Part shown: piece by piece, positions 1 through 64,000 of the stretch
How positions within the stretch are numbered: position 1 is the stretch's first letter
Layout: every line of letters starts with the position of its first letter
Sequence record: LR597658
Source: Escherichia phage VpaE1_ev108
Reading direction: 5' to 3' (one strand)
DNA: 64,000 bases
The notes under the pieces: model-generated
What the model was told of the DNA's origin: nothing
What the model saw: only the letters and a program-made list of their open reading frames with translations
Databases searched by the model: none
Made by a program: the position numbers and the translations under genes

Positions 1-15
1 AACGACCACGCAGAA

Positions 16-2355
16 GTGATTAAGAGTTCAACTTCTTTAGAGACGTCTCAAGCAAAGATTACAATGACACCTGAAATGTTCAGCCTTTTGAGTTCTGGTG
101 TATACACATTTAAAGAAAGGGCAGTTATTCGTGAACTGTCATGTAACGCAGTAGATGCTCAGAAAGAAGCTGGAAAAGAGAACATCCCATTCCATGTGCA
201 TTTACCTACTCGTTTTGAGCCTTACTTTGAAGTTCGTGATTTTGGAACTGGATTAACTCATGACAAAGTTATGAGCTTGTACCTAAACTACGGGGCTTCT
301 ACAAAGAATGACTCCAATGACTACATTGGTGCAATGGGTATCGGCTCAAAGTCACCATTTGCAATTGCTCAGTCATTCACAGTATCTAGCTATGTTGATG
401 GTGTTGTTAATAAGTACTCTGTTTACCTTGAGAATGGTATCCCTCAAGTAACTAAGCTGACAACTAACCCAACAAAAGAACCTAATGGTTTAGCTGTACG
501 TGTGGCAGTTGCTGACCACCGTATCTCAAAGTTCTTTGAAGAAGCTGGTAATGTATACTCATACTTTGCTGTAAAACCAGAAAGTAATATTGTGTACGAC
601 GATGTATTAGCAGATATGAACGTCATTGCCCGTGAAGAGGGTGTTTATGATGCCATGATTCATAAGCAAAGTTGGCGTTCTAGTGGTAACAGGACAGAGT
701 TTAATGTGGTGATGGGTAACATTTCCTACCCTGTTAACATGGAAGCATTACTTGGTGATGACTTCTTCAAAGTATTGCCAGAATTTTTCCGTAGGAGCGT
801 AGACCTTGTAAACATCTACATGCCTATTGGTTCAGTTGCTATTGCAGCTTCTCGTGAAGCATTGCAGATGAATGACACGACAAAAAATGTTATCATTGAG
901 GCTACTAAAAAGATAACTGAAGCCATTACAAAGGATGTTATCAAGAAAGTTAATAGCCAACCTACACTCATGGATGCTGCACAGGCTTATGCTGAGTTAC
1001 GTTTGAACTCACGAGAGATGTTTAATGCTGTGTGTCCAAAGCTAGAGTGGGGAGGCGTTAAGCTTGATTCTCTGGAAGAAGAATTGCTAAACATTCGTCG
1101 TGGGATTATCTACGCAGAAGACGGCTCAGTCATTTATGAACGTGACGGTAAAGGTAATATTAAGGTTGACAGTAAAGGAAACAACATTCCTAAAGTGGAC
1201 TACCTATACAATCCAGTTGCTTATGTCAAGTTCAACTCTTTAGAGAGTAAGATTCGTGCAACAGCACTTTCCTACACTCAAGAGGCAAGTATGTTCAATA
1301 TCTTTGGTGCAATGCGTAAAAGCCAAATTGAACAGTTTTTGTTCGTGATTAATGACCGTCGCAATAAAAACGGAACTGAGAAGACTGTAGGACGCAATCA
1401 AATCTTGCGTGGTGCATGTCGAGACTACGCCAACGAGTCAAGTCTGTTTCACAGATACAATGGTATTGTGTTTGTATTCTCGACTGAAAAAGAGCTAGAT
1501 GACTTAATCAACCTACACAAACTTGATAAAAGCTTGTTAAAGATTGTGAAAATGTCTGATAAGGAGCACCATTACCAGCGCAAAGAAGCTGTAAGGGGTG
1601 TTGTAAAACTCTGGAAAGCTGTTCCAGCAGAAGGTGTAGCTTCCTATAAAGAGGTTTCAGAGGACTTTGATACAATTGAAGAACCTCAGCTTTACATTAA
1701 GGCAGTTGGTGACACAGTTGATGGCGAATGTTTTTGCTCATCTCCAGAAGATGTAGCTAAGTCAGTCGCTAATGTTCTAGGGAAGACAGTCTATGTTTTC
1801 CGAAAAGCAAATTGGAAAAAGATACCAGAAGACTGGATTGAAGTAGATGAGAAGCTCTTGAACGACAGCTTAACTGATGTTCACTGGATTAATCATAACA
1901 GGTATATGACACGTATCTATATGAATGGTGTTCTTGACCTTACAAGCAGTTGGATTATCGCCAGAAACTTTACATTCAATAACAGGAAGATTTCTCGTGG
2001 TTATTGCTATTCACGAGATACTAACAAAACTATCTTCCTAGAAGGCAATGAAGATGCTGTAGAGGCAATGTTCGGTAAAATCCAATACGTTGCTGCACCA
2101 TTTGCATACACTTATACTGTTAGTGTATTGAAAACTTTGAAAGACTGTCTTGACAATGATACAAAGCTTTACAAGAAAATTAAGAAAGCTGGTGACCGCA
2201 TGGTCATTAAGGTGACAAACTACCTTTCAAAAAGAAAACAAGAAAACTTCTTGCTTTCTCATTTAGATTGGAATAAAGTGTCGCCTATCGAAGTGAGTAA
2301 GTTCTTAGGCTTTGATGTGAAGTGTGTTCCAGAAGGGACTACAATTTACGATTAA
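16..2355 (+). CDS. rIIA: rIIA-like protein with N-terminal GHKL-type ATPase fold (frame is open to window start, may be 5'-truncated)
   Basis: 779 aa ORF; GHKL motifs ELSCNAVDA (N-box), RDFGTGL (G1), GAMGIGSKS (G2); followed by second large early ORF as in rIIA/rIIB pairs. Confidence 0.6.
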   Translation: MIKSSTSLETSQAKITMTPEMFSLLSSGVYTFKERAVIRELSCNAVDAQKEAGKENIPFHVHLPTRFEPYFEVRDFGTGLTHDKVMSLYLNYGASTKNDSNDYIGAMGIGSKSPFAIAQSFTVSSYVDGVVNKYSVYLENGIPQVTKLTTNPTKEPNGLAVRVAVADHRISKFFEEAGNVYSYFAVKPESNIVYDDVLADMNVIAREEGVYDAMIHKQSWRSSGNRTEFNVVMGNISYPVNMEALLGDDFFKVLPEFFRRSVDLVNIYMPIGSVAIAASREALQMNDTTKNVIIEATKKITEAITKDVIKKVNSQPTLMDAAQAYAELRLNSREMFNAVCPKLEWGGVKLDSLEEELLNIRRGIIYAEDGSVIYERDGKGNIKVDSKGNNIPKVDYLYNPVAYVKFNSLESKIRATALSYTQEASMFNIFGAMRKSQIEQFLFVINDRRNKNGTEKTVGRNQILRGACRDYANESSLFHRYNGIVFVFSTEKELDDLINLHKLDKSLLKIVKMSDKEHHYQRKEAVRGVVKLWKAVPAEGVASYKEVSEDFDTIEEPQLYIKAVGDTVDGECFCSSPEDVAKSVANVLGKTVYVFRKANWKKIPEDWIEVDEKLLNDSLTDVHWINHNRYMTRIYMNGVLDLTSSWIIARNFTFNNRKISRGYCYSRDTNKTIFLEGNEDAVEAMFGKIQYVAAPFAYTYTVSVLKTLKDCLDNDTKLYKKIKKAGDRMVIKVTNYLSKRKQENFLLSHLDWNKVSPIEVSKFLGFDVKCVPEGTTIYD

Positions 2356-2434
2356 AGTGTTTGACAAGGGGCTTTGAAGCCCCTTAGAATAGCATCACAA
2401 AATGATTTATTAACTAACAAGAGAGAGTAATAAG

Positions 2435-3544
2435 ATGACTACTAAAACTAAAGCACAGATTGACGCAGAAATTTACAAACTGGTTAAAGAAGGTAAGCTG
2501 ACTAAAACAGCTATTGCACAGAAATTTAATACTTCAACCCGTTCAGTTGGTCGTGCTGTAGAGCGTCATGAAGCAACTTTAAAAGGGGATAAGAAGGCAA
2601 CTTCTACACCAGCTACGAAGACTTTGAAGCAAGTTGCTAAGACATTTAAAAAGAAAGCTGACAAACCAGTTGAAAAGGTCGTTAAAGATGCTGTACAGAA
2701 AGCTCCAGTAAATAAACTGCATGAAGCTATGCAGAAAGATGACAAAATTGAGTACATGATTACTGGCGACTCTGTAATTATGACTTATGGTTCAGAATCT
2801 GAAATTGTTGAGTCTACTCATCCGAACTATCAAGAGATTGTAGTTCATGTTGTGAAAGGTGAGTTCAAGAAAGCCTTTGAACTGATGAATATTCGTAAGT
2901 CTATCGAAAACTTCACTCAGGGTGCTATCACAATCAAAGGTGACAAGCTATTCTACGGTGCTGTTGAGATGCGTTCTACTCTGGTTGACCGTATTCTTCA
3001 CATGATGAAGACTGGAGATAAAGGCTTTGAACGCCTTGTGATGTTCTTCGAAAAACTGATGGAAAACCCATCTAAAGACTCTGTAGAACAACTTTGGGGC
3101 TTTGTATCTCACCTTGATGTTGAAATTGATGAAGAAGGCTACATCATTGGTTGGAAGAAAGTATCTACTCGTGAAGGTAAGCTGGTTGACTCCCACACCT
3201 ACAAAGTTCCTAACGATTTGGGTAACATTGTAGAGATGCCACGTTGGATGGTTGATAATAACCGTAACGTGACTTGCTCTCAAGGTCTTCATGTTGGTGC
3301 TTGGGATTATGTTCGTAGCTTCTCAGGTGATACAATCCTGAAAGTTCGTGTCCACCCACGAGATGTTGTATCTGTTCCAACTGATTACAATGATATGAAA
3401 ATGCGTTCATCACGTTATGAAGTTGCAGCTATCGTTGATAGCCAGCGTAATGTTCTGAAAGCATGGGATGGCAAGACTGAAGCTCTACATGTTATCGTTG
3501 GTACTGCTGGCGAACTTATTTCTCAGCGTAAACGTGAAATCTAA
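2435..3544 (+). CDS. rIIB-like protein (putative), N-terminal HTH-like segment
   Basis: 369 aa ORF immediately downstream of rIIA-like gene; SD-like AGAGAG upstream; assignment by position/size only. Confidence 0.4.
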   Translation: MTTKTKAQIDAEIYKLVKEGKLTKTAIAQKFNTSTRSVGRAVERHEATLKGDKKATSTPATKTLKQVAKTFKKKADKPVEKVVKDAVQKAPVNKLHEAMQKDDKIEYMITGDSVIMTYGSESEIVESTHPNYQEIVVHVVKGEFKKAFELMNIRKSIENFTQGAITIKGDKLFYGAVEMRSTLVDRILHMMKTGDKGFERLVMFFEKLMENPSKDSVEQLWGFVSHLDVEIDEEGYIIGWKKVSTREGKLVDSHTYKVPNDLGNIVEMPRWMVDNNRNVTCSQGLHVGAWDYVRSFSGDTILKVRVHPRDVVSVPTDYNDMKMRSSRYEVAAIVDSQRNVLKAWDGKTEALHVIVGTAGELISQRKREI

Positions 3545-3560
3545 TAAGTAATTCTCTTAA

Positions 3561-3587
3561 AAGGCTGCTTCGGCGGCCTTTTTTATT
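3561..3587 (+). terminator. intrinsic terminator
   Basis: GGCTGC-ttcg-GCGGCC hairpin followed by TTTTTTATTT. Confidence 0.6.
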
Positions 3588-3645
3588 TGTATTTTGTGCA
3601 GAGTGCTGTATAATTGTTGTCACGATAAACTAAACAGGAGAACCA

Positions 3646-4194
3646 ATGAAGAAATTGATTCTAGGTTTGTGCTTAATGTTTACAGCACACTTATCTTATG
3701 CAGTTGACTGCCCAGAGCTATCAATTAGCCAAAAAGTGAACATGTTAAAAGCTTACCAGTATGGCGAGAATAACATGGGTAAAGGTTGGGGTATCACTCT
3801 AGCAGCTATAGCCTTACAAGAGTCAGAGTTAGGTCTGAAGGTAGAAAATAAAAAGACACATGATTATGGTATTTTCCAGAATCACTTGAAGACTGTTGTA
3901 AAGCGTAACAAAATTAGCCCTAATGTGGCTAAAAAGAAACTCTTAAGAGACTTTGATTATGCTGCGAAGGAAACTCACAAAGAGCTTGAGTTTTGGACAA
4001 AGGTGCATGGTCAGCCAAAGTCAAAGAAGACTTTACAAAAAGTTTTAGCATCATATAATGCTGGGTATTCGTACAGAATCCCTAAAGCTAAGAAGTATTC
4101 TCAAGATGTCTATAACAACATGAAAGTAATTGCTCAATGTGAATTTGCAACAAACATTTCTAAGGTAAATCATGAAAAAATTAAGAAAGTCTGA
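3646..4194 (+). CDS. secreted lytic transglycosylase-like protein (SLT motifs)
   Basis: signal-peptide-like N-terminus MKKLILGLCLMFTAHLSYA; SLT family-1 motifs ESELG, YGIFQ, SYNAGYS. Confidence 0.5.
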   Translation: MKKLILGLCLMFTAHLSYAVDCPELSISQKVNMLKAYQYGENNMGKGWGITLAAIALQESELGLKVENKKTHDYGIFQNHLKTVVKRNKISPNVAKKKLLRDFDYAAKETHKELEFWTKVHGQPKSKKTLQKVLASYNAGYSYRIPKAKKYSQDVYNNMKVIAQCEFATNISKVNHEKIKKV

Positions 4195-4867
4195 TGAAGT
4201 ACTGTGTCATGCTTATGACTTACATCCTCATGAGTTAGGTCTTGATTCCTGTGTATGGTCTCCAGAACAGTGTAGGGATTTTGAAGACACTGCAAGAGAA
4301 GTTGTATGTTCACTTGAAGAGTTCCACACATCAGAACCAATTGTGAACGTTGTGGACAAAGAGACTGGACAATCTATAGGAGTAAGTCGTGATAGCTTAG
4401 TCATAGTCAATAAAGACCTTGTAGAAAAAGGGAATCTCATCTTAGCAGATATTGATGGTGTTCTTACAAATTTTAATCACGAAGATTGTTCAACGGAATT
4501 GACTGATGGGTCATTCTCACAGTACACTAATCTTCTTGATTCTGTAAGAGCAAAACCAACGTATGTTTTTAGTATTATTGATGCAATTGCTAATCATGCT
4601 GCCATTGGACTCTTGACAGCGAGAGGTGAATCTCAGAGAATACCTACTGAGATGTTTTTAAGGCATAACATAGAGCATGACTACATGCTTTTTATGCGTG
4701 GTTTTGGAACTAACTCTATAAGTGCAGAAAGTTTGAAAGTGAGGATGATTCAGTCTTGCATCCTGCCTTACTTTAATATAGTATGTTTTATAGAAGACAC
4801 AGAGAAGAATGTGCAGAAGGTGAACAGAATCCTTCCACACATTAAAACCATGTTAGTTAAACATTGA
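4172..4867 (+). CDS. HAD-superfamily phosphatase-like protein
   Basis: motif I LILADIDGVL (DxDGx), candidate motif II LLTAR and motif IV FIEDTEKN; overlaps upstream gene by 23 nt. Confidence 0.4.
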   Translation: MKKLRKSDEVLCHAYDLHPHELGLDSCVWSPEQCRDFEDTAREVVCSLEEFHTSEPIVNVVDKETGQSIGVSRDSLVIVNKDLVEKGNLILADIDGVLTNFNHEDCSTELTDGSFSQYTNLLDSVRAKPTYVFSIIDAIANHAAIGLLTARGESQRIPTEMFLRHNIEHDYMLFMRGFGTNSISAESLKVRMIQSCILPYFNIVCFIEDTEKNVQKVNRILPHIKTMLVKH

Positions 4868-4877
4868 GAGAAAACTT

Positions 4878-5342
4878 ATGAACAATATCATTACGGTAGC
4901 ACTGGACGATACGGTAAACAAATCTGCAATAGTTCGTAAAATGATTCAAGGTAACTTTGAAGGTAAAATTTTTCGTGCTGTTAATGTAAAAGCTGATGGC
5001 AGCATTCGTGAATATCGTGCATTATTGAATGTTAAAAAACACGTAAAAGGTGCTGGTTCAACTACTGCACACAAAGAAAACCTGATGACTATCTATGATA
5101 TGGGCAAGGCTTCAGAGTTAGGTGCTGAAGGTATCGTTAAAGAAGGTGCTCCGTATCGCTCTTTCAATCTGGAAACTACTCTTATGCTTTCCTTTACAAG
5201 TGGTTCTAAAACAATCACTTATCTCTTTACTGATGCTGCAACGGTATCTGCTATTAAGGATAGCACTGTCAAAGCTGGCGTAGTTGCTGCTGCAAAAGCT
5301 TCTTCGATGGCTGCGAATATCCTTGCTAAAGTCCTCGGTTAA
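4878..5342 (+). CDS. hypothetical protein
   Basis: 154 aa ORF, GAGAG SD upstream, terminator downstream. Confidence 0.55.
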   Translation: MNNIITVALDDTVNKSAIVRKMIQGNFEGKIFRAVNVKADGSIREYRALLNVKKHVKGAGSTTAHKENLMTIYDMGKASELGAEGIVKEGAPYRSFNLETTLMLSFTSGSKTITYLFTDAATVSAIKDSTVKAGVVAAAKASSMAANILAKVLG

Positions 5343-5353
5343 GGTTAAGATAC

Positions 5354-5380
5354 AGGCTCCTTCGGGAGCCTTTTTCATTT
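5354..5380 (+). terminator. intrinsic terminator
   Basis: AGGCTCC-ttcg-GGAGCCT hairpin followed by TTTTTCATTTT. Confidence 0.65.
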
Positions 5381-5394
5381 TAGGAGATTGTTAA

Positions 5395-5742
5395 ATGACA
5401 TTTAAAGAGTTCTGTCAAGCTACTTTCATAATTGTTTTCTTAGTTGGTGCAGGTGTCTGGGGAGGATACTCTTACAGAGACTATCAAGTTGCTGAAACTG
5501 AGCTAAATAATGAGAAACTAATAAGTGTTGCTAAAGATGCTTATCAGGAAGGTTTAGCCACACTCAGCACCAATTACAAAAATGATTTGAAAGACGTGCT
5601 TGCTAAGAATAAGCACACAAAAGAGGTACTAACATATGAAAAGACTAAGCCAGAGTTTTATAATGTTTGTGTTACTGATAATTATGTCAGGGTGTTCAAC
5701 GAACAAAGTGAACAGTACATTCAAAAACTCCCAAGTAAGTGA
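5395..5742 (+). CDS. membrane protein with N-terminal TM helix (i-spanin-like architecture?)
   Basis: hydrophobic segment FIIVFLVGAGVWGG then charged helical region; GGAGA SD upstream. Confidence 0.45.
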   Translation: MTFKEFCQATFIIVFLVGAGVWGGYSYRDYQVAETELNNEKLISVAKDAYQEGLATLSTNYKNDLKDVLAKNKHTKEVLTYEKTKPEFYNVCVTDNYVRVFNEQSEQYIQKLPSK

Positions 5743-5905
5743 GAGTGACAAGTACACTCAAGAAGAGTCAAGATTCACTGTCAAAGGTAATACTGGTAGT
5801 GATGTGGCAGCAGCCCTTGAGTTTTATCGTGATGGTTTTTACCAGTGCACAATCAAAGCTAATAACCTTATTGATATGATTTTATTAGGAAACAAACAGC
5901 AATGA
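5636..5905 (+). CDS. small lipoprotein (o-spanin-like or exclusion lipoprotein?)
   Basis: lipobox-like signal MKRLSQSFIMFVLLIIMSGC; starts inside 3' end of preceding gene in another frame; AGAGG SD upstream. Confidence 0.45.
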   Translation: MKRLSQSFIMFVLLIIMSGCSTNKVNSTFKNSQVSESDKYTQEESRFTVKGNTGSDVAAALEFYRDGFYQCTIKANNLIDMILLGNKQQ

Positions 5906-6171
5906 CAGAGAATGAAGACACTTTCTATGTAGAAGGGTACTTACTACTACCACGACCAAAAGAAACTTATATGCGTGTTGATTTCTCACCAACCATTATG
6001 GACAACGTGATGTGTCATATCTTTATGCAAGGTGTCACAGCACAGCTTAAGCATGTTGGTAAAGAGTGCAAAATAAAGGTTGACACTCATCCAGAAATCA
6101 AAGAGAATCACTACACATGGTTCTTACCAGACTCTAAAGAAATCTTAGCAGTTCTTAAAACGAGGAAATGA
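5902..6171 (+). CDS. hypothetical protein
   Basis: 89 aa ORF, ATGA start/stop overlap with upstream gene. Confidence 0.5.
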   Translation: MTENEDTFYVEGYLLLPRPKETYMRVDFSPTIMDNVMCHIFMQGVTAQLKHVGKECKIKVDTHPEIKENHYTWFLPDSKEILAVLKTRK

Positions 6172-6482
6172 TTATGCAATTCCAGCCAACAAATCGTGGA
6201 TTTTCTTATGCAGAATTTAAAGATGCTAAAGGGGAAATTTGTACTTTACAAGAGAGTTCATCATATGAACCATGTATCTGGTTAGGTGCTAAAGAGGTCT
6301 CTGTTCAGTACCTAGATGGTGGCTGGAAAACACTTGATATCCCAGCATTAGTAGGCAAAGATTTTGTAGGTAACCAAAGAATGAAACTCAATCAAGAACA
6401 GGTAAAAGAACTGTTGCCGTACCTTCAATACTTTGCTGAAAATGGTGAATTACCAACAGAGGAACTTACAAATGCAGATTAA
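6168..6482 (+). CDS. hypothetical protein
   Basis: 104 aa ORF, GAGGA SD, coupled to upstream gene. Confidence 0.5.
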   Translation: MIMQFQPTNRGFSYAEFKDAKGEICTLQESSSYEPCIWLGAKEVSVQYLDGGWKTLDIPALVGKDFVGNQRMKLNQEQVKELLPYLQYFAENGELPTEELTNAD

Positions 6483-6798
6483 TGGAAGAGACTTTGTAGC
6501 CGTTTACTACGAGAAAGATAAAGAAGTTGGCGTAGCACAAGTAACTTATGGCAATGGTAAGTGGTTATATGGAACAATCGCAGTAGTAGGAACAAGAAGT
6601 GATACAAAAACTTTTAAAGATTGTGTTGACCTTCTTGAAGAATCCATACACAATCATTGGTGTCTGATATGGATGACTGATAACGAAGTGATGGAGCGTT
6701 TCAAAAAGATTGATATCAACATTGACAGTATTGAGCATGTTGATTTATATGAACTAACTGAGAAGGTAAACTATGAAAGTAATACTAGCCAGAGATAA
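6472..6798 (+). CDS. hypothetical protein
   Basis: ORF-track start 6433 overlaps upstream gene by 50 nt; in-frame ATG at 6472 has GAGGA SD 8 nt upstream. Confidence 0.45.
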   Translation: MQINGRDFVAVYYEKDKEVGVAQVTYGNGKWLYGTIAVVGTRSDTKTFKDCVDLLEESIHNHWCLIWMTDNEVMERFKKIDINIDSIEHVDLYELTEKVNYESNTSQR

Positions 6799-7000
6799 AA
6801 AGACACGAAAACTTATAAGGTCAGCAGTATTCATTGGACGAAATGAGGTCATCCCATTTACAGCAAATGATGTGATAGCTTACAGGAAGAACTTAGTATT
6901 CACTGACTGCTTACGTGGCTTCATCTCTGAACCATTGGAAGACTTTAAAAGTCGTTGTGGTAAAGGTATCATCATTCAAGAGGCAATTATTCATGGCTGA
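6773..7000 (+). CDS. hypothetical protein
   Basis: 75 aa ORF in co-directional block. Confidence 0.4.
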   Translation: MKVILARDKKTRKLIRSAVFIGRNEVIPFTANDVIAYRKNLVFTDCLRGFISEPLEDFKSRCGKGIIIQEAIIHG

Positions 7001-7193
7001 CTTCTGTAAAGACTGTTCTATCGAAATGTTCGGACGTGATACAGGTGACTTAAAAGGTCTTATCACTGAAGATGATTTTAAAGCTGGTTATGCAATGCCA
7101 GTAATCTGTGAAGGTTGTGGGTGCATCTGGGTAGACCATGAGGGGCAACGTGTAAAACCTTCAGAAGATAAAGAATCTTGGGAGAGATGCTAA
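6993..7193 (+). CDS. small Cys-rich zinc-ribbon-like protein
   Basis: in-frame ATG at 6993 overlapping upstream stop (ATGGCTGA); CKDC ... CEGCGC motifs. Confidence 0.4.
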   Translation: MADFCKDCSIEMFGRDTGDLKGLITEDDFKAGYAMPVICEGCGCIWVDHEGQRVKPSEDKESWERC

Positions 7194-7979
7194 ATGGGTA
7201 TTGTAAAAATCATCAATGGTGATATCTTTGCTGCATTTGATAAAGGTAAGTTTGACATCATTGGTCATGGTTGTAACTGCATGAACCTAATGGGCGCAGG
7301 TATCGCTGACAAGATTTCTAAACTTTACCCAAAAGCATATGAGACCGATACAGAAGTTTATCTCTATGCAGGTGGTATAGGTCACAAACCCTGTGAGAAT
7401 TTACTAGGTAATTTCTCTGTAGCACGCTTAAAACAAGGTCGTATAGCTAACCTTTACACTCAGCTTAAGACTGGTAAAGATGCCCGATACAGTGCTTTAG
7501 AGTCATCTTTGAAACAGCTTAACAGATACTGTGAAGTTAATCAGTTGAAGAAAGTTGGTTTACCTATGATTGGTGCAGGTATCGGTGGACTTGACCCTCA
7601 AGCCATCACAGTTATCATCAATCAGGTGATGAAGAGTGTAGATGTTTATCTGTATGTCTATGAAGGCGAGATGTACCACAAGTTACGCTCAGGTTGGAAG
7701 AACTACTGTGAACCAGAATACTTTGCAGGTGTAGCAGTGTTCACAGATAACGCAGTTACCCTCTTCAGACGAAGAAAAGGTAAGATACATCAAAGTAACC
7801 CTCCGGTTGAAAAGATGTCTCTAAGTAACGCTCTAGTTACCCACCTGTCAAAGAGCAATCACAGAATTGCTGTAACATTTGGTAGTGATGCAGAAGCTTA
7901 TATCTATGCAAGAACTGATGAGGATATCGAGGCAATCTTCTCTTCACCAGAGCTTACCTTCTTAGACGCAAAGAACTAA
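7194..7979 (+). CDS. Poa1p-like macro domain protein (ADP-ribose / ADP-ribose-1''-phosphate processing)
   Basis: INGDIF ... IIGHGCNCMNLMGAGIADKISKLYPKAYE closely matches the Poa1p-type macro signature (IHSCNC..GGGIA..YPKA); GGGAGAG SD. Confidence 0.7.
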   Translation: MGIVKIINGDIFAAFDKGKFDIIGHGCNCMNLMGAGIADKISKLYPKAYETDTEVYLYAGGIGHKPCENLLGNFSVARLKQGRIANLYTQLKTGKDARYSALESSLKQLNRYCEVNQLKKVGLPMIGAGIGGLDPQAITVIINQVMKSVDVYLYVYEGEMYHKLRSGWKNYCEPEYFAGVAVFTDNAVTLFRRRKGKIHQSNPPVEKMSLSNALVTHLSKSNHRIAVTFGSDAEAYIYARTDEDIEAIFSSPELTFLDAKN

Positions 7980-8048
7980 GAAACCTCGTAGTATATTCAC
8001 AATAGACTAAGCCTTTCTTATCTGGTAAATTTTTCAGGTAAGGAGGGC

Positions 8049-8231
8049 TTTTTCATTTCAGATTTGTGCAGGTAGAGTTCTGTAGAGAAATCTATAGAGA
8101 AAATTTTGAACTCCAAAGAGAAAATTCATTTTCAAACTGTGCAGGTAATCTCCAAAGAGCTTTTTCATTTTCAAAACGTGCAGACCCCGCTCAGGTCGGG
8201 CAAGAAAAATCATTTTAGAATTGTGCAGGTA
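8049..8231. repeat. four direct repeats of ~26 bp (TTCATTTTCAAANYGTGCAGGTA) in intergenic region
   Basis: copies at about 8050, 8121, 8161 and 8205; a related TTTTGTGCAG motif also lies upstream of the gene at 3646. Confidence 0.6.
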
Positions 8232-8246
8232 GGTTTTTATAGACAG

Positions 8247-8290
8247 CCAGCCCAACCCCTCTCCCCCTCTTACTCCCCCTCTCCCCAAAA
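8247..8290. repeat. polypyrimidine (C/T-rich) tract
   Basis: AGCCCAACCCCTCTCCCCCTCTTACTCCCCCTCTCCCC in an otherwise AT-rich genome. Confidence 0.6.
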
Positions 8291-8394
8291 GTCAAGAGAA
8301 AAATTTGTAGCGGATTGAAAAATAATTCTTGATTTGCGTTCTGTTTTGTGGTAGTCGTGCGCACCCGTTTCATTACAGTTTTGCCAAAAATATT

Positions 8395-8438
8395 TTTAAA
8401 ATTTTTATTGACTCTTTGAACGTGGTTATCTAATATTT
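8395..8438 (+). promoter_or_regulatory. sigma70-like promoter
   Basis: TTGACT - 17 nt - TAATAT preceded by AT-rich TTTTTAAAATTTTTA. Confidence 0.5.
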
Positions 8439-8440
8439 AC

Positions 8441-8499
8441 ATCAACGGGGAGGGAATGACCTTCCCCACTAAATAAAATCCTAAACTGGAGATTCAAAA
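8441..8499 (+). repeat. type-A hairpin-leader cassette (copy 1 of 7)
   Basis: CAACGGGGAGGGAATGACCTTCCCC hairpin + ACTAAATAAA(A/G)TCCT(T)AAACT(A)GGAGATTC(A/T)AAAATG leader. Confidence 0.7.
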
Positions 8500-8688
8500 A
8501 TGGCATCAAGAAAAATTAAAGTTGGCGATGAGGTTAACATTAAGCACGAATACTCTTACAAAATGCTAACTATACGCTCTTATAAGGTTTATCAGGTGGA
8601 AGCTATCCACAAAGATAATACTTTTTCCTTAAAAGGGTATAGCGAACGTTTCCCTGCTGAACTCTTTGAGAAATGGAGCGCGAAATAA
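8500..8688 (+). CDS. hypothetical small protein
   Basis: 62 aa ORF directly behind type-A cassette (GGAGA SD). Confidence 0.55.
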   Translation: MASRKIKVGDEVNIKHEYSYKMLTIRSYKVYQVEAIHKDNTFSLKGYSERFPAELFEKWSAK

Positions 8689-8894
8689 TGCTTTACAGTC
8701 GTGAATTGATGGTTACAACTAACGTTAACACAAAGGCAAAACGTTTTTACATGAAAATCTGTGGCGTATGGTCCAGAATATCAGAAGCCGACTATTGCAA
8801 CTATGTAGAAACAGCTATTAATTCTAATTGCTACCTTACAAGAAACACTAAGAAATTTACAAGGCAGGCAGCGATTTACTACTACGACAAATAA
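8688..8894 (+). CDS. hypothetical small protein
   Basis: ATG overlapping upstream stop (TAATG); 68 aa. Confidence 0.45.
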   Translation: MLYSRELMVTTNVNTKAKRFYMKICGVWSRISEADYCNYVETAINSNCYLTRNTKKFTRQAAIYYYDK

Positions 8895-8980
8895 AGTACT
8901 TTACAGGGGGCTTAAAAGCTGATATCTTAAGCCCCAGATAAAGAGCTTTACCACTAAATCCTAAATTGGAGAACTTAAAA
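8892..8980 (+). repeat. type-B hairpin-leader cassette (copy 1 of 6)
   Basis: TAAAGTACTTTACA-GGGGCTTA..TAAGCCCC hairpin-AGATAAAGAGCTTTACCACTAAATCCTAAATTGGAGA..AAAAATG. Confidence 0.7.
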
Positions 8981-9361
8981 ATGGCATACCGTGCACCTAA
9001 ATTCATCAACAAAGACAACTTTCGCAACGCACTGGAGAAGTCACTTGATGAAAATTTTAAAGGTAATGTTATTGTTGTTCACTCGTTTAATTTTAAGTAT
9101 GATGTAAACGGGAATAGAATCAACCATTACACGGCAACCATGTTAGATGGTACACTTTCAAGTGAAAAAGCCATTTTACATGCACTTGCAGGACGTGGTA
9201 AAAACCTGATAAGATGCGATAAGAGACGTTATCAGGGTGGCGCATATGGTTATGATGATGCTGTTTATCATCTTGAAAATATGGGCTATTCAGTGGAAAA
9301 AGCTGGAGTGTCTCAAATAATCGGCAGTGACGGCTATGTGACAATTTTCAAAATTAACTGA
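8981..9361 (+). CDS. hypothetical protein
   Basis: ATG at 8981 behind type-B cassette (ORF-track start 8966 is a TTG inside the repeat). Confidence 0.55.
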   Translation: MAYRAPKFINKDNFRNALEKSLDENFKGNVIVVHSFNFKYDVNGNRINHYTATMLDGTLSSEKAILHALAGRGKNLIRCDKRRYQGGAYGYDDAVYHLENMGYSVEKAGVSQIIGSDGYVTIFKIN

Positions 9362-9449
9362 TAAAGTACTTTACAAGGGGCTTATAGTTCGATAAAGTAA
9401 GCCCCAGATAAAGAGCTTTACCACTAAATCCTAAATTGGAGATTCAAAA
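9362..9449 (+). repeat. type-B hairpin-leader cassette (copy 2)
   Basis: near-identical to copies at 10786 and 11915. Confidence 0.7.
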
Positions 9450-9707
9450 ATGGCTATTATCAAAAACGTTGTAATTCCTGCAAAAACTCGTGATGACGCT
9501 CGCATCATGGCGAAAAAGTTAGGCGGGAAAGTGGTTGACAATGGAAAACAATCCGCTGTAAGGTGGAACGTGAAGTCGGATAAGCAATTAACCTTAAAAC
9601 GTAATTCAAACAACCTTTTTAAAGGTGTAAAATCACTCGGTAAAGTGAACGTGTTTACCAAAAAAGGCTATAAAATGCACTTATCATTAACTGGCAATTT
9701 AATCTGA
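9450..9707 (+). CDS. hypothetical basic small protein
   Basis: 85 aa ORF behind type-B cassette. Confidence 0.55.
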   Translation: MAIIKNVVIPAKTRDDARIMAKKLGGKVVDNGKQSAVRWNVKSDKQLTLKRNSNNLFKGVKSLGKVNVFTKKGYKMHLSLTGNLI

Positions 9708-9802
9708 TAAAGTACTTTACAGGGGGCTTAAAAGTTGGTATCTTAAGCCCCAGATAAAGAGCTTTACCACTAAATCAAGTCCTTAAACTAGGAGACTCAA
9801 AA
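9707..9802 (+). repeat. type-B hairpin-leader cassette (copy 3, variant loop)
   Basis: GGGGGCTTAAAAGTTGGTATCTTAAGCCCC hairpin + conserved leader. Confidence 0.7.
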
Positions 9803-10099
9803 ATGAAATTATCAAATAAAGTTAGGGAAAATCTAAGCAAGTTACTCAACAAAATTGATTTTATCGAGACCTCAAGAAATACTCATGAGGTTATGGAATG
9901 GTTACACGGCAAAATAAAAGGCCGTCGTGTAGTGATTTGCTTATGGAATAGTTGCAGGGAGTATAAAAAGCCTGTATTGCAAATTAATGTTTATGATGAT
10001 ACTTGTAAAAGTCCTGTTAAGTCTGAAAGTGATTTACTAGAGTCTTATGAGATAACTTTAAATGGCAAAGTATCACGTAAAGAGGAAGCACCATGTTAA
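9803..10099 (+). CDS. hypothetical protein
   Basis: 98 aa ORF behind type-B cassette. Confidence 0.55.
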   Translation: MKLSNKVRENLSKLLNKIDFIETSRNTHEVMEWLHGKIKGRRVVICLWNSCREYKKPVLQINVYDDTCKSPVKSESDLLESYEITLNGKVSRKEEAPC

Positions 10100-10425
10100 T
10101 GATGGGTATCACTGCAATCATTGCCATTATAGCACTGTACAAGGCTTATAGCGCATATAATTTGGCAAGTAAGGCAATCACGCAACAGGTTAATAATAGC
10201 CTTGTAATGAGCTTTCTGGAGCGTTTAAGTGATGAACAAATAAAACGGTTAGAAATGAGCTTCAGATTTCAATCAAAAACTTATCAAATCAGCGACATTT
10301 TCAAAGATAATTTTCAGCTTGTCGATGATTATAACTCTCTGATAAATGCTTTAAATATCAGTGACTTAAAAGACTATTACACTGTAATTGTCCAAGAACT
10401 GAACAAACGAAAAAATTTCTCTTGA
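10093..10425 (+). CDS. hypothetical membrane protein
   Basis: N-terminal hydrophobic helix MLMMGITAIIAIIALY; overlaps upstream stop. Confidence 0.5.
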   Translation: MLMMGITAIIAIIALYKAYSAYNLASKAITQQVNNSLVMSFLERLSDEQIKRLEMSFRFQSKTYQISDIFKDNFQLVDDYNSLINALNISDLKDYYTVIVQELNKRKNFS

Positions 10426-10450
10426 TTTTAGTTTTAAAAACAAGTAAATT

Positions 10451-10515
10451 ACTAATCAACGGGGAGGGAATGACCTTCCCCACTAAGTAAAGTCCTTAAA
10501 CTAGGAGATTCTAAA
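10451..10515 (+). repeat. type-A hairpin-leader cassette (copy 2)
   Basis: ACTAATCAACGGGGAGGGAATGACCTTCCCC + leader. Confidence 0.7.
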
Positions 10516-10788
10516 ATGTACACTACTAACAACGGTCGCACCTTAAACGTAACCCTACGCCACTATGTAAACGGTGTAATGCACTTCGAGGATTTACAAG
10601 CTGAACAGCACATTTTGGATTGGCAACTTGCAGGATTCCAAAAAACTGCTACCGGATACGGGAAAAAGATTCCAACTAGCTGGAAAGTATACTACGAAGG
10701 CCGTTTGCGTAGAATTTATCAAGATGTATGCGGCAATAGCGCATCAAGTTACATCATAGTAAAAGGCAAAAAGCTGCATTTAGCATAA
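10516..10788 (+). CDS. hypothetical protein
   Basis: 90 aa ORF behind type-A cassette. Confidence 0.55.
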   Translation: MYTTNNGRTLNVTLRHYVNGVMHFEDLQAEQHILDWQLAGFQKTATGYGKKIPTSWKVYYEGRLRRIYQDVCGNSASSYIIVKGKKLHLA

Positions 10789-10873
10789 AGTACTTTACAA
10801 GGGGCTTATAGTTCGATAAAGTAAGCCCCAGATAAAGAGCTTTACCACTAAATCCTAAATTGGAGATTCAAAA
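10786..10873 (+). repeat. type-B hairpin-leader cassette (copy 4)
   Basis: repeat begins at the upstream stop codon. Confidence 0.7.
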
Positions 10874-11278
10874 ATGGCTATTAATAATCGTGAGTTATCT
10901 ATCTTAAAAGCACGTTTGACCGTCAACCGGATTAATGTTATCACATCATCAGCACCAGATGAAACATTGCAAAACATTATTGGGAAGATTCAAAGTATTA
11001 TCTTAGACGTTGAAAGCGTAAAAAACTCATTGGCTGACGTTGCAGCCGGTATCACGCTAGACGGTGCACAACATGAAATGGCCGACATGTTAGGCAAATC
11101 AAAGGTAATGAATAAAGAGCTTGATTTAAAGATGTTCCGATTTGCTGTTAAAGTGTGGCTATCCGTCGAGTATGACGCTAATTTTGCAATCGCTGATTTC
11201 TTTGCCACTTGGTTACAACGTAACTTAACAAATCATGATTTCCGTGATGTCTGTGATGCAATCTACGCAGAACTTTAA
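10874..11278 (+). CDS. hypothetical protein
   Basis: 134 aa ORF behind type-B cassette. Confidence 0.55.
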   Translation: MAINNRELSILKARLTVNRINVITSSAPDETLQNIIGKIQSIILDVESVKNSLADVAAGITLDGAQHEMADMLGKSKVMNKELDLKMFRFAVKVWLSVEYDANFAIADFFATWLQRNLTNHDFRDVCDAIYAEL

Positions 11279-11316
11279 AAAGATGTTGACACTGATTTTT
11301 AGATAGATTAAATTAC
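11275..11316 (+). promoter_or_regulatory. sigma70-like promoter
   Basis: AAAAAGATG-TTGACA - 17 nt - TAAATT. Confidence 0.5.
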
Positions 11317-11378
11317 TCATCAACGGGGAGGCAATAACCTCCCTACTAAATAAAGTCCTTAAACTAGGAGATTCTAAA
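11314..11378 (+). repeat. type-A hairpin-leader cassette (copy 3, compensatory stem variant)
   Basis: GGGGAGGCAATAACCTCCCTAC: stem changed on both strands relative to other copies. Confidence 0.7.
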
Positions 11379-11576
11379 ATGGCTATTATTAACGGCTTAA
11401 CCATTGAAACAACACACATCAAAGATATCAAAGTTGGTGATGTAGTCCTTTCCCACGGCGTAGAAAAAACTGTCACTGCAAAGGATATCAAAGAGGATTC
11501 TTTCATGGGTAGAACTCTCTTCGGTGATTCTTATTGCTTAGGTTATCTTGCAGTTTTAAAAGTTGTCAAAAATTAA
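11379..11576 (+). CDS. hypothetical small protein
   Basis: 65 aa ORF behind type-A cassette. Confidence 0.5.
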   Translation: MAIINGLTIETTHIKDIKVGDVVLSHGVEKTVTAKDIKEDSFMGRTLFGDSYCLGYLAVLKVVKN

Positions 11577-11577
11577 G

Positions 11578-11669
11578 TAATAAAGTACTTTACAAGGGGC
11601 TTAAAAAGTTGGTATCTTAAGCCCCAGATAAAGAGCTTTACGCAGTCCTTAAACTAGGAGATTAAAAAA
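11578..11669 (+). repeat. type-B hairpin-leader cassette (copy 5)
   Basis: GGGGCTTAAAAAGTTGGTATCTTAAGCCCC + leader variant. Confidence 0.7.
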
Positions 11670-11915
11670 ATGATGAACTATTTCAATGTCCCTGATACCT
11701 GCCGACTATTGACACAAGAAGAAAACTTGGGTAAACCTTTTCTTTACCACATGCCAGACAACACCCCAAAAACTTATAGTTACAATGTCAACCGTTTTAC
11801 CGCATACGCTGCAAAGAACGGTTATAAGTTGGTCACTCAAAAAGTAATGCTGGTTACAACCGCTGACGAGATTCCTACAGTTGCAGTTAAACTAATTTTC
11901 TCAAAAAAAAGTTAA
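11670..11915 (+). CDS. hypothetical protein
   Basis: 81 aa ORF behind type-B cassette. Confidence 0.55.
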   Translation: MMNYFNVPDTCRLLTQEENLGKPFLYHMPDNTPKTYSYNVNRFTAYAAKNGYKLVTQKVMLVTTADEIPTVAVKLIFSKKS

Positions 11916-12004
11916 ATAAAGTACTTTACAAGGGGCTTATAGTTCGATAAAGTAAGCCCCAGATAAAGAGCTTTACCACTAAATCCTAAACTGGAGATTC
12001 AAAA
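11915..12004 (+). repeat. type-B hairpin-leader cassette (copy 6)
   Basis: near-identical to copies at 9362 and 10786. Confidence 0.7.
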
Positions 12005-12568
12005 ATGAAATGCTATCACGGAACTACCCTCAAAAACTTTGTAAACCTGCTGAATGGTGGCGACAAGCCGGAAGGAATCTGGAACTGCTCATACATGGAT
12101 GATTGTTTCTACGTTTACCCAATGAACAAGATTATCAAAACGGAATGTCTGGAAGATGAGGAAGATTCTTACATTCGTGAACGCTGCATTCAAAACGCTT
12201 TAGAATCTGGGCTTATTACGGCAGCTTTCCAAATGGAAACGCAGGACGTAATTGTCATTGAGATGGATATCCCAGAGGAAGAGCTAGAGGATGATTATTC
12301 TTGTGACAACATGAGCGATATCGCCAGCTTTACCGGACACTTTGATAAAAATTGGATTATTGGCCTTCACTCGACGAAATTTAGTGCGATGTATGCACCT
12401 TTCTTTGTACCAGATGCAACTAACCGCAATTTAGGCTATGTTGACGATGATTTGTTAAGTATGGCGAAAATTGTACAGAATAGCGGTGATAGTTCCGTGT
12501 TTTGTGACTTGCTGGATAAAATCACGGCAAACATCACAGAGCGCAATTTAAAAGACTTTTTAGGTTAA
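12005..12568 (+). CDS. hypothetical acidic protein
   Basis: 187 aa ORF behind type-B cassette. Confidence 0.55.
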   Translation: MKCYHGTTLKNFVNLLNGGDKPEGIWNCSYMDDCFYVYPMNKIIKTECLEDEEDSYIRERCIQNALESGLITAAFQMETQDVIVIEMDIPEEELEDDYSCDNMSDIASFTGHFDKNWIIGLHSTKFSAMYAPFFVPDATNRNLGYVDDDLLSMAKIVQNSGDSSVFCDLLDKITANITERNLKDFLG

Positions 12569-12631
12569 TCAGTACAAAGACACCAACTTCCAACTTAAGG
12601 CCCATACAGGGCCATTTAAAGGGCTTAAATC

Positions 12632-12865
12632 ATGCTTACAACCATTTATCTTATCCTTTCTATTTGTAATGGTCATTCATGTGATTTTAAAGGGCTTGAG
12701 GAGTTTACAGGGAGTAAAGAAAATGCTATTCAAGTTTGCCAGATAGCAAGACAAGACTATCCCGCCAGTGATGATATTCAATGCTACTTTAAGACAGAAG
12801 ATGAAGACGGCGTCTATTTTGACAGTGTCGATGGTCAATATGAAATTATCATTGAAAAAGACTAG
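12632..12865 (+). CDS. hypothetical small protein
   Basis: 77 aa ORF; preceded by a different hairpin (GGCCCATACAGGGCC). Confidence 0.45.
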   Translation: MLTTIYLILSICNGHSCDFKGLEEFTGSKENAIQVCQIARQDYPASDDIQCYFKTEDEDGVYFDSVDGQYEIIIEKD

Positions 12866-12890
12866 ACAAGCCTGATAAAAGTCTGTAAAT

Positions 12891-12956
12891 TGTCAATCAA
12901 CGGGGAGGGAATGACCTTCCCCACTAAATAAAGTCCTTAAACTAGGAGATTCTAAA
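12891..12956 (+). repeat. type-A hairpin-leader cassette (copy 4)
   Basis: TGTCAATCAACGGGGAGGGAATGACCTTCCCC + leader. Confidence 0.7.
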
Positions 12957-13298
12957 ATGGCTTATGTAACTGTAATTACCGATAAAGAAGATTCATCTTG
13001 GTCAACTCAAGTAAGTGATAAGATGTCACCTATGCAGTGCCTAAAATACTTTGAGCAGTGGAACAAAGGCGAGGATGTCAGCCCCTTTCAAGTGATGCAA
13101 ATTATCCATACAGATAACGAAGGGAACAAAACGACACTTAATAGCGAGTATTACGCAAATCGTTTTGAGAGTCGAGTTGAAACGATGAAGGGGCTGCGTG
13201 AGGCCGGATATGGGCACATTGCCGCCTTGTTATGGGATAGCCTACTAAAAAATCAGCGTATCAGCTATGTAAAACCTGAAAAAATATTCATCAGTTAA
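12957..13298 (+). CDS. hypothetical protein
   Basis: 113 aa ORF behind type-A cassette. Confidence 0.55.
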   Translation: MAYVTVITDKEDSSWSTQVSDKMSPMQCLKYFEQWNKGEDVSPFQVMQIIHTDNEGNKTTLNSEYYANRFESRVETMKGLREAGYGHIAALLWDSLLKNQRISYVKPEKIFIS

Positions 13299-13319
13299 TC
13301 AATAACTTACAAAAAACTT

Positions 13320-13360
13320 TTAAAAAGATGTTGACAATCCCTCTTGACATTGGTAACTTT
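13320..13360 (+). promoter_or_regulatory. sigma70-like promoter (tandem TTGACA boxes)
   Basis: TTAAAAAGATG-TTGACA - 17 nt - TAACTT. Confidence 0.45.
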
Positions 13361-13454
13361 GTTCGAGGGGGGTTTATCTAAAAGGGATTAACTTAAAAGA
13401 TTCTTTATAGATAGACTTAAAAAAATTGCTTGCAATCAGATATCAAAACAAGTA

Positions 13455-13522
13455 AATTACTCATCAACGGGGAGGCAATAACCTCCCTACTAAGTAAAGT
13501 CCTTAAACTAGGAGATTCTAAA
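13455..13522 (+). repeat. type-A hairpin-leader cassette (copy 5)
   Basis: same compensatory stem variant as copy 3. Confidence 0.7.
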
Positions 13523-14053
13523 ATGAACAAGTTCAAAGCTATCAACTATATTCGTTCAAATAATGTAATGTCTAAGCCCGTTAAAGATACCTATGAATTT
13601 CGTTGTAATGGGGTACACTTTGCAACCATTACCAAATCAGAAAACGGGGCTTATTACGTTCATCGTCGTAATGTTGCAACCGTTGTAGTCTCTCACTTTA
13701 TGCAAGCTGTCGCGGAATTATTACCGTTATTCTTAGAGATTTATCTAGATGAGTGTAAAAACGTTCACAATCACGTTAAAAACCTTTTAAATAGTTATAA
13801 AATGGCTTATGAACGTTCTATCAAGTCCTTAAACAAGTTTTACAACGCACCTAAAAATACTGTATCAATAGCCTATGCTGCAAATGGTGAGATGGTAAAC
13901 TTATCCAATGTGGAAGAAATCAAGCTGCATGATTTACGCCCTAGCGGTTACTCTAAGACTCTCGGTGAAGGTTTAACGTTCAATATCAAGAACTTAGAGA
14001 AAACTTTAAAAGATATTGAAAAAGATATTGACGAGACAATCAAAAATCTGTAA
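13523..14053 (+). CDS. hypothetical protein
   Basis: ATG at 13523 behind cassette; ORF-track start 13430 would translate through the repeat. Confidence 0.55.
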   Translation: MNKFKAINYIRSNNVMSKPVKDTYEFRCNGVHFATITKSENGAYYVHRRNVATVVVSHFMQAVAELLPLFLEIYLDECKNVHNHVKNLLNSYKMAYERSIKSLNKFYNAPKNTVSIAYAANGEMVNLSNVEEIKLHDLRPSGYSKTLGEGLTFNIKNLEKTLKDIEKDIDETIKNL

Positions 14054-14114
14054 ATTGTCAATCAACGGGGGATGACCTCCCCCACTAAATAAAATCCTAA
14101 ACTGGAGATTCAAA
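14051..14114 (+). repeat. type-A hairpin-leader cassette (copy 6, variant stem GGGGGA/TCCCCC)
   Basis: CAACGGGGGATGACCTCCCCCAC + leader. Confidence 0.7.
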
Positions 14115-14378
14115 ATGGAACACGTCGAACTGACCACACTTTTACAAATTGCAACCGACAAAGAGGATGTAGCACTATTCCATCGTATCGAGAGTGATTT
14201 GTTCAATGGTGAAATCATTAAAGAGTCTTACGAAGTTGTCGGATTCAAAGACGGTAAAGCGTTCGGATTCTTTGACCTCGACAAAGGCAAAGCGGTTACA
14301 AAATATGATGTTTTATCTTGTGAGATTCTGACAAAATACAACGAAAAAAGACTTGCAACATACGCCAACATGCAGTAA
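14115..14378 (+). CDS. hypothetical protein
   Basis: 87 aa ORF behind type-A cassette. Confidence 0.55.
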   Translation: MEHVELTTLLQIATDKEDVALFHRIESDLFNGEIIKESYEVVGFKDGKAFGFFDLDKGKAVTKYDVLSCEILTKYNEKRLATYANMQ

Positions 14379-14458
14379 ATTACTAATCAACGGGGAGGGA
14401 ATGACCTTCCCCACTAAATAAAGTCCTTAAACTACTTCCTAAACTGGAGATTCTAAAA
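14376..14458 (+). repeat. type-A hairpin-leader cassette (copy 7, leader partly duplicated)
   Basis: leader contains CCTTAAACTACTTCCTAAACTGGAGA duplication. Confidence 0.7.
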
Positions 14459-14707
14459 ATGGCAACTATCCGCGCTACTGTTAACGAGTTCGGTTTTTCC
14501 TCTCTGGATGTTAAATTTGACATTGCAGGCACTGATAACACCTTTGAAATGGTGAAAAGTCTTATCAGTCAGACCATCAAAGATTATAATCCTTCGGATG
14601 AGTTCTGGGAGGAAACAAAACAAGAAGTTCTCAAGGATGGTTATACTTATCACTATTGGGGAGAAAAAATCGTCTCCCTGTACTACAACAAACAAGATTA
14701 TAACTAA
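14459..14707 (+). CDS. hypothetical protein
   Basis: 82 aa ORF behind type-A cassette. Confidence 0.55.
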   Translation: MATIRATVNEFGFSSLDVKFDIAGTDNTFEMVKSLISQTIKDYNPSDEFWEETKQEVLKDGYTYHYWGEKIVSLYYNKQDYN

Positions 14708-14745
14708 TCGACGCAGCGGGGCTAAATAGCCCCAGATACCTCAAC

Positions 14746-14770
14746 AGCCCCTATTTAAAGGGGCTTTTTT
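14746..14770 (+). terminator. intrinsic terminator closing the small-ORF array
   Basis: GCCCCT-atttaa-AGGGGC hairpin followed by TTTTTT; preceded by a type-B-like hairpin GGGGCTAAATAGCCCC. Confidence 0.6.
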
Positions 14771-16341
14771 ACGTCTATCCAATCCTTATACAATCCCTTT
14801 CCAGAATCTTATCAGACCTTAAAAGCAATAACTCTATAGTCTACTCTATAACCTCTTATCAAATCAACTTAAATAAAAGCCAATAACCCCCAGAAAGGGG
14901 ATGGCCCATTTAAACGCTCTATAAAGCTCTATAACAGCCTTATCAACCTAACTTAAGGGATTGCATTAACCAACCTTAAAAAGCTCTTTACAGGGCTTTA
15001 TAGAGACTTAAAAGAATCTTATAAGGGTGTAAGCTTTATTATCTCATTAGTATTCTTGTGAATATCTAAACAACCCCTTGATAGTCACTAAAAAGTATGT
15101 TATAGGGGCTTTAAAGTTACTTTGAAGTAGCTTAAAAGTTACGTAAAAGAGGCTATAAAGTTACGTAAATGCTAGCCCCCTTAACATTTTCTTAACAATT
15201 TCTTAACAAACCCTACATAGTTATGCTTGTTAGCAACTTGTTAGCCCCTTGTTAAATCTCTGTTAATACCACGTAAAAGCTTTGTAAGAGTCTTTGACAT
15301 AGCCTTTAAAGCTTCTGTAAAGCCCTATAAAGAGCTTTCTTCATAGTTGGGGTGTAATTACTAGGAAGAGCCTTAAAAGAGCTTACAAGGAGCTATAGAG
15401 AGCTTTTAAGAGGGCTATTTAAAGAGTCACTAAGAGGGAAAGGGAACGATAAGAAAGAGATAGTGACCATGTTAATAGCTTGTTAAAAAGATTAAACACT
15501 TGTTAGAGACTTGTTAATTATCTTAACAAAATAACTCTTAACATTTAACTACTTAGCTCTTGTTAGTCATCTGTTAAGATTCTGTAAAGACTATTCAGCA
15601 CTTGTTAGAAAACTGTTACAACCTTGTTAGACTTGTTAAGAATCTGTTAAGACCTTTGAAGAGTTGTTAAGAAGATGTGAGAACTGTTAAGAGATTGTTA
15701 AGGATATTTTAAAATTTTGCAAAGGGGATGTTACAGGGATGTTAAGGGCTACCAAGCAGATATACATCTTCTACAGATATTTTTCAGTTCCTTCAAAGAC
15801 CCTAAAAAATGACTTGATAGTCCTATTTTATAAAAATTTTAAGATTCTGAATAATTACCTATACAGCCTTTTAAAAATACAGGTAATAACAGGCTTATAA
15901 GATACCTTGTTAGTACCGTGTTAGACCTTGTGAGATAAGGTCTGTAAAGATATTCCTGTTAAGTTTGTTAAAACAGTCTATATAGAGGCTTAGTAGCACC
16001 TAGTGAACACCTATAGAGAGTAACATAGCTGACATAGAGATTAAGAGGTGTATAGGAGCTTCTAAGAGGATGTAGAGAGATGGTTAAGGTGATTGTATAG
16101 GTTGTTTAGAAGGCTTGTTAGAGGGCTATTTAGAAGGGCTATACAGAGGGCTATTAAGACCACTAGATAGATACTAAGATACTATATAGTACTATATAAC
16201 TATATAGAGAGTAAGATTAAGAAGGTTGTTAAGAAGGATAGATATTTTATTCACATATGATGGTGACCCAGAGGTTGGGACAACCGATAAAATTTTATAA
16301 AAATTAAAAAGCCCCCGATTAAGGAGGCTCTTAAGATATTT
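14771..16341. promoter_or_regulatory. 1.6 kb ORF-free, motif-dense region between convergent gene blocks (candidate origin / regulatory hub)
   Basis: no ORF of 60 aa or more on either strand; more than 20 copies of YTGTTAAG/CTTGTTAG between about 15180 and 16240; tandem ~20 bp units of GCT(A/T)T(A/T)AAAG.. and palindromic CTTWWAAG 8-mers. Confidence 0.5.
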
Positions 16342-16890
16342 TTAAATCAGTGTTTCCAGAACTGTTTTTAGGGATGACTTAGTTGTCTGATAAAAATGAG
16401 TGAATCCATTGTTGTTATCAAATATCTGCATCATGATATCATCTCCCTTGATTGGGTACACTCGGATATCATAGTGAAAACCATTAAAGACACAAGAACC
16501 ACTATAGAATGCACTAAAGTCAGCCACTGAGATATACTCTTCATGACCTGAGATTTTTATACAGACACCCTTACTTGGTCTCTTAGGGTTGATATCTTCC
16601 ATCACAGACATACTCTGTCCACCAAGAGATACCATAGTGACCACTTTACGGTTCTTCTGTTTAAAGTACATCTTAACTTTCTGTAAAGTGTCTTCATAGA
16701 ACGGATAAGACCTTTCTACAAAGATTCCTTCAAGTGGCTCTTTACCATTTTCAACTTCTCGGTTATGCCGTACTGCAAAGATAATTTGTTCGAACCAGTC
16801 AAGATTTTCTTCGGAGAGTGCTTCCCGAACATCCTTCCAGTCAAGTACTAAGTAGTTACCTTCAACTTCTTTTAAGTTATCTTTTTCCAT
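16342..16890 (-). CDS. hypothetical protein
   Basis: start moved to in-frame ATG at 16890, 13 nt below upstream stop; ORF-track start 16965 would overlap by 62 nt. Confidence 0.45.
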   Translation of the reverse strand: MEKDNLKEVEGNYLVLDWKDVREALSEENLDWFEQIIFAVRHNREVENGKEPLEGIFVERSYPFYEDTLQKVKMYFKQKNRKVVTMVSLGGQSMSVMEDINPKRPSKGVCIKISGHEEYISVADFSAFYSGSCVFNGFHYDIRVYPIKGDDIMMQIFDNNNGFTHFYQTTKSSLKTVLETLI

Positions 16891-16903
16891 AGCTATCACA
16901 CCA

Positions 16904-17368
16904 TTATCGTAAAACTTGATATTCTGGTACTGCGAATTTATTACTATTGTTCTTGATGAGGTCATCCTCTGAAACTAAAAATGTAATACCACATAAGTGT
17001 CTGTAACGACTATCATACTCGAATATCTTAAACAGATATTTACCATCATGATAAACCTGTTGCACTTCACCTTCTGCAACAATCTCGCCTGTAATAAAAT
17101 TTTTTAGTTTATACACATTACCAACTTTAGGTACTGTTTTCATCTCAGGCTCTTTTAGTGCTACACCTATTTTTGCATCACCGAGTAAATGAGAACTCTC
17201 AAAAGCTACGTGTTTCATATAAGCTTCTGAGCATTCCCAGATAAAACAATGTACAAGAACCTTAGCAGCATGTCTTGAACAGTTCAACTTATCACAAATT
17301 TCTGTGTACATCTCATCTTTAGTAGAATTGTCAAGCATTGCTCTTTGCACTACTTCTTTAATTTTCAT
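16904..17368 (-). CDS. hypothetical protein
   Basis: 154 aa ORF in co-directional minus block. Confidence 0.5.
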   Translation of the reverse strand: MKIKEVVQRAMLDNSTKDEMYTEICDKLNCSRHAAKVLVHCFIWECSEAYMKHVAFESSHLLGDAKIGVALKEPEMKTVPKVGNVYKLKNFITGEIVAEGEVQQVYHDGKYLFKIFEYDSRYRHLCGITFLVSEDDLIKNNSNKFAVPEYQVLR

Positions 17369-17786
17369 AAGCTCTCCGAATAACCCTATTAAGCATCTCT
17401 AAAGTCAGCTTTCCAGATTCTAAATGCGGCATAACAAGCTTTAAAGCTTTTTCAACATCATGCACAACATCTATTATACCTTCTGCATAGGCTTCCACAA
17501 GGATATCTTTTACGTTTTGTGGATTACCTTTTTGTGGTATCACTAGGCACATATCAAACTCATTTGCTTGGGGATGGTTCTTACCACGCCAGAAACCGTC
17601 CTTATCAAAGCTTATAAAGTTATCCTCATTAAAATTAATACCACAAACCTCAAATTTGTCTAGCACTATGCAATTGAGAGGGTAAAAATCACTCATATCA
17701 CTAATTCCAAGAAACTTAACAGTAGCTATATACCTCTGTGTCTTTGCATCTACAATGTCAAGCTCTTTACCTACATGCTCTTTCAT
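17358..17786 (-). CDS. hypothetical protein
   Basis: 142 aa ORF. Confidence 0.5.
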   Translation of the reverse strand: MKEHVGKELDIVDAKTQRYIATVKFLGISDMSDFYPLNCIVLDKFEVCGINFNEDNFISFDKDGFWRGKNHPQANEFDMCLVIPQKGNPQNVKDILVEAYAEGIIDVVHDVEKALKLVMPHLESGKLTLEMLNRVIRRAYEN

Positions 17787-17838
17787 TTCGCTACCTTCTA
17801 AGTTTCTACAAAGGGGCTATCAAGTAACCCCTAAGTTA

Positions 17839-18063
17839 TTACTCAGACTTTTCAGTCTTCTTATCGGATTTCTTACTAGTCTTCTTCTCAGCTTTCTGTT
17901 CAGACTCCTTCTCAGGAGTTGCCTTGATAACCATATCAAGAAGCTCTGATAAGTCACTCTTCAGCAAAGTAACAGGCTGCTCGTTGTAGAAGTTTTTGTC
18001 AAGATAAACTTTAAACTCTTCTATAGAAGGAAATCCAAAAATTGGTACAGGTGTCTTAATCAT
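17839..18063 (-). CDS. hypothetical small protein with Lys/Glu-rich tail
   Basis: 74 aa ORF. Confidence 0.45.
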   Translation of the reverse strand: MIKTPVPIFGFPSIEEFKVYLDKNFYNEQPVTLLKSDLSELLDMVIKATPEKESEQKAEKKTSKKSDKKTEKSE

Positions 18064-18139
18064 TACTTAGTCTCTCCATAGGCATCTTTTAAGATTGCCT
18101 TGTTAATCATTTCAGCGATTGCAAAACGAACACATACAG

Positions 18140-18643
18140 CTATAATTGTAGGTTGCATTCTTTACTTACCTCTTCAAGTTTAATCTCCGAGTCCTTAAGT
18201 CGTTTCTTATGAACTCTGAATCTCATTAGTGCGATGATGATACCAACTAAAGGGACAGCATACAAGTACCAAACATCATATACCTTTGCAGTAATCTGTG
18301 TAATGGTTAAGTCTTGAGCTATGGAACTGATTGCTGATACTGCCAGTAATGTTGCTAGGAAAAATGCCAGTACCATTACCGTACTTAAACAACCTCTGGC
18401 ATGGTGTTCATGCTTAATGCACTTATTCTTTTCGTCAACAACCCTGTTGTAGTCATTTGTAAAGTCTCTGTAGAAAGCTTTCAAGTATTCTTGAGTGTAG
18501 CCTTCAAAGCAACCTGTACCATACCAATAATCACCACCAAAGTGTGCTATGATACCGGTATCCCCATTTGGTTTGGTTACTCTCAAAGAGGTGTGATGAC
18601 GAGTATCTTGATAGTCTATTTTGTATCTTTCTTCATAAATCAT
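18140..18643 (-). CDS. hypothetical membrane protein
   Basis: start at ATG 18643 (ATGA overlap with upstream stop, GAGGGA SD); hydrophobic segment VMVLAFFLATLLAVSAISSIA. Confidence 0.5.
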   Translation of the reverse strand: MIYEERYKIDYQDTRHHTSLRVTKPNGDTGIIAHFGGDYWYGTGCFEGYTQEYLKAFYRDFTNDYNRVVDEKNKCIKHEHHARGCLSTVMVLAFFLATLLAVSAISSIAQDLTITQITAKVYDVWYLYAVPLVGIIIALMRFRVHKKRLKDSEIKLEEVSKECNLQL

Positions 18644-18873
18644 TTTCCAATCCCTCTCAATCGTTTGTTCCACTCAAGGTCAACAAGTCTTTGCAGGACT
18701 TTCCCTCTAGGTGTTACACCTTTTAAATCTGCATCGTAGCAACGGTAAAAGTCACCTTCAGCGTGTTTACCATAGCATTTTCTGATATTCTGACTTCTAC
18801 GATATTGTTCTAATAGGGACAGCTTGTAGTAATCTTCAACTGTAGTTAGTTTTTTCATTCTTTCACCACGCAT
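18640..18873 (-). CDS. hypothetical small protein
   Basis: 77 aa ORF. Confidence 0.45.
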   Translation of the reverse strand: MRGERMKKLTTVEDYYKLSLLEQYRRSQNIRKCYGKHAEGDFYRCYDADLKGVTPRGKVLQRLVDLEWNKRLRGIGK

Positions 18874-18931
18874 CTTCTTAAGAAGCTAAAAAGGGAACTA
18901 CCTCTCAATAGCTCCCATTATAATCAATATT

Positions 18932-19522
18932 TTATACTCGGCAAGAGTACTTCTTAGGCATTAATGCGCTACGTTTGTTACTCTCTTCACTCAACAATGC
19001 GATAAAGTCATCACCTTTACCTTTCCACGGGCTGAATGAAGGGATATGCTCACGAATAGCCTCAATAACCGTCTTAAGTGCTGTATTTTTCATCCACCAA
19101 TCAGAATCTGCTGATGCCACTACGTAGTATCCACCTTCATCAGTCAGAATTGGCTCTGAGATACATGGTGAAATCAAAGTTGTGACGATTGAACCATTGT
19201 TCATGTAGTATGTACGCTTAATAACCTTTTCAAGAAGCTTGTGAAGGTCACCAAATAGTGTTACAAGTTCTTTGTGGTCGATGTCTTTTTCAAGGCTTGC
19301 TCGGTACTTCAATAGTGCAGCATCAACCTCTCTGTCATTAAACTTGAAATATTGAACTTCATCAACAAGGCAAACACTGATATTGTTCACATTCATAGTC
19401 AACTTACAAACTTTTGCAGGAGAGTTGATGCTTGGTTGAAAAAGTGCAACACACCCTTCAATGTTTCCAAAATGTTGGACTAGTGTTACTTGTGGAGTAA
19501 TATTCTGTTGCTCTTCGGACAT
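18932..19522 (-). CDS. hypothetical protein
   Basis: 196 aa ORF. Confidence 0.5.
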   Translation of the reverse strand: MSEEQQNITPQVTLVQHFGNIEGCVALFQPSINSPAKVCKLTMNVNNISVCLVDEVQYFKFNDREVDAALLKYRASLEKDIDHKELVTLFGDLHKLLEKVIKRTYYMNNGSIVTTLISPCISEPILTDEGGYYVVASADSDWWMKNTALKTVIEAIREHIPSFSPWKGKGDDFIALLSEESNKRSALMPKKYSCRV

Positions 19523-19866
19523 TACAGTTTCCTCATTAAATACTTTTTAAGTTGTGTGTTAGGTTTCTCAAAAACTTCTATAGAAGATATCTTGACAGAT
19601 TCACCACGCATACCTGTGTGTTTGAATATATAGTACTCTAACATCCCTATGTACTTTGCTGGTAAGTCATGCTTGACATATACCGTCACAGAATCTTCAA
19701 ACTCAACAACCTTTGTACCATCTTTGTAGTTAAACTCTTTAGGATGGTTGTAGTTGTCTATATCGTACATTAAGAAGAGTCTTTTACGTTGTAAGTCAAG
19801 CTTATTTGTTAAAGACTCTTTGATATCTGAGAAGTTTTTGTACACTGTGACATGGAGCTTACTCAT
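19522..19866 (-). CDS. hypothetical protein
   Basis: 114 aa ORF. Confidence 0.5.
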   Translation of the reverse strand: MSKLHVTVYKNFSDIKESLTNKLDLQRKRLFLMYDIDNYNHPKEFNYKDGTKVVEFEDSVTVYVKHDLPAKYIGMLEYYIFKHTGMRGESVKISSIEVFEKPNTQLKKYLMRKL

Positions 19867-20152
19867 CGTTAAACTCTCTGACGAAGAAATAGTTGACTTT
19901 GTTATTACCTACCATAAGGTCAAAGCAGGTATTCTCAAAAGGTTTGTTGTAGGCATCATATGAAACATATGGGTCAGCTACTTGCTTAGTAGTGAGCTTT
20001 TTACTTGATGGATTTAAGAGGCCACCATACAGTTTCTTGATAGCCTCTTCTACAACAGACCAGATGATTTCGTCAGTAATTTCTTCGTACAGGTCAAGTT
20101 CACGCTCTAGTGAGAAGTCACAAATAGGGAAAATAACCTGTACTTTACTCAT
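19859..20152 (-). CDS. hypothetical protein
   Basis: 97 aa ORF. Confidence 0.5.
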   Translation of the reverse strand: MSKVQVIFPICDFSLERELDLYEEITDEIIWSVVEEAIKKLYGGLLNPSSKKLTTKQVADPYVSYDAYNKPFENTCFDLMVGNNKVNYFFVREFNDE

Positions 20153-20550
20153 TAACGAATCACCTGTGAGACTTGAATTGCTTCAGTTACTGACAAGTCA
20201 CCTACTTTCTCTTCTTTGATAAAGGTGAAGGTAAGTTCAACAGGCTCTCGCTCTTCTTGCTCAACTGGAACACCATTAAGCTCATCAAAGATTGATTGTG
20301 TTGTCCAATCTTCACCACCATCTGGGTAGTGGATTGCGTAAAGAGGGAACTCCCTGTCAAACCAACCAAATACAGGACAACCATCTTCATCATCTCGTAC
20401 TCGATGAAGTGTGCTTCCAGACCCTGTAAACTGAAGGAATAAATCTCCGTTGCACTTGTATATTACTGCATCGGCAAAACCTATATCTTCTCGACCATCA
20501 TGGCCAAACGTGTCAACTTTTACTTGGATATCTCTAACATCTTTATTCAT
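20152..20550 (-). CDS. hypothetical acidic protein
   Basis: 132 aa ORF. Confidence 0.5.
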   Translation of the reverse strand: MNKDVRDIQVKVDTFGHDGREDIGFADAVIYKCNGDLFLQFTGSGSTLHRVRDDEDGCPVFGWFDREFPLYAIHYPDGGEDWTTQSIFDELNGVPVEQEEREPVELTFTFIKEEKVGDLSVTEAIQVSQVIR

Positions 20551-20941
20551 AAAAACCTCTCTCTGCTTGTTCGATTTTTGCTCTTAAAGTTTCGCAATGA
20601 TGTAGATGGTAGTTAGCTTCTTGTTCATGTGTTGCTAACTGCCTTTCCAGAACAGTTTTATAGTAACCTGCAAGTTGCTCTTTTGTCAATGGGTGCTCTG
20701 AAATAATATCAAGTCCACTTTCGCCAAGAGGGTTGAATTGTCCATGCTCATTGACATTGTAAGTCTCAAACTTGAACAGACCATTGTTCACAGACTCAAT
20801 AGGCGACAGCTCAACAAGCTCTACAGTAAACCGTGTATATACCTTGTCACCTCTTGAAACCACATTGTTTCCGACAATGCGTACAAGCGAGCCATTACGA
20901 GTGTACTTAAAAGTTCCAAAGTCACTAGCCCAAAGTTTCAT
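20543..20941 (-). CDS. hypothetical protein
   Basis: 132 aa ORF; AGGAG SD; follows terminator. Confidence 0.5.
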   Translation of the reverse strand: MKLWASDFGTFKYTRNGSLVRIVGNNVVSRGDKVYTRFTVELVELSPIESVNNGLFKFETYNVNEHGQFNPLGESGLDIISEHPLTKEQLAGYYKTVLERQLATHEQEANYHLHHCETLRAKIEQAERGFYE

Positions 20942-20956
20942 AGCTTTCTCCTTAGA

Positions 20957-20994
20957 AAATAAAAAAAAAAAAAAAAAGGCTCCCGAAGGAGCCT
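20957..20994 (-). terminator. intrinsic terminator with 17-nt homopolymer run
   Basis: on the minus strand AGGCTCC-ttcg-GGAGCCT hairpin followed by T17 (A17 at 20961-20977 on plus). Confidence 0.7.
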
Positions 20995-21003
20995 ATGAAG
21001 ATA

Positions 21004-21468
21004 TTATTTTGGATATACACTGTCAAGATAAATGTCAGCTTCCATTCTACGTCTGTTTTTCAGGCCGTTTGAAGTGACCTTCTTACCTTTTACTGTGACC
21101 TTGTTCCACCACTGCATAGCTTCTGCACAACCGACCTTATTACCAGCATTGTGGCGCTTGATAAATGTAGAGTCCTGCATAGCTGTGATACCAATGTTGT
21201 ATGTTTCACTTACAAGTGCATCAAACTCATTCTGAGAAGTTGGAACCTTGATGGCTTTGTTCACTGCTGCAACGAACTTTTCAACATCTGCAAGAAGATA
21301 CTGTTCAGCTTGTTCAGCGGTAATCTTCATACCCATCTTAACAGGCTTCCCACCAATACGAATTGTCCCATACCCAATTGTGGGGATTCCAGCAGAATCT
21401 TCGTAAGCCTCAAGCTTAAGACCTTCAAAGAACTTAATAGCTTCTAAACCTTTTCTTGAGAGTTGCAT
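21004..21468 (-). CDS. endolysin, T4-type lysozyme (GH24)
   Basis: LEAIKFFEGLKLEAYEDSAGIPTIGYGT matches the catalytic Glu/Asp/Thr region of T4 lysozyme-family proteins. Confidence 0.8.
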   Translation of the reverse strand: MQLSRKGLEAIKFFEGLKLEAYEDSAGIPTIGYGTIRIGGKPVKMGMKITAEQAEQYLLADVEKFVAAVNKAIKVPTSQNEFDALVSETYNIGITAMQDSTFIKRHNAGNKVGCAEAMQWWNKVTVKGKKVTSNGLKNRRRMEADIYLDSVYPK

Positions 21469-22352
21469 TATGCCTCCCCTGCTGGGTTAACAGTAACTGT
21501 TGCTGCATTAGATGTTACAGAGCCACCTGCACCAGTAACTACACAGGTGTAGCTTCCTGCATCAGCAGCGGTTGCACCTTCTTTGGTGTAAGTTGCAGCA
21601 GTTGCGTCTGGGATGACTTCCTCACCTTTCTTCCACTGATAACCTGTTGCACCTGTTGCCACAACATTCAACGTTAAGGTCTCACCTTCATTGATTTCTT
21701 GATTGGTTGGCTGTTGAGTGATGACAGGAAGTGCATTCACAGTCACTGTTGCTGCATCTGAGGTAACACTTGTTCCACCCTCTCCAGATACAACACAAGT
21801 GTATGAACCAGCGTCAGAAGGTGCTACTGACTGTTTTGTGTAAGTTGCAGAATTGGCACTAGGGATGTCCTCACCATCCTTCTTCCACTGATATCCAGTG
21901 GCGTTAGTTGCTAGAATGCTTAGAGTAAGTGTGCCACCCTCATTGACTGTTTGACCTGTTGGTTGCTGAGTAATTGCTGGTGGCTTAATAGCATCCTTCA
22001 ACTTAGCATTCAACATTGAGAACGGCTTAACTCTTGCCAACCATTCACAGTAAATTGTGTCAACATCTTTACCATTGATGATTGCATACTGCAAATCCAT
22101 GAAGAAATCAGCAGTTCTCATCTGTGCACCAACACTGTAAAGCAATTCATCACTAAATGGAACTTTGTAGTCTGGTTTGTAGTCAAACTTCTTAACTTCT
22201 GCAATATCAGCTTCAGGCCAATACGAACTATAGGTAAGTGGTAAAATAGCCTCTTGATATGTTCTAAAATCATATCTCTTACCAGCCTTTACGTTCGCAA
22301 CGAAGCCCTTCACAAACTCTTTGAAGTCTGGGTAAGTCTTTGCTTTAATCAT
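21468..22352 (-). CDS. hypothetical protein with two C-terminal Ig-like repeats
   Basis: two ~85 aa repeats (..TGYQWKK.GE.IP.A..ATYTK......DAGSYTCVV.G.GG); N-terminal ~125 aa paralogous to next gene. Confidence 0.5.
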   Translation of the reverse strand: MIKAKTYPDFKEFVKGFVANVKAGKRYDFRTYQEAILPLTYSSYWPEADIAEVKKFDYKPDYKVPFSDELLYSVGAQMRTADFFMDLQYAIINGKDVDTIYCEWLARVKPFSMLNAKLKDAIKPPAITQQPTGQTVNEGGTLTLSILATNATGYQWKKDGEDIPSANSATYTKQSVAPSDAGSYTCVVSGEGGTSVTSDAATVTVNALPVITQQPTNQEINEGETLTLNVVATGATGYQWKKGEEVIPDATAATYTKEGATAADAGSYTCVVTGAGGSVTSNAATVTVNPAGEA

Positions 22353-22720
22353 TTCTTTTTAGCCTCTAAATGTGCGTTTAGTCTAAAATAACCTTTGTGA
22401 TGCGGAGATACATCACCAACAACAATACCTTTAACCTTATAGCCTTTACCAATTACATACTGGATATCCATAAGGAATCTTCCAAGACCAACAATATGGA
22501 ACATTGGATATAATAGATTCTCAGAATCTGGAATATTGATTTCAGGTTTGTAGGTGCGTTGTTCGCTTGTTGGTGTAATATCTTCTTCAGGCCATTTACT
22601 GAGTCTCCATGTCAAAGGTGTTGGGATAACATCATTAAGGTTGTACCTTTCACCATTTTGCACGGAATTGATATAGGATTGTAGGAAGCAATAAAAGTCT
22701 TTTGCACTCTTAGCTTTCAT
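22349..22720 (-). CDS. hypothetical protein, paralog of N-terminal domain of 21468-22352
   Basis: shared pattern MKAK..F..F......V..G.RY .. YKP .. LLY .. MDLQY.I..GK .. LNA.L. Confidence 0.5.
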   Translation of the reverse strand: MKAKSAKDFYCFLQSYINSVQNGERYNLNDVIPTPLTWRLSKWPEEDITPTSEQRTYKPEINIPDSENLLYPMFHIVGLGRFLMDIQYVIGKGYKVKGIVVGDVSPHHKGYFRLNAHLEAKKK

Positions 22721-22767
22721 TAAATATCCTTATAAATAGTTAAAGGGGCATCAGCCCCTATTCACAC

Positions 22768-23358
22768 TTAAGCTTTGGTCTTAAGTAGGTTCTTAAGTTT
22801 TTTAAGATTCATACTCTCATCAAACTTAAAACCAAATCCATTGACATAATCAATGAACTCGGATTTCTTACTGAGTGACAATGCGTAACTCATATCAAAG
22901 TTCTTACTTGTTTCTGCGTCTGGACTAGAGTTCACATCAAATGAAATTTCTGTAGGCTCTTGCTTACTTTTCCTCATATTATCAACCAACAAACATGTAT
23001 AGTTTGCTGGATAGAAGTTTACACTACCATCAACGTAGCTGTACTTATTATTATGGATAAGGTTGGAAAATACCTTAAGGAATGTTTCTGAGTCGTGGCA
23101 AACAAGTTTGAATTGGCTGCTCTCTCCAAGCGCAACTAATGAGTACGGACTTTCACTATCAAAGTCATAATTTGGATTCGATGCCGTCACTGTTACACGC
23201 ATCAAGTTATTAGCAATAGTCTTCTGTTTAAAAGAATTTTGAACATAGTGAAGACCTCTATCACACTGATTGACTAGCTCTTTAAGCAGGTCATTTGCAT
23301 ATGGTGAATTAATTGATACAGAGCCATCACTATTGTAATTAAAACTTACTGTTAACAT
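22768..23358 (-). CDS. hypothetical protein
   Basis: 196 aa ORF. Confidence 0.5.
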   Translation of the reverse strand: MLTVSFNYNSDGSVSINSPYANDLLKELVNQCDRGLHYVQNSFKQKTIANNLMRVTVTASNPNYDFDSESPYSLVALGESSQFKLVCHDSETFLKVFSNLIHNNKYSYVDGSVNFYPANYTCLLVDNMRKSKQEPTEISFDVNSSPDAETSKNFDMSYALSLSKKSEFIDYVNGFGFKFDESMNLKKLKNLLKTKA

Positions 23359-23585
23359 TTTTCAGTTCTCCTGCGGTTTATAATTTTGCTGCAATAGAGA
23401 AACGAAGTAAACTCACTGGAAGAAACCATTAAGTGTTGTTCACTAGATTGAGCCATTGCCCTGAAATACATTCCAGTCAAAGCATCATAGTGACTATTCT
23501 TTCCAATTGAGGTTATATAGCCATGACTCTTTGCAGTTTGATATAAATCTATAATATCTGCGATTTCTAATTGGGAACTACACAT
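23352..23585 (-). CDS. hypothetical small protein
   Basis: 77 aa ORF. Confidence 0.4.
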   Translation of the reverse strand: MCSSQLEIADIIDLYQTAKSHGYITSIGKNSHYDALTGMYFRAMAQSSEQHLMVSSSEFTSFLYCSKIINRRRTEKC

Positions 23586-23749
23586 AGATAATCCTCTTGT
23601 CTTCTGTAATTTTGAAAGAACAGGTACAGACCAATTTCAGAGGACGAATAGTAGATTAATTCTACCCTTTTTGATTCCTTACAGTGATTGGTATTCTTAC
23701 CTTTCTTCGGTTTATTTGATTTTCTCATTAAGTCTCCTTTGTAGAACAA
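23567..23749 (-). CDS. hypothetical small basic protein
   Basis: 60 aa ORF, first gene of the minus block. Confidence 0.35.
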   Translation of the reverse strand: MFYKGDLMRKSNKPKKGKNTNHCKESKRVELIYYSSSEIGLYLFFQNYRRQEDYLCVVPN

Positions 23750-23821
23750 GGCAGACCTACAGCTTTAAGTAAGATGGTACAGTAATCCATACAACAAGTC
23801 AAGAACTATTGCAAGTTAAAA

Positions 23822-23870
23822 AAGTTGTTGACAAAGTACTTGACAAGGTGTAGGCTTATAAATACTTAGA
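23822..23870 (+). promoter_or_regulatory. tandem sigma70-like promoters in divergent intergenic region
   Basis: AAAAAGTTG-TTGACA..TTGACA followed by TAGGCT / TACTTA at 17-nt spacing. Confidence 0.4.
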
Positions 23871-23977
23871 AGATAACTTAAAAGGTTCCTCTAAAAAGGC
23901 TATTTAAACAGATATCTTTCTGGATATCTATCTTTTATCTTAAAAGCCTTTTAAGAGGTCTTATAAGAGGCATACCA

Positions 23978-24349
23978 ATGAAAAACAGAACAAACAAAGG
24001 CCAGTTTAAAAAAGGCCAGTCTGGAAACCCATCTGGAAGACCAAAAGGCTCTCGTAACAAAAGCTCACTTGTAAAAGCTCAACTGACCATTGATAATTCT
24101 GCTGAGTTTGCTGCAAAGTTGTTTGAGGCGATTGTTACAAGGGACGCTGCTAAGCTTGCAGAGTTCGGGTTAAACACAGACGACGTAACCATCAAGAGCA
24201 TGATTGAGGTAGGTAAAACTATCTTTACTCACTCAGCAGGTGAGATGAAAGCACTTGCAGCAGACACTAAGAAGACTCCTGATAATGGTGGTCAACAACA
24301 GACAGATAACAAACCAACGTTCTCTGCTGTTGCAACCCTCAAAAAATAA
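23978..24349 (+). CDS. hypothetical protein with GNPSGRPKG motif
   Basis: 123 aa ORF, AGAGG SD; basic Gly/Pro N-terminus. Confidence 0.5.
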   Translation: MKNRTNKGQFKKGQSGNPSGRPKGSRNKSSLVKAQLTIDNSAEFAAKLFEAIVTRDAAKLAEFGLNTDDVTIKSMIEVGKTIFTHSAGEMKALAADTKKTPDNGGQQQTDNKPTFSAVATLKK

Positions 24350-24392
24350 TTTTAAAAGGTGTTGACAGACTCTACAAAGTTGCTCTAAAGTC
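24345..24392 (+). promoter_or_regulatory. sigma70-like promoter
   Basis: TTTTAAAAGGTG-TTGACA - 18 nt - TAAAGT. Confidence 0.45.
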
Positions 24393-24430
24393 TGTCACAT
24401 CAACAAACAAAATGAGAGAAGAGAGTAAAT

Positions 24431-25846
24431 ATGAGCGAATTATTTAAACATGCGCACCTTCATGCAGGTCGAACTGAAAATGGTGCTATAAACCATACTT
24501 CATCAATGTCTGCTCTTGTAGACTTTTACAAAGCTGCGGGTTCTAGCCGTAGCAATGTAGAAATCTTACCAGACCTGTTCTACAAAGCTTTGCGTGAGGA
24601 TGTTGATGTTGCAGTTCGTATTTTGCTTCATATGCGAGATGTACGAGAGGGTATGGGTGAGCGTAAAGCTTTCCGAACCGTTTTGCTTCAAGCAATTGAA
24701 GATAAAGTTTTAGAGCCTACACAGGTTCTTCGCATTATGGATAAGATTGCAGAACTTGGTCGTTTTGATGACTTCAAAATCTTCGTAGGTACTCGTTTCG
24801 AGACAGATGCCTTCAAACATTTAGAAGCAGCATTACTAGACCCTGCAACAGCAGGTTTGGCAGCTAAGTGGTTACCACGAGTAAAACCACGTCATAAGCA
24901 GTTTGTAAAACGTTTCTGCAAGTTTGCCAACTTGAGTGAGAAAGAGTACCGCACACTGTTGTCTGCACTATCTGATACAGTTGAGCAAAAAATCTCTGCT
25001 AATGAGTTTGGTAAGATTGACTACAGTAAGATTCCTTCTCTTGCTGCTGCACGTTACCAAAAGCTGTTTAACCGTAAAGATGGAGAGCGTTACAAAGCTT
25101 ACATCGAGTCCTTATCAAAAGGTGAGACTAAGATTAACGCTGGTGCTGTTTACCCATACGATGTGATTAAATCTGTTAAGTATGGTAATGCAGATGTTGC
25201 TAATGAGCAGTGGAAAGCACTACCAAACTGGATGGCAGAAGGTGAAAACATCTTGTGTATGTCTGATGTATCAAGTTCAATGTCTTGGGTGAATTTTGGC
25301 TCCATTACTGCTCTGGATATTGGTGTATCACTTGCCTTGTATGTAGCAGAACGCAATACAGGTTGCTTTAAGAATGAGTTAATGGTTTATTCAACAAACC
25401 CTCACTTCATCGAACTGAGTGGTGATTTACGAAACCGTCATCGTCAGGTGATGCGACACGTTGAATATGGCTCAACTAACTTACAAGCAGCTTTTGACCG
25501 CATTCTTGAAACAGGTAAAAGAAACAACTTGACTCAGAAAGATATGCCAAGTAAGCTTATCATCTTCTCCGATATGGAGTTCAATCAGGTTGATGGAGCT
25601 AACGGTCGTACAAACTTTGAAGCAATTCAGAGTAAGTACAAAAAAGCTGGATATGAGATGCCACAACTGGTATTCTGGTACTTAGCAAACCGTAATGGTA
25701 CTTGCGAAGTATCTGTTAAGGATAACGGTGTAGCAATGGTATCAGGGTTCTCTCCAGCCACTTTAAAAGCTCTGCTTGGTGGTGAGAAGTTTGACCCAAT
25801 CAGCGTAATGCTCAAAGCAGTAATGATTGACCGTTATATCTGGTAA
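24431..25846 (+). CDS. Ro60/TROVE-like protein with C-terminal vWA domain (MIDAS motif)
   Basis: GENILCMSDVSSSMSW (DxSxS MIDAS, cf. Ro60 ..DVSASM as recalled), GSTNLQAAF, LIIFSDMEFN vWA motifs; ~270 aa helical N-terminal region; GAGAG SD. Confidence 0.6.
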   Translation: MSELFKHAHLHAGRTENGAINHTSSMSALVDFYKAAGSSRSNVEILPDLFYKALREDVDVAVRILLHMRDVREGMGERKAFRTVLLQAIEDKVLEPTQVLRIMDKIAELGRFDDFKIFVGTRFETDAFKHLEAALLDPATAGLAAKWLPRVKPRHKQFVKRFCKFANLSEKEYRTLLSALSDTVEQKISANEFGKIDYSKIPSLAAARYQKLFNRKDGERYKAYIESLSKGETKINAGAVYPYDVIKSVKYGNADVANEQWKALPNWMAEGENILCMSDVSSSMSWVNFGSITALDIGVSLALYVAERNTGCFKNELMVYSTNPHFIELSGDLRNRHRQVMRHVEYGSTNLQAAFDRILETGKRNNLTQKDMPSKLIIFSDMEFNQVDGANGRTNFEAIQSKYKKAGYEMPQLVFWYLANRNGTCEVSVKDNGVAMVSGFSPATLKALLGGEKFDPISVMLKAVMIDRYIW

Positions 25847-25849
25847 AAA

Positions 25850-25895
25850 GTTTTAAAAAGGGTATTGACAATGTGTTTAATACCCTTTAATATGT
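25850..25895 (+). promoter_or_regulatory. sigma70-like promoter upstream of tRNA island
   Basis: TTTTAAAAAGGGTA-TTGACA - 17 nt - TAATAT. Confidence 0.55.
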
Positions 25896-25949
25896 TCTAC
25901 ATAGAAACGAAATGAGAGCTTTTCTAAGATACTGAAAAATATTTTAAAA

Positions 25950-25990
25950 AAGTTCTTGACAATCACTAAAAAATAATGTTAAAGTGGTTA
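25950..25990 (+). promoter_or_regulatory. sigma70-like promoter upstream of tRNA island
   Basis: TTTTAAAAAAGTTC-TTGACA - 18 nt - TAAAGT. Confidence 0.45.
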
Positions 25991-26011
25991 CATAGAGTTT
26001 GAAAAGTTTAT

Positions 26012-26088
26012 CTCTGTTTAGCTCAGCTTGGTAGAGCGTTCCGTTTGGGGCGGTAAGGCCGGAGGTTCAAGTCCTCCAACAGAGACCA
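26012..26088 (+). tRNA. tRNA-Pro (anticodon UGG)
   Basis: acceptor CTCTGTT/AACAGAG, T-arm GGAGG-TTCAAGT-CCTCC, loop ttTGGgg, encoded CCA. Confidence 0.6.
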
Positions 26089-26095
26089 AATTAAT

Positions 26096-26173
26096 GTTCC
26101 AGTAGACAAAATGGTAAAGTCACCACTCTTTCAAAGTGGATATCTGAGGGTTCAAATCCCTTCTGGAACGCCA
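26096..26173 (+). tRNA. tRNA-Glu (anticodon UUC)
   Basis: acceptor GTTCCAG/CTGGAAC, T-loop TTCAAAT, anticodon stem CCACT/AGTGG, loop ctTTCaa, CCA. Confidence 0.65.
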
Positions 26174-26178
26174 GTTTT

Positions 26179-26256
26179 GACAGAAGACCAATTACAGCAA
26201 ACTTAATCTTATTCATCTGAAGGTAAATCGGACAAAGAAGAGATTTGGTCTGGTCA
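26179..26256 (+). repeat. E1: conserved bulged-stem element (CAGAAGACCAA ... TTGGTCTGG)
   Basis: 5' block CAGAAGACCAATTACAGCAA and 3' block TTGGTCTGG form a 7 bp helix enclosing ~52 nt. Confidence 0.5.
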
Positions 26257-26264
26257 TTAAGAAT

Positions 26265-26341
26265 TGCGGGTATAGAGAAAGGGCGTCTCACATGTCTCAT
26301 TAGCATGGTATCGGCAGGTTCGACTCCTGCACCCGCCTCCA
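26265..26341 (+). tRNA. tRNA with CAU anticodon (Met, fMet or Ile-lysidine type)
   Basis: T-arm GCAGG-TTCGACT-CCTGC, acceptor with mismatch at pair 1-72, loop ctCATta, CCA. Confidence 0.5.
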
Positions 26342-26345
26342 AATT

Positions 26346-26415
26346 TACAGAAGACCGTTTACAGCAATATTTATTAAATTTTTAGCGGAAAAAATTGAAA
26401 GATACGGTCTGGTAA
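26346..26415 (+). repeat. E2: conserved bulged-stem element (CAGAAGACCGT ... ACGGTCTGG)
   Basis: same flanks as E1 with compensatory AA/TT to GT/AC change in the helix. Confidence 0.5.
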
Positions 26416-26425
26416 TACTAAACAT

Positions 26426-26502
26426 GGTTAGGAAGCACATAAGGTATGTGCGGTCGCCTGTTAAGCGAATGGCACAGGGTTCGAATCCCTGACTAACCGC
26501 CA
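26426..26502 (+). tRNA. tRNA-Asn (anticodon GUU)
   Basis: T-arm CAGGG-TTCGAAT-CCCTG, loop ctGTTaa, CCA. Confidence 0.65.
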
Positions 26503-26571
26503 AATTTAGGAGAGAAGCGATTGCTCACCGATTTGTAAGGTGCAAGTCCTTAGCCTGAATAGAAATTAAAT

Positions 26572-26659
26572 GTGTCGTTATCCCGTAGATGGTAGCGGTG
26601 GGGACTGTAAATCCCTTGTCATTGAGACTCGGTAGGTTCGACTCCTACACGGCACACCA
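26572..26659 (+). tRNA. tRNA-Tyr (anticodon GUA), long variable arm
   Basis: 88 nt; acceptor GTGTCGT/ACGGCAC, anticodon stem GGGGA/TCCCT, loop ctGTAaa, T-loop TTCGACT, CCA. Confidence 0.65.
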
Positions 26660-26664
26660 ATAAA

Positions 26665-26742
26665 GGTTATGTAGTTTAATTTGGTTAAAATACTCCCCTG
26701 TCACGGGAGATGATGAGGGTTCAAATCCCTTCGTAACCGCCA
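26665..26742 (+). tRNA. tRNA-Asp (anticodon GUC)
   Basis: anticodon stem CTCCC/GGGAG, loop ctGTCac, T-loop TTCAAAT, CCA. Confidence 0.7.
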
Positions 26743-26801
26743 ATTTTGAGAGGGCTATTTAGCCCCTCCCTTAAAGGGTTCTTACGAGTATTCTTTAAAG
26801 G

Positions 26802-26880
26802 AGCAGAAGACCAAATTCAGCAAGTTACTTAAAATTTCAAGCCAATTTAATTTTGAAAAATTTAAAACTTGGTCTGGCTC
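26802..26880 (+). repeat. E3: conserved bulged-stem element (CAGAAGACCAA ... TTGGTCTGG)
   Basis: same conserved flanks, ~54 nt AT-rich insert. Confidence 0.5.
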
Positions 26881-26888
26881 AACAAATT

Positions 26889-27024
26889 TACAGAAGACCG
26901 TTTACAGCAAAACTTAACAATCTATTTCTCCGGTAAAGAAAAGGCGAAGGTTCGATTCCTTCACTCGGCAGATGTCGAGTTGGTGTAATGGTAGTACTTA
27001 AGATGATAAACAACGGTCTGGTAA
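26889..27024 (+). ncRNA. E4: candidate structured RNA, bulged stem enclosing a tRNA-like T-arm (Y-RNA-like?)
   Basis: CAGAAGACCGT ... ACGGTCTGG helix; interior has perfect T-arm GAAGG-TTCGATT-CCTTC, a second hairpin ACTCG..CGAGT and D-loop-like AGTTGGTGTAATGGTAG, but no acceptor stem. Confidence 0.35.
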
Positions 27025-27170
27025 TTATCTTTGTAGATAAGTTATTAAGCTTACCTGTGAGTATGCGACCACAAAGGGTGAAAGGGTAAATTCTAGATTT
27101 AAACCCAAAAAGGCACATCGCTACAGACCTTAAGCAAGTCTGGGTAGCTTATCTACAAAGATAATTTAAT

Positions 27171-27246
27171 GGAAGTGTAGCAGAATGGTGATGCGGCAGA
27201 CTTTTAATCTGACAGGCGATGGGTTCGAATCCCTCCACTTCTACCA
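27171..27246 (+). tRNA. tRNA-Lys (anticodon UUU)
   Basis: acceptor GGAAGTG/CACTTCT, loop ctTTTaa, T-loop TTCGAAT, CCA. Confidence 0.6.
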
Positions 27247-27250
27247 ATAT

Positions 27251-27327
27251 GGTTCAGTCGCAGATAAGGTAATGCAAGGGTCTCATAAGCCCTATGAATG
27301 TGGGTTCGATTCCCATCTGAACCTCCA
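27251..27327 (+). tRNA. tRNA-Met (anticodon CAU; GGG/CCC anticodon stem)
   Basis: acceptor GGTTCAG/CTGAACC, loop ctCATaa, T-arm GTGGG-TTCGATT-CCCAT, CCA. Confidence 0.65.
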
Positions 27328-27328
27328 A

Positions 27329-27404
27329 GCTGGTATAGTTAAGAAGGTTATAACACTCCCCTGATAAGGGAACATCGGTGGTTCGATTCCACCTACCAGT
27401 ACCA
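27329..27404 (+). tRNA. tRNA-Ile (anticodon GAU)
   Basis: loop ctGATaa, T-arm GGTGG-TTCGATT-CCACC, CCA. Confidence 0.65.
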
Positions 27405-27411
27405 ATTTCAA

Positions 27412-27450
27412 TAAAGTTGTTGACATTGAGATGTGACTACTTTATAGTAA
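27412..27450 (+). promoter_or_regulatory. sigma70-like promoter internal to tRNA island
   Basis: AAAGTTG-TTGACA - 17 nt - TATAGT. Confidence 0.55.
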
Positions 27451-27651
27451 CCTTAGTTTTCGTTGCGTAGCGTCTATTTTGCAAATTTAAAATAAATGCA
27501 AACGACAATGTTTTTCTGGCAGTAGCTTGATAGGCTAAACACCAGTGAGGTCTTCCAATCCCTCATCAAAGAATTTGGCGTACTCGCCCACGGTATGATT
27601 AATAAGGTGGGCATCTTTAAGGGCTTTCTAAGAGAGTCTTTAAAGATTAAT

Positions 27652-27728
27652 GCACCCTTAGTTCAACTGGACAGAGCAAATGACTTCTAATCATTGAGTT
27701 ACAGGTTCGAATCCTGTAGGGTGTGCCA
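27652..27728 (+). tRNA. tRNA-Arg (anticodon UCU)
   Basis: acceptor GCACCCT/AGGGTGT, anticodon stem AATGA/TCATT, loop ctTCTaa, T-arm ACAGG-TTCGAAT-CCTGT, CCA. Confidence 0.7.
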
Positions 27729-27870
27729 ATTAGTTAGCAGATTACTTAGACGACCTAAGCGGGTCTTCCTGTAGGGAGGTGGTCTGTATCTCATGTTTTC
27801 CAGAACATGTAAATAATCTGAGAAGGGGCTTTACAGTGTTGAGATAATACGGTAAGCTTCGAATTATAGT

Positions 27871-27953
27871 ATGGGACGATGTTAAGACTCTAAGGCATGA
27901 GCAACGGCTTCCAACACCGTTTCAAAGGGGTTCAACTCCTCCGTCCCATGCCA
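27871..27953 (+). tRNA. tRNA-Trp-like (anticodon CCA), atypical 83 nt with enlarged D region
   Basis: perfect acceptor ATGGGAC/GTCCCAT, T-loop TTCAACT, loop ttCCAac, CCA; D-arm cannot be folded canonically. Confidence 0.4.
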
Positions 27954-27966
27954 AAATCTTATTAGG

Positions 27967-28054
27967 GGTAGGTAGCGGCTAATGGTAGCCAAACTGTCTT
28001 GAAAACAGTTGCCACTGTAGAGATACGGTGAGGGTTCGACTCCTTTACTTACCG
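27967..28054 (+). tRNA. tRNA-Ser (anticodon UGA), long variable arm, no encoded CCA
   Basis: 88 nt; anticodon stem ACTGT/ACAGT, loop ctTGAaa, 3-bp D stem, T-loop TTCGACT. Confidence 0.6.
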
Positions 28055-28210
28055 CCTAATAAGATTTAAAGCCAAGCTTCATTCGGATGTTGCTTTGGTA
28101 TCCCGCGTGTATTGTTGTACACACTGATAAAGCACCTAGTAGGTGTCACGGAGAAGAGATAATATCAAGCTCTCCAAAGGTTCTAGTCACCGGATTAAAC
28201 AAGACTATGC

Positions 28211-28233
28211 AAAGACCTTTTTAGGTCTTTTTA
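28211..28233 (+). terminator. hairpin plus T-run inside tRNA island
   Basis: AAGACC-ttttta-GGTCTT followed by TTTTAG; stem uses the same AGACC/GGTCT motif as the E elements. Confidence 0.35.
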
Positions 28234-28311
28234 GAGGGCTTCTAAGGTTATTACAGCTTGTTGTGGAACCTTGTTGCTTAGGTTCTTAGAAGTTCTCTAA
28301 AAAGATTTAAT

Positions 28312-28389
28312 GGGAGATTGACGGTAATTGGTAAACCTATCTCGCTTAGAACGAGATGTTTGAGGGTTCGAATCCCTTGTCTCCTACCA
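28312..28389 (+). tRNA. tRNA with UAG anticodon (Leu by anticodon; class-I length)
   Basis: acceptor GGGAGAT/GTCTCCT, anticodon stem TCTCG/CGAGA, loop ctTAGaa, T-arm GAGGG-TTCGAAT-CCCTT, CCA; short variable arm. Confidence 0.5.
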
Positions 28390-28396
28390 AATTAAT

Positions 28397-28472
28397 GCAG
28401 GTGTAGCAAAATGGTTATGCGGCTGACTCTTAATCAGTAAGACGATGGGTTCAATTCCCTCCACCTGTACCA
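28397..28472 (+). tRNA. tRNA-Lys (anticodon CUU)
   Basis: acceptor GCAGGTG/CACCTGT, loop ctCTTaa, T-loop TTCAATT, CCA. Confidence 0.55.
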
Positions 28473-28477
28473 AAAAT

Positions 28478-28553
28478 GGGGTCATAGTTTATATGGTTAA
28501 AATTCGAGTTTTGCAAACTTGGGAACTGAGTTCAATTCTCAGTGACTCCACCA
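28478..28553 (+). tRNA. tRNA-Ala (anticodon UGC)
   Basis: G3:U70 pair in acceptor stem, loop ttTGCaa, T-arm CTGAG-TTCAATT-CTCAG, CCA. Confidence 0.7.
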
Positions 28554-28559
28554 ATTAGT

Positions 28560-28634
28560 GCATCCATAGTTTAAACGGGAAAATTACAGTCTTCCAAACT
28601 GAGGTTGAGGGTTCGATTCCCTCTGGATGCTCCA
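28560..28634 (+). tRNA. tRNA-Gly (anticodon UCC)
   Basis: perfect acceptor GCATCCA/TGGATGC, loop ctTCCaa, T-loop TTCGATT, CCA. Confidence 0.7.
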
Positions 28635-28641
28635 AATTAAT

Positions 28642-28717
28642 GCTTCTATCGTATAATTGGCTATTACGGTTGCCTTGTAAGTAACTTATCAGGGTTCGAA
28701 TCCTTGTGGGAGCACCA
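28642..28717 (+). tRNA. tRNA-Thr (anticodon UGU)
   Basis: anticodon stem GTTGC/GTAAC, loop ctTGTaa, T-arm CAGGG-TTCGAAT-CCTTG, CCA. Confidence 0.65.
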
Positions 28718-28814
28718 ATTTAGAGGTCAAGTGAAAGACCGCTTTGAGTCAACTGAAGACCGTAACAAATTCCACGGAGTTGAGTTAGCGGCACAACTCC
28801 AGACCTCTTCTCAC

Positions 28815-28889
28815 ACTCGCTTAGTTTATATGGTAAAACACCACCCTTACAAGATGAAGAAAAAGGTTCAAGTCCTTTAGTGAGTACCA
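28815..28889 (+). tRNA. tRNA-Val-like (anticodon UAC), weak anticodon stem, possible pseudo-tRNA
   Basis: acceptor ACTCGCT/AGTGAGT, D-arm GTTT..AAAC, loop ctTACaa, T-arm AAAGG-TTCAAGT-CCTTT, CCA; anticodon stem pairs only 3 of 5. Confidence 0.4.
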
Positions 28890-28890
28890 T

Positions 28891-28968
28891 GTTCCAGTAT
28901 CCCAATTGGCAGAGGATGCAAGCTCAAACCTTGTACTAGTGACGGTTCGAATCCGTCTTGGAACACCA
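28891..28968 (+). tRNA. tRNA with CAA anticodon (Leu by anticodon; class-I length)
   Basis: acceptor GTTCCAG/TTGGAAC, anticodon stem GCAAG/CTTGT, loop ctCAAac, T-arm GACGG-TTCGAAT-CCGTC, CCA. Confidence 0.5.
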
Positions 28969-28973
28969 ATTTT

Positions 28974-29049
28974 GCAGGATTAGTTCAAATGGATAGAGCA
29001 ACAGTCTACGAAGCTGTTAATAGGGGTTCGAATCCCTTATCCTGCGCCA
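28974..29049 (+). tRNA. tRNA-Arg (anticodon ACG)
   Basis: perfect acceptor GCAGGAT/ATCCTGC, D-arm GTTC..GAGC, loop ctACGaa, T-loop TTCGAAT, CCA. Confidence 0.7.
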
Positions 29050-29068
29050 ATTTAAAGAGGCTATTTAG

Positions 29069-29626
29069 ATGAGATATTTGAAGTATGCTTCATGGATTTT
29101 CTTAGCTTTGTTAGAACCATTTGCAGCAATCTTAGCAGTTATCTTAGCACCTTTTGTAGTTCCATTCTACAGTGAGAAGAAAGGACACTTACCTTTCGGG
29201 TTCAGATGGATGGAGACATATGACAACCCAATTGATGGTGATGAAGGTCACGTTAAAAGATGGGCTAATATTAGATGGATTGGTAAACTAGGTGTCTACA
29301 TGCAAAGAGTCGGATGGCTCTGGAGAAACAAAGCTTATAACTTCTCTTACCATGTGTTAGGAAGAGATGTAAAAGATGTTACTAAGTGGAAAGGTAATAT
29401 CAACGTAAGTTCTAACCCTGAAGATAATCAGACAGGTTATCTCCTAATGTGGAACAGTAATGCTTGGGGATTATTCGCTTTTACCCCATCAATTAAAATC
29501 TTTGGTAAACAGTTTTACTGGAGAATTTATATTGGGTGGAAGCTAAAAAGTGTTGTCCCAGAAGAAAGAGCATTCTCAAGGGAAAGAGTTATGTTGGCAT
29601 TCTTTATTCATCCACTAAGAAAGTAA
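29069..29626 (+). CDS. hypothetical Trp-rich membrane protein embedded in tRNA island
   Basis: 185 aa ORF; N-terminal hydrophobic segment WIFLALLEPFAAILAVILAPFVV; AAGAGG SD; TTA/AGA-rich codon usage unlike structural genes. Confidence 0.55.
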   Translation: MRYLKYASWIFLALLEPFAAILAVILAPFVVPFYSEKKGHLPFGFRWMETYDNPIDGDEGHVKRWANIRWIGKLGVYMQRVGWLWRNKAYNFSYHVLGRDVKDVTKWKGNINVSSNPEDNQTGYLLMWNSNAWGLFAFTPSIKIFGKQFYWRIYIGWKLKSVVPEERAFSRERVMLAFFIHPLRK

Positions 29627-29634
29627 AGATTTAA

Positions 29635-29710
29635 AGGGGATTAGTTTACAAGGTTAAAACCTCGGTCTTTGAAATCGAAGAAGTTGGTTCAATTCCAACA
29701 TCCCCCGCCA
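29635..29710 (+). tRNA. tRNA-Gln (anticodon UUG)
   Basis: anticodon stem TCGGT/ATCGA, loop ctTTGaa, T-arm GTTGG-TTCAATT-CCAAC, CCA. Confidence 0.55.
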
Positions 29711-29712
29711 AT

Positions 29713-29791
29713 GCTCCATTACTCCAATTGGCAGAGAGGCCAGACTTAAAATCTGTGTTATGTATCGGTTCGAATCCGATATGGAGTACCA
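29713..29791 (+). tRNA. tRNA with UAA anticodon (Leu by anticodon; class-I length)
   Basis: acceptor GCTCCAT/ATGGAGT, loop ctTAAaa, T-arm ATCGG-TTCGAAT-CCGAT, CCA; variable region about 8 nt. Confidence 0.45.
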
Positions 29792-29796
29792 AATTT

Positions 29797-29872
29797 AGCG
29801 GTATAGCATAACTGGCAATGCAGCAGCCTCTGAAGCTGTCCTATTAAGGTTCAAATCCTTATGCCGCTGCCA
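29797..29872 (+). tRNA. tRNA-Gln (anticodon CUG)
   Basis: anticodon stem GCAGC/GCTGT, loop ctCTGaa, T-arm TAAGG-TTCAAAT-CCTTA, CCA. Confidence 0.6.
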
Positions 29873-29903
29873 CTTCTAAGGATTCTTGCGAGAGTCCTTA
29901 AAT

Positions 29904-29979
29904 GTGGCCTTATCATAAACGGTAATGACCCATGCTGTGAACATGGTCTATACGGGTTCAAATCCCGTAGGTCACCCCA
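29904..29979 (+). tRNA. tRNA-His (anticodon GUG)
   Basis: anticodon stem CCATG/CATGG, loop ctGTGaa, T-arm ACGGG-TTCAAAT-CCCGT, CCA. Confidence 0.65.
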
Positions 29980-29984
29980 ATTTA

Positions 29985-30061
29985 TAGTCCAAGTAGCTTA
30001 TATGGTTAAAGCGCGTGTCTGAAAAACATGAGAAGAGGGTTCAAATCCCACTGGACTACCA
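29985..30061 (+). tRNA. tRNA-Phe (anticodon GAA)
   Basis: perfect acceptor TAGTCCA/TGGACTA, loop ctGAAaa, T-loop TTCAAAT. Confidence 0.6.
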
Positions 30062-30077
30062 ATTTCAAAGGTGCTTA

Positions 30078-30812
30078 ATGAAAGAGATGACAGAACAAGG
30101 TAAGGAGATTTTTAATCTCTTAAAAACCGGTAAAGGGTTCTCTAACCCACTTATTACTGGTGCAGCAGTTCTCGGTGGAACCGTAGCTGCTTCTACATCA
30201 CTTGTAAGCTCTATTAGTTCTGTAACAGACCCTACAATGAAGGAGAAACTTGTTGCTGCTGGACTTACAACAGTCCTTCTAAACAGCTTTACAACAAGCC
30301 TTACAAGCACTACAGCAACTACTAAAACTCTGACAGACTACGGTCAAAAGTCTATTGATGAGTTTTCATCACGTATGCAGGTAGCAAAGGGGTATTCCAA
30401 TGTTATGGGTGCAGCAGGAGAACAAGTTGGTTGTACACCATTCAGTGGTATCATGGGTGTTGCTACAGAGTATGGTCAAAAAGCTATTGACATGATGAAC
30501 AGTACACTAGATAGTGTTAATGGTGTGTTAAGTGACTTGCAAGATGCTATTGATAAGGGTCTTGATACTGTTTCTGATTTAGCTAATCAGGCTGTTAGTA
30601 AGATTAATGAAGGTATTTCAAAGATTACAGCTTATGCAGATGAAGTTGTGCAGATGATTGAAGAAGAAGCTGCCCTTATTGCAGAGTACCTTAAAACGAA
30701 TATCAATGGGTTCTTAGCAGGTATCTTACCAGACTGGTTTGATGATGCCTGTAAAACTGGTGTAATTGACACTATTGCAACACCAGAAATGAAGAGCGCA
30801 TTACAGAAATAA
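30078..30812 (+). CDS. hypothetical Ser/Thr-rich coiled-coil protein
   Basis: start moved to ATG 30078 because ORF-track start 30015 lies inside tRNA-Phe; 244 aa. Confidence 0.5.
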   Translation: MKEMTEQGKEIFNLLKTGKGFSNPLITGAAVLGGTVAASTSLVSSISSVTDPTMKEKLVAAGLTTVLLNSFTTSLTSTTATTKTLTDYGQKSIDEFSSRMQVAKGYSNVMGAAGEQVGCTPFSGIMGVATEYGQKAIDMMNSTLDSVNGVLSDLQDAIDKGLDTVSDLANQAVSKINEGISKITAYADEVVQMIEEEAALIAEYLKTNINGFLAGILPDWFDDACKTGVIDTIATPEMKSALQK

Positions 30813-30813
30813 T

Positions 30814-30906
30814 GGAAGATTAACCCTAAAAGGTAAGGGAGCAGTTTGCTAAACTGCCAGTAGCTGAGAAATCGGTGTACCAGTTCAAGTCTGGTATCTT
30901 CCTCCA
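30814..30906 (+). tRNA. tRNA-Ser (anticodon GCU), long variable arm
   Basis: 93 nt; acceptor GGAAGAT/ATCTTCC, anticodon stem GCAGT/ACTGC, loop ttGCTaa, T-arm ACCAG-TTCAAGT-CTGGT, CCA. Confidence 0.65.
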
Positions 30907-30910
30907 ATTT

Positions 30911-30986
30911 GAATCCGTGACAGAAATGGCTATGTGCCTGTCTGCAAAACAGGTTTATAAGGGTTCGAGTCCCTTCGGATTCTCCA
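30911..30986 (+). tRNA. tRNA-Cys (anticodon GCA)
   Basis: perfect acceptor GAATCCG/CGGATTC, anticodon stem CCTGT/ACAGG, loop ctGCAaa, T-loop TTCGAGT, CCA. Confidence 0.7.
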
Positions 30987-31023
30987 AGTTATTTTACTCT
31001 CTCTCAATTAAAATAATAATAAT

Positions 31024-31084
31024 GCCCTGCTATAAGTATTCTTCCTTTCGCTACCGAAGAGTATTTTTAGACAGGGCTTTTTTA
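31024..31084 (+). terminator. compound hairpin terminator after tRNA island
   Basis: GCCCTG ... CAGGGC outer stem with inner TATTCTTC/GAAGAGTA hairpin, followed by TTTTTTT. Confidence 0.5.
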
Positions 31085-31148
31085 CAGAGTTATACTTTAT
31101 AAGAAGGCTTATACAGTATGTCTCTGACGTACATTGTGGTTTCTCCTT

Positions 31149-31172
31149 GACGGTCTCTGTGCCGTCTTTTTT
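31149..31172 (+). terminator. intrinsic terminator
   Basis: GACGG-tctctgtg-CCGTC followed by TTTTTT. Confidence 0.6.
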
Positions 31173-31208
31173 AAGGAGAAACATGGTTAATTATTTGGAG
31201 AAAACATA

Positions 31209-31409
31209 ATGAGTGAGACCGTTTATAAAGAACTTTATGAAGCTAACAAAAAGCTAGAATTTATGCAGAATACTATCATGGCAATTGCAGACAGACTGTC
31301 TGTAGCAACAGGTATTGATATTAAAGAAGCATCTATGGATGCACTTCTTGATGCCGTTGATGCAAAGTTCGAAGTTAAGAAAGAAGAGACTGCTACAGAC
31401 TCTGAATAA
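31209..31409 (+). CDS. hypothetical small acidic protein upstream of terminase
   Basis: 66 aa ORF, GGAGA SD. Confidence 0.5.
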   Translation: MSETVYKELYEANKKLEFMQNTIMAIADRLSVATGIDIKEASMDALLDAVDAKFEVKKEETATDSE

Positions 31410-31430
31410 TTCTATTTGCGGAGGTGCTTA

Positions 31431-33032
31431 ATGGACTTAAATGCTGTTAAGCAGAAGCGAGTGGAAGATGTTAGGAAAGTCCTAGCTGGAGAGTTGGGGC
31501 TTTCTGATGAAGTAAAAGAAATTATCAAATCATTCGGTAAAGACCCCTCTAAATTCCTTCCAACTCAAATTCTGACTTTATTAAGATACACACCAGACCA
31601 AGTTCGCCTTATCTTTAAATTGATGACTGATAAGAACTATGTAGCCCCTCAGCCGGGTTCTCAAGAGGTCTTTTTAAATACTAATGCTGACTTGGTTCTC
31701 TATGGTGGTGCTGCGGGTGCTGGTAAGACTGCTGCATTGTTAATGGACTCTTTAAGGTTTATTGACGACCCTAACTATAATGCTGTATATTTCCGTCGAA
31801 ATACAACACAGTTACAAGGTGGTTTATGGCCTGCTGCAAAGAAACTATTTGGTAAGTTTGGTGGGGTTCCTCACGAGCAGAAGATGACTATCACATTCCC
31901 TTCTGGGGCAACTATCAAGTTTACTTATTTAGAACTTGAAAAACACGCTGAAGGTCATCAGGGTATTGAATACTCAGCTATTTACTTTGACGAAGGTACA
32001 CACTTCTCTGCTTCACAGATTTCATACCTACAAACCCGTCTACGTTCTGGTGCTGAAGGTGATTCATACATGAAGATTTCTATGAACCCAGACAGAGACC
32101 ACTTTATTTACGATTGGGTAGAACCTTTCTTAGATGAAGAAGGTTATCCAGACCCTGAAAAGTGTGGTCGTATTCGTTGGTATGTAATGAATGATGGTGT
32201 GATGGTTTCTGATTGGGAGAGAGACAAGATTCTTGAAATGTTCCCTCTTGAGATTCCTCAAACATACACCTTTATCTCTGGTACGATTGATGATAACCCA
32301 ATCCTTGACTTCTTAGAACCTAAGTACCGTGGTAAGTTGGAAAACAACACCCCTGTAAACGTTGCAAGACTTCGTTTCGGTAACTGGAAGGCTCGTGCAG
32401 AAGGTTCAAACTACTGGCAAAGACAATGGTGTGAGATTGTTGATTCACTCCCAGAAGATGTATTTGATGTTAGAGCATGGGACTTAGCAGCAACTTTACC
32501 ATCTGAGATTAACCCTAATCCAGACTGGACAGCAGGTGTTAAGATGGGTAAATCTAAAAAAGACGGTTGCTATTATATCATTGATGTAGTAAGATTTAGA
32601 GATAGACCCTCTGGAGTCGAAACACAAATTAATTTGACTGCTGAAAGTGACGGTAAGCGAACTGGTATTTTTATCCCTCAAGACCCAGGCGCTGCTGGTA
32701 AATCCTACGCAACATCCCTCATCAGGAAACTTGCCGAGAAAGGTTATCGAGCAAGAGCTAAACCAACAAATAAAGATAAAGTTACCCGATTTGCGGGGTT
32801 TTCTGCTGCTTCTGAAGCTGGACTTGTAAAAGTCTTGAGAGGTAGTTGGAATGAAGCTTACTTCCAAGAACTTGAAGGCTTTTGTGGTGATGGTAAAACT
32901 AAAGATGACCAAGTGGATGCTACCAGTGATGCTTTCAACAGTCTTAACGAAGTTAAATTATTCAAGCCACCATCAATGGGTGCTCACACAGACTTAGTGA
33001 GAGGAAACCCATATGAGGGGCTTAGACGTTGA
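31431..33032 (+). CDS. terminase large subunit
   Basis: Walker A LYGGAAGAGKT, ATPase then nuclease-sized C-terminal region; ATG 31431 with GGAGG SD (ORF-track start 31416 is TTG). Confidence 0.8.
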   Translation: MDLNAVKQKRVEDVRKVLAGELGLSDEVKEIIKSFGKDPSKFLPTQILTLLRYTPDQVRLIFKLMTDKNYVAPQPGSQEVFLNTNADLVLYGGAAGAGKTAALLMDSLRFIDDPNYNAVYFRRNTTQLQGGLWPAAKKLFGKFGGVPHEQKMTITFPSGATIKFTYLELEKHAEGHQGIEYSAIYFDEGTHFSASQISYLQTRLRSGAEGDSYMKISMNPDRDHFIYDWVEPFLDEEGYPDPEKCGRIRWYVMNDGVMVSDWERDKILEMFPLEIPQTYTFISGTIDDNPILDFLEPKYRGKLENNTPVNVARLRFGNWKARAEGSNYWQRQWCEIVDSLPEDVFDVRAWDLAATLPSEINPNPDWTAGVKMGKSKKDGCYYIIDVVRFRDRPSGVETQINLTAESDGKRTGIFIPQDPGAAGKSYATSLIRKLAEKGYRARAKPTNKDKVTRFAGFSAASEAGLVKVLRGSWNEAYFQELEGFCGDGKTKDDQVDATSDAFNSLNEVKLFKPPSMGAHTDLVRGNPYEGLRR

Positions 33033-33048
33033 TAGCTAGGTGAGAAGA

Positions 33049-34515
33049 ATGGCAGAAATTACAGAAACACAAGAAAGCTTACCACCATTTAGAATGGGTG
33101 AAGTAGGTTCTTTGGGTCTGAAGGTTAAGAATGGAAGAATCTATGAAGAACCTCGTCAGGCACTAAGGTTCCCTGAAAGTATTAAAACTTTCCAATTAAT
33201 GATGCGTGACCCTGCTGTAGCAGCATCTGTGAATATTATTAAGATGTTTGTCAGAAAAGTCAACTGGAGATTCGTACCTCCAAAGGGAAAAGAGCAAGAC
33301 CCTAAAATGCTTGAAAGAGCAGACTTCTTTAATTCTTTAATGGATGACATGGAGCATGATTGGGCAGATTTTATTAACTCTGTAATGTCATTCTGCACTT
33401 ATGGGTTCTGTGTTAACGAAAAGGTTTATAAGAAACGTCAGGGTAAAAAAGGAAAGTACCAGTCAAAATTTGATGATGGTCTAATTGGGTGGGCTAAATT
33501 ACCAATCAGAAACCAGTCAACACTTGATAAGTGGTATTTTGACGAAGACTTTAGGAAAGTTACTGGTGTTAGACAGAATCTGAGAAATGTTTCACATATT
33601 GCTGGAGCAATTAATCTTGGAGAAAGACCTCTAACAAGAAAACTTCCACGAGCTAAATTCATGCTGTTTAAGTATGACGATGAATATGGAAATCCAGAAG
33701 GTCGTTCACCACTACTTAATGCTTATGTACCGTGGAAATATAAAGTACAGATTGAAGAGTATGAGGCTGTTGGCGTTTCAAGAGACTTAGTAGGTATGCC
33801 AAAGATTGGTTTACCACCAGACTATCTAGATGAAAATGCAGAACCTGAAAAGAAAGCTTTCGTACAATACTGCAAAACTGTTGTTAACGATATGATTGCT
33901 AATGATAGAGCAGGTTTAATCTGGCCTAGATATATCGACCCAGATACTAAAGAGGATATCTTTGAGTTCTCATTAGTTTCTAGACAGGGTGCTAAAGCAT
34001 ATGATACAGGTTCTATCATTGACAGATATTCCAAGCAAATCATGATGGCATTTATGTCGGATGTTCTTGCTATGGGTCAGTCAAAATATGGTTCATTCTC
34101 TCTTGCAGATTCTAAGACAAGCCTGTTAGCAATGTCAGTAGATATTCTGCTGAAGCAAATTAAGAACGTAATTAACCGTGATTTAGTTGCACAGACTTAT
34201 GCTCTTAATATGTGGGATGATGAAGAACATGTACAAATCACATATGATGATATCGAAACTCCAGACCTTGAAGCAATTGGTTCTTATATTCAGAAGACTG
34301 TTGCAGTAGGTGCTTTGGAAGTTGACAAAGAGCTATCTAACAAACTTAGAGAGCATATTGGTCTCCCTCCTGCTGATGAGTCTCAGCCAGTATCTGAAAA
34401 GCTTTCTCCAAATAGCCAAAGCCGCTCAGGAGATGGTTATAAGACCGCTGGAGAAGGTACTGCAAAGACACCTTCAGCGAAAGACCCAAGCACAGCAAAT
34501 AAGGCAAATAAATAA
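33049..34515 (+). CDS. portal protein
   Basis: ~490 aa ORF immediately after terminase, followed by protease/scaffold and capsid genes. Confidence 0.65.
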   Translation: MAEITETQESLPPFRMGEVGSLGLKVKNGRIYEEPRQALRFPESIKTFQLMMRDPAVAASVNIIKMFVRKVNWRFVPPKGKEQDPKMLERADFFNSLMDDMEHDWADFINSVMSFCTYGFCVNEKVYKKRQGKKGKYQSKFDDGLIGWAKLPIRNQSTLDKWYFDEDFRKVTGVRQNLRNVSHIAGAINLGERPLTRKLPRAKFMLFKYDDEYGNPEGRSPLLNAYVPWKYKVQIEEYEAVGVSRDLVGMPKIGLPPDYLDENAEPEKKAFVQYCKTVVNDMIANDRAGLIWPRYIDPDTKEDIFEFSLVSRQGAKAYDTGSIIDRYSKQIMMAFMSDVLAMGQSKYGSFSLADSKTSLLAMSVDILLKQIKNVINRDLVAQTYALNMWDDEEHVQITYDDIETPDLEAIGSYIQKTVAVGALEVDKELSNKLREHIGLPPADESQPVSEKLSPNSQSRSGDGYKTAGEGTAKTPSAKDPSTANKANK

Positions 34516-35015
34516 TGGCTGAAGTTATCTCTATTTCAAATGCTACACGAGTGCATTCGTATAGAGGTGTTCTTATTATCACTGACAAATTATCTGTAGA
34601 GGCTGGCTCAAGGGTCAGCCTTTCAGGTTATGTAAGTGATGGTGGAACCTCTGACGTTTTCACTATTTGCAGGTTACTTGATGCACCAATGAGTGGAAAA
34701 CCGTTTATTTTAGGAAATTGTAGTGAAATTGTTAAAATTCCATTTGACAGTTCATGCCTTTTGGGTGTAAAGTTATATAACTGCGAGAATAAACGTATCA
34801 ATGTTAATAGCATTGAAGCCGCTTTCATTACCCTCGACACTGCATTTCAATCTCCAATGACAGTTAATAAAGAAACAAACAGACTTGAGTACATTTTTTC
34901 ACAAAATGATTACAAAGTACTTGTCAAAGGTAAAGTATATGATATGATTGTAAATGTGGTAGATGAATCTGGTAACCATTCAACAGTCCTTAAACAAAAA
35001 GTAAGGTTTAATTAA
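34515..35015 (+). CDS. hypothetical head-module protein
   Basis: 166 aa ORF coupled to portal stop. Confidence 0.5.
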   Translation: MAEVISISNATRVHSYRGVLIITDKLSVEAGSRVSLSGYVSDGGTSDVFTICRLLDAPMSGKPFILGNCSEIVKIPFDSSCLLGVKLYNCENKRINVNSIEAAFITLDTAFQSPMTVNKETNRLEYIFSQNDYKVLVKGKVYDMIVNVVDESGNHSTVLKQKVRFN

Positions 35016-35347
35016 TGGGAACATTAACTATTGATGGTAAGAATAAAATCCTCGCCACGCTAACCCCAACGACTATTATTTTACACAATGTAGACCCAAC
35101 GGCAGACCCTACAGCAAATAAGGTTACTCAGCCAGTGGCTATTTATTTTTCTGAACCGGATAATGGCTTAATTGCCTCAGAAGATACAGTTAATATTACT
35201 GTTCCAGCTTCTGCAACGGTCTCACACTATAGCTTGTGGGATGCTAACGATAAATGCGTGGCAACTGGTGCTCTTAGCAAACCTCAATTCTTTGCTGAAG
35301 AAGGTATCTATGTTATCTCTTCAGTCTCTGTAGATTTAAACAAATAG
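35015..35347 (+). CDS. hypothetical head-module protein
   Basis: 110 aa ORF. Confidence 0.5.
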   Translation: MGTLTIDGKNKILATLTPTTIILHNVDPTADPTANKVTQPVAIYFSEPDNGLIASEDTVNITVPASATVSHYSLWDANDKCVATGALSKPQFFAEEGIYVISSVSVDLNK

Positions 35348-35358
35348 GGTGAGTAAAA

Positions 35359-36705
35359 ATGAGTTCGAATATCTTCAGACTTGCTGATAGATTATTCAAC
35401 CAACCTTTACTAGCCACTGAATCATTAGCTCACTCAGCAGCAACTTATGTGAATAACAGATTGCTGGGTGATGTCCAAGCAGCAGTAAACTTTGATAAAC
35501 CCAAAGGTGAAGCAAGAAGTCTTTTAAAAGTAAAAGATGACATTGCTATTATCCCTATTATGGGTGGTTTAACCCATCGTATGACATTCATTGATGCAAT
35601 GTGTACAGGTGGATTAAGCTCTTATGAAGGTTTGCGTAGAGGCTTTGACGAAGCTTTAGCAGATGAGTCAATCAAGACTATTGTTCTGCACATCGATTCT
35701 GGTGGTGGTGAAGCTTCAGGTTGCTTTGAATTAGCACGTCACATCATGGCTTCAAGAGGCCAAAAGAAAATTATTGCTTATGTAGATGAGTTCGCTTGTT
35801 CCGCTGCATATGCTCTTGCATCTTCTGCTGAAGAAATTATTGCATCACCAGATGCAGATGTTGGTTCTATTGGTGTAATCATGGTTCATCAGGAATTAAC
35901 TAAGGCATTTGAAAAGAATGGCGTAACAATTAACGTCATCAAAGCTGGTGAGTTTAAAGGTATGGGTTCACCATTCCAAGCACTTTCAGAAGAAAGCAAA
36001 GAAAGACTTCAAAAGAGAATTAATGATACCTACGCAACCTTTACAGGTTTTGTAGCTGAAGCTCGTAATCTCTCTGAAGAAGCTGTAAAGAATACTGAGG
36101 CGAATGTTTATTCTGCTCAGGAAGCTCTTGAACTTGGTTTAATTAACTCAATCATGTCTCAAGATGATTTCTTAAATTACTTACAAGGTTCTGAAGAGGC
36201 TCCTGTAAGTTTAAACGTTAACAATTCAGGTGAAGAAATGACTGAACAAGAAAAGCAAGAACTAGAAGCTTTGCGTCTTCAGGTTGCTCAAATGAAAGCT
36301 AAAGAACAGGAAGCTGCTTTGTCAGATTTGACTAATAAGATTTCTGCTTCTGCTGAAGCTTTTGGATTTGATGCAAAAGAAGCTGCAACGACTATTTTAG
36401 GTGCTGGTCTTGATAACCCTCTGAGTGTTCTGTTTATGAATGCTATGGAAGGTGCTAACCAGAAACTTAATGAAACTATCGCGTCCCATGCTTCTGCAAT
36501 GGAAGAAAAAGAATCAGAAATTACCAAGCTGAAAGAAACTGCTGGTGCTGTTCTTGAACATTCTAATGCTATGGAAGAAATGGGTAATGACGGCGAAGCT
36601 GATTTGGTTGAAGAAGAAAAAGAACCAGCTAAGAATGCTTCCGAAGACACCGCTGAACAACGCAAACTGGCTCTCCAGAATGCTCTAAAATCTCTTATCA
36701 AATAA
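35359..36705 (+). CDS. prohead protease (S49/ClpP-like) fused to scaffold-like coiled-coil domain
   Basis: IIPIMGGL ... LHIDSGGGE ... SAAYALASSAEEIIASP resembles S49 peptidase core; C-terminal 150 aa Glu/Ala/Lys-rich coiled coil. Confidence 0.65.
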   Translation: MSSNIFRLADRLFNQPLLATESLAHSAATYVNNRLLGDVQAAVNFDKPKGEARSLLKVKDDIAIIPIMGGLTHRMTFIDAMCTGGLSSYEGLRRGFDEALADESIKTIVLHIDSGGGEASGCFELARHIMASRGQKKIIAYVDEFACSAAYALASSAEEIIASPDADVGSIGVIMVHQELTKAFEKNGVTINVIKAGEFKGMGSPFQALSEESKERLQKRINDTYATFTGFVAEARNLSEEAVKNTEANVYSAQEALELGLINSIMSQDDFLNYLQGSEEAPVSLNVNNSGEEMTEQEKQELEALRLQVAQMKAKEQEAALSDLTNKISASAEAFGFDAKEAATTILGAGLDNPLSVLFMNAMEGANQKLNETIASHASAMEEKESEITKLKETAGAVLEHSNAMEEMGNDGEADLVEEEKEPAKNASEDTAEQRKLALQNALKSLIK

Positions 36706-36716
36706 GGAACACAATA

Positions 36717-37094
36717 ATGGCATATCAAGGTTTTACTAAGTTAGGTAACAGAGAACCTCTGAATGATATCATTCTTTGGGAACAGATTACCCCAACAGGC
36801 CACTCTCGTAAAGAGTACACTCCACAGGCATCTACAGAGTATCGTGTAGGTGAAGTTCTGAAAGCAGATGGTACTAAGGTACAAGCTGGAGAAGAAGCCC
36901 AAGCAGACTCTGTATGTATCGTTAATTTCTACGCAGACCTGCAACTGTCTTATCATGGTCAGTTGAAAGTAGTAGGTATCCACCGTGATGCAGAACTGAA
37001 AGACCTGCTAACTCTTGAATCAAGCGTTGATGCTACTGAAGTCAAGAAAGCTCTGGCTGCTAAAGGTATTGATTTCGTACCAACTGGCCTGTAA
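36717..37094 (+). CDS. hypothetical capsid-associated protein (decoration?)
   Basis: 125 aa ORF between protease and capsid genes, codon usage of highly expressed genes. Confidence 0.45.
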   Translation: MAYQGFTKLGNREPLNDIILWEQITPTGHSRKEYTPQASTEYRVGEVLKADGTKVQAGEEAQADSVCIVNFYADLQLSYHGQLKVVGIHRDAELKDLLTLESSVDATEVKKALAAKGIDFVPTGL

Positions 37095-37127
37095 TAACAA
37101 TAATAAGACATTCTGGAGAATTTTACA

Positions 37128-38234
37128 ATGTTGACTAATTCTGAAAAAAGCAGATTTTTCCTTGCTGACCTGACTGGTGAAGTCCAGTCTATCCCAAATA
37201 CTTATGGGTATATTTCCAACTTAGGTCTGTTCCGTTCAGCACCAATCACCCAAACTACTTTCCTTATGGACTTGACTGATTGGGATGTTAGCTTGCTTGA
37301 TGCGGTAGACCGTGATAGCCGTAAAGCAGAGACTAGCGCACCTGAGCGTGTTCGTCAAATCAGCTTCCCAATGATGTACTTCAAAGAAGTTGAAAGCATC
37401 ACTCCTGATGAAATTCAGGGTGTACGTCAGCCAGGCACTGCAAACGAACTGACTACTGAAGCTGTAGTACGTGCTAAGAAGCTGATGAAGATTCGTACCA
37501 AGTTCGATATTACTCGTGAGTTCCTGTTTATGCAAGCTCTGAAGGGTAAAGTTGTTGATGCTCGTGGTACTCTGTACGCTGACCTGTACAAGCAGTTCGA
37601 CGTTGAGAAGAAGACTATTTACTTTGACCTTGACAATCCTAATGCTGATATCGACGCTTCTATTGAAGAACTGCGTATGCACATGGAAGATGAAGCTAAG
37701 ACTGGCACTGTAATCAACGGTGAAGAGATTCACGTAGTTGTTGACCGTGTATTCTTCAGCAAACTGGTTAAGCATCCTAAGATTCGTGATGCTTATCTTG
37801 CACAGCAGACTCCACTGGCTTGGCAACAGATTACTGGTTCTCTGAGAACTGGTGGTGCTGACGGCGTTCAGGCTCATATGAATACTTTCTACTACGGTGG
37901 TGTTAAGTTTGTCCAGTACAACGGTAAGTTCAAAGACAAGCGTGGTAAGGTTCACACTCTGGTTAGCATTGACAGCGTAGCAGACACTGTTGGTGTTGGT
38001 CATGCTTTCCCTAACGTAGCTATGCTGGGTGAAGCTAACAACATCTTCGAAGTTGCATATGGTCCATGTCCTAAGATGGGTTACGCAAATACACTTGGTC
38101 AGGAACTGTACGTATTCGAATACGAAAAAGACCGTGACGAAGGTATTGACTTCGAAGCTCACTCTTACATGCTGCCATACTGTACTCGTCCTCAGTTGCT
38201 GGTAGATGTTCGCGCTGACGCTAAAGGCGAATGA
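37128..38234 (+). CDS. major capsid protein (putative)
   Basis: 368 aa ORF at canonical position after protease/scaffold; high-expression codon bias. Confidence 0.6.
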   Translation: MLTNSEKSRFFLADLTGEVQSIPNTYGYISNLGLFRSAPITQTTFLMDLTDWDVSLLDAVDRDSRKAETSAPERVRQISFPMMYFKEVESITPDEIQGVRQPGTANELTTEAVVRAKKLMKIRTKFDITREFLFMQALKGKVVDARGTLYADLYKQFDVEKKTIYFDLDNPNADIDASIEELRMHMEDEAKTGTVINGEEIHVVVDRVFFSKLVKHPKIRDAYLAQQTPLAWQQITGSLRTGGADGVQAHMNTFYYGGVKFVQYNGKFKDKRGKVHTLVSIDSVADTVGVGHAFPNVAMLGEANNIFEVAYGPCPKMGYANTLGQELYVFEYEKDRDEGIDFEAHSYMLPYCTRPQLLVDVRADAKGE

Positions 38235-38255
38235 TATTCTTAAGGAGGGTTATGA

Positions 38256-38705
38256 ATGTGTTATACAGGCGACCCAGCCAATAACCCTCTTGATAGAGTA
38301 AGAATCCTCTGCACAGACACCAATAATGATGAAATTCTTATTGAACAGTCTGTGCTAGAGTGGTTCTATCTAGAATCTGGAAAGGATGAAAAGAAAGCAG
38401 CCATCAAAGCTCTTAAATATTTACTCTTTCAAGTAGCCAAGATGGGAGATGAGAAGGTTGGTGGTGTTTATTTACGTAACTCTTCCAGATTCAAATCTCT
38501 GAAAGCTGTTTATGACGACCTTGTTAAAAGCTCTGTTTCAGGACTACCCTATGCAGGTGGTATTAATCAGTGTGATATTGACATGCGTCGTCAGAATCCT
38601 TGCTCTGTCAAGAAATACACAGAATATGGTGATGCTGCCAGATACGAAGGCAGAGATTACTGCAACCGTGTTAATGGCGTATTTATTATCGAGCGAGATG
38701 AATAA
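38256..38705 (+). CDS. hypothetical head-tail joining protein
   Basis: 149 aa ORF, AAGGAGGG SD. Confidence 0.45.
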   Translation: MCYTGDPANNPLDRVRILCTDTNNDEILIEQSVLEWFYLESGKDEKKAAIKALKYLLFQVAKMGDEKVGGVYLRNSSRFKSLKAVYDDLVKSSVSGLPYAGGINQCDIDMRRQNPCSVKKYTEYGDAARYEGRDYCNRVNGVFIIERDE

Positions 38706-39187
38706 TGGTTAAAAGGGTTATTCACCCCGCTAGAGCAAAATTAGTCGGGGCTATGAAGAACTTGCAAACGGCTAATGCTCAAGTTGGGTATTTTCAAGAA
38801 CAAGGTCAACATAGCTCTGGTTTTTCTTATCCTGCTTTAATGTATTTGCAAGAAGTTATTGGGGTTCCTTCAGCTTCTGGTAAAGTATATCGTAGGTTGT
38901 TTGAAATCACTATGATGCTAAACAAACAGACCTTGTTAGAGCAGACTAAGAAGAATCTATATAAGCAACTTAGCAGTCTCAACACAGACCCTTCAAATAC
39001 CTTAGAAGCATTTGCAAAGAATGCTCAAAAGGCAATTAAAAGGGGTTTTGGTAATTCTGCTATCCTCCCTCCTAACGCACCTTCCACAGTCAAGAAAAAA
39101 GGCTTTAACGCACCTCTTGTTGAGACAGGTGACTTAAGGGATAACCTTGCTTATAAAATTTCTACTAAGAAGGGTATTAAAAAATGA
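38705..39187 (+). CDS. hypothetical head-tail joining protein
   Basis: 160 aa ORF. Confidence 0.45.
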   Translation: MVKRVIHPARAKLVGAMKNLQTANAQVGYFQEQGQHSSGFSYPALMYLQEVIGVPSASGKVYRRLFEITMMLNKQTLLEQTKKNLYKQLSSLNTDPSNTLEAFAKNAQKAIKRGFGNSAILPPNAPSTVKKKGFNAPLVETGDLRDNLAYKISTKKGIKK

Positions 39188-39585
39188 GACTCTTAAACAG
39201 ACACAGCTTTGTAGTAAAGCGTAAAGTCTCTGAAGACGGTTATTATAATGATGATGGTGATTGGGTAGCTTCACAAGATATTGTAGAGGTTAACTGTAAA
39301 GGTAATATCCAGCCATATATCAAAGGTTCTGTAAAGAATGGTACACAGATTGCTTTACCGGAAGGTATTAGACTAACCGATACAAGAATCCTGTATACTA
39401 CATATAAACTTAGAACTTCAGATGATGTAGAGTGGAATGAGTCTGATATTGTTATGATTGATGGTCATGAGTATGAAGTATTTATGACTATGGATTGGTC
39501 ACAGCAATTAGCCCATACATCCCATTATGAATATATCATTATTAGAAGGGATAAAATGAATGCAGTTAGAAACAGCAGAACTTGA
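39184..39585 (+). CDS. hypothetical head-tail joining protein
   Basis: 133 aa ORF. Confidence 0.45.
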   Translation: MRLLNRHSFVVKRKVSEDGYYNDDGDWVASQDIVEVNCKGNIQPYIKGSVKNGTQIALPEGIRLTDTRILYTTYKLRTSDDVEWNESDIVMIDGHEYEVFMTMDWSQQLAHTSHYEYIIIRRDKMNAVRNSRT

Positions 39586-40159
39586 AAAAGGTCTAGTTAG
39601 AACCTTAGTGGATGTTATTGGTCACAGATTAGCTCGTGATAAAAATAATAGACCAAACGTAATTAGAGCTTACCCTTCTGATAACTCAAATGACAAAGGT
39701 TTAAAACCTGACCAGCCATTTATTACCGTATATTGTCAAGATGCTGCAACACCTTATGGTTGGGTTCTTGATAAGTTTGTTGAAGATGATGTAGTTTGTT
39801 ACAGAATCGCTTTTCAGATTCCTGTATTGATTACGGTAAATGGTAAAGGTGCTCACAGTATTATGCTTGAGCTTAAACAAAGATTAGAGATGAGTTCAGT
39901 CAGAGATTTAATCCTTGAAGAAACAGGAGCTACAGTATTAGACACTGGAGCAATCCCTAACGATTACACTTATCTCAATACAGATTTCGAAAATTCTGCG
40001 CCTCTTGTTGTAACTCTTGTAAAAAACTCAGTCCTGAAAGATGAACGTGGAAGTATTATTGAGCGTGTCATTGTTGATGGTGAGTTGGTTTATGAAGAAG
40101 GGCAAGAGCCACCAGAATATACTATCCATCTAGATGTAGACTCCAAAGGGGTAAAATAA
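39560..40159 (+). CDS. hypothetical tail completion protein
   Basis: 199 aa ORF. Confidence 0.45.
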   Translation: MQLETAELEKGLVRTLVDVIGHRLARDKNNRPNVIRAYPSDNSNDKGLKPDQPFITVYCQDAATPYGWVLDKFVEDDVVCYRIAFQIPVLITVNGKGAHSIMLELKQRLEMSSVRDLILEETGATVLDTGAIPNDYTYLNTDFENSAPLVVTLVKNSVLKDERGSIIERVIVDGELVYEEGQEPPEYTIHLDVDSKGVK

Positions 40160-41512
40160 ATGTGGAATCCAATTGTTAATGTAGATATTACATTGAACAC
40201 CGCAGGAACTACAAGAGAAGGTTTTGGTTTGCCACTATTCTTAGCTTCAACAGATAACTTTGAAGAAAGAGTGCGTGGTTACACTTCCTTAACTGAAGTT
40301 GCTGAAGATTTCGATGAGAATACTGCTGCATATAAGGCTGCTAAACAACTTTGGAGTCAGACTCCTAAAGTAACTCAGCTTTATATTGGTAGACGCGCTA
40401 TGCAGTACACTGTATCAATTCCTGATGAGGTTACTGAGAGCACGGACTACTCAATTACTGTAGCTGTCGGTGGGGGAATGTCACAACCATTCCAGTACAC
40501 CTCACAAGGTGAAGATACTGCCGAGAATGTATTACAACAGTTTAAAACACAGATTGAAGCTGACCAATCAATTAAAGATAAAGTTTCAGTCAATGTTACT
40601 GGTAGCAACGGTTCTGCCACAATGGTCATCTCCAAAGCTGGTGACAATGATTTCGTGAAGGTAACCACTACAGCACAAACTGTGTCTATTGCAAGCACAA
40701 CTGCTGATACAGCGTCAACTGCTCTGGCAGCTATTGAAGCTTATTCTACCGACTGGTATTTCATTGCAGCAGAAGACAGAACTCAACAGTTTGTCTTAGC
40801 AATGGCTTCTGAGATTCAGGCTCGTAAGAAAATCTTCTTCACAGCTAACTCTGATGTAGCAGCACTACAAGGTACAGAATTAAACAGTGCAAATGATGTT
40901 CCAGCACAGCTTGCTAAGAGTATGTATACTCGCACAGTTTGCTTGTGGCATCACACAGCGGCAGAAGATTATCCAGAGATGGCATATATTGCTTATGGTG
41001 CTCCATACGATGCAGGGTCAATTGCTTGGGGTAATGCTCAGTTGACTGGTGTAGCTGCTTCTTTACAGCCAGCTAATAAGAGACCTCTGACAAGCATTCA
41101 GAAGTCAGCTTTAGATGCACGTCACTGTAACTTTATCGACCTTGATGGTGGTGTTCCAGTGGTTCGTAGAGGGATTACTTCTGGTGGGGAATGGATTGAT
41201 ATCGTCCGTGGTGTTGACTGGTTAGAATCAGACCTGAAAACTTCTCTGAGAGACTTGCTAATTAACCAGAAGGGTGGTAAGATTACTTATGATGATACTG
41301 GTATTACCCGTATTCGTCAAGTCATTGAAACCTCTCTACAAAGAGCAGTCAACAGAAACTTCCTGTCATCTTACACAGTTAATGTTCCTAAAGCCTCTCA
41401 AGTTGCTTTGGCAGACAAGAAAGCTCGTATCCTGAAAGATGTTACCTTCGCAGGTATCTTAGCAGGGGCTATCTTGGATGTTGACTTGAAAGGTACAGTG
41501 GCTTACGAATAA
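40160..41512 (+). CDS. tail sheath protein (putative)
   Basis: 450 aa ORF immediately upstream of a 148 aa tube-sized gene and chaperone/tape-measure genes. Confidence 0.5.
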   Translation: MWNPIVNVDITLNTAGTTREGFGLPLFLASTDNFEERVRGYTSLTEVAEDFDENTAAYKAAKQLWSQTPKVTQLYIGRRAMQYTVSIPDEVTESTDYSITVAVGGGMSQPFQYTSQGEDTAENVLQQFKTQIEADQSIKDKVSVNVTGSNGSATMVISKAGDNDFVKVTTTAQTVSIASTTADTASTALAAIEAYSTDWYFIAAEDRTQQFVLAMASEIQARKKIFFTANSDVAALQGTELNSANDVPAQLAKSMYTRTVCLWHHTAAEDYPEMAYIAYGAPYDAGSIAWGNAQLTGVAASLQPANKRPLTSIQKSALDARHCNFIDLDGGVPVVRRGITSGGEWIDIVRGVDWLESDLKTSLRDLLINQKGGKITYDDTGITRIRQVIETSLQRAVNRNFLSSYTVNVPKASQVALADKKARILKDVTFAGILAGAILDVDLKGTVAYE

Positions 41513-41527
41513 TAGAGGTAAATTGGA

Positions 41528-41974
41528 ATGGCTATGTATCAGCAATATTCCCCTAAAGACGTTGTATGTAGCTGGAATGGTATTGCCATTGAAGGCTTTG
41601 CCCCAGACTCATTTTTACGTCTACAGAGAACATCACCACTTATCACACCAGTTGTAGGTGCAGGTGGTCAGGTTGCTCTGACAAGAAATGCAGACAAGAC
41701 AGGTACTATTGAGATTGAGCTAATGCAGACTTCTCTCTCTAACCAGATGCTTTCTGCAATTCAAGCTAAACAAGACAACATGGAACTTGAAGAAGATATC
41801 TCTTCTAACTTCGTAATCTACGACCCATCAGGCTCTGTTCTGGCAACTGGTATTAATGCTTGGTTGCAGGAATTACCACAGATTGAACTTGGGCGTGACC
41901 AGAACTCTAAAACTTGGATTTTTGGTTGTGAGAAGCTAGACTACACTTCTACAATTCCAGCGTCAAGTGTTTAA
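41528..41974 (+). CDS. tail tube protein (putative)
   Basis: 148 aa ORF followed by strong terminator. Confidence 0.5.
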   Translation: MAMYQQYSPKDVVCSWNGIAIEGFAPDSFLRLQRTSPLITPVVGAGGQVALTRNADKTGTIEIELMQTSLSNQMLSAIQAKQDNMELEEDISSNFVIYDPSGSVLATGINAWLQELPQIELGRDQNSKTWIFGCEKLDYTSTIPASSV

Positions 41975-41986
41975 TAAATCCTATAA

Positions 41987-42019
41987 GGGGGAGACTTTAA
42001 AAGGTCTTCCCCTTTTTTG
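41987..42019 (+). terminator. intrinsic terminator
   Basis: GGGGGAGAC-tttaaaag-GTCTTCCCC followed by TTTTTT. Confidence 0.7.
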
Positions 42020-42047
42020 TTTCTTTTAAAAGTATTAAGGAATCACA

Positions 42048-42446
42048 ATGAAAACAGAATCTAAAGTAATTAATGGTAAGAAAGTAAATATCGTTCTGCT
42101 TGGGGCAAGAGATGGTATTAAGATGTCTATGAAGTTGGGTAAAATTGTTGTTCCAACCTTTGCACAGATGCTATCAAGTCTGACTGATAAAGATAAGAAA
42201 GAGGCTCCAATGGTTCCATTTAAAGAACTTGTTGAAGCTTGTTTTGACAGAATTGAAGAAATTAACCTTGAAGAAATGGCTACCCTGTTATTTCAAGGGG
42301 CAACTGTTGATGACTTCCCACTCAATATTGATACATACTTCCAAGCAAACTACGGTGAGTTTATTGATTACTTAGCATTTGCGCTGGAGGCAAACTTCGG
42401 AAGTTTTTTCGAAGCAAGCATTTTCAAAAGCCTAACTTCTCAGTAA
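42048..42446 (+). CDS. tail assembly chaperone (putative)
   Basis: 132 aa ORF between tube and tape measure. Confidence 0.45.
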   Translation: MKTESKVINGKKVNIVLLGARDGIKMSMKLGKIVVPTFAQMLSSLTDKDKKEAPMVPFKELVEACFDRIEEINLEEMATLLFQGATVDDFPLNIDTYFQANYGEFIDYLAFALEANFGSFFEASIFKSLTSQ

Positions 42447-42448
42447 AC

Positions 42449-42687
42449 ATGGGTAATACTCTACAGACACCACTAACTGATGCTGCTGTAGAGGCAACCT
42501 ATGAAGAAGCAGACGAGATGAAATTTGTGCTTGCTATTTATGGTATGGAAGGGTGTAAAGAAACACTTGACCAACTCTTTGCTATGACATTCTCTGATTT
42601 ATTATCATTGAGACAATTTCTTGAAATTCAGAGGTCGTATAAAGAGGAAATTGCTTACAACGAACTTAGAAGAGCAGGAAAAATGTA

Positions 42688-42688
<1 letters not shown>
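42449..42688 (+). CDS. tail assembly chaperone, second ORF (putative)
   Basis: 79 aa ORF starting 2 nt after upstream stop. Confidence 0.4.
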
Positions 42689-50707
<8,019 letters not shown>

Positions 50708-50709
50708 TA

Positions 50710-51882
50710 ATGGCAGTAGGTGAAATTCAAATTAGTGCCTTGCCTCAAGCATCCTTACCAATTGACCTTAGTGATATCTTCCATCTTAAGCAGGGTATTG
50801 AGGATAAGAGGTGTACTCTTGAGCAATTACTTGCTCCACACGCAAGCCTAAGAAATAACCCTCATGGTGTTACTAAAACACAAATTGGTTTAGATAATGT
50901 TATTAATGCTCTTCAGTTAGTCGCTGCAAATAACTTATCAGATATTGTTAATGTAGCTGAGGCAAGAGCAAATCTACAGATTATGTCTTCAGAAGAGGTT
51001 AATAACCTTGTCCAGCAACATATCAAGGACAAGAGTAACCCACACAATACAACTAAGGCACAGGTTGGTTTAAGTAATGTTCAGAACTGGACAACATCTA
51101 ATCTGTATAACGAAGATGCAGATAAGTATGCTACAGCAAGAGCAGTAAATAACTTGTACAAGGCTGTTCAGGCTTCTTATCCAGTAGGTACTATCCATCT
51201 TTCTATGAACTCTGCAAACCCTTCCACATACTTAATTTGTGGAGGTACTTGGGAGTTAGTTTCAAAAGGCAGGGCATTGGTTGGCTATGACTCTGATACA
51301 AGACCAGCAGGTTCTGTATTTGGCGCTTCAACTGTCACTTTGTCAGTTAATAACATGCCTCAGCACTCCCACTCTGTGTCTCTTAGCGGTGGTGGTCACA
51401 CTCATAATGCAACTGTGTCAATTTCAGCTTTTGATTATGGGACTAAGACTACAAACTCTTTTGACTATGGGACAAAAGCTACTAACACAACTGGTAACCA
51501 TACACACAGTGTGTCAGGTAACACTAGCACCAATGGTACTCACAACCATGATGTGTATCCTAGAGAAAATGATGGCACTGGTAATGCTGTGGCTGACTCT
51601 AATGGTGGTGGTGCAAGAAGGACATCAAGGACTTCTAGTGATGGTGCGCACTCACACAGCTTTAACGTCACATCTGGTGCATCAGGTGACCACAGCCACA
51701 CGGTTGGTATTGGTGCTCACAGTCATACAGTTGGTATTGGTTCACATACGCATAGTGGCACTGTAACAGTTTCTTCTTCTGAACATACACATAGTGGCAA
51801 TACAAATAGTGTTGGTGGAGGTCAGGCAGTTAATATTGAACAGCCATCCTTCGTACTGTATGTATGGCAGAGAACAGCTTAA
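50710..51882 (+). CDS. tail fibre protein with C-terminal His-x-His repeat array
   Basis: C-terminal third has at least 8 HxH units (GGGHTHNATVS, GNHTHSVSG, GAHSHSFNV, GDHSHTVGIGAHSHTVGIGSHTHSG, EHTHSG). Confidence 0.65.
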   Translation: MAVGEIQISALPQASLPIDLSDIFHLKQGIEDKRCTLEQLLAPHASLRNNPHGVTKTQIGLDNVINALQLVAANNLSDIVNVAEARANLQIMSSEEVNNLVQQHIKDKSNPHNTTKAQVGLSNVQNWTTSNLYNEDADKYATARAVNNLYKAVQASYPVGTIHLSMNSANPSTYLICGGTWELVSKGRALVGYDSDTRPAGSVFGASTVTLSVNNMPQHSHSVSLSGGGHTHNATVSISAFDYGTKTTNSFDYGTKATNTTGNHTHSVSGNTSTNGTHNHDVYPRENDGTGNAVADSNGGGARRTSRTSSDGAHSHSFNVTSGASGDHSHTVGIGAHSHTVGIGSHTHSGTVTVSSSEHTHSGNTNSVGGGQAVNIEQPSFVLYVWQRTA

Positions 51883-51891
51883 TTTCTTTAC

Positions 51892-51913
51892 AGGGGCTTT
51901 ATAGCCCCTTTTA
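51892..51913 (+). terminator. hairpin, weak terminator
   Basis: AGGGGCT-tta-TAGCCCCT followed by TTTTAAG. Confidence 0.35.
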
Positions 51914-51928
51914 AGAGGAAAATTTATA

Positions 51929-54280
51929 ATGGCAGATTACAAATTGAGTGAGCTAAACTCAATCGACACAATCCGTTCAGATGACCTTCTTCATGTCAGA
52001 GTTAAAAAGAGACCTGAAATGCTGGGTGATGAAGACCGTCGAATGACCTATCAAGATTTCTTAACATCTTTTAAGCTTGAAAGATTTGTTCAGATTGCTG
52101 GTAGCACTATGACGGGTGACTTAGGAATTGTTAAGCTACTTTACGGTGGCAAGGCTGTATTCGACCCCACAGGCTCTTCTGAGATTACTGTTGGTGATGT
52201 TTTAAAGACTTTTAAAATCAACGCAAACGGCCTTAAACTAACTATTGCAGACGCTTCAAGGTCGGCAACTGTTTATCATACTTTGAATAAGCCAAGCCCT
52301 AATGAACTTGGGATGAGAACTAATGAAGAGAATGACGCAAGGTATGCAAGACTAGCCGTGAATAATACCTTTAGAGGTACTCAAGCTATCCTCTCTGACA
52401 ATGAAGCGCTCATTATTAAAAATATCACTCAAGGTGCTCCACTCTATCTTCGTGGTCAAGATGCAGATGGTACTAACAGATGGTATCTAGGTAATGATAA
52501 TAGGGGTACAAATAATCTTGTATTGAAGAATGTAAAGTCTGACGTTTCAATTGCTATTTTAGAGAATTTGGTGACAGTCAACAGAACTCTTCAAATTGCT
52601 GGCCAAGTTCAGCCTTCAAGTTTTGCTAACTTAGATGCTAGGTATTTTACCCAGACAGCAGCTAATCAGAGATTTGCGCAGTTAGCTGGCAATAATACAT
52701 TTAGTGGTTCTAATATTTTCACTAATTTTGTTATTAAGAAGAATGCTAATGCTATTACTATTCAAAATGTAGATACAACTGCGGCTTTGTATATCCAAGC
52801 AAGGAAATCAGATGGAACTAATAAGTGGTACATTGGTAATGATGGTGATGAAAACATTGTAAACATCTATAACTATTTAGCAAAAACACAAATCTCATTA
52901 GGTAACACCATTACCATGAGCAGAACAGTCCAAATTGGTGGTCAAGTACAACCTTCTGATTGGACTAACATTGATTCTAGATATATTCCGGCAGCCACTT
53001 TGAGTAATCTCCCTAAACTTAATGTGTCTAATACTTTTACAAATGTGCAAACTATTGTATCTAACAACGAGGGTTTGGTATTAAGGAACTTGACACAGGG
53101 GCAGCCACTATATATCCGTGGTGTTGATACTGAGAATGTTTCTAGATGGTGGTTAGGTGTAGGTGGTCCAAACTCTAATGTGGTAACACTTAACAACAAC
53201 TATTCTGACACTAAAATCTCACTTGGTGGCTCATCAGTAATGACTAATAAGAGCTTAGCTATTACTGGTCAAGTACAACCTTCTGACTTCTCTAACTTAG
53301 ATGCTAGATACTATACCCAATCTGCCGCAAACGCAAGGTATATGCTTGCAAGTATCACTGGTACAGCTTCTGAAAAGGATGGTGATGGTGTTGCATGGGA
53401 TGCAAAAACAGGTCTTTATAAGGTTACTAACACCACTGGACAGTCTTCTTCACTTGTATATCACATGTTTTTAGGGACTAGTTCTACACCATCTGCACAA
53501 TTAAAGTTTTCGTTTAAAAATGGTGGGATGTGGTATAGAACATCAAGAGATGCCTATGGCTTCGAAGTTAATTGGTCTAAAGTTTACACGGAAGCACAAA
53601 AACCAACCCCTTCAGAGATTGGTGCATACACTAAAGCTGAAACTGACCAGAAAATTGCAACAGCAATTAGTGACTCTACAGACCTTAACAAAATCTATCC
53701 AGTTGGTATTGTAACGTGGTTTAACAGTAATGTTAACCCTAATACAGCACTCCCTGGTCTAACTTGGACGTACCTGAATAATGGTGTTGGTAGAACTATC
53801 AGAATCGCAGCAGCAAACGGTTCAGATGTTGCTACAACTGGTGGTTCAGATTCTGTGACATTAGCTGTTGGTAACTTACCATCACACACTCACAGTTTCT
53901 CTGCTACCACTTCATCTTTTGATTATGGTACGAAGAACACTAACAGTACTGGTGCACATACCCATTCAGTTAGTGGTACTGCTGCATCTGCTGGGCAACA
54001 CGCACACAGAATTTCACAGGGTGACAACGCTAACGTTTCATCAGGTAGAGTCGCATCTTCAAACTCTGCTCAGACCCATGTTGGTTGGACTGAAAATGAT
54101 GGTGTTCACACCCACTCAGTTAGTGGTACTGCTGCATCTGCTGGTGGACATGCTCACTCTGTAGGTATTGGTGCTCACAGCCACACAGTTAGTGGTAACA
54201 CTGGTGGTACAGGTTCTGGTTCAGCATTTAGTGTTACTAACCAGTTCTACAAGTTAATGGCTTGGGTAAGAACTGCTTAA
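51929..54280 (+). CDS. long tail fibre protein with internal repeats and C-terminal HxH array
   Basis: 783 aa; repeated blocks (..LYLRGQDADGTNRWYLGND.. / ..LYIQARKSDGTNKWYIGND.. / ..LYIRGVDTENVSRWWLGVG..); C-terminal HTHSFS, GAHTHSVSG, HAHSVGIGAHSHTVSG. Confidence 0.65.
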   Translation: MADYKLSELNSIDTIRSDDLLHVRVKKRPEMLGDEDRRMTYQDFLTSFKLERFVQIAGSTMTGDLGIVKLLYGGKAVFDPTGSSEITVGDVLKTFKINANGLKLTIADASRSATVYHTLNKPSPNELGMRTNEENDARYARLAVNNTFRGTQAILSDNEALIIKNITQGAPLYLRGQDADGTNRWYLGNDNRGTNNLVLKNVKSDVSIAILENLVTVNRTLQIAGQVQPSSFANLDARYFTQTAANQRFAQLAGNNTFSGSNIFTNFVIKKNANAITIQNVDTTAALYIQARKSDGTNKWYIGNDGDENIVNIYNYLAKTQISLGNTITMSRTVQIGGQVQPSDWTNIDSRYIPAATLSNLPKLNVSNTFTNVQTIVSNNEGLVLRNLTQGQPLYIRGVDTENVSRWWLGVGGPNSNVVTLNNNYSDTKISLGGSSVMTNKSLAITGQVQPSDFSNLDARYYTQSAANARYMLASITGTASEKDGDGVAWDAKTGLYKVTNTTGQSSSLVYHMFLGTSSTPSAQLKFSFKNGGMWYRTSRDAYGFEVNWSKVYTEAQKPTPSEIGAYTKAETDQKIATAISDSTDLNKIYPVGIVTWFNSNVNPNTALPGLTWTYLNNGVGRTIRIAAANGSDVATTGGSDSVTLAVGNLPSHTHSFSATTSSFDYGTKNTNSTGAHTHSVSGTAASAGQHAHRISQGDNANVSSGRVASSNSAQTHVGWTENDGVHTHSVSGTAASAGGHAHSVGIGAHSHTVSGNTGGTGSGSAFSVTNQFYKLMAWVRTA

Positions 54281-54359
54281 TCCCTTGTTGACTGATTGTT
54301 AAGATGGTGTTAATATTCTTTATGGGTATTCTCACCATCTTGGCTGATGAGGTGATTAA

Positions 54360-54554
54360 ATGCCTACAATCCTAGCAATTCTTCTAAAAAATCTAGGTAG
54401 CTTCTTCTGGAAACTCATTTTATCCCTCCTAAGTGAATACATGATTGAGAAAGTGTTCTTTAAGCTTGCAAGATACCTTGCGAGTAAAACAGACACACCT
54501 ATTGATGATGAGTTCGTAGATAACTTAGAAAAAGCTTTTAAGGGGGAGAAATAA
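54360..54554 (+). CDS. small membrane protein (holin-like?)
   Basis: 64 aa, hydrophobic N-terminus ILAILLKNLGSFFWKLILSLL, GAGGTG SD. Confidence 0.4.
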   Translation: MPTILAILLKNLGSFFWKLILSLLSEYMIEKVFFKLARYLASKTDTPIDDEFVDNLEKAFKGEK

Positions 54555-54926
54555 ATGAAGTGGCTAGAGGAAGCTTTTAAAAATAATATTGGTGCAATTG
54601 TAGTTGGTATTTTTAGTGTTATTGGGATGTATACCACTATGCAAGTTTCAAGTGGTAAACAAGAAGTGTCTGTCACAACAAAGTTACAGCAGCTAGATAA
54701 TTATTCCAAAAGTAACTATTCAGCTATTCGTGATTTACAGTCTGACATGAGACTGATTCAGCTAGGGATGGAGAACCAGAAAGTTCAGTTAGAGAATGTT
54801 AAGGGTGAAAACGCAAAACTTACCAAAACTCTTGATAAATTCTCTGACAGTGTGAATAATCTGGCTCAATCAGTATCAGCCCTCCAAGCTATTACTGAGA
54901 AGAACACAAAGAATACTGAAAAATAA
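54555..54926 (+). CDS. membrane-anchored coiled-coil protein
   Basis: N-terminal TM segment IGAIVVGIFSVIGMY followed by coiled coil; 123 aa. Confidence 0.45.
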   Translation: MKWLEEAFKNNIGAIVVGIFSVIGMYTTMQVSSGKQEVSVTTKLQQLDNYSKSNYSAIRDLQSDMRLIQLGMENQKVQLENVKGENAKLTKTLDKFSDSVNNLAQSVSALQAITEKNTKNTEK

Positions 54927-54931
54927 AATTT

Positions 54932-54960
54932 AAGGCTCCTTTTTACGGGAGCCTTTTTTG
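54932..54960. terminator. terminator hairpin between convergent blocks
   Basis: AGGCTCC-tttttacg-GGAGCCT followed by TTTTTTGTTTT on plus; AT-rich run on the other side. Confidence 0.6.
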
Positions 54961-54962
54961 TT

Positions 54963-55862
54963 TTACTTACCTACTGACAGAGGTGCTTCAATCTTCCCTG
55001 CATGTTGGTAGTTGTTAATGCCACCAATAAAATCACTTGCAGTAAGATGTTTTAAGTCACTTAAAGTGTTAAGTGGTAGCCCAATCTCAAAAGTAGGTGC
55101 ATGGAACTCTTCATTGTTCATCAGTTCATAAACCTGCTTCATATGGTTATGATAAATCTGAGTATCTCCAAAGACACCTATCAAGTATCGTGGAGTGTAT
55201 CCAGTCATCTTACAAAGAACTTCTAAGATGAAGCCATAAGACGCAATATTAAACGGAAGTCCTAAAAAGGTGTCTACAGAACGCTGATACCATTGTAAGT
55301 CAACTTCACCTTCATTAGTGATATAAATCTGAAACAGAACATGGCAAGGTGCTAAAGCCATCGAGTTAGCTGAAATATCTGCTGCATTCCAAGCATTAAC
55401 AAGCATGTAACGGTCTGTGATATCACCTTTCATCTTCGTTACTAAGGTTTCTAACTGGTCTACAACACAACCATTATGACCCTCAAAGTTTCTCCACTGA
55501 ACCCCGTAGATTCTACCACCTGCATCCTCTAACCAGTCTTGTTCAGAGGAATAATTAGAGCTTAACCAGCGTTTAAAATCATCTGACCAGATAGTCCAGC
55601 GTTCCCCATCATTTTCACCCCAAGTACGGTAACGAAGTTCACCAAGCTTATTCTCACCGTTCAGGAACCATAAAGCTTCCCCAATAACTTGCCGTGTAAA
55701 CACCTGTTTAGATGTTAAGAGTGGAAAACCAGTACGCATATCAAAGCGAAACTGTGGTGGAGCAAATGCAGAGATAACATCTCCAGTTCTTGTAGTACGC
55801 AGTTCACCAACGGATAAAACATGGTTCAGGATATTTTTGTAACTTGTATCTGCTTGTGACAT
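54963..55862 (-). CDS. thyA: thymidylate synthase
   Basis: 299 aa; conserved motifs EALWFLNGE, catalytic ALAPCHVLFQ, no interruption. Confidence 0.85.
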   Translation of the reverse strand: MSQADTSYKNILNHVLSVGELRTTRTGDVISAFAPPQFRFDMRTGFPLLTSKQVFTRQVIGEALWFLNGENKLGELRYRTWGENDGERWTIWSDDFKRWLSSNYSSEQDWLEDAGGRIYGVQWRNFEGHNGCVVDQLETLVTKMKGDITDRYMLVNAWNAADISANSMALAPCHVLFQIYITNEGEVDLQWYQRSVDTFLGLPFNIASYGFILEVLCKMTGYTPRYLIGVFGDTQIYHNHMKQVYELMNNEEFHAPTFEIGLPLNTLSDLKHLTASDFIGGINNYQHAGKIEAPLSVGK

Positions 55863-55863
55863 A

Positions 55864-56409
55864 TCAAAAGTGTCCTTTTACTTGTGGAACATAAATTTCA
55901 AAGGTTGCTTTACCATCCTCTGATGGTTTTGACTGTACCTTTGTAAATACACGGTTATCATACAGCTTCTCAAAGAAGTTTTCAAAAGGTAAATACACAG
56001 TGGCCTCTTCAGTAACTTTATGGAAAACTGTATGGAAAACTACACCAGCATATGGTAAAGCATTGACAAGGACACCTGCACCACCAATTACAAAGATATC
56101 TTCATCAATAGAGCTATCGAGATACTTCAAAAATGCTCCAAAGGATTCTTTGCTGGCCTTAGCATACATTACCTCATCTTTGCCAAAGTCTATGCCTAAG
56201 TATGGTACAGAGTTTGTTAAGATGAGGTTTGCACGTTCTGGTAAAGGTTTACTACCCAGAGTCTTGAAAGTCTCATTCCCCATTACTACTAAGTTGTTTT
56301 TAGTGAGTCTCTTAAACTCTTGCATATCCTGTTTATGTCGAGGCCACGGCATACCAGTTGGAGTACCAAACTCCCCATTTTCACCACTTGCAAAGATTAA
56401 TTTAATCAT
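55864..56409 (-). CDS. frd: dihydrofolate reductase
   Basis: 181 aa; MIKLIFASGENGEFG..GMPWPRHKQDMQEFKRLT..VVMGNETF; stop abuts thyA start. Confidence 0.8.
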   Translation of the reverse strand: MIKLIFASGENGEFGTPTGMPWPRHKQDMQEFKRLTKNNLVVMGNETFKTLGSKPLPERANLILTNSVPYLGIDFGKDEVMYAKASKESFGAFLKYLDSSIDEDIFVIGGAGVLVNALPYAGVVFHTVFHKVTEEATVYLPFENFFEKLYDNRVFTKVQSKPSEDGKATFEIYVPQVKGHF

Positions 56410-56666
56410 TTTGTAAATCCTTTCTTAATGAACCAGTTGATAACATTCTTCACAGCTTTATTGCTATGGTAGATTAAGTGTGGTGTAGGTTGGTATGAAC
56501 CATAAGCCCAGAAAGCAATGATTTCATTACATCCTGTACACCTTGTACTCTCTTCAGCAATATGACCGTTGACTATTTCACTTACCTCGCCTTGTAAGTC
56601 TGTACACCCACAATGTGGGCATCGGATAGGTGTTCCATCAGACTCATAGCAGTGTTCAATTTTCAT
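56406..56666 (-). CDS. small Cys-rich zinc-binding protein
   Basis: 86 aa; CPHCGC ... CTGC motifs. Confidence 0.45.
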   Translation of the reverse strand: MKIEHCYESDGTPIRCPHCGCTDLQGEVSEIVNGHIAEESTRCTGCNEIIAFWAYGSYQPTPHLIYHSNKAVKNVINWFIKKGFTK

Positions 56667-57182
56667 CTATTTAACCTCAAAAACTGGCTCAAGAACCAAT
56701 ATAAAGTCTACACAGTCATCTTCTTCATCCAGAATACCATCAAAGTTCTTAGGAACGAAGTCGAAGAGGCTCATCACAAAGCAGTCAGAAGTGACCTTGA
56801 TAGTTCCTCCCATGTTCTCTACAGTTAACACTGTACGACTTTCTTTTACCTCCCTCAGAAGATTACCCACAAAGTCATCTAAGAAGTACTTCATTAGTGA
56901 CTTAAAACCTTTAGGATAATCTGTACCAGAGTATGTTTCAATCTGAGGCACAAGCTTAACATTTATACTAGTCTTTGTTAAGAACGTGTTAGAGAACATA
57001 CTATCAGGTAACTTACAAACACTCTTTCCAGTACCTTCATGTTCAATCTCAACAAAACCAGCTTCGTCGCCACATGTAACTATTTTAAAAGATGCTTCAT
57101 TCTCATACTGTGAAGCCATAAACTTTTTAAGCATCTCTTTAAGGAAATCTGCATGAGCATCTTGTAAGTAGATATCAATCAT
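56667..57182 (-). CDS. hypothetical protein
   Basis: 171 aa ORF. Confidence 0.5.
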   Translation of the reverse strand: MIDIYLQDAHADFLKEMLKKFMASQYENEASFKIVTCGDEAGFVEIEHEGTGKSVCKLPDSMFSNTFLTKTSINVKLVPQIETYSGTDYPKGFKSLMKYFLDDFVGNLLREVKESRTVLTVENMGGTIKVTSDCFVMSLFDFVPKNFDGILDEEDDCVDFILVLEPVFEVK

Positions 57183-57195
57183 AGTTAATCACCTA

Positions 57196-57555
57196 TTATG
57201 GGAACAAACACTTAATGTCATCGTTTTTGAAAACGAAACTTGTGTAGTTATGACCATCAACATCCAACCAAACAGCCTGAACATCTACACCATCAAGATT
57301 CTGGTAAAGCTCTTTGATGAAGTGGTCTTTCACAATCTGGCTACTAGTGGTTTCCAGCTTGATGTTTGAGATTGCTGAACCTACAGCCATATAGCCCATG
57401 ACACGTTTCTTCTCAGTGTGCTTAATCTTACCATCTTTGTAAGCCATAATGAGATTGGAGAGAATCTTCACACCATAATACTTTTCAAGGTGAGTTGGTA
57501 CGCCATAAAAGCCTAATGCGAAGTTTTCAGAGTGGATAATGTTTTCACGTTTCAT
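57196..57555 (-). CDS. hypothetical protein
   Basis: 119 aa ORF. Confidence 0.5.
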   Translation of the reverse strand: MKRENIIHSENFALGFYGVPTHLEKYYGVKILSNLIMAYKDGKIKHTEKKRVMGYMAVGSAISNIKLETTSSQIVKDHFIKELYQNLDGVDVQAVWLDVDGHNYTSFVFKNDDIKCLFP

Positions 57556-57556
57556 A

Positions 57557-57856
57557 TTAATCTGCCAACCTTAAATTGAAATTAACACCAAATTTTTCAC
57601 ATACTTCCAACATATACTCAAGGGAGACGTTACCAGTGAGATGGATTATGTTGGATACACGAGCCTGAGAGATACCACAAATTTTAGCAACTTGCTCTTG
57701 AGAAAGACCTCTGGATTTAATCTCTCTCTTAAAACGATGTGCAACGAAGTCTCTCATTTCGTCTACATCCATTGGACAAATATAACTCTCCATTTCAGCC
57801 TCTCTATCAGCCTCCCAATCATCTTGTGGGGCATAAGGGTCAAAAACCTCATTCAT
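57557..57856 (-). CDS. XRE-type helix-turn-helix DNA-binding protein
   Basis: LSQEQVAKICGISQARVSNI HTH; start set to ATG 57856 (GGAAG SD) 2 nt after upstream stop. Confidence 0.55.
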   Translation of the reverse strand: MNEVFDPYAPQDDWEADREAEMESYICPMDVDEMRDFVAHRFKREIKSRGLSQEQVAKICGISQARVSNIIHLTGNVSLEYMLEVCEKFGVNFNLRLAD

Positions 57857-58061
57857 CTTTCTTCTTCCGTTTGCGTGAAGTGTCAATCAATGAATCTATG
57901 TTTGTAGCCCTAACCTTTTCACGTTCATCATTAAGATAATCATCAAGAGCCTTTTCAATCTGTGAATCATCTTGACAGATAACTGTAAAGACTGTAAATC
58001 CGTCTGTATCGTCAATTATCTTACCATAACCGCTTCTGGGATGTAACTTTTTAAGAGCCAT
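57849..58061 (-). CDS. hypothetical small protein coupled to HTH gene
   Basis: 70 aa ORF, Lys-rich C-terminus. Confidence 0.4.
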   Translation of the reverse strand: MALKKLHPRSGYGKIIDDTDGFTVFTVICQDDSQIEKALDDYLNDEREKVRATNIDSLIDTSRKRKKKDE

Positions 58062-58062
58062 A

Positions 58063-58446
58063 TCAAATACCTGTGCAGCTTCTATTTTCTAAGAAATACT
58101 CCACACCATACATAGCTTTTTGCATCAAATCTTCTTTAAACTGAATACGATGATTGAGCATAGTCTGTACATCAATATCGTCATGGTGTTTCTCTTTAAT
58201 ACTTGCAGATTGCAGGAAATACTCTGCAAGAACACGATACTGGTAGTCAGTCACCTTATCGGTCATCTCTGTCAAAGACTCTTCAGAGATTGGTTTAAGT
58301 AGCTCACCATTAGCTAGGGCAACACCTTTTACAATCTGGCAAGTGTCTTCTGGAACACCTGATAAGTCCACATTTGGAAGTTCTGTTGCATTGACTGGTA
58401 AATTCATTGCCATAACCATTGCAGCAGCTAATAAAATCTTTTTCAT
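58063..58446 (-). CDS. secreted/periplasmic protein
   Basis: signal peptide MKKILLAAAMVMAMNLPVNA; 127 aa. Confidence 0.5.
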   Translation of the reverse strand: MKKILLAAAMVMAMNLPVNATELPNVDLSGVPEDTCQIVKGVALANGELLKPISEESLTEMTDKVTDYQYRVLAEYFLQSASIKEKHHDDIDVQTMLNHRIQFKEDLMQKAMYGVEYFLENRSCTGI

Positions 58447-58555
58447 AATGACCTCAAAGTTATATTAAATTTTGTATTACATTGAGTATAAAAATAAGCT
58501 ATAACACCTGACTTGTCAACAGATTTTATAGCTTATTTGGCAGATTTTTTATAAG

Positions 58556-58800
58556 GCTACTGCCATCCTTCCATACATTACCTTACCACACCTAACCATA
58601 CCTAACCAAACTACACCATACAATACCTTGTTAAAAGACCCTTTTAAAGACCTTTTAAAAAGGTAAGTCTCATTTTAATGTAGCTGAGACTAACTACCCA
58701 CACCAGACCCTACCTTACCACACCAGACCTCACCCTACCCCACCATACCGTATACTACCTCATTAAAAGACCCTGTTTAAAGACCTTTTAAAAAGGAGCC
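58556..58800. repeat. long direct repeat LR1 (~250 bp) with 70 bp core shared with LR2
   Basis: core 58631-58700 near-identical to 60023-60093; core motif AAGACCCTNTTTAAAGACCTTTTAAAAAGG present twice in LR1; CA-rich degenerate flanks. Confidence 0.7.
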
Positions 58801-58815
58801 TCCGAAGAGGCTGCC
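58790..58815 (-). terminator. intrinsic terminator (minus strand)
   Basis: minus-strand GCAGCCTC-ttcg-GAGGCTCC hairpin followed by TTTTTAAAAGG. Confidence 0.5.
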
Positions 58816-58823
58816 TAGTCAAC

Positions 58824-59264
58824 TTAGAAAGGTTTTCTACGTTGCTTGTTAATGTTAGCTTTCATAGCAGCTAAATGGTTTTGCTGTTCAATCAGTCGTG
58901 AACGTTCTTGATGACTAAGTGCCATAGTGTTCACATTCTCAATTGCTTGAGTGGCTTGCTTTAAAGCACGACCAATCTTACCAGACATTTTGCGTTTTGC
59001 AATAGTTGCTTGATGCTTAGGTTCAACCAAACGATAACCAACACCCATTGAAGCAACCAGATAAATCTTCTCTTCTTTAAGAAGTTTCTCAATAAACTTC
59101 TCAAGTCGGTTTAGACGTGTAAGTGCATAAGCCTTCATTTCATCTTCGTACTTAACAATGTCACCTTGATAAGTTGGCTTCACAATACCTAAGAAGGTGT
59201 CCATCTCGGAATGTGATACAGTGTCACCGTAACTAAACTTTGCTGCTAATGCTTTTGTATTCAT
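58824..59264 (-). CDS. hypothetical protein with basic C-terminus
   Basis: 146 aa ORF bracketed by LR1/LR2. Confidence 0.5.
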   Translation of the reverse strand: MNTKALAAKFSYGDTVSHSEMDTFLGIVKPTYQGDIVKYEDEMKAYALTRLNRLEKFIEKLLKEEKIYLVASMGVGYRLVEPKHQATIAKRKMSGKIGRALKQATQAIENVNTMALSHQERSRLIEQQNHLAAMKANINKQRRKPF

Positions 59265-59266
59265 AA

Positions 59267-59872
<606 letters not shown>

Positions 59873-59946
59873 TTAGTTGATTGTTAAGTTGTTTGTAAAG
59901 AACCCTCAACAGAAGACTCTTTAGAAACTTGGTAGATTTTTAACGT

Positions 59947-60185
59947 GGCTACTACCATCCACCCATACTTTACCTAACCAAGCCGAACATCACACAACCA
60001 GACCGAGCCGCACCCCGCCTTATTAAAAGACCCTCTTTAAAGACCTTTTAAAAAGGTAAGTCTCATTTTAATGTAGCTGAGACTAACTACCCATACCCTA
60101 CTTTACCTTACCGTACAGTACTTTACCCGACCACACCGGACAATACTTAACCCTACCTCACCCGACCGGACATCACTTAAAAACC
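59947..60185. repeat. long direct repeat LR2
   Basis: GGCTACTACCATCC ... core 60023-60093 matching LR1; CA/CG-rich degenerate flanks. Confidence 0.7.
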
Positions 60186-60423
60186 CTTTTCAAAGACTCT
60201 TAAGTGATGCTGGTGAGTACCCGTTGGTTTATGATGCTCAGTATACTCACCAAATTTTCTATGTCAACAACTTTTATAAAAAAGTTCTGATAGCTATATG
60301 CGTCACGAAACAAAAGATTGTAAACAAGACACCCATTGCAAAAGATGTGTCCAAAAGCTTACTTGCAACGTATGACAATACAAAGACAACCAGTATAAAT
60401 AGAATGACTGTACTGAACATAGT

Positions 60424-61524
60424 TTACTCATAATCCCTAATAACTAGCCCTACAGGAAACTGTAAAGAACCTTTACGAGTCATCTTCTGGAACTGAACAG
60501 TTAAAGGTTTCCCGATAAACTCTTCAGGATGTTCAGCAAGATACTGTTTCTTCTCGTGTGTAGTTTTCCATGAAACATCTACAAAGACGTTAGGAAGAGT
60601 CTCTACAACGAACTTGCCATGACCACGCTTATCGGTCTTTACACCAGTCACTTTAAACTCTTCAGTGTGCATCTTCTTGTGCTTAATCAAGAAGTATGAA
60701 CGGTGACAACACTCATAGAAGGAGTCTTCAGAGATTGAACGGTACATTGCACCTTCAAACTTAGCTTCAACCCACTTATCATGAGCTTCATCAAACTCTT
60801 CCCAAGAATTTACACGGATAGTCTGTACAGGAACCACTCTACAGGTATCCCCAATCTCAACAATGGGTGAGTTATCAATAACTTCACGACGCTCAGGCCA
60901 AGATTTTGAATTGTCACAGATATCATACCAGTAGAATTTAAGAAGGTGACGGTCTGGATTGTCAGCATTCTTAATCATAGAGACAATATCTTCTAAGTCC
61001 CAACCATGAGCATAAATCTCACCATCAAAGTCTTCAACTTGTGGATGTAATTTAAGCAACAAAAGCAAATCTGGAATTAGTTCTGCTGGAACGTTGTAAA
61101 CAGTATTCTCACGAGAATAAGCTGTGAAGCTAACTGAATCAGCATCTCTTGAAATTCTACAACGAACACCATCAAGTTTTGGTTGAGCATCAGCAGGAAA
61201 TTTCAAATACTTTGCATGACTAACCTTTGCAGCATCATGAGCAAGCTGTACACCTACCTTCTCAGTATTCTGTGCAGACTCTTTTGTGTAAGCATAACCT
61301 TTACGGTCAACTTGCTTTTTATACTTAGCAGCAACTTCAAAGAGGGCTTGCTGTTCAGCATTACGCTCATTCTTTTTACCGATGTTTTTAGGCTCTGCTG
61401 TATACTCTTCAAACATCATCTTGCCATTTTCTTTACCGTAGGTTGTAATAACTTTGTCACCTACAGCAACGCATGACCAGACGTTGAAAGAGCCATCTTT
61501 ATTTTGTTTGTACAGAATTGTCAT
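60424..61524 (-). CDS. ATP-dependent DNA ligase
   Basis: 366 aa; adenylation motif I KLDGVRC, FDGEIYAHG (motif III/IV-like), size like T7-type ligases. Confidence 0.75.
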   Translation of the reverse strand: MTILYKQNKDGSFNVWSCVAVGDKVITTYGKENGKMMFEEYTAEPKNIGKKNERNAEQQALFEVAAKYKKQVDRKGYAYTKESAQNTEKVGVQLAHDAAKVSHAKYLKFPADAQPKLDGVRCRISRDADSVSFTAYSRENTVYNVPAELIPDLLLLLKLHPQVEDFDGEIYAHGWDLEDIVSMIKNADNPDRHLLKFYWYDICDNSKSWPERREVIDNSPIVEIGDTCRVVPVQTIRVNSWEEFDEAHDKWVEAKFEGAMYRSISEDSFYECCHRSYFLIKHKKMHTEEFKVTGVKTDKRGHGKFVVETLPNVFVDVSWKTTHEKKQYLAEHPEEFIGKPLTVQFQKMTRKGSLQFPVGLVIRDYE

Positions 61525-61727
61525 TTTCTCTTACCACCAATCTCTACGTCGATAACTTGAACATCGCCAGCAACATCAAACTTATGTATGATGCTTTCCA
61601 CAGTATAAGTCCAACCATCAATGCGAACCATCTCACCTTCTCGTGGAACTATTGGATTACGTTGAGCTACAGTTGTAGTGGAGTGAACAACATCATAACG
61701 ATAGATATAGTTTACTAATACTTCCAT
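61521..61727 (-). CDS. hypothetical small protein
   Basis: start moved to ATG 61727 (GAGGT SD), just below upstream stop; ORF-track start 61826 overlaps lipoprotein gene by 89 nt. Confidence 0.45.
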   Translation of the reverse strand: MEVLVNYIYRYDVVHSTTTVAQRNPIVPREGEMVRIDGWTYTVESIIHKFDVAGDVQVIDVEIGGKRK

Positions 61728-61737
61728 CGTTAAAACC

Positions 61738-61995
61738 TCACTCAATAACCGTAGTATGTGATTGACCATTTTTGCCATAGCTATAAGATGTTGTTGTTTG
61801 AGAGTTTGGGCATCTGACAACAACAATATCTCTGCTTATAGCATCACCATTGAGTTTGTAGATTTTGCAGTCTTGCATCTCTGGAGGGAGGCTGTAAGAA
61901 GCATCTTTGTTTTCATAAGATGGGTTGCAGCCAGCCAGAAAAATTACTCCAAGTGCAACCATTGCTTTCACACAACTCTTAACCTTATTGTTCAC
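61738..61995 (-). CDS. small lipoprotein
   Basis: lipobox MVALGVIFLAGC; 85 aa. Confidence 0.55.
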   Translation of the reverse strand: MNNKVKSCVKAMVALGVIFLAGCNPSYENKDASYSLPPEMQDCKIYKLNGDAISRDIVVVRCPNSQTTTSYSYGKNGQSHTTVIE

Positions 61996-62127
61996 GATAG
62001 TCTACCTCTCTGTATGTTTTTAAATAGTGAGTGATGAGTTCTGGTAATTCACTACGTTTAACGTTTGAACGAAGAAGTGTCCAGTCAAAACCTTTACCAA
62101 CCCTTCCCCAGAGACTGTACATTTTCT

Positions 62128-62361
62128 TCATAGCAACTCCAGAATATCAATACGTTCGCCTTTGAGTACTCCAGTACGGTCTTTTGCAATCTTACCGTCA
62201 ACGATAAGGATGTGTGTAGACCTTAAAGCATCGTTGTTAAAGGTTTTTACGAACTTGCTAGGCATGACTACAATGGACATCTCCTGAATTAACTCTGGAG
62301 TGTAGCAGTTATCATGAAGTTGCTGAATAACGTCTGCAAGTGTCATTTTTGATGTCTCCAA
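62128..62361 (-). CDS. hypothetical small protein
   Basis: 77 aa ORF. Confidence 0.45.
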   Translation of the reverse strand: METSKMTLADVIQQLHDNCYTPELIQEMSIVVMPSKFVKTFNNDALRSTHILIVDGKIAKDRTGVLKGERIDILELL

Positions 62362-62552
62362 TACTCAATGTCAATAAGTTCTTGTGCAATGCTTTTAAGG
62401 TTACCTTTCAAGAAAACCTTCTCAGAACCTGAAAGAGATGAATTGTCAATTAACCTGTTCATTCTCTCAAACAACTTCTGCTTACGATTTTTGATAGTCT
62501 CCTTTGAAGCACCTTTCATCATTGCTGCATGGGTTCTTCCACGATGGCTCAT
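62343..62552 (-). CDS. hypothetical small basic protein
   Basis: 69 aa ORF. Confidence 0.4.
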   Translation of the reverse strand: MSHRGRTHAAMMKGASKETIKNRKQKLFERMNRLIDNSSLSGSEKVFLKGNLKSIAQELIDIEYWRHQK

Positions 62553-62603
62553 AATCCCTCCTATACAAGATGTAGTATAAGGTACTCTTCCCTGAGCACC
62601 TTG

Positions 62604-63119
62604 TCAACTTAGTTTTGCAAACTCTCCGTGGAGTTTAATAGCAGCTTCACAGTAAGCTTTATGGGCTTCTTCTTCTGTTGTGTATGTTCCTATATGTATG
62701 GTCTTGCCATTATGGTTAATCTGGGCTATCCACTTACCAGACTTGCTTCTACTTGTGCCTTTTAAGTTTTTTGATGTTCTAGGTTGTCTCCTATTAGACA
62801 TGTTCTGCTCTTTTGTGGCCTCTCTTAGATTGTCCCAAGCGTTATTCAAACCATCTCCATCTTTGTGGTCAATGTGTTTATCAGGCCACTTACCTGTCAT
62901 CCAGAACCAAGCAATTCGGTGATTGCCTGTCCTGTATCCTAAAATCTGTGTGTGCATATACACACCAGACCTTGTGCGCTTAATTGCTCCGGCTTGGCTT
63001 CCAATAACCACCCTACTACTATGTGGAGGTCTGCCAATCCATGTTAAGACCCCTGTTTCGGGGTCATAATCTAACCAAGACTTTAACTGTTCATGTGTGA
63101 ATCCACAATCTCTCATCAA
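62604..63119 (-). CDS. HNH homing endonuclease with C-terminal AP2-like DNA-binding domain
   Basis: HNH motif HIDHKDGDGLNNAWDNLR; AP2-like GKWIAQINHNGKTIHIGTYTTEEEAHKAY; start overlaps DNA polymerase stop (ATGA). Confidence 0.75.
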   Translation of the reverse strand: MMRDCGFTHEQLKSWLDYDPETGVLTWIGRPPHSSRVVIGSQAGAIKRTRSGVYMHTQILGYRTGNHRIAWFWMTGKWPDKHIDHKDGDGLNNAWDNLREATKEQNMSNRRQPRTSKNLKGTSRSKSGKWIAQINHNGKTIHIGTYTTEEEAHKAYCEAAIKLHGEFAKLS

Positions 63120-64000
63120 TGCACCTCATACCAGCTCTTACCAACCTTACCTGTGCCAGTTACAAGCGTCTCACTCTTCAAACCTAAATTCTTAGATGCC
63201 TGACCATACATCCAGTCAGTTATGGCTTTAACTTCTTGAGTCATACTTTCTGGGCATTCCCAACTGTTTTCATCGTGGTATGCCAGCAAAAGCCTAGCAC
63301 CGATTGCTGGTTTTCGTCCATTTAATTTTGTCAACCCTTCTTCACATGCTCTTCTACAAGCAAGGTTAATTGCCTCATTTTGAATCTGAGCCTCCGAACC
63401 CATAAGCAAATAATTCAATAACTTATGTGGAGATTTACACCACAACCAAGCTCCAGCAACCTTTACGAAGCCCCCTTTAGAGATTGCAGCGGTCTTACCA
63501 AACACCTCTTCAAGTGCCTTTTTAGTTGCTTTGTAGTCAGCTTCCAAGTCATCTAGCAGCTTCTTAATTTTAGGCAAACGAATAAAGTAAGTCTGTTTAG
63601 TCAGTGCACCTTCCTGAGTAGTTGCAGCTTTAATCGTCTTAGCAAACTTCTCATCACCTGCACCGAACAGCAGTGCATAGATACCATTCTTAGCTTTCTT
63701 ACGGCCTTTGCTAATCTCATGGAGAAGGTTCTCATCCTGAGTAGCTCGACAAGTCAAGATATCCTGCTCATCATTCAAGCTAAAGTAAATACTGTTCAAT
63801 GTATGTGCATCAGTCCCTGAATAGACAACGTACAGGTCATTCTCAGAGTCATAGCGAAGGTACTTATCAATCTCTGGGTTCAGGTACTCATCAAAATGTT
63901 TGCAGTAATAGCGTCCATCTTCTTGACGAATGAACTCAATTTCTTCTTTACCTTGCGTTACCGCTTTGGTGAAGTCTTTATCACCCATAAAGTTACAAAG
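63116..64000 (-). CDS. family-A DNA polymerase, C-terminal part (gene continues beyond window end)
   Basis: palm motifs KNGIYALLFGAG (motif B-like) and LLAYHDE (motif C); ends ..GKSWYEVH; upstream portion lies beyond 64000. Confidence 0.7.
   Translation of the reverse strand, partial: LCNFMGDKDFTKAVTQGKEEIEFIRQEDGRYYCKHFDEYLNPEIDKYLRYDSENDLYVVYSGTDAHTLNSIYFSLNDEQDILTCRATQDENLLHEISKGRKKAKNGIYALLFGAGDEKFAKTIKAATTQEGALTKQTYFIRLPKIKKLLDDLEADYKATKKALEEVFGKTAAISKGGFVKVAGAWLWCKSPHKLLNYLLMGSEAQIQNEAINLACRRACEEGLTKLNGRKPAIGARLLLAYHDENSWECPESMTQEVKAITDWMYGQASKNLGLKSETLVTGTGKVGKSWYEVH

What the first reader, a model, noticed from the sequence alone, without database searches (positions are those of the whole stretch)
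26179..27024. Four conserved bulged-stem elements with compensatory changes interleaved among tRNAs; one carries a tRNA-like T-arm
E1-E4 (26179-26256, 26346-26415, 26802-26880, 26889-27024) share a 5' block CAGAAGACC-NNWT-ACAGCAA and a 3' block NN-GGTCTGG. The helix AGACCAA/TTGGTCT in E1 and E3 is replaced by AGACCGT/ACGGTCT in E2 and E4, which is covariation preserving base pairing and argues for a functional RNA or DNA structure. E4 encloses a perfect T-arm (GAAGG-TTCGATT-CCTTC) and a D-loop-like AGTTGGTGTAATGGTAG but no acceptor stem, which recalls the tRNA-like module of bacterial YrlA Y RNAs. T4 is known to encode two stable small RNAs inside its tRNA cluster. Alternatives are RNA processing sites or miniature inverted-repeat insertions.
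Basis: partly seen in the sequence, partly recalled or inferred. Interest (0 to 1): 0.8.

Follow-up and report, generated by a model that had tools for sequence, protein, structure and literature searches.

The report
Phage Y-like RNAs beside Ro60-like gene
Four unannotated small RNA genes hidden among the tRNA genes of a Felix O1-type phage share a conserved "handle" that recurs, always next to the same Ro60-like protein gene, in very different phages; they look like that protein's RNA partners (Y RNAs), and one of them mimics a tRNA.

Summary
The 5' block CAGAAGACC-N5-CAGCAA occurs exactly four times in the 64 kb window. All four copies are on the + strand within 850 bp, and each is paired with a downstream GGTCTGG.

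The window is a Felixounavirus. The ORF just upstream (24431-25846; Pfam DUF2828+DUF7788) models as a Ro60 ring plus vWA domain, and its seven best PDB matches are all Ro60/TROVE proteins.

The shared stem is a "handle": a 7-8 bp helix starting AGR, then 2-3 nt, then CAGCAA, with a G after the 3' strand. It recurs directly beside DUF2828 genes in about 50 of 75 distant phage contigs and in named Listeria, Staphylococcus, Campylobacter, Klebsiella, Bacillus and Mycobacterium phages. It is always on the gene's strand. A covariance model built only from distant phages returns E2, E1, E3 and E4 as the top four hits of the whole window.

E4 is a circularly permuted tRNA mimic with the topology of YrlA.

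I read E1-E4 as Y-like RNAs of a divergent Ro60 clade with its own handle motif. This family is not in Rfam, and I found no description of it in the paper library. Expression and protein binding are untested.

The parts
24431..25846 (+). Gene for the Ro60-like protein (471 aa; Pfam DUF2828 + DUF7788), the proposed protein partner of E1-E4. It is the orthologue of bas63_0130 and Felix O1 ORF42.
   Evidence: Pfam. PHROG 850 'RNA-binding protein'. AF2 model pLDDT 88, pTM 0.88. Foldseek top 7 PDB hits are all Ro60/TROVE (E 2e-8 to 4e-7, TMq 0.48-0.64, full length). Invariant MIDAS residues D279, S281, S283, T349, D381. Orthology.
25865..25985 (+). Two sigma-70-like promoter matches (25865-25893 and 25956-25985) upstream of tRNA-Pro. 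They are the likely start of the tRNA/E1-E4 transcript.
   Evidence: consensus matches only, each 10 of 12. No + strand terminator-like site with a T-run tail before 31149; the one at 25857-25888 overlaps the first promoter match and has no T-run.
26179..26256 (+). E1, a short Y-like RNA. Outer helix TGAC 26178-26181 / GTCA 26253-26256. Internal loop AGA 26182-26184 / G 26252. Handle AGACCAA 26185-26191 / TTGGTCT 26245-26251. CAGCAA 26195-26200.
   Evidence: R2 (model from distant phages only) 35.5 bits, E 7e-7. R1 30.6 bits. Lies between tRNA-Glu (ends 26173) and tRNA-Met (starts 26265).
26346..26415 (+). E2, a short Y-like RNA. Handle AGACCGT 26352-26358 / ACGGTCT 26404-26410. CAGCAA 26362-26367. 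3' G at 26411. Outer helix TAC/GTA.
   Evidence: R2 42.7 bits, E 7.8e-9 (best hit in the window). Lies between tRNA-Met (ends 26341) and tRNA-Asn (starts 26426).
26802..26880 (+). E3, a short Y-like RNA. Handle AGACCAA 26808-26814 / TTGGTCT 26869-26875. CAGCAA 26818-26823. 3' G at 26876. Outer helix (G)AGC/GCT(C).
   Evidence: R2 33.4 bits, E 2.7e-6.
26889..27024 (+). E4, a YrlA-type permuted tRNA mimic. Handle AGACCGTT 26895-26902 / AACGGTCT 27012-27019. CAGCAA 26905-26910. Closing stem CTTAA 26913-26917 / TTAAG 26998-27002. V (anticodon-arm-like) hairpin 26925-26941. T arm 26946-26962. Acceptor-like hairpin 26963-26980. U8-G9 at 26981-26982. D arm 26983-26997.
   Evidence: Alignment of 22 relatives with RNAalifold, 18 of 19 pairs compensatory. 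Pair counts 95% paired against 40-43% when slid. R1 102.6 bits (E4 was in the training set). Partial Rfam tRNA hit 26914-26963, 22 bits.

Best explanation
E1-E4 are four small non-coding RNAs of the Y RNA kind. I propose they are the RNA partners of the Ro60-like ring protein encoded immediately upstream (24431-25846).

Each RNA closes its 5' and 3' ends into the same handle: a 7-8 bp helix whose first pairs are A-U, G-C, R-Y; then 2-3 nt; then single-stranded CAGCAA on the 5' side; and an unpaired G after the 3' strand. In Felix-type phages there is also an AGA/G internal loop and a 3-4 bp outer helix. The handle is the proposed binding site for the protein. It is the functional counterpart of the GGUCCGA or GNCGAA stem of classical Y RNAs and YrlA.

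The interior is a variable cargo. In E1-E3 it is short and A/U-rich. In E4 it is a complete tRNA-shaped module (V/anticodon-like hairpin, T arm, closed 7 bp acceptor stem, D arm), circularly permuted as in YrlA.

The RNAs probably lie in the tRNA operon transcript and would be released by the enzymes that cut out the flanking tRNAs. The paired ends and the bound protein would then stabilise them.

By analogy with Ro60/Y RNA particles, the RNP would tether or gate the ring towards other factors. These could be host exoribonucleases, or tRNA-binding, repair or defence proteins reached through the tRNA mimic, and the effect would help the phage against host defences.

Shown here: the motif, its covariation, its strand-specific linkage to the gene family, the fold of the protein, and the tRNA-like architecture. 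Inferred: transcription, processing, protein binding and the downstream function.
For: 1. Protein. The AF2 model (pLDDT 88) has as its seven best PDB matches only Ro60/TROVE structures, aligned over the full length: Thermus phage phiLo Ro60, Xenopus and human Ro60, and D. radiodurans Rsr. The vWA MIDAS residues are invariant.

2. Linkage. A strict handle descriptor run on 75 distant DUF2828 loci (641 kb, protein 38-47% identical) gave 68 hits on the gene strand, 2 on the other strand and 0-3 in shuffles. None lies inside the gene, and most lie within 450 nt of its ends.

3. Independent model. R2 was built only from 27 short elements of distant phages. Searched over the whole window on both strands, its four best hits are E2 (7.8e-9), E1 (7e-7), E3 (2.7e-6) and E4 (partial, 0.065). 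The next hit has E 0.37. R2 gives 79 of 79 hits at E<=0.01 on the gene strand over 766 kb, 62 of them in distant loci and 11 in Felix O1/SUSP1/Moogle/ESh20 loci. R1 gives 70 of 70 on the gene strand.

4. Covariation. In the handle, 6 of 7 pairs show double changes, 100% of cells are paired against 34-46% when slid. In the YrlA-like set, 21 of 23 pairs show double changes and 95% are paired against 40-43%. RNAalifold finds 18 of 19 pairs compensatory. Among E4 orthologues within Ounavirinae the acceptor-like helix changes from ACTCGGC/GTCGAGT to ACCCTTC/GAAGGGT and to ACACG/CGTGT.

5. Breadth. The same handle lies next to the gene in Listeria phage List-36, Mycobacterium phage BigCheese, Staphylococcus phage 6ec, Campylobacter phage CPX, Klebsiella phage FBKp34 and Bacillus phage PJN02.

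6. Kinship with YrlA. The Rfam YrlA model hits the permuted tRNA-like relatives at 24-39 bits. That is the same range as the ET08 RNA (37 bits) found upstream of its TROVE-type Ro gene, where Chen 2014 reported a YrlA-like RNA.

7. Specificity. The TROVE-type Ro locus of ET08 uses GNCGAA-type stems and has no R2 hit in 50 kb.

8. Context. Promoter-like sites lie upstream of tRNA-Pro, and no plausible intrinsic terminator on the + strand precedes 31149. RNA ligases lie near the gene in other phages.

9. Literature. Bas63 gp130, the orthologue, was noted as Ro60-like and as countering the ppl defence; the authors guessed that some annotated tRNAs might be Y RNAs (PMC11482910).
Against: There is no expression, processing or binding data for any member.

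Rfam YrlA and Y_RNA do not detect E1-E4 at E<=10. The YrlA 5' motif GNCGAAN0-1G is absent.

The protein has no significant sequence match to TROVE. Pfam gives only the DUFs. The PDB profile search gives E about 1 on the vWA part only. hhalign against ET08 Ro covers only the MIDAS stretch.

MFE z-scores of single sequences are weak.

Part of the covariation count is circular, because helices 1-3 of alignment A2 and the helix of A3 were selection criteria. The strand and shuffle controls and the cross-clade model search are what break the circle.

About a third of the distant loci gave no hit at E<=0.01, although several carry variant handles.

Genetic linkage does not prove that the protein, rather than another factor, reads the handle.
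Confidence: 0.72

Rival explanations
1. The handle is read by some factor other than the adjacent Ro60-like protein. Candidates are a host tRNA-processing or tRNA-modifying enzyme, a host nuclease such as RNase III or RNase E, or another phage protein. On this view the RNAs are tRNA-like decoys or processing signals whose linkage to the gene reflects a shared pathway, not direct binding.
For: The handle helix is 7 bp long and is followed by a single G, like an acceptor stem plus discriminator base. In some relatives it literally takes the place of the acceptor stem of an otherwise normal tRNA body (L053 3758, L085 6520, L045 3734). In the window the elements are interleaved with tRNAs. Binding was not tested.
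Against: The hosts range from Actinobacteria and Firmicutes to Campylobacter and Enterobacteria. The one constant neighbour is the phage DUF2828 gene, usually within 450 nt and always on the same strand. The Ro60 fold predicts exactly such an RNA partner. Neither the TROVE-type Ro locus nor the T2 tRNA cluster has the handle.
Confidence: 0.12
2. The elements are cis-acting parts of longer transcripts. They could be autoregulatory operators or stability elements in the untranslated regions of the Ro60-like mRNA, or processing and insulator hairpins of the tRNA operon. On this view they are not free small RNAs.
For: In most distant loci the elements abut the gene, 16-450 nt from its start or stop. 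In the window they lie between tRNAs and would be cut out anyway. No independent promoter or terminator is evident for each element.
Against: There are up to six tandem copies per locus with elaborate, different cargos: two tRNA-like topologies and domains of 150-250 nt. In the window two promoter-like sites and two tRNAs separate them from the gene. Many loci have no tRNA called in the stretch held. Closed terminal helices with conserved unpaired motifs are typical of stable RNP RNAs. M. smegmatis YrlA and YrlB are likewise processed from one precursor and yet are free RNAs (PMC4201824).
Confidence: 0.1
3. The elements are degenerate tRNA remnants or miniature mobile inverted-repeat insertions, and have no function of their own.
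For: They sit in a tRNA cluster that also takes up HNH endonuclease genes in relatives. E4 contains tRNA arms. Each element is bounded by an inverted repeat.
Against: All four are kept at syntenic positions in three genera of Ounavirinae, with compensatory changes. The handle motif is conserved across phages whose proteins are only 27-45% identical, and it is strictly strand-specific. No copy lies elsewhere in the 64 kb window. The permuted arm order cannot arise by simple decay of a tRNA gene.
Confidence: 0.02

Closest known systems
YrlA / bacterial Y RNAs bound by Rsr (Ro60) - Rfam RF02553; Chen et al. 2014, PMC4201824
   Same: Encoded within 4 kb of a Ro60-type ring protein gene and on the same strand. 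Several Y RNAs per locus, one carrying a tRNA-like domain. The 5' and 3' ends pair into a stem with a short conserved purine-rich motif on the 5' side. E4 has the same permuted arm order, V - T - closed acceptor stem - D, with U8, G18G19 and a UUCGAUU T loop. Some relatives carry N-CCA in the acceptor loop, as expected if they are cut by RNase P like M. smegmatis YrlA. The Rfam YrlA model gives sub-threshold hits on relatives.
   Different: The handle motif is AGR-helix + CAGCAA + 3' G, not GNCGAAN0-1G. Rfam YrlA does not hit E1-E4. The partner protein is Pfam DUF2828/DUF7788, not TROVE/vWA_Ro60. Cargo is more diverse, including non-permuted tRNA bodies and domains of 150-250 nt. In the window the genes are embedded in a 26-tRNA cluster.
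Thermus phage phiLo Ro60 with Yrl1 and Yrl2 (PMC12135203; PDB 9KOP, 9L5Y)
   Same: A phage-encoded Ro60-fold protein with adjacent Y-like RNAs. It is the best structural match of the window protein. That paper proposes hijacking of host PNPase as counter-defence.
   Different: The phiLo RNAs were picked by a CGAA motif in a bulge and lie upstream of the gene. The phiLo protein was found as a recognisable Ro60 homologue in UniProt. No CAGCAA handle or tRNA-cluster context is described there.
Metazoan Y RNAs (Rfam RF00019)
   Same: A terminal stem formed by the two ends, with a conserved bulged or internal-loop helix that Ro60 reads mainly on the 5' strand, and a variable loop module. Two to four paralogues per genome.
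   Different: No sequence similarity and no Rfam hit. Metazoan Y RNAs have no tRNA-like domain.
Bas63 gp130 (PhageMaP preprint, PMC11482910)
   Same: The same gene in a 96.5% identical Felixounavirus. It was noted there as structurally Ro60-like and as a counter to the ppl defence system, with a guess that Y RNAs exist nearby.
   Different: The preprint suggested that some annotated tRNA genes might be the Y RNAs. The candidates identified here are unannotated spacers between the tRNAs. In the Bas63 record, E3 and E4 are overlapped by two minus-strand 'hypothetical protein' calls.
T4-type stable small RNAs in the tRNA cluster
   Same: Small stable RNAs co-transcribed and co-processed with phage tRNAs.
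   Different: The handle model has no hit at E<=10 in the T2 tRNA region. No Tequatrovirus record (T4/T2-like) is among the rows shown for the protein search.

Membership tests
YrlA (Rfam RF02553; Chen et al. 2014) | Encoded within about 4 kb of a Ro60 orthologue, on the same strand | tested here: met
   E1-E4 start 333-1043 nt after the stop codon of the Ro60-fold gene, on the + strand.
YrlA (Rfam RF02553; Chen et al. 2014) | GNCGAAN0-1G motif near the 5' end | tested here: not met
   No such motif in E1-E4. CAGCAA occupies the equivalent place. The ET08 RNAs do carry GCCGAGAG and GCCGAAGG.
YrlA (Rfam RF02553; Chen et al. 2014) | tRNA-like domain with T arm, closed acceptor-like stem and D arm in permuted order (optional V arm) | tested here: met
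   Met by E4 only: V 26925-26941, T 26946-26962, AS 26963-26980, D 26983-26997. E1-E3 lack it, as YrlB-type RNAs do.
YrlA (Rfam RF02553; Chen et al. 2014) | Score at or above the Rfam gathering threshold (69 bits) | tested here: not met
   No YrlA hit on E1-E4 at E<=10. Relatives score 24-39 bits. The ET08 RNA itself scores only 37 bits, so this threshold is strict for phage members.
YrlA (Rfam RF02553; Chen et al. 2014) | Bound by the Ro60 protein; carries tRNA modifications (Psi55, D) | not testable with these tools
   Needs RIP or EMSA and modification mapping.
Ro60 / TROVE protein family (the partner) | HEAT-repeat ring followed by a vWA domain with a MIDAS site | tested here: met
   The seven best Foldseek PDB hits are all Ro60, aligned over the full length. 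DxSxS, T and D are invariant in 42 homologues.
Ro60 / TROVE protein family (the partner) | Significant sequence match to Pfam TROVE (PF05731) or vWA_Ro60 (PF25045) | tested here: not met
   Only DUF2828 and DUF7788 match. ET08 gp220 matches both TROVE models. The PDB profile search gives E 0.8-1.4 on the vWA part.
Canonical tRNA (RF00005) | Cloverleaf with 5'/3' acceptor ends and an anticodon arm in the standard order | tested here: not met
   ARAGORN calls no tRNA in E1-E4. Rfam tRNA gives a partial 22-bit hit, below the 29-bit threshold. The arm order is permuted.
Miniature inverted-repeat mobile element | Dispersed copies in either orientation, without base-pair covariation | tested here: not met
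   Four copies only, on one strand. They are syntenic in three genera with compensatory changes.

The most novel reading that the evidence does not exclude
DUF2828/DUF7788 proteins are a large, unrecognised second clade of Ro60-like rings in tailed phages. The protein search matched 709 phage records, and the protein database holds more than 2,300 homologues. On this reading the clade has its own family of modular RNAs: a universal handle (AGR helix + CAGCAA + 3' G) that plugs interchangeable cargos into the ring. The cargos seen are short A-rich loops, permuted tRNA mimics, acceptor-less tRNA bodies, split forms ready for CCA, and structured domains of 150-250 nt. The particles would act in the RNA-level arms race, as tRNA decoys or as scaffolds for RNA repair or decay against host defence nucleases. 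That would explain why the genes sit beside tRNA clusters, RNA ligases and tmRNA-like genes, and why Bas63 gp130 counters a defence system.
Probability: 0.5. Interest if true: 0.85.

Novelty: new variant of a known kind. Interest (0 to 1): 0.72.

Why it matters
Ro60/Y RNA particles are conserved from bacteria to humans, yet what they do is still only partly understood. Phage versions have barely been studied.

Here a divergent Ro60 clade, filed in Pfam under two DUFs, gets candidate RNA partners with a simple, recognisable binding motif. The clade is found in well-used model and therapeutic phages: Felix O1, the BASEL phage Bas63, Listeria Pecentumvirus (P100-like) phages, and Staphylococcus, Campylobacter and Klebsiella phages.

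That makes several things directly testable. One can ask whether the anti-defence phenotype reported for Bas63 gp130 needs these RNAs, what the tRNA mimic recruits, and how a Ro-type ring reads a different handle.

It also corrects annotation. The elements are unannotated, or overlapped by spurious minus-strand ORFs, in the public records examined here. It provides seed alignments for a family that is absent from Rfam 15.

The same DUF2828 domain is reported in plant proteins, so an RNA-binding role may reach beyond phages.

Tried and rejected
Rfam at gathering and at E<=10 over 25800-31200: no Y_RNA or YrlA hit on E1-E4. There were only chance-level Dicty_Class_I_RNA hits and a partial tRNA hit in E4.

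Single-sequence folding: z-scores of -0.7 to -1.8, not informative.

Sequence searches of the protein against PDB and NCBIfam: nothing significant.

A purely structural descriptor (3 bp + AGA + helix + G) was far too permissive and was dropped.

Tandem tRNAs give false YrlA-like hits with model R1 in the window (29734, 28326, 28563 and others) and in T2. I discounted these, as Chen et al. did.

The supplementary tables of Chen 2014, which list their 22 phages, are not held. I therefore fetched ET08 directly and found that it belongs to the TROVE/GNCGAA type.

Homology to the T4 stable RNAs: no hit in the T2 tRNA region.

ARAGORN's 'permuted tmRNA' call in Moogle joins E4 to a tag-like reading frame about 700 nt away, across three tRNAs. 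I rejected it as a single gene.

Literature searches for DUF2828, Felix O1 + Y RNA, Ro60 + phage, and YrlA found no description of these RNAs.
Full report
**1. What the window is**

Nucleotide comparison places the window in Felixounavirus. It is 97-98% identical over 24400-27200 to Felix O1, Bas63 (JohannRWettstein) and many others, with 298 matching phage records. The region holds 26 tRNA genes on the + strand between 26012 and 30986. E1-E4 occupy spacers among the first six tRNAs.

None of the four is annotated in Felix O1, Si3, SUSP1, Moogle or Bas63. In Bas63, E3 and E4 are overlapped by two minus-strand 'hypothetical protein' calls.

**2. The observation**

- CAGAAGACC-N5-CAGCAA occurs exactly at 26181, 26348, 26804 and 26891, all on the + strand. 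The only other matches in 64 kb need three mismatches, and no shuffle reaches the count.
- AGAAGACC is found nowhere else. GGTCTGG follows each copy.
- The helix is AGACCAA/TTGGTCT in E1 and E3, and AGACCGT/ACGGTCT in E2 and E4.
- Outside an invariant AGA/G internal loop lies a further 3-4 bp helix. It differs between copies (TGAC/GTCA, TTAC/GTAA, GAGC/GCTC). In E2 orthologues of SUSP1 and two metagenomic relatives it changes from UAC/GUA to UGC/GCA.
- All four elements are kept at the same places in Suspvirus and Mooglevirus.
- The MFE of each element alone is not significantly low, so the case rests on comparison.

**3. The neighbouring protein**

ORF 24431-25846 (471 aa) matches Pfam DUF2828 and DUF7788, and PHROG 850 'RNA-binding protein'. 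Sequence searches against PDB find nothing significant.

I built an AlphaFold2 model on 42 homologues (pLDDT 88, pTM 0.88) and compared it with PDB by Foldseek. The seven best matches are exclusively Ro60/TROVE proteins, aligned over the full length:

- Thermus phage phiLo Ro60
- Xenopus and human Ro60
- D. radiodurans Rsr

These score E 2e-8 to 4e-7 with TMq 0.48-0.64. Only isolated vWA domains follow. The MIDAS residues D279, S281, S283, T349 and D381 are invariant.

The orthologue bas63_0130 was noted in a 2024 preprint as Ro60-like and as a counter to the ppl defence system. Its authors guessed that some annotated tRNAs might be Y RNAs (PMC11482910).

**4. The handle is a family trait of DUF2828 loci**

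I fetched 75 IMG/VR loci whose protein is 38-47% identical to the window's. Reading them showed the same arrangement again and again: a helix of about 7 bp beginning AGR, then 2-3 nt, then (Y)CAGCAA, then a variable interior, then the complementary strand ending YCU, then G.

A strict descriptor gave these counts:

| Where | Hits |
|---|---|
| Gene strand | 68 |
| Opposite strand | 2 |
| Each of five shuffles | 0-3 |

No hit lies inside the gene, and most lie within 450 nt of its start or stop.

Next I built a covariance model, R2, from 27 short elements. All came from distant metagenomic phages, Listeria phage List-36 and Mycobacterium phage BigCheese, with no Ounavirinae sequence. I searched the whole window on both strands. 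The four best hits were E2 (42.7 bits, E 7.8e-9), E1 (7e-7), E3 (2.7e-6) and E4 (partial, 0.065). The next hit had E 0.37.

Strand and specificity results from the two models:

- R2 over 766 kb of loci: 79 of 79 hits at E<=0.01 lie on the gene strand. 62 are in distant loci, of which 26 were R2 training sequences, and 11 are in Ounavirinae loci.
- R1 (the tRNA-like class): 70 of 70 hits on the gene strand.
- About 49 of the 75 loci have at least one hit. Several others show variant handles (UGG.../...CCA-G, GGG.../...CCC-G, AAGA.../...UCUU-G).
- Named phages carry the elements directly beside the gene: Staphylococcus 6ec (three elements after the stop codon), Campylobacter CPX (two before the start), Klebsiella FBKp34 (two short plus one tRNA-like, between the gene and its tRNA cluster, as in Felix O1), and Bacillus PJN02.
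- The T2 tRNA region has no R2 hit. Neither do 50 kb around the TROVE-type Ro gene of mycobacteriophage ET08.

Covariation in the handle helix: 6 of 7 pairs have double changes, and 100% of cells are paired against 34-46% when the partner is slid. Pairing was a selection criterion for that alignment. The independent evidence is therefore the strand and shuffle asymmetry and the cross-clade model search.

**5. E4 is a permuted tRNA mimic**

Between the handle strands, E4 contains in order:

- a closing stem CUUAA/UUAAG
- a 5 bp hairpin with a 7 nt loop (UUUCU-CCGGUAA-AGAAA)
- AGGC
- a T arm (GAAGG-UUCGAUU-CCUUC)
- a 7 bp hairpin ACUCGGC-AGAU-GUCGAGU
- UG
- a D arm (GUGU-AAUGGUA-GUAC)

This is the order V - T - acceptor stem - D that defines the tRNA-like domain of YrlA (PMC4201824).

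A compound descriptor (handle + T arm + closed acceptor stem) finds 18 such RNAs on the gene strand of the distant loci, 0 on the other strand and 0-1 in shuffles.

I aligned 22 of them:

- RNAalifold predicts the handle, T and acceptor helices, with 18 of 19 pairs compensatory.
- With the D stem added, 95% of cells are paired against 40-43% when slid, and 21 of 23 pairs show double changes. The D stem was not a selection criterion. It is 79.5% paired, and 3 of its 4 pairs show double changes.
- Within Ounavirinae the acceptor-like helix of the E4 orthologues is rewritten twice while staying paired: Felix ACTCGGC/GTCGAGT, Moogle ACCCTTC/GAAGGGT, SUSP1 and ESh20 ACACG/CGTGT.

Rfam's YrlA model does not hit E4. 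It does give 24-39 bit hits (E 4e-5 to 0.7) on six permuted relatives. That is the same range as the ET08 RNA (37 bits), where Chen et al. reported a YrlA-like RNA.

Seven relatives carry N-CCA plus 2-5 nt in the acceptor loop. That is what one expects for RNAs that RNase P splits to leave a CCA end, as reported for M. smegmatis YrlA. The window's E4 has a closed AGAU tetraloop.

**6. Two parallel systems**

| | TROVE type (ET08 gp220) | DUF2828 type (BigCheese gp55, window ORF) |
|---|---|---|
| Pfam match | TROVE + vWA_Ro60 | DUF2828 + DUF7788 |
| RNA handle | long stems with GCCGAGAG / GCCGAAGG, i.e. the GNCGAA type | UGGNNNN-UAACAGCAA ... NNNNCCA-G (three elements in BigCheese) |

So the CAGCAA handle goes with the DUF2828 clade and the GNCGAA motif with the TROVE clade. 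I therefore do not file E1-E4 as members of YrlA. A defining motif and the Rfam threshold are not met. I read them as working like YrlA and YrlB for a sister clade of the protein.

**7. Likely biogenesis and function (inferred)**

Two promoter-like sites precede tRNA-Pro (25865-25893 and 25956-25985). No plausible + strand intrinsic terminator is seen before 31149.

E1 starts 6 nt after tRNA-Glu and ends 8 nt before tRNA-Met. E2 starts 5 nt after tRNA-Met and ends 10 nt before tRNA-Asn. RNase P and the 3' tRNA-trimming enzymes would therefore release the elements almost exactly. The closed ends and a bound ring would protect them.

By analogy with Ro60/Y RNA/PNPase particles and with the phiLo system, the RNP probably directs or gates the ring towards other factors, with the tRNA mimic as an adaptor or decoy. 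Three observations fit an RNA-damage or counter-defence role without proving it:

- RtcB lies 1.3 kb downstream of the gene in Listeria phage List-36.
- A T4 Rnl1-type RNA ligase and a phosphoesterase flank the gene in a metagenomic phage.
- Bas63 gp130 counters a defence system.

**8. Rivals**

- A different reader of the handle cannot be excluded without binding data (about 0.12).
- A purely cis-acting role in the UTRs or in operon processing fits poorly with multiple tandem copies and elaborate cargos (about 0.10).
- Decayed tRNAs or MITEs are excluded by synteny, covariation and strand specificity (about 0.02).

**9. Novelty**

Rfam 15 has no family matching E1-E3 or the handle. The paper library holds no description of these RNAs. 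The closest item is the guess in the Bas63 preprint.

Ro60/Y RNA systems, including phage ones, are known. This is therefore a new variant of a known kind: a divergent protein clade with its own handle motif and unusually modular cargos.

E-values from R1 and R2 are rough because calibration was shortened. The bit scores and the strand asymmetry do not depend on that.

Noticed in passing
window 27022-27170 (+): Directly after E4 and before tRNA-Lys lies a 149 nt segment that folds into a long closed structure (MFE -48.3 kcal/mol, z = -7.2, 0 of 200 shuffles as stable). Its closing stem of about 24 bp covaries between Felix-type phages (UUUGUAG/CUACAAA) and SUSP1, Moogle and ESh20 (UUUGCAG/CUGCAAA). 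It has no Rfam match and no CAGCAA handle. It is probably another unannotated ncRNA of the tRNA operon.
   Followed up: partly
window about 27420-27651 (+): There is a tmRNA-like tag reading frame, GCAAACGACAATGTTTTTCTGGCAGTAGCTTGATAG = ANDNVFLAVA**, at about 27497-27532. It lies downstream of the best promoter-like site in the region (27420-27448, 11 of 12). Rfam gives weak hits: tmRNA_permuted 27346-27530 (29 bits, E 0.004) and tmRNA 27462-27651 (E 0.002). ARAGORN calls a 'permuted tmRNA' with this tag in Moogle by joining it to E4's T arm + GCCA. I consider that join an artefact, but the tag-like frame itself is unexplained.
   Followed up: partly
L088 (Listeria phage List-36) 1426-1977 and 5810-7021: A ROOL RNA match (91.5 bits, just under the 99.1-bit threshold) lies 1 kb upstream of the DUF2828 gene. 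An RtcB-type 'tRNA splicing ligase' lies 1.3 kb downstream. Three handle RNAs sit between ROOL and the gene.
   Followed up: no
L053 3758-3854, L085 6520-6616, L045 3734-3834: Some handle RNAs carry a tRNA body in the normal, non-permuted order (D arm, anticodon arm, T arm; Rfam tRNA 41-55 bits for L053 and L085). It has no acceptor stem of its own, and the 7 bp handle plus 3' G takes that place. So the family uses two different tRNA-mimic topologies.
   Followed up: partly
L012 2843-3061, L018 628-834, L028 3409-3660; L041, L052, L060 and L082 about 3650-3900: Two recurring classes of large cargo (about 205-250 nt) are enclosed by the same handle (AGAGUGR.../...YCACUCUG and AGGAUGG.../...CCAUCCUG). 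Their internal sequence is conserved and they have no Rfam match. Their identity is unknown.
   Followed up: no
L004 3711-3760 (Moogle E4) and six distant relatives (L053, L073, L085): The acceptor-hairpin loop reads N-CCA followed by 2-5 nt (for example ACCCTTC-GCCAAACA-GAAGGGT). This suggests RNase P cleavage to a two-piece, CCA-ended and possibly chargeable tRNA mimic. The window's E4 has a closed AGAU loop instead.
   Followed up: partly
window 23978-24349 (+): A DUF5681 protein (PHROG 4114, unknown function) is encoded just upstream of the Ro60-like gene. This position is conserved in Felix O1, Si3, SUSP1, Moogle and ESh20. A perfect TTGACA promoter-like site lies between the two genes at 24362.
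   Followed up: no

What the first reader, a model, noticed from the sequence alone, without database searches (positions are those of the whole stretch)
27026..27170. Inverted pair of TTATCT-N4-AGATAA hairpins bracketing ~100 bp inside the tRNA island
AATTATCTTTGTAGATAAG (27026-27048) and its reverse complement (27148-27170) flank a 100 bp segment that ends in a CAGACC..GTCTGG stem. This could be a long RNA stem-loop, a recombination site or a paired operator.
Basis: seen in the sequence. Interest (0 to 1): 0.35.

Follow-up and report, generated by a model that had tools for sequence, protein, structure and literature searches.

The report
Structured RNA in phage tRNA island
The inverted repeat is real: it is the 24-base-pair closing stem of a conserved, unannotated ~144-nt structured RNA of unknown role that Felix O1-like phages carry among their tRNA genes, beside four Y-RNA-like small RNA genes and a gene for a Ro60-like protein.

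Summary
The window is a Felix O1-like phage (Felixounavirus). The inverted repeat exists, about 3 nt left of the stated coordinates (27023-27046 / 27143-27166). It closes a multi-branched fold of 144 nt. In 21 sequence variants from four lineages, 98% of the proposed pairs form. Eleven of 31 pairs show compensatory changes. The many G-U pairs work only on the + strand, the tRNA strand. So it is an RNA structure, not a DNA site. The TTATCT-N4-AGATAA sub-palindromes occur only in one sequence type, which argues against operators. The element matches no Rfam family, is absent from E. coli genomes and is not coding.

Context gives the best lead. The gene just upstream of the tRNA island (24431-25846, DUF2828) is predicted to fold like Ro60. 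Four neighbouring elements (E1-E4) share a module: AAG, a stem, then UUACAGCAA, and at the far end the returning stem strand followed by CUG. E4 also carries a permuted, YrlA-like tRNA mimic. The same module flanks DUF2828 genes in many phage families (57 hits on the gene strand against 3 on the opposite strand in 75 viral loci). It also resembles dictyostelid Class I RNAs.

The hairpin is probably a further RNA of this Ro-like system. Its function, and any binding to the protein, are untested.

The parts
27023..27046 (+). P1, 5' strand of the closing stem (AAUUAUCUUUGUAGAUAAGUUAUU). It contains the type-A-only sub-palindrome TTATCT-N4-AGATAA at 27025-27040.
   Evidence: fold; 24 pairs, 98.0% of cells paired, 9 pairs with changes on both sides.
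27143..27166 (+). P1, 3' strand of the closing stem (GGUAGCUUAUCUACAAAGAUAAUU).
27051..27080 (+). P2, an apical branch with loop AGUAUGCGAC. In L052 the stem is GGGG/CCCC around nearly the same loop.
   Evidence: MFE folds and the sequence. This is the weakest part of the model: type B has a different P2.
27084..27106 (+). P3, hairpin GGGUAAA-UUCUAGA-UUUAAACCC. The 7-nt loop UUCUAGA (27091-27097) is invariant in types A and B, while the stem sequence is entirely different (type B: AGCAUGA/UUAGCU). L052 keeps CUAG at the apex.
   Evidence: (alignments).
27112..27122 (+). Small predicted 3-bp hairpin GGC-ACAUC-GCU between P3 and P4.
   Evidence: MFE only. Not tested by covariation.
27124..27142 (+). 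P4, hairpin CAGAC-CUUAAGCAA-GUCUG. The loop CUU(A/U)AGCAA is invariant in four lineages. The stem covaries: CAGACC/GGUCUG, CAAACC/GGUUUG, CAGUC/GACUG, CUGUUC/GAACGG. The loop resembles the UUACAGCAA motif of E1-E4.
   Evidence: 5 pairs, 100% paired, 2 compensatory.
24431..25846 (+). Context: a 471-aa DUF2828 + DUF7788 protein with a predicted Ro60-like fold (TROVE-type ring plus vWA domain), directly upstream of the tRNA island.
   Evidence: Pfam and PHROG scans. AlphaFold model with pLDDT 87.7. Foldseek top PDB hits are Ro60 2i91/1yvp, phage phiLo Ro60 9l5y/9kop and Rsr 2nvo, E 4e-8 to 5e-7. The preprint 10.1101/2024.10.10.617714 says the same of Bas63 gp130.
25865..25985 (+). Context: two sigma-70-like promoters (TTGACA-17-TAATAT at 25865-25893; TTGACA-18-TAAAGT at 25956-25985). 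They are the presumed start of the transcription unit that includes the hairpin.
   Evidence: The next strong + strand promoter is at 27420, and no + strand terminator-like site lies between 25889 and 30134.
26178..26256 (+). Context: E1, a short Class-I-like / Y-like RNA element (UGAC-AGA-AGACCAA-UUACAGCAA...UUGGUCU-G-GUCA).
   Evidence: Rfam RF01414 scores 19.7 bits, below its gathering score.
26345..26415 (+). Context: E2, a short Class-I-like / Y-like RNA element.
   Evidence: RF01414 scores 20.5 bits.
26801..26880 (+). Context: E3, a short element with the motif variant AUUCAGCAA.
26888..27024 (+). Context: E4, which has the same terminal module enclosing a circularly permuted tRNA-like domain (26925-26997). 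The parts are: anticodon-like arm 26925-26941; T arm 26946-26962; acceptor 3' strand 26963-26969; loop AGAU; acceptor 5' strand 26974-26980; D arm 26983-26997. The order T arm, acceptor stem, D arm is that of YrlA. The last 2 nt of its outer helix overlap the first 2 nt of P1.
   Evidence: Sequence. Partial Rfam tRNA hit at 26914-26963. The acceptor-like stem covaries: ACUCGGC/GUCGAGU here, ACACGUU/GGCGUGU in Sf15, ACCCUUC-G-CCA-AACA-GAAGGGU in Michonne, CGCUCCC-A-CCA...GGGAGUG in L053. The Klebsiella phage counterpart hits Rfam YrlA at 39.6 bits.
27171..27246 (+). Context: tRNA-Lys(UUU). RNase P cleavage at its 5' end would set the 3' end of the hairpin RNA 4 nt after P1.
   Evidence: The processing step is inferred from general knowledge of tRNA maturation.

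Best explanation
Positions 27023-27166 encode a stand-alone structured non-coding RNA of about 144 nt, read from the + strand. A 24-bp stem (P1) closes a multi-branched apex: P2; P3 with the invariant loop UUCUAGA; a small hairpin; and P4 with the invariant loop CUU(A/U)AGCAA.

Shown here: the fold, its conservation and covariation, the strand, and the absence of coding potential.

Inferred:
(1) It is co-transcribed with the tRNAs from the promoters at about 25865 and 25956.
(2) Its 3' end is made by RNase P cutting at tRNA-Lys (27171). Its 5' end is made by maturation of the preceding E4 RNA, with RNase III possibly trimming the long duplex.
(3) It belongs to the phage's Ro60-like ribonucleoprotein system. 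That system comprises the DUF2828 protein encoded at 24431-25846 and the four small RNAs E1-E4, which carry the module AAG-stem-UUACAGCAA...stem-CUG. E4 additionally carries a YrlA-like tRNA mimic.

The hairpin always follows an E element and precedes tRNA-Lys. Its P4 loop imitates the E motif. In the most distant homologue its closing stem carries a degenerate E module. It is therefore most likely a derived fifth RNA of this set, acting as a ligand or scaffold for the Ro-like protein or its partners during infection. What it does biochemically is not known.
For: Structure and strand:
- All five homologues tested fold far better than shuffles, z = -4.5 to -6.2.
- Over 21 distinct variants, 98.3% of cells pair, against 31-46% when the partner columns are slid. 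Eleven of 31 pairs changed on both sides. None of 500 shuffles reached the observed covariation score.
- 79 cells are G-U pairs. Counting from the table, the - strand would pair only about 86% of cells.
- The interior exists as two very different sequence types, A and B. Both keep the same hairpins, and within type B the helix around P3 covaries (CG to UA in 5 sequences, UA to CG in 3).
- More distant relatives keep P1 and P4 through further compensatory changes (L052, whose Ro-like protein is 63% identical, and L053, 57%).

Conservation:
- Type A is >=90% identical in 189 phage records, including Felix O1 itself.

Transcription context:
- All 26 tRNA genes are on the + strand.
- Promoter-like sites lie upstream, and no terminator-like site lies in between.

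Ro-like context:
- The fold search of the DUF2828 protein returns Ro60 structures, and a preprint says the same of the Bas63 homologue.
- The E module covaries in 25 elements from 8 phage lineages: the inner helix is 98.9% paired and 6 of 7 pairs are compensatory.
- In 75 environmental viral loci that carry a DUF2828 homologue, the strict module occurs 57 times in 37 loci on the gene's strand. It occurs 3 times on the opposite strand and 0-3 times in shuffles.
- In Klebsiella phage FBKp34, the Rfam YrlA hit just downstream of the DUF2828 gene is bracketed by this module.

Links between the hairpin and the E elements:
- The position is constant: after an E element and before tRNA-Lys, in the window, L052 and L053.
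- P4 reads CAGACC-(C)UUUAGCAA-GGUCUG, against the E form CAGAAGACC-GUUUACAGCAA...GGUCUGG.
- The outer stem in L053 reads AAAG-AAUCU-UUCAGCAUU...AGAUUC-CCUG.
Against: - No transcript data were found, so transcription, the RNA ends and stability are all inferred.
- The hairpin does not satisfy the E-module definition. The C of CAGCAA is invariant in the 25 curated E elements, and the later scan of 75 viral loci required it in its search pattern. In the P4 loop that C is A or U.
- The window's P1 lacks the AAG...CUG flanks.
- In L053 the motif-like sequence is predicted to be base-paired rather than free.
- Apart from P1, P3 and P4, the interior is poorly conserved between lineages.
- Binding of any of these RNAs to the DUF2828 protein has not been shown for this protein family.
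- A long perfect duplex could equally be only a processing signal.
Confidence: 0.6

Rival explanations
1. It is only a processing signal. The 22-24-bp duplex is an RNase III site that cuts the polycistronic tRNA / small-RNA precursor between the upstream group (tRNAs plus E1-E4) and tRNA-Lys. The excised piece has no function of its own.
For: A near-perfect RNA helix of 22-24 bp is the size that E. coli RNase III recognises (general knowledge). It sits between two blocks of RNA genes in one transcription unit. The stem is the best-conserved part.
Against: A processing stem would not need a 96-nt interior. Yet the P3 loop (UUCUAGA) and P4 loop (CUU(A/U)AGCAA) stay invariant while their stems covary. 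The neighbouring tRNAs and E elements are separated by only a few nucleotides without any such hairpin, so RNase P and RNase E-type processing evidently suffices elsewhere. This rival is compatible with the best explanation rather than exclusive of it.
Confidence: 0.22
2. It is a tRNA-derived mimic. The four-way arrangement (long 'acceptor' P1, P2, P3 with a 7-nt loop reading U-U-CUA-G-A, P4) is a cloverleaf relic. It might act as a decoy for a host anticodon nuclease or another tRNA-binding defence protein, or it might pair through CUAG with tRNA-Leu(UAG).
For: The branch order matches a cloverleaf. The P3 loop has pyrimidine-U-NNN-purine spacing with CUA in the anticodon position in types A and B. 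The neighbouring E4 is a clear tRNA mimic. Phage tRNA islands are thought to counter tRNA-targeting defences (stated in the preprint read).
Against: ARAGORN and the Rfam tRNA model find nothing here. There is no T-loop or D-loop signature. In L052 the apex keeps only CUAG, not the anticodon-loop format, and L053 lacks it altogether.
Confidence: 0.1
3. It is a DNA-level element: two palindromic operators for a dimeric repressor, a cruciform or recombination site, or the terminal inverted repeats of a small mobile element.
For: Each arm contains TTATCT-N4-AGATAA, and the two exact copies are the only ones in the window. The DNA arms are 95% complementary.
Against: The sub-palindromes are absent from type B, L052 and L053, while arm-to-arm pairing is kept by compensatory changes. 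The G-U pairs mean the DNA duplex arms are not equally complementary on both strands. There is a single copy per genome at a fixed locus, no flanking direct repeats, and no match in 5,426 E. coli genomes.
Confidence: 0.03
4. It is an intrinsic terminator or attenuator, or part of a protein-coding gene. Felix O1 and wV8 annotate a hypothetical ORF on the - strand across it.
For: It is a strong hairpin. wV8 gp048 and a Felix O1 'unknown' CDS overlap it. The window has a 76-aa - strand ORF at 26888-27118.
Against: The base of the stem is A/U-rich with no U tract. tRNA-Lys begins 4 nt downstream with no promoter in between. The - strand ORF is split in Sf15 and absent in L052. Its 'EGIEPSP' stretch looks to me like the antisense reading of the E4 T arm (my reading, not tested).
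Confidence: 0.03

Closest known systems
Bacterial and phage Y RNAs, especially YrlA (Rfam RF02553; Chen et al. 2014, PMC4201824) and the Yrl1/Yrl2 RNAs of Thermus phage phiLo (PMC12135203)
   Same: They are encoded next to a gene for a Ro60-fold protein. The 5' and 3' ends pair into a long closing stem around a variable, structured interior. Several different RNAs occur per locus. The neighbour E4 has the YrlA order T arm, acceptor-like stem, D arm.
   Different: The protein is DUF2828, not a Pfam TROVE match. The Y RNA signature GNCGAA(N)G / CGAA is absent. The hairpin has no tRNA-like domain. Rfam YrlA does not hit the window at all. The neighbouring E RNAs use a different signature, UUACAGCAA.
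Dictyostelid Class I RNAs (Rfam RF01414; Kjellin et al. 2021, PMC7919456)
   Same: For the neighbours E1-E3 and their relatives in other phages: AAG start, a short stem joining the 5' and 3' ends, an 11-nt motif ending in UUACAGCAA directly after the 5' stem strand, a variable A/U-rich interior, a CUG(U/G) end, and a length of about 50-80 nt. RF01414 is the only Rfam family that these elements hit. The hairpin's P4 loop carries a one-base-different version of the motif.
   Different: All hits score 19.6-25.2 bits, below the gathering score of 41.5. The hairpin itself is 144 nt with a 24-bp stem and does not match. Class I RNAs were reported as unique to Dictyostelia. Their known direct binder is an RRM protein (Rnp1A/CIBP), not a Ro-like protein. 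Common descent rather than convergence is untested.
Stable non-tRNA RNAs inside phage tRNA clusters (phage T4 'species 1' and 'species 2' RNAs; from my own knowledge, not checked here)
   Same: They are small structured RNAs of unknown function, co-transcribed and co-processed with phage tRNAs.
   Different: No sequence or structural comparison was made here. T4 has no DUF2828 gene that I know of.
RNase III processing stems in phage and rRNA precursors (for example T7 early-region sites and the 16S/23S flanking stems; from my own knowledge)
   Same: They are long, nearly perfect RNA duplexes formed by sequences that flank a structured RNA within a polycistronic transcript.
   Different: The T7 sites are small hairpins without a conserved branched interior. 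Cleavage of this stem is not shown.

Membership tests
YrlA / bacterial Y RNA (RF02553) | Encoded adjacent to a Ro60 (TROVE + vWA) gene | tested here: met
   The hairpin lies 1.2 kb downstream of 24431-25846, in the same orientation. The predicted structure of that protein matches Ro60 chains over its full length (E 4e-8 to 5e-7, TM normalised to the query 0.48-0.66). By sequence it is DUF2828, not Pfam TROVE.
YrlA / bacterial Y RNA (RF02553) | 5' and 3' ends pair into a closing stem that carries the conserved GNCGAA(N)G / CGAA motif | tested here: not met
   The closing stem is present, but P1 and its flanks contain no GNCGAA or CGAA motif (sequence).
YrlA / bacterial Y RNA (RF02553) | tRNA-like domain in the order T arm, acceptor-like stem, D arm | tested here: not met
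   It is absent from 27023-27166. It is present in the adjacent E4, 26925-26997.
YrlA / bacterial Y RNA (RF02553) | Reaches the Rfam gathering score (69 bits) | tested here: not met
   There is no YrlA hit at E <= 10 in 26170-27175. The Klebsiella phage counterpart of E4 scores 39.6 bits.
Dictyostelid Class I RNA (RF01414) | 42-65 nt, with a short stem joining the 5' and 3' ends | tested here: not met
   The hairpin is 144 nt with a 24-bp stem. E1-E3 are 59-68 nt from the inner-helix start to the UG, and 71-80 nt as listed in parts with their outer helices. Their inner helix is 6-7 bp.
Dictyostelid Class I RNA (RF01414) | 11-nt motif (CCUUACAGCAA) directly 3' of the 5' stem strand, with AAG...CUGU ends | tested here: inconclusive
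   In the hairpin, only motif-like sequences are found: UUAAGCUUA after P1, CUUAAGCAA in the P4 loop, and UUCAGCAUU with AAAG...CCUG flanks in L053. E1, E2 and E4 have AAG-stem-UUACAGCAA...stem-CUGG exactly.
Dictyostelid Class I RNA (RF01414) | Reaches the Rfam gathering score (41.5 bits) | tested here: not met
   The hairpin gives no hit. E1 scores 19.7 and E2 20.5 bits. Elements in other phages score 19.6-25.2 bits.
tRNA | Cloverleaf with T-loop and D-loop signatures, detected by ARAGORN or Rfam RF00005 | tested here: not met
   There is no call within 27023-27166.
Paired protein operators | Palindromic half-sites conserved among relatives | tested here: not met
   TTATCT-N4-AGATAA is present only in type A. 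It is absent in type B, L052 and L053.
Mobile element with terminal inverted repeats (MITE-like) | Multiple copies, target-site duplication, presence/absence polymorphism | tested here: not met
   There is one copy in the window. In the records listed there is one place per record at the same locus, with a few exceptions showing two places that I did not examine. The Asp-to-Lys gap is about 425 bp in all relatives examined. There is no E. coli match.
Intrinsic terminator | G+C-rich stem followed by a U tract | tested here: not met
   The terminator scan does not list it. The base of the stem is A/U-rich, and tRNA-Lys follows 4 nt later.
RNase III substrate | About two turns (>=20 bp) of nearly perfect dsRNA; cleavage by RNase III | not testable with these tools
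   The helix length criterion is met (22-24 bp). Cleavage cannot be tested here.

The most novel reading that the evidence does not exclude
The hairpin and its four neighbours may be the RNA components of a previously undescribed, phage-wide ribonucleoprotein built on DUF2828 proteins (Ro60 fold). The signature RNA module of this system is AAG, a stem, NNACAGCAA, a variable or tRNA-like insert, the returning stem strand, then CUG. It is the same as the module of dictyostelid Class I RNAs. Those abundant RNAs have had an unknown mechanism for two decades and were thought unique to social amoebae. If the link holds, Class I RNAs would be the 'Y RNAs' of a Ro60-like protein. [quoted passage not shown] Phages would then carry the same system inside their tRNA islands, probably as a counter-defence or RNA-quality-control device.
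Probability: 0.3. Interest if true: 0.85.

Novelty: new variant of a known kind. Interest (0 to 1): 0.6.

Why it matters
For the hairpin alone: Felix O1 is a classic Salmonella typing and biocontrol phage, and Felix O1-like phages are widely isolated. The hairpin is a well-supported, unannotated structured RNA in these phages. In some records it is covered by a spurious 'hypothetical protein' annotation.

For the context: a preprint noted that the gene upstream of the Bas63 tRNAs looks like Ro60 and counters the ppl defence. It guessed that some of the 'tRNAs' might be Y RNAs. This analysis points to the actual candidate RNAs, defines their shared module, and shows that the module accompanies DUF2828 genes across many unrelated phage families. 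That makes the RNP directly testable by immunoprecipitation, gel-shift assays and deletions.

The unexpected match of the module to dictyostelid Class I RNAs offers a concrete hypothesis for the protein partner and mechanism of those RNAs.

Tried and rejected
- Rfam, at permissive thresholds, finds no family for 27023-27166.
- ARAGORN calls no tRNA or tmRNA there.
- The hairpin has no match in complete E. coli genomes.
- Protein coding is rejected: the - strand ORF is not conserved.
- The operator, MITE and terminator readings are rejected.
- A sequence search of the DUF2828 protein against PDB sequences found nothing, and NCBIfam found nothing useful. Only the fold search showed the Ro60 relationship.
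- The AlphaFold-database fold search, intended to look for a Dictyostelium DUF2828 protein, was not available.
- The original Class I RNA pull-down paper (Avesson 2011) is not held. A search for DDB_G0281243 returned only the Kjellin preprint. So the Dictyostelium protein link could not be tested.
- Literature searches for the motif sequence, for DUF2828 and for Felix O1 transcriptomics found nothing relevant.
- The strict module scan did not find the module beside the DUF2828 genes of Vibrio phage XZ1 or Mycobacterium phage BigCheese, so the association is common but not universal.
- tRNAscan-SE's 129-nt 'tRNA-Thr(GGT)' call in phage ASO1B is best read as a misreading of the 3' half of E4.
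Full report
**What the window is.** The 436 bases around the finding match 251 phage records. Most are 95-99% identical Felix O1-like phages of Escherichia, Salmonella and Shigella (genus Felixounavirus). The 144-nt element itself is 100% identical in Felix O1. ARAGORN finds 26 tRNA genes between 26012 and 30986, all on the + strand. The finding lies in the 428-nt gap between tRNA-Asp (ends 26742) and tRNA-Lys(UUU) (starts 27171).

**The observation.**
- The inverted repeat is real. Its arms are 27023-27044 and 27145-27166 (22 nt, 95% complementary, 100 nt apart). With G-U pairs it extends to 24 bp.
- Each arm contains TTATCT-N4-AGATAA. These are the only exact copies in the window.
- The inner CAGAC...GUCUG stem is at 27124-27142.
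- As RNA the + strand folds at -47.8 kcal/mol, z = -6.2 against shuffles.

**RNA or DNA, and which strand.** I aligned the region from relatives of decreasing similarity: other Felixounavirus, Mooglevirus (Sf15, KMM2, Michonne), Suspvirus (mistaenkt), and two metagenomic phages whose Ro-like protein is 63% (L052) and 57% (L053) identical.
- The gap has the same length in all Felixounavirus, Mooglevirus and Suspvirus relatives.
- The interior of the hairpin comes in two very different sequence types. Type A is the window and 189 phage records. Type B is fBSPA4, DaR-2019a, Mooglevirus and Suspvirus.
- Across 21 distinct variants, 98.3% of cells in P1, in the two alignable pairs of P3, and in P4 form standard pairs. 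When the partner columns are slid, 31-46% do.
- Eleven of 31 pairs show changes on both sides. None of 500 shuffles reaches the observed covariation score.
- 79 cells are G-U pairs, which would be A-C mismatches on the other strand. Counting from that table, the - strand would pair only about 86% of cells.
- Within type B, the helix enclosing P3 covaries.
- The P3 loop UUCUAGA is identical in types A and B, although the stems have nothing in common (GGGUAAA/UUUAAACCC against AGCAUGA/UUAGCU).
- The P4 loop CUU(A/U)AGCAA is invariant in all four lineages, while its stem changes through CAGACC/GGUCUG, CAAACC/GGUUUG, CAGUC/GACUG and CUGUUC/GAACGG.
- All five homologues tested fold with z between -4.5 and -6.2.

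This is the signature of a structured RNA read from the tRNA strand.

**Rejected readings.**
- Operators. The TTATCT-N4-AGATAA sub-palindromes are confined to type A, so a paired operator is unlikely.
- Mobile or recombination element. There is a single copy per genome at a fixed locus, without flanking repeats, and none in 5,426 E. coli genomes.
- Terminator. There is no U tract, and tRNA-Lys starts 4 nt later without a promoter in between.
- Coding sequence. The 76-aa - strand ORF, which some records annotate as a hypothetical protein, is split in Sf15 and absent in L052.
- Known RNA family. Rfam has none for the element.

**The surroundings.** The gene just upstream of the island (24431-25846) is a DUF2828 + DUF7788 protein. 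PHROGs labels it an 'RNA-binding protein'.
- An AlphaFold model built on 27 homologues (pLDDT 87.7) matches Ro60 structures over its full length. The matches are Xenopus Ro60 2i91/1yvp, the Ro60 of Thermus phage phiLo 9l5y/9kop, and Deinococcus Rsr 2nvo (E 4e-8 to 5e-7).
- A 2024 preprint reports the same resemblance for the Bas63 homologue gp130. It shows that gp130 counters the ppl defence system, and it speculates that some neighbouring 'tRNAs' are Y RNAs, without identifying them.
- Homologues occur in 709 phage records from many families. Mycobacteriophage records name them 'Ro-like RNA binding protein'.

**Four candidate partner RNAs.** CAGAAGACC occurs four times in the window, all in a 0.8-kb stretch of the island. 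Each copy is followed 50-125 nt later by GGTCTGG.
- These define E1 (26178-26256), E2 (26345-26415), E3 (26801-26880) and E4 (26888-27024).
- They share, in order: a 4-bp outer helix that covaries between copies (UUAC/GUAA, UGAC/GUCA, GAGC/GCUC); a small internal loop; an inner helix (AGACCNN/NNGGUCU) that also covaries (GACCAA/UUGGUC against GACCGU/ACGGUC); and the motif UUACAGCAA directly after the 5' strand.
- E4 encloses a circularly permuted tRNA-like domain. It consists of an anticodon-like arm, a perfect T arm (GAAGG-UUCGAUU-CCUUC), a 7-bp acceptor-like stem closed by a loop, then a D arm. This is the T arm, acceptor stem, D arm order that defines YrlA.
- The acceptor-like stem is completely rewritten but kept in relatives. 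In Michonne and L053 the loop even encodes a discriminator base plus CCA.
- In Klebsiella phage FBKp34 (protein 52% identical), the Rfam YrlA model hits the gap after the DUF2828 gene (39.6 bits, E 2.5e-7, below the gathering score). That hit is bracketed by the same module with a different stem (AGAAGC-UUUACAGCAA...GCUUCUG).

**The module follows DUF2828 genes widely.**
- A pattern scan finds it next to the DUF2828 gene in Campylobacter, Listeria, Staphylococcus, Bacillus, Cronobacter and Klebsiella phages.
- In 25 curated elements the inner helix is 98.9% paired and 6 of 7 pairs are compensatory. CAGCA and the 3' UG are invariant.
- In 75 environmental viral loci chosen only for carrying a DUF2828 homologue of 38-47% identity, the strict module occurs 57 times in 37 loci on the gene's strand. 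It occurs 3 times on the opposite strand and 0-3 times in shuffles. Almost all hits lie within a few hundred bases of the gene.
- Lengths appear to fall into two groups, about 46-62 nt and about 90-215 nt. The longer ones presumably carry an inserted domain, as E4 does.
- The scan found no module beside the Vibrio XZ1 and mycobacteriophage BigCheese genes, so the association is frequent but not universal.

**An unexpected resemblance.** The only Rfam family that the short elements hit is RF01414, the Class I RNAs of Dictyostelium. Eight elements from four phage families hit it. All matches cover the full model, and all score 19.6-25.2 bits, below the gathering score of 41.5.
- The published description of Class I RNAs fits point by point: 42-65 nt, start AAG, a short covarying stem joining the ends, an 11-nt motif CCUUACAGCAA directly after the 5' strand, a variable interior, and the end CUGU.
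- Those RNAs were reported as unique to Dictyostelia.
- One of four proteins pulled down with a Class I RNA, DDB_G0281243, has unknown function.
- I could not test whether that protein, or any dictyostelid protein, is DUF2828-like.

**Where the hairpin fits.**
- It always lies immediately after an E-type element and immediately before tRNA-Lys(UUU). This holds even in L052, which lacks E4.
- Its first 2 nt overlap the outer helix of E4.
- Its P4 hairpin reads like an E module without the variable insert and without two to three bases of the motif. Compare UACAGACC-(C)UUUAGCAA-GGUCUG with UACAGAAGACC-GUUUACAGCAA...GGUCUGG.
- In L053 its closing stem has AAAG...CCUG flanks and UUCAGCAUU at the motif position.
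- These are hints of common origin or shared binding, not proof. The C of CAGCAA, invariant in the 25 curated E elements, is A or U in the P4 loop. In L053 the motif-like sequence is predicted to be paired.

**Most likely mechanism.**
Shown: a conserved, + strand, non-coding, multi-branched RNA structure.
Inferred:
- It is co-transcribed with the tRNAs from the promoters at 25865 and 25956.
- Its 3' end is made by RNase P at 27171.
- Its 5' end is made by maturation of E4, and RNase III may trim the long duplex.
- It takes part in the phage's Ro60-like RNP, together with E1-E4.

The main rival is that it is merely an RNase III processing stem. The conserved apical loops argue against 'merely', but the two ideas are compatible.

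**Verdict.** The RNA stem-loop reading is right, and the operator and recombination readings are not. The hairpin is a new, unannotated structured RNA whose own function remains unknown. Its neighbourhood reveals a Y-RNA-like system of an undescribed variety that is worth experimental follow-up.

Noticed in passing
window 26178-26256, 26345-26415, 26801-26880, 26888-27024: Four elements (E1-E4) are bracketed by CAGAAGACC...GGTCTGG. They have covarying stems and the motif UUACAGCAA, and they form a family of small RNAs inside the tRNA island. None is annotated in the phage records I looked at.
   Followed up: yes
window 26925-26997 (inside E4): A circularly permuted tRNA-like domain: anticodon-like arm with loop CCGGUAA, T arm, closed 7-bp acceptor-like stem, D arm. 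Relatives rewrite the acceptor-like stem completely, and two of them (Michonne, L053) encode CCA in its loop. That suggests RNase P cleavage and a two-piece tRNA-like product. tRNAscan-SE miscalls the 3' half as a 129-nt tRNA-Thr(GGT) in phage ASO1B (L008 203-331).
   Followed up: partly
window 24431-25846: A DUF2828/DUF7788 protein with a predicted Ro60 fold lies directly upstream of the tRNA island. Homologues are present in 709 phage records from many families.
   Followed up: yes
L059-L133 (75 IMG/VR loci), L044, L045, L047, L049, L050, L051: The stem-NNACAGCAA...stem-UG module flanks DUF2828 genes in many unrelated phages: 57 hits on the gene strand against 3 on the opposite strand. Its only Rfam resemblance is to Dictyostelium Class I RNAs (RF01414, below the gathering score).
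   Followed up: yes
L044 5503-5616 (Klebsiella phage FBKp34); L045 5396-5516 and 5526-5638 (Cronobacter phage S13): Over-long 'tRNAs' (113-121 nt) are annotated just after the DUF2828 gene. The Klebsiella one is a tRNA-Asp with an insert, cuucuUAGagaag-UUUUACAGCAuu, between the D and anticodon arms. That is the same position where the E4 module opens its tRNA-like domain.
   Followed up: partly
window 27023-27166 compared with L002, L005 (Felixounavirus carrying type B): Two sharply different interior sequences (types A and B) of the hairpin circulate within the same genus, on otherwise about 95-99% identical flanks. This suggests replacement of the cassette by recombination.
   Followed up: partly
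window 27124-27142 and 30814-30906: The type B P4 loop contains UUAGCAA, which is exactly complementary to the anticodon loop UUGCUAA of the phage's own tRNA-Ser(GCU). AGCAA in the E motif is complementary to UUGCU as well. This may be coincidence.
   Followed up: no
window 27346-27651: Weak Rfam hits below the gathering score: permuted tmRNA (29.2 bits, 27346-27530) and tmRNA (15.9 bits, 27462-27651). They lie in the 247-nt gap after tRNA-Ile, which also holds the best promoter match of the island (TTGACA-17-TATAGT at 27420-27448). L052 gives a similar weak tmRNA hit at the equivalent place.
   Followed up: no
window 28221-28310: A second long inverted repeat in the island (26-nt arms, 85% complementary, 38 nt apart) lies just upstream of tRNA-Leu(UAG). 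It gives a spurious-looking miRNA-family hit (MIR473, 32.7 bits).
   Followed up: no
window 26503-26571 and 27870-27960: T-arm-like sequences followed by CCA (GGTGCAAGTCC... at 26539; GGTTCAACTCCTCCGTCCCATGCCA at 27929-27953) lie in gaps where ARAGORN calls no tRNA. They may be odd or decayed tRNA-like genes. wV8 annotates a pseudo 'tRNA-OTHER' between its tRNA-Ile and an HNH endonuclease gene, which may correspond to the second site.
   Followed up: no
L049 928-1479 (Listeria phage LMSP-25): An Rfam ROOL RNA hit (88.5 bits, just below the gathering score of 99.1) lies about 1 kb upstream of that phage's DUF2828 gene, among tRNAs and Class-I-like elements. An RtcB-type tRNA-splicing ligase gene lies about 1.3 kb downstream.
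   Followed up: no
L001 5231-5635 (wV8), L006 193-621 (mistaenkt): HNH homing endonuclease genes are inserted at different places in the tRNA islands of relatives but not in the window. This is a source of the structural variation seen in the BLAST coverage.
   Followed up: no

Follow-up and report, generated by a model that had tools for sequence, protein, structure and literature searches.

Leucine tRNAs of class I shape in the tRNA island of a Felix O1-like coliphage

The DNA analyzed in this study (64,000 nucleotides from Escherichia phage VpaE1_ev108, record LR597658; hereafter the window) belongs to a Felixounavirus, a Felix O1-like coliphage with 95-99.6% identity to Felix O1-like phage genomes. 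It contains a tRNA island whose tRNAs serve 19 amino acids, Trp being the sole absentee; three tRNA-Leu genes are annotated in the Felix O1-like relatives. No synthetase gene was found among the window ORFs of at least 250 aa. Further degenerate tRNA-like pieces are present in the island. The features relevant to this work are the following:

26012-30986, + strand: tRNA island, 26 tRNA genes on one strand with small ORFs between them (ARAGORN, Rfam)
26572-26659, + strand: tRNA-Tyr(GUA), class II, 88 nt, long arm kept; internal comparator (ARAGORN, fold)
27871-27953, + strand: non-canonical tRNA-Trp-like RNA gene, conserved and covarying, below default calling thresholds
27967-28056, + strand: tRNA-Ser(UGA), class II, 90 nt, long arm kept; internal comparator (ARAGORN, fold)
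28312-28389, + strand: tRNA-Leu(UAG), 78 nt, class-I-like (ARAGORN; Rfam RF00005, 44.5 bits)
28815-28889, + strand: tRNA-Val(UAC), anticodon-stem mismatches (ARAGORN; Rfam RF00005, 55.8 bits, above 29)
28891-28968, + strand: tRNA-Leu(CAA), 78 nt, class-I-like (ARAGORN; Rfam RF00005, 43.6 bits)
29713-29791, + strand: tRNA-Leu(UAA), 79 nt, class-I-like (ARAGORN; Rfam RF00005, 47.5 bits)
30814-30906, + strand: tRNA-Ser(GCU), class II, 93 nt, long arm kept, discriminator U73; internal comparator

The three Leu tRNAs pass the membership threshold of the Rfam tRNA family RF00005 (gathering score of 29 bits) with E values of 3e-7 to 5e-8, and ARAGORN returned exactly the coordinates and the UAG, CAA, and UAA anticodons given in the original prediction. 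Their variable regions are UGUUU in Leu(UAG), ACUAGU in Leu(CAA), and GUUAUGU in Leu(UAA), that is, 5, 6, and 7 nt without a stem; ARAGORN and Rfam agree on this shortness, which had also been predicted. A variable arm of more than 10 nt forming a stem-loop, the criterion for class II, was found in none of the three, and their length of 75-76 nt without CCA leaves no room for a long arm. U33 and A37, as expected from the canonical anticodon loops previously described, are present in all three, together with A73 and an encoded CCA. Regarding the D arm, Leu(CAA) shows UCC-CAAUUGGCAGA-GGA, a 3-bp stem with an 11-nt loop like that of E. coli tRNA-Leu, Leu(UAA) shows CUC-CAAUUGGCAGA-GAG, and Leu(UAG) carries the Leu-type D loop UAAUUGGUAAA on a weaker D stem of 2-3 pairs, with one additional nucleotide in the D region. 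Both Leu(UAG) and Leu(UAA) start with G1.U72. This pair was discarded as a mark of arm-less Leu tRNAs because it is also present in E. coli leuZ; among the viral Leu tRNAs listed, 45/116 of class I and 56/208 of class II carry it. None of the outcomes named beforehand as speaking against the prediction (another anticodon, another isotype, or a long arm) occurred.

Conservation and covariation were determined in homologous genes. Leu(CAA) is found with at least 95% identity in 247 phage records; of the 263 phage records matching Leu(UAA), 215 reach at least 99% identity. In an alignment of 116 short Leu tRNAs, 98.2% of the cells were paired, a percentage inflated by the preselection of the set with ARAGORN, and two-sided changes were observed at all 20 pairs, with compensatory changes in all four helices. 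The covariation score of 1.06 exceeded those of shuffles (0.25) and of slid registers (0.13-0.19). The second allele of Leu(UAG), present in phage Alf5, differs at 8 positions, all of them located in the anticodon stem and all of them two-sided pair changes. The Leu(UAG) of phage Michonne is a different 77-nt sequence, for which a gapless comparison with the window gene is uninformative. The structures had been proposed to be either unusual phage tRNAs or the result of mis-folding. Since ARAGORN and Rfam, which are independent tools, arrive at the same class-I-like cloverleaves, and since the homologues show strong covariation on this fold, mis-folding is excluded. These data confirm unusual phage tRNAs, namely Leu tRNAs of class I shape.

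In textbooks, bacterial tRNA-Leu is a class II tRNA with a long extra arm. The Leu tRNAs of E. coli have 85-87 nt and paired arms of 13-15 nt, whereas the variable regions of the phage tRNAs consist of 5-7 unpaired nt; the Leu(UAG) of phage T5 is also class II, with 85 nt and a 3-bp variable stem, unlike its counterpart in the window. The contrast previously drawn with bacteria and T4 thus stands for E. coli and T5 but not for phages in general. The island itself provided an internal comparison, since its tRNA-Tyr, tRNA-Ser(UGA), and tRNA-Ser(GCU) have variable regions of 15-21 nt, in agreement with the long arms originally claimed for them. The E. coli genes leuW (UAG), leuX (CAA), and leuZ (UAA) have the same three anticodons as the phage genes and resemble them in U8, in A14 A15 U16 Y17 G18 G19 U20 A20a on a 3-bp D stem, in U48, in A73, and in CCA. 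On the contrary, the acceptor, anticodon, and T stems of the phage and E. coli Leu tRNAs are unrelated in sequence.

Two further elements of the island had been described as atypical. The weak anticodon stem of tRNA-Val(UAC) is real: it reads CCACC/GAUGA, with C27.A43 and C30.A40 mismatches, in what is otherwise a good tRNA. All six of the Val(UAC) genes from Ounavirinae that were examined have the 30-40 mismatch, which T5 lacks, and position 27-43 is U-A in Alf5. The second one, with anticodon CCA and an enlarged D region, turned out to be a conserved unit with an enlarged 5′ region and compensatory changes at 8 of its 20 pairs across relatives (RNAalifold). It gave no ARAGORN call at default settings and no Rfam match at E<=1, and so falls outside RF00005. 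Its acceptor, AUGGGAC/GUCCCAU, has 7-8 bp with A1-U72, followed by G73 and a CCA end; an invariant extra connector, GAUGUUAAG, lies 5′ of the D stem, a C.A mismatch closes the 7-nt anticodon loop, which can equally be read as a loop of 9 nt, and the T stem has 4 bp. It departs from the canonical cloverleaf in the 9-nt connector, the 8/4 stack, and the C.A or C.C closing the anticodon loop. It shares anticodon CCA, G73, and A1-U72 with E. coli-type tRNA-Trp, the last being a listed feature of E. coli tRNA-Trp (Giege and Eriani review), and the E. coli loop CUCCAAA is found in its Alf5 and Michonne versions. The element is conserved in Alf5, Mooglevirus Michonne, Yersinia phage P778, and 27 viral contigs. 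An intron-containing tRNA-Trp with a 55-nt intron (ARAGORN -i -ps60) was rejected on account of a very permissive threshold, a poor D arm, and an acceptor inferior to the uninterrupted one, which covaries. Judged from its sequence, the element is a non-canonical RNA derived from tRNA-Trp, with both conservation and covariation. It has been overlooked in every annotation.

Regarding leucine identity, the set described for E. coli LeuRS comprises A73, U8:A14, A15-U48, the placement of G18G19, and A20a; neither the anticodon nor the long arm is needed, and arm-less variants remain active (Giege and Eriani review). All three phage Leu tRNAs carry U8, A14, A15, and U48, which are invariant in the 116-sequence alignment. 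G18G19 and A20a occupy the same places as in leuW, leuX, and leuZ, and the D-arm register A14 A15 U16 U17 G18 G19 Y20 A20a matches those genes and leuQPV. All three T loops are UUCGAAU, with the partners U54, U55, C56, and A58 present. The phage genes thus show a leucine anticodon (NAG/YAA), A73, U8/A14/A15/U48, and the D-loop and T-loop elements, all the features tested for an E. coli-type Leu tRNA. Among the matches listed, A73 was found in 166/167 and U48 in 165/167 unique short viral Leu tRNAs, and in 205/208 and 203/208 of the class II viral ones, respectively; positions 73 and 48 were outside the search pattern used to collect these sequences. The short viral Leu tRNAs listed hardly vary at U33, A35, A37, U48, A73, and the encoded CCA. 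The A15-U48 pair was not retained as a Leu-only signature in the island: it is also present in the Thr, Asp, Arg(UCU), and Gln(CUG) tRNAs, and so this pair alone is not Leu-specific there. As read from the sequences, no known leucine identity element of E. coli is missing from the three phage tRNAs, the arm excepted.

The published descriptions of tRNA-Leu lacking the arm are few. In the primary literature, bacterial tRNA-Leu is class II, one Streptomyces gene being the only bacterial exception described; two 2008 phylogeny papers go no further than mentioning short arms in a number of Leu, Ser, and Tyr tRNAs, and no description of arm-less phage tRNA-Leu was found in the literature searched. 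The Streptomyces coelicolor type I tRNA-Leu(CAA) has a 5-nt variable loop, the minimal functional length in that tRNA, and coexists with one LeuRS (Fan et al. 2019, PMC6614811). The same length is the mode in phages (141/167 short viral Leu tRNAs, among the matches listed), and the phage tRNAs share with the S. coelicolor type, as features only, a short variable loop, a Leu anticodon, A73, and A14. On the other hand, the S. coelicolor tRNA is the product of a single cellular gene, whereas all Leu isoacceptors of the phage are arm-less; its position 48 is C, and E. coli LeuRS does not charge it. The phage tRNAs, in contrast, show A15-U48 and have to function with an enterobacterial LeuRS. The type I tRNA-Leu of animal mitochondria also combines a short variable loop with the A73 and A14 identity elements. 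It is, however, charged within a separate compartment by a LeuRS dedicated to mitochondria, and its core is often floppy and degenerate, unlike the canonical D- and T-loop elements of the phage tRNAs. According to the Giege and Eriani review, the engineered tRNAs of Larkin et al. 2002 and those selected in vitro by Asahara et al. 1998 show that E. coli LeuRS charges arm-less tRNA-Leu as long as A73 and the D/T tertiary contacts are preserved. Those engineered E. coli tRNAs are laboratory constructs, of which the phage tRNAs resemble a natural counterpart.

On these grounds, we consider it probable (roughly four chances in five) that the three genes encode working Leu tRNAs of class I shape, charged by the host LeuRS. 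The tRNAs would be transcribed within the island, ending in their encoded CCA, and the host LeuRS would load them with leucine by reading A73 and the tertiary core (U8:A14, A15-U48, the placement of G18G19, A20a, and the D/T-loop contacts), all retained here, and neither the anticodon nor the arm. The charged tRNAs would then read UUA/UUG, UUG, and CUA/CUG, codons of minor host isoacceptors that the AT-rich phage uses heavily; TTA, CTA, and CTG represent 28%, 12%, and 13% of the Leu codons in the window, and the three Leu tRNAs were rated as consistent with codon compensation in the Sf14 paper. Among the synthetases of class II tRNAs, LeuRS is the only one needing no arm, while SerRS measures it, which would explain why Leu and not Ser or Tyr tRNAs are arm-less. 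It has to be noted that arm removal reduced the affinity for Aquifex LeuRS, and so the phage tRNAs may be weaker substrates. Furthermore, E. coli LeuRS is stated in the literature to charge type II tRNA-Leu only, and it failed to leucylate the S. coelicolor CAA tRNA, the only characterized bacterial type I tRNA-Leu. Since that tRNA has C48 and E. coli LeuRS depends on U48, this result may not carry over to the phage tRNAs.

The same failure, along with a class I shape that is unusual in bacterial tRNA-Leu, would fit tRNAs of altered identity, in which another amino acid is attached to a Leu-anticodon tRNA and UUA, UUG, and CUA are partly recoded, as the original prediction had contemplated. 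In the Sf14 paper, moreover, the isotype scores of the Leu(UAG) homologue for Ile2 (65.7) and Lys (63.4) are close to that for Leu (67.4); yet Leu obtains the top tRNAscan-SE score for all three homologous genes. Codon meaning was determined from alignments of terminase, capsid, and ThyA: positions encoded by TTA, TTG, CTA, or CTG (n=60) carry Leu in homologues at a frequency of 0.54, identical to that of positions encoded by the host-read CTT and CTC (n=25; 0.54), and Leu was the top aligned residue for each codon checked. In addition, A73, A15-U48, G18G19, and A20a are kept and near-invariant across the 167 homologues, among the matches listed, and the Ile, Val, Met, and Lys synthetases, the ones that could accept a class I tRNA with A73, need anticodons absent here (Giege and Eriani review). 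These data lend no support to an altered identity, to which we give hardly any credence.

It is also quite improbable, although slightly less so, that the genes are non-adaptors, either pseudogenes undergoing decay or tRNA-like decoys to which no amino acid is attached. The three Leu tRNAs have the lowest Rfam scores among the class I tRNAs of the island, the D stem of Leu(UAG) is weak, the island contains other degenerate tRNA-like pieces, and the annotation of T5 lists several "tRNA-like stable RNAs of unknown function". Decay is, however, difficult to reconcile with the identity of at least 99% of Leu(UAA) in 215 records, vs ca. 96-97% for the whole island, or with the compensatory changes in four helices and the near-invariance of U33, A35, A37, U48, A73, and CCA. 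The anticodons, besides, fit the codon usage of the phage, and the UAG/CAA/UAA trio is seen again in unrelated phage families. Thus, working Leu tRNAs remain the preferred interpretation.

The distribution of arm-less tRNA-Leu extends over Ounavirinae, many T5-like phages, and phages of Acinetobacter, Aeromonas, and Lactobacillus, with short genes found in Arno162, Roscha1, P778, Michonne, T5_ev219, phiAbaA1, TS3, and LpeD. In some records, the database labels of these genes are tRNA-OTHER, tRNA-Thr, or none. The frequencies of class I and class II genes that follow are proportions within samples of the matches listed, not totals. Short genes made up 30% of the pattern matches in viral contigs vs 2.5% in cellular genomes (Fisher p = 5.6e-9), and 19% of the Leu tRNAs in a sample chosen via tRNA-Arg; the viral over cellular enrichment was 8- to 14-fold. 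They were restricted to tRNA islands, with 36% in loci of at least five tRNAs vs 0/22 in loci of two or fewer. The Ser and Tyr tRNAs of the same loci were long, their arm being almost never lost, and many phage islands, that of T5 included, kept class II Leu tRNAs. T5, like the phage studied here, is an enterobacterial phage with a tRNA island, and the Ala-Leu-Ser slot of T5-like phages is occupied in some by a class II Leu(UAG), as in T5, and in others by a class I Leu(UAG) unrelated to it, as in T5_ev219. A simple deletion of the arm in this slot was rejected, as the acceptor and T stems of T5 and T5_ev219 differ too; this difference, together with the closer similarity of the T5_ev219 gene to that of the window, identifies the event as a replacement, and the alternation in the slot implies exchange between phages.

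The enrichment in viral islands, the exchange in the T5-like slot, and the two Leu(UAG) alleles, whose difference in nothing but the anticodon stem hints at pressure from tRNA-targeting enzymes, would be consistent with a counter-defence role added to, and not replacing, the function proposed above. As only for Leu does the synthetase ignore the arm, phages could strip it from these tRNAs, still charged by LeuRS, and so evade host enzymes or toxins that recognize or cut class II arms; arm loss would then be a widespread counter-defence making Leu tRNAs invisible to arm-recognizing nucleases or nucleotidyltransferase toxins. The tRNA-Tyr of T5 is a precedent for a phage-altered variable loop resisting a nuclease, although it retains its arm, unlike the phage Leu tRNAs. 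Tolerated deletion and genome streamlining may account for the same pattern, however, and class II Leu is retained by many islands. We know of no enterobacterial defence system that targets the variable arm of tRNA-Leu. We therefore put forward this role only tentatively and regard it as unlikely. If it were true, E. coli LeuRS would charge a natural type I tRNA-Leu, against the type-II-only statement mentioned above.

Altogether, if the three tRNAs are charged in enterobacteria, they would exemplify in nature the recognition without the arm that has been deduced from engineered tRNAs, and position 48, not the arm, would decide the acceptance of type I tRNA-Leu by E. coli LeuRS. In practical terms, arm-less Leu genes are mislabelled or unannotated in some records, and the Trp-like gene is missed. 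The contrast between Leu and Ser/Tyr tRNAs, along with the viral enrichment, offers a testable handle on why phages carry tRNAs and on variable arms as a point of attack in the conflict between phages and their hosts.

Analysis of the window with ARAGORN revealed a + strand island of 26 tRNA genes at positions 26012-30986, covering 19 amino acids with Trp as the sole gap. Three of these genes, also matched by the Rfam tRNA model (gathering score 29), encode leucine tRNAs:

Leucine tRNA genes of the window (ARAGORN calls; lengths include the encoded CCA)
28312-28389, + strand: tRNA-Leu(tag), 78 nt; Rfam 44.5 bits; variable region UGUUU
28891-28968, + strand: tRNA-Leu(caa), 78 nt; Rfam 43.6 bits; variable region ACUAGU
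29713-29791, + strand: tRNA-Leu(taa), 79 nt; Rfam 47.5 bits; variable region GUUAUGU

The coordinates, anticodons and class I length of the original prediction were all correct, the variable regions being 5-7 nt, and no other anticodon, other isotype or long arm was found for the three genes. The long arms it had described in the Ser and Tyr tRNAs of the island were likewise present: the variable regions of the tRNA-Tyr (88 nt) and the two tRNA-Ser (90 and 93 nt) contain stems and measure 15-21 nt. Over the 5.2 kb surrounding the Leu genes, the window shares 95-99.6% identity with over 230 Felix O1-like myoviruses (genus Felixounavirus, subfamily Ounavirinae) from Escherichia, Salmonella and Shigella. 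Many of these records carry the annotation "tRNA-Leu (x3)" at the matching region, and in some Felix O1-like records Leu(UAG) is labelled 'tRNA-OTHER' or 'tRNA-Thr'.

The possibility that the short genes were mis-folds was not borne out, given the ARAGORN and Rfam calls and the covariation on the class I cloverleaf. Among unique short Leu sequences, A73 was found in 166/167 and U48 in 165/167, both positions lying outside the search pattern. In a 116-sequence alignment that included the three window genes, U8, A14, A15, G18, G19, A20a, U33, A35, U48, C56, A58 and A73 were invariant, two-sided changes occurred at 20/20 pairs, and 98.2% of cells were paired, a percentage inflated by ARAGORN preselection, which does not inflate the compensatory pattern. 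The covariation score was 1.06, vs 0.25 for shuffles (0/500 reached 1.06) and 0.13-0.19 for slid registers. Within Felixounavirus, two Leu(UAG) alleles (window 28312-28389 and phage Alf5, locus L368, 2084-2161) showed 8 differences, the other 70 nt being identical; all 8 belong to the anticodon stem and make up four pairs changed on both sides, one of them to U.U at 30-40. This pattern suggests diversifying pressure on that stem.

To compare phage and host, the E. coli K-12 genes leuW, leuZ, leuX and leuQPV were tabulated beside every island tRNA. The host Leu tRNAs are 85-87 nt long with variable arms of 13-15 nt, in contrast with the 5-7 nt of the phage tRNAs, whereas phage and host D arms agree in register and almost entirely in sequence (U8, A14 A15 U16 U17 G18 G19 Y20 A20a), with a 3-bp stem and an 11-nt loop in both. 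U48, A73 and CCA were present in all three phage tRNAs, and the G1.U72 wobble of Leu(UAG) and Leu(UAA) is not exotic, since E. coli leuZ also carries it. The leucine identity set of E. coli comprises A73, the A15-U48 trans-Levitt pair, G18G19, A20a and D/T-loop tertiary pairs; the anticodon and the long variable arm are dispensable, and tRNA-Leu variants without anticodon arm and variable arm are still active (Giege and Eriani review). Everything known to be used by E. coli LeuRS is therefore kept in the phage tRNAs, with the caveat that four further tRNAs of this AT-rich island likewise combine A15 and U48. In the related phage Sf14, tRNAscan-SE isotype scores placed Leu at the top for 3/3 homologues, in a study that leaves the variable arm unmentioned (BMC Genomics paper).

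An altered identity of the short tRNAs, also raised originally, was weighed against the meaning of the codons. The large terminase, major capsid protein and thymidylate synthase of the window were aligned with 101, 49 and 80 homologues, respectively (25-58% identity). At TTA/TTG/CTA/CTG positions, read by phage Leu tRNAs (n=60), the mean Leu fraction in the homologues was 0.54, with a Leu consensus at 43/60; at CTT/CTC positions, read only by host tRNAs (n=25), it was 0.54, with a Leu consensus at 16/25. Leu was the top residue for each of the six codons. Judged from these alignments, all six mean leucine in the phage, so that a tRNA inserting another residue would be harmful. No aminoacyl synthetase was found among window ORFs of at least 250 aa. 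Leu codon usage in 56 window ORFs (TTA 28%, CTT 28%, TTG 13%, CTG 13%, CTA 12%, CTC 6%) fits the supply of UAA, CAA and UAG anticodons. With the identity set kept and phage-read codons aligning with Leu as often as host-read ones, altered identity was not borne out.

One experimental result in the literature points against charging of such tRNAs by E. coli LeuRS. This enzyme failed to leucylate the CAA isoacceptor of S. coelicolor, the only bacterial type I tRNA-Leu described (Fan et al. 2019, PMC6614811). Position 48 is C in that tRNA, whereas it is U in Streptomyces type II and in all phage Leu tRNAs. Because E. coli LeuRS needs A15-U48 (Fan et al. 2019, PMC6614811; Giege and Eriani review), we infer that this charging failure need not extend to the phage tRNAs. 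Good activity called for a variable loop of at least 5 nt (Fan et al. 2019, PMC6614811), and 5 nt is the dominant length in the phage short Leu tRNAs (141/167).

The frequency of short Leu genes was estimated with a pattern consisting of a Leu-type D loop, a fixed distance to a Leu anticodon and then a T loop; the resulting frequencies are sample values and not totals, and contigs related to one another do not count as independent. Class I spacing alone and class II spacing alone each gave at least 120 matches in IMG/VR viral contigs. With either spacing allowed, the matches in the 80 viral contigs listed comprised 29 of class I (30%), 2 intermediate and 65 of class II, vs 3 of class I (2.5%) and 118 of class II in 120 loci listed from one-genome-per-species cellular genomes (Fisher p = 5.6e-9 among the matches listed). 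The three cellular cases were single Leu(UAA) genes of the actinomycetes Gordonia sp. (cellular locus L276, 491-566) and Herbiconiux sp. (L318, 2732-2806), and a phage-like cluster (L335, 3550-3912). The two actinomycete genes are UAA isoacceptors, unlike the published Streptomyces CAA case, and they have a D arm, CCCAATTGGCAGAGG, that differs very little from the D arms of the phage tRNAs Leu(CAA) and Leu(UAA). The cluster holds tightly spaced class I Leu CAG, UAA and GAG followed by an unusually long Tyr-like tRNA (100 nt), and looks like a prophage tRNA array.

In the class-I-pattern viral loci listed, ARAGORN found 162 Leu tRNAs with variable regions of 5-7 nt, and the long arm was kept by 99/100 Ser and all Tyr tRNAs. 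An independent sample of viral loci, picked via tRNA-Arg(UCU), gave arm-less Leu in 5/27 (19%) among the loci listed, with other D-loop variants and always U48 and A73, while Ser (17/17) and Tyr (10/10) were long. Among the matches listed, the arm-less share of Leu tRNAs was 36% in loci with at least 5 tRNAs and 0/22 in loci with at most 2, which probably include host genes beside prophages. Short Leu tRNAs were also present in cultured phages:

Short Leu tRNAs (76-79 nt) in cultured phages
Pectobacterium Arno162, Ounavirinae: UAG, UAA
Erwinia Roscha1, Ounavirinae, Kolesnikvirus: CAA, AAG, UAA
Yersinia P778, related to Felix O1 group: UAG, UAA
Citrobacter Michonne, Ounavirinae, Mooglevirus: three short tRNA-Leu genes
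Acinetobacter phiAbaA1, Saclayvirus: UAG
T5_ev219, Tequintavirus: UAG and unannotated UAA
Aeromonas TS3, Demerecviridae: UAG, CAA, UAA
Lactobacillus LpeD, Herelleviridae: UAG, UAA, CAA

The Leu(UAG) of T5 is class II (85 nt), in contrast with the class I gene in the same Ala-Leu-Ser slot of T5_ev219. The two differ throughout and the T5_ev219 gene resembles that of the window, so the slot was replaced, not trimmed. The public records lack annotation for T5_ev219 Leu(UAA) (L006, 3338-3414), for the LpeD tRNAs (L396) and for the 26 tRNAs of the P778 island (L366), overlapped there by 'hypothetical protein' ORFs. A TS3 tRNA with anticodon CUA (L397, 65-139), annotated 'tRNA-Pyl', may act as an amber suppressor in this member of the Demerecviridae.

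The weak anticodon stem noticed in Val(UAC) (28815-28889) is real and in part conserved: the stem CCACC/GAUGA has mismatches C27.A43 and C30.A40. A 30-40 mismatch was present in 6/6 Ounavirinae Val(UAC) genes examined (window, L003, L005, L366, L367, L368). Felixounavirus has C.A at this position, and the mismatch is U.U in Arno162, Roscha1, Michonne and P778, whereas the T5 stem is fully paired. The 27-43 mismatch is a recent transition, since Alf5 has U-A there.

The Trp-like element with anticodon CCA and an enlarged D region also held up. It received no call by default ARAGORN and no Rfam match; the sole model from relaxed ARAGORN, an intron-containing Trp tRNA, was judged contrived. The unit is kept in Alf5, Michonne, the distant P778 and 27 viral contigs with sizes like that of Felix O1:

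Trp-like element, unannotated and conserved
Window 27871-27953
P778 (L366) ~4001-4085
Ounavirinae locus L367 ~2603-2685
Alf5 (L368) ~1643-1725

Compensatory variants were found in the anticodon stem (AACGG/CCGTT, GTAAG/CTTAC, GTAGG/CCTAC), D stem (CTC/GAG, CAC/GTG, ACAC/GTGT), T stem (GGGG/CCTC, TGGG/CCTA) and acceptor (AT..AT, GC..GC). RNAalifold predicted an 8-bp acceptor and D, anticodon and T stems of 3, 5 and 4 bp, with 8/20 pairs compensatory. An invariant extra GAUGUUAAG (7-nt insertion) lies between acceptor and D stem, and the acceptor/T stack is 8/4. The element bears A1-U72, G73 and anticodon CCA, as E. coli tRNA-Trp does, and the loop CUCCAAA of the latter is shared by the Alf5 and Michonne elements; Erwinia phage Roscha1 has a canonical tRNA-Trp. 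From this sequence evidence, the element is probably a non-canonical tRNA-Trp, functional or recently functional, and would supply the one amino acid outside the island's 19. Homology among related phages (records H251, H259, H261, H277-H279) ends exactly at its 5' edge (~27870), and HNH endonuclease ORFs are annotated beside it in some relatives, a pattern compatible with an island reshaped by homing-endonuclease traffic.

Elsewhere in the island, a partial tRNA-model match at 26914-26963 (22 bits, model positions 7-64, good T arm GAAGGTTCGATTCCTTC), in a 430-nt gap past tRNA-Asp, is possibly a degraded tRNA. A 250-nt gap separates tRNA-Ile from tRNA-Arg, and the weak, sub-threshold Rfam matches there (27346-27651; permuted tmRNA, 29.2 bits, E = 0.004; tmRNA, 15.9 bits) probably reflect chance or the remains of a tRNA-like sequence. 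The discriminator of tRNA-Ser(GCU) (30814-30906) is U73, not G73, and its P778 homologue (L366, 6863-6955) combines a class II body with A73, the discriminator of leucine tRNAs. In E. coli, G73 of tRNA-Ser is an antideterminant against LeuRS.

To our knowledge, LeuRS is the only synthetase of class II tRNAs that does not use the arm, and this by itself would account for loss of the arm in Leu but not in Ser and Tyr. Arm loss may be merely tolerated or may be selected. The abortive-infection toxin AbiEii has an apparent preference for class II tRNAs, which makes a counter-defence role of arm loss plausible, if rather unlikely. The Leu genes themselves are not new, being annotated in hundreds of records, and mitochondria and one Streptomyces gene provide earlier examples of class I tRNA-Leu. 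A literature search that covered few subscription journals, and so may have missed an earlier mention, gave no description of enterobacterial phages and many others whose tRNA-Leu are always or often arm-less, in contrast with cellular genomes and with the Ser and Tyr tRNAs.
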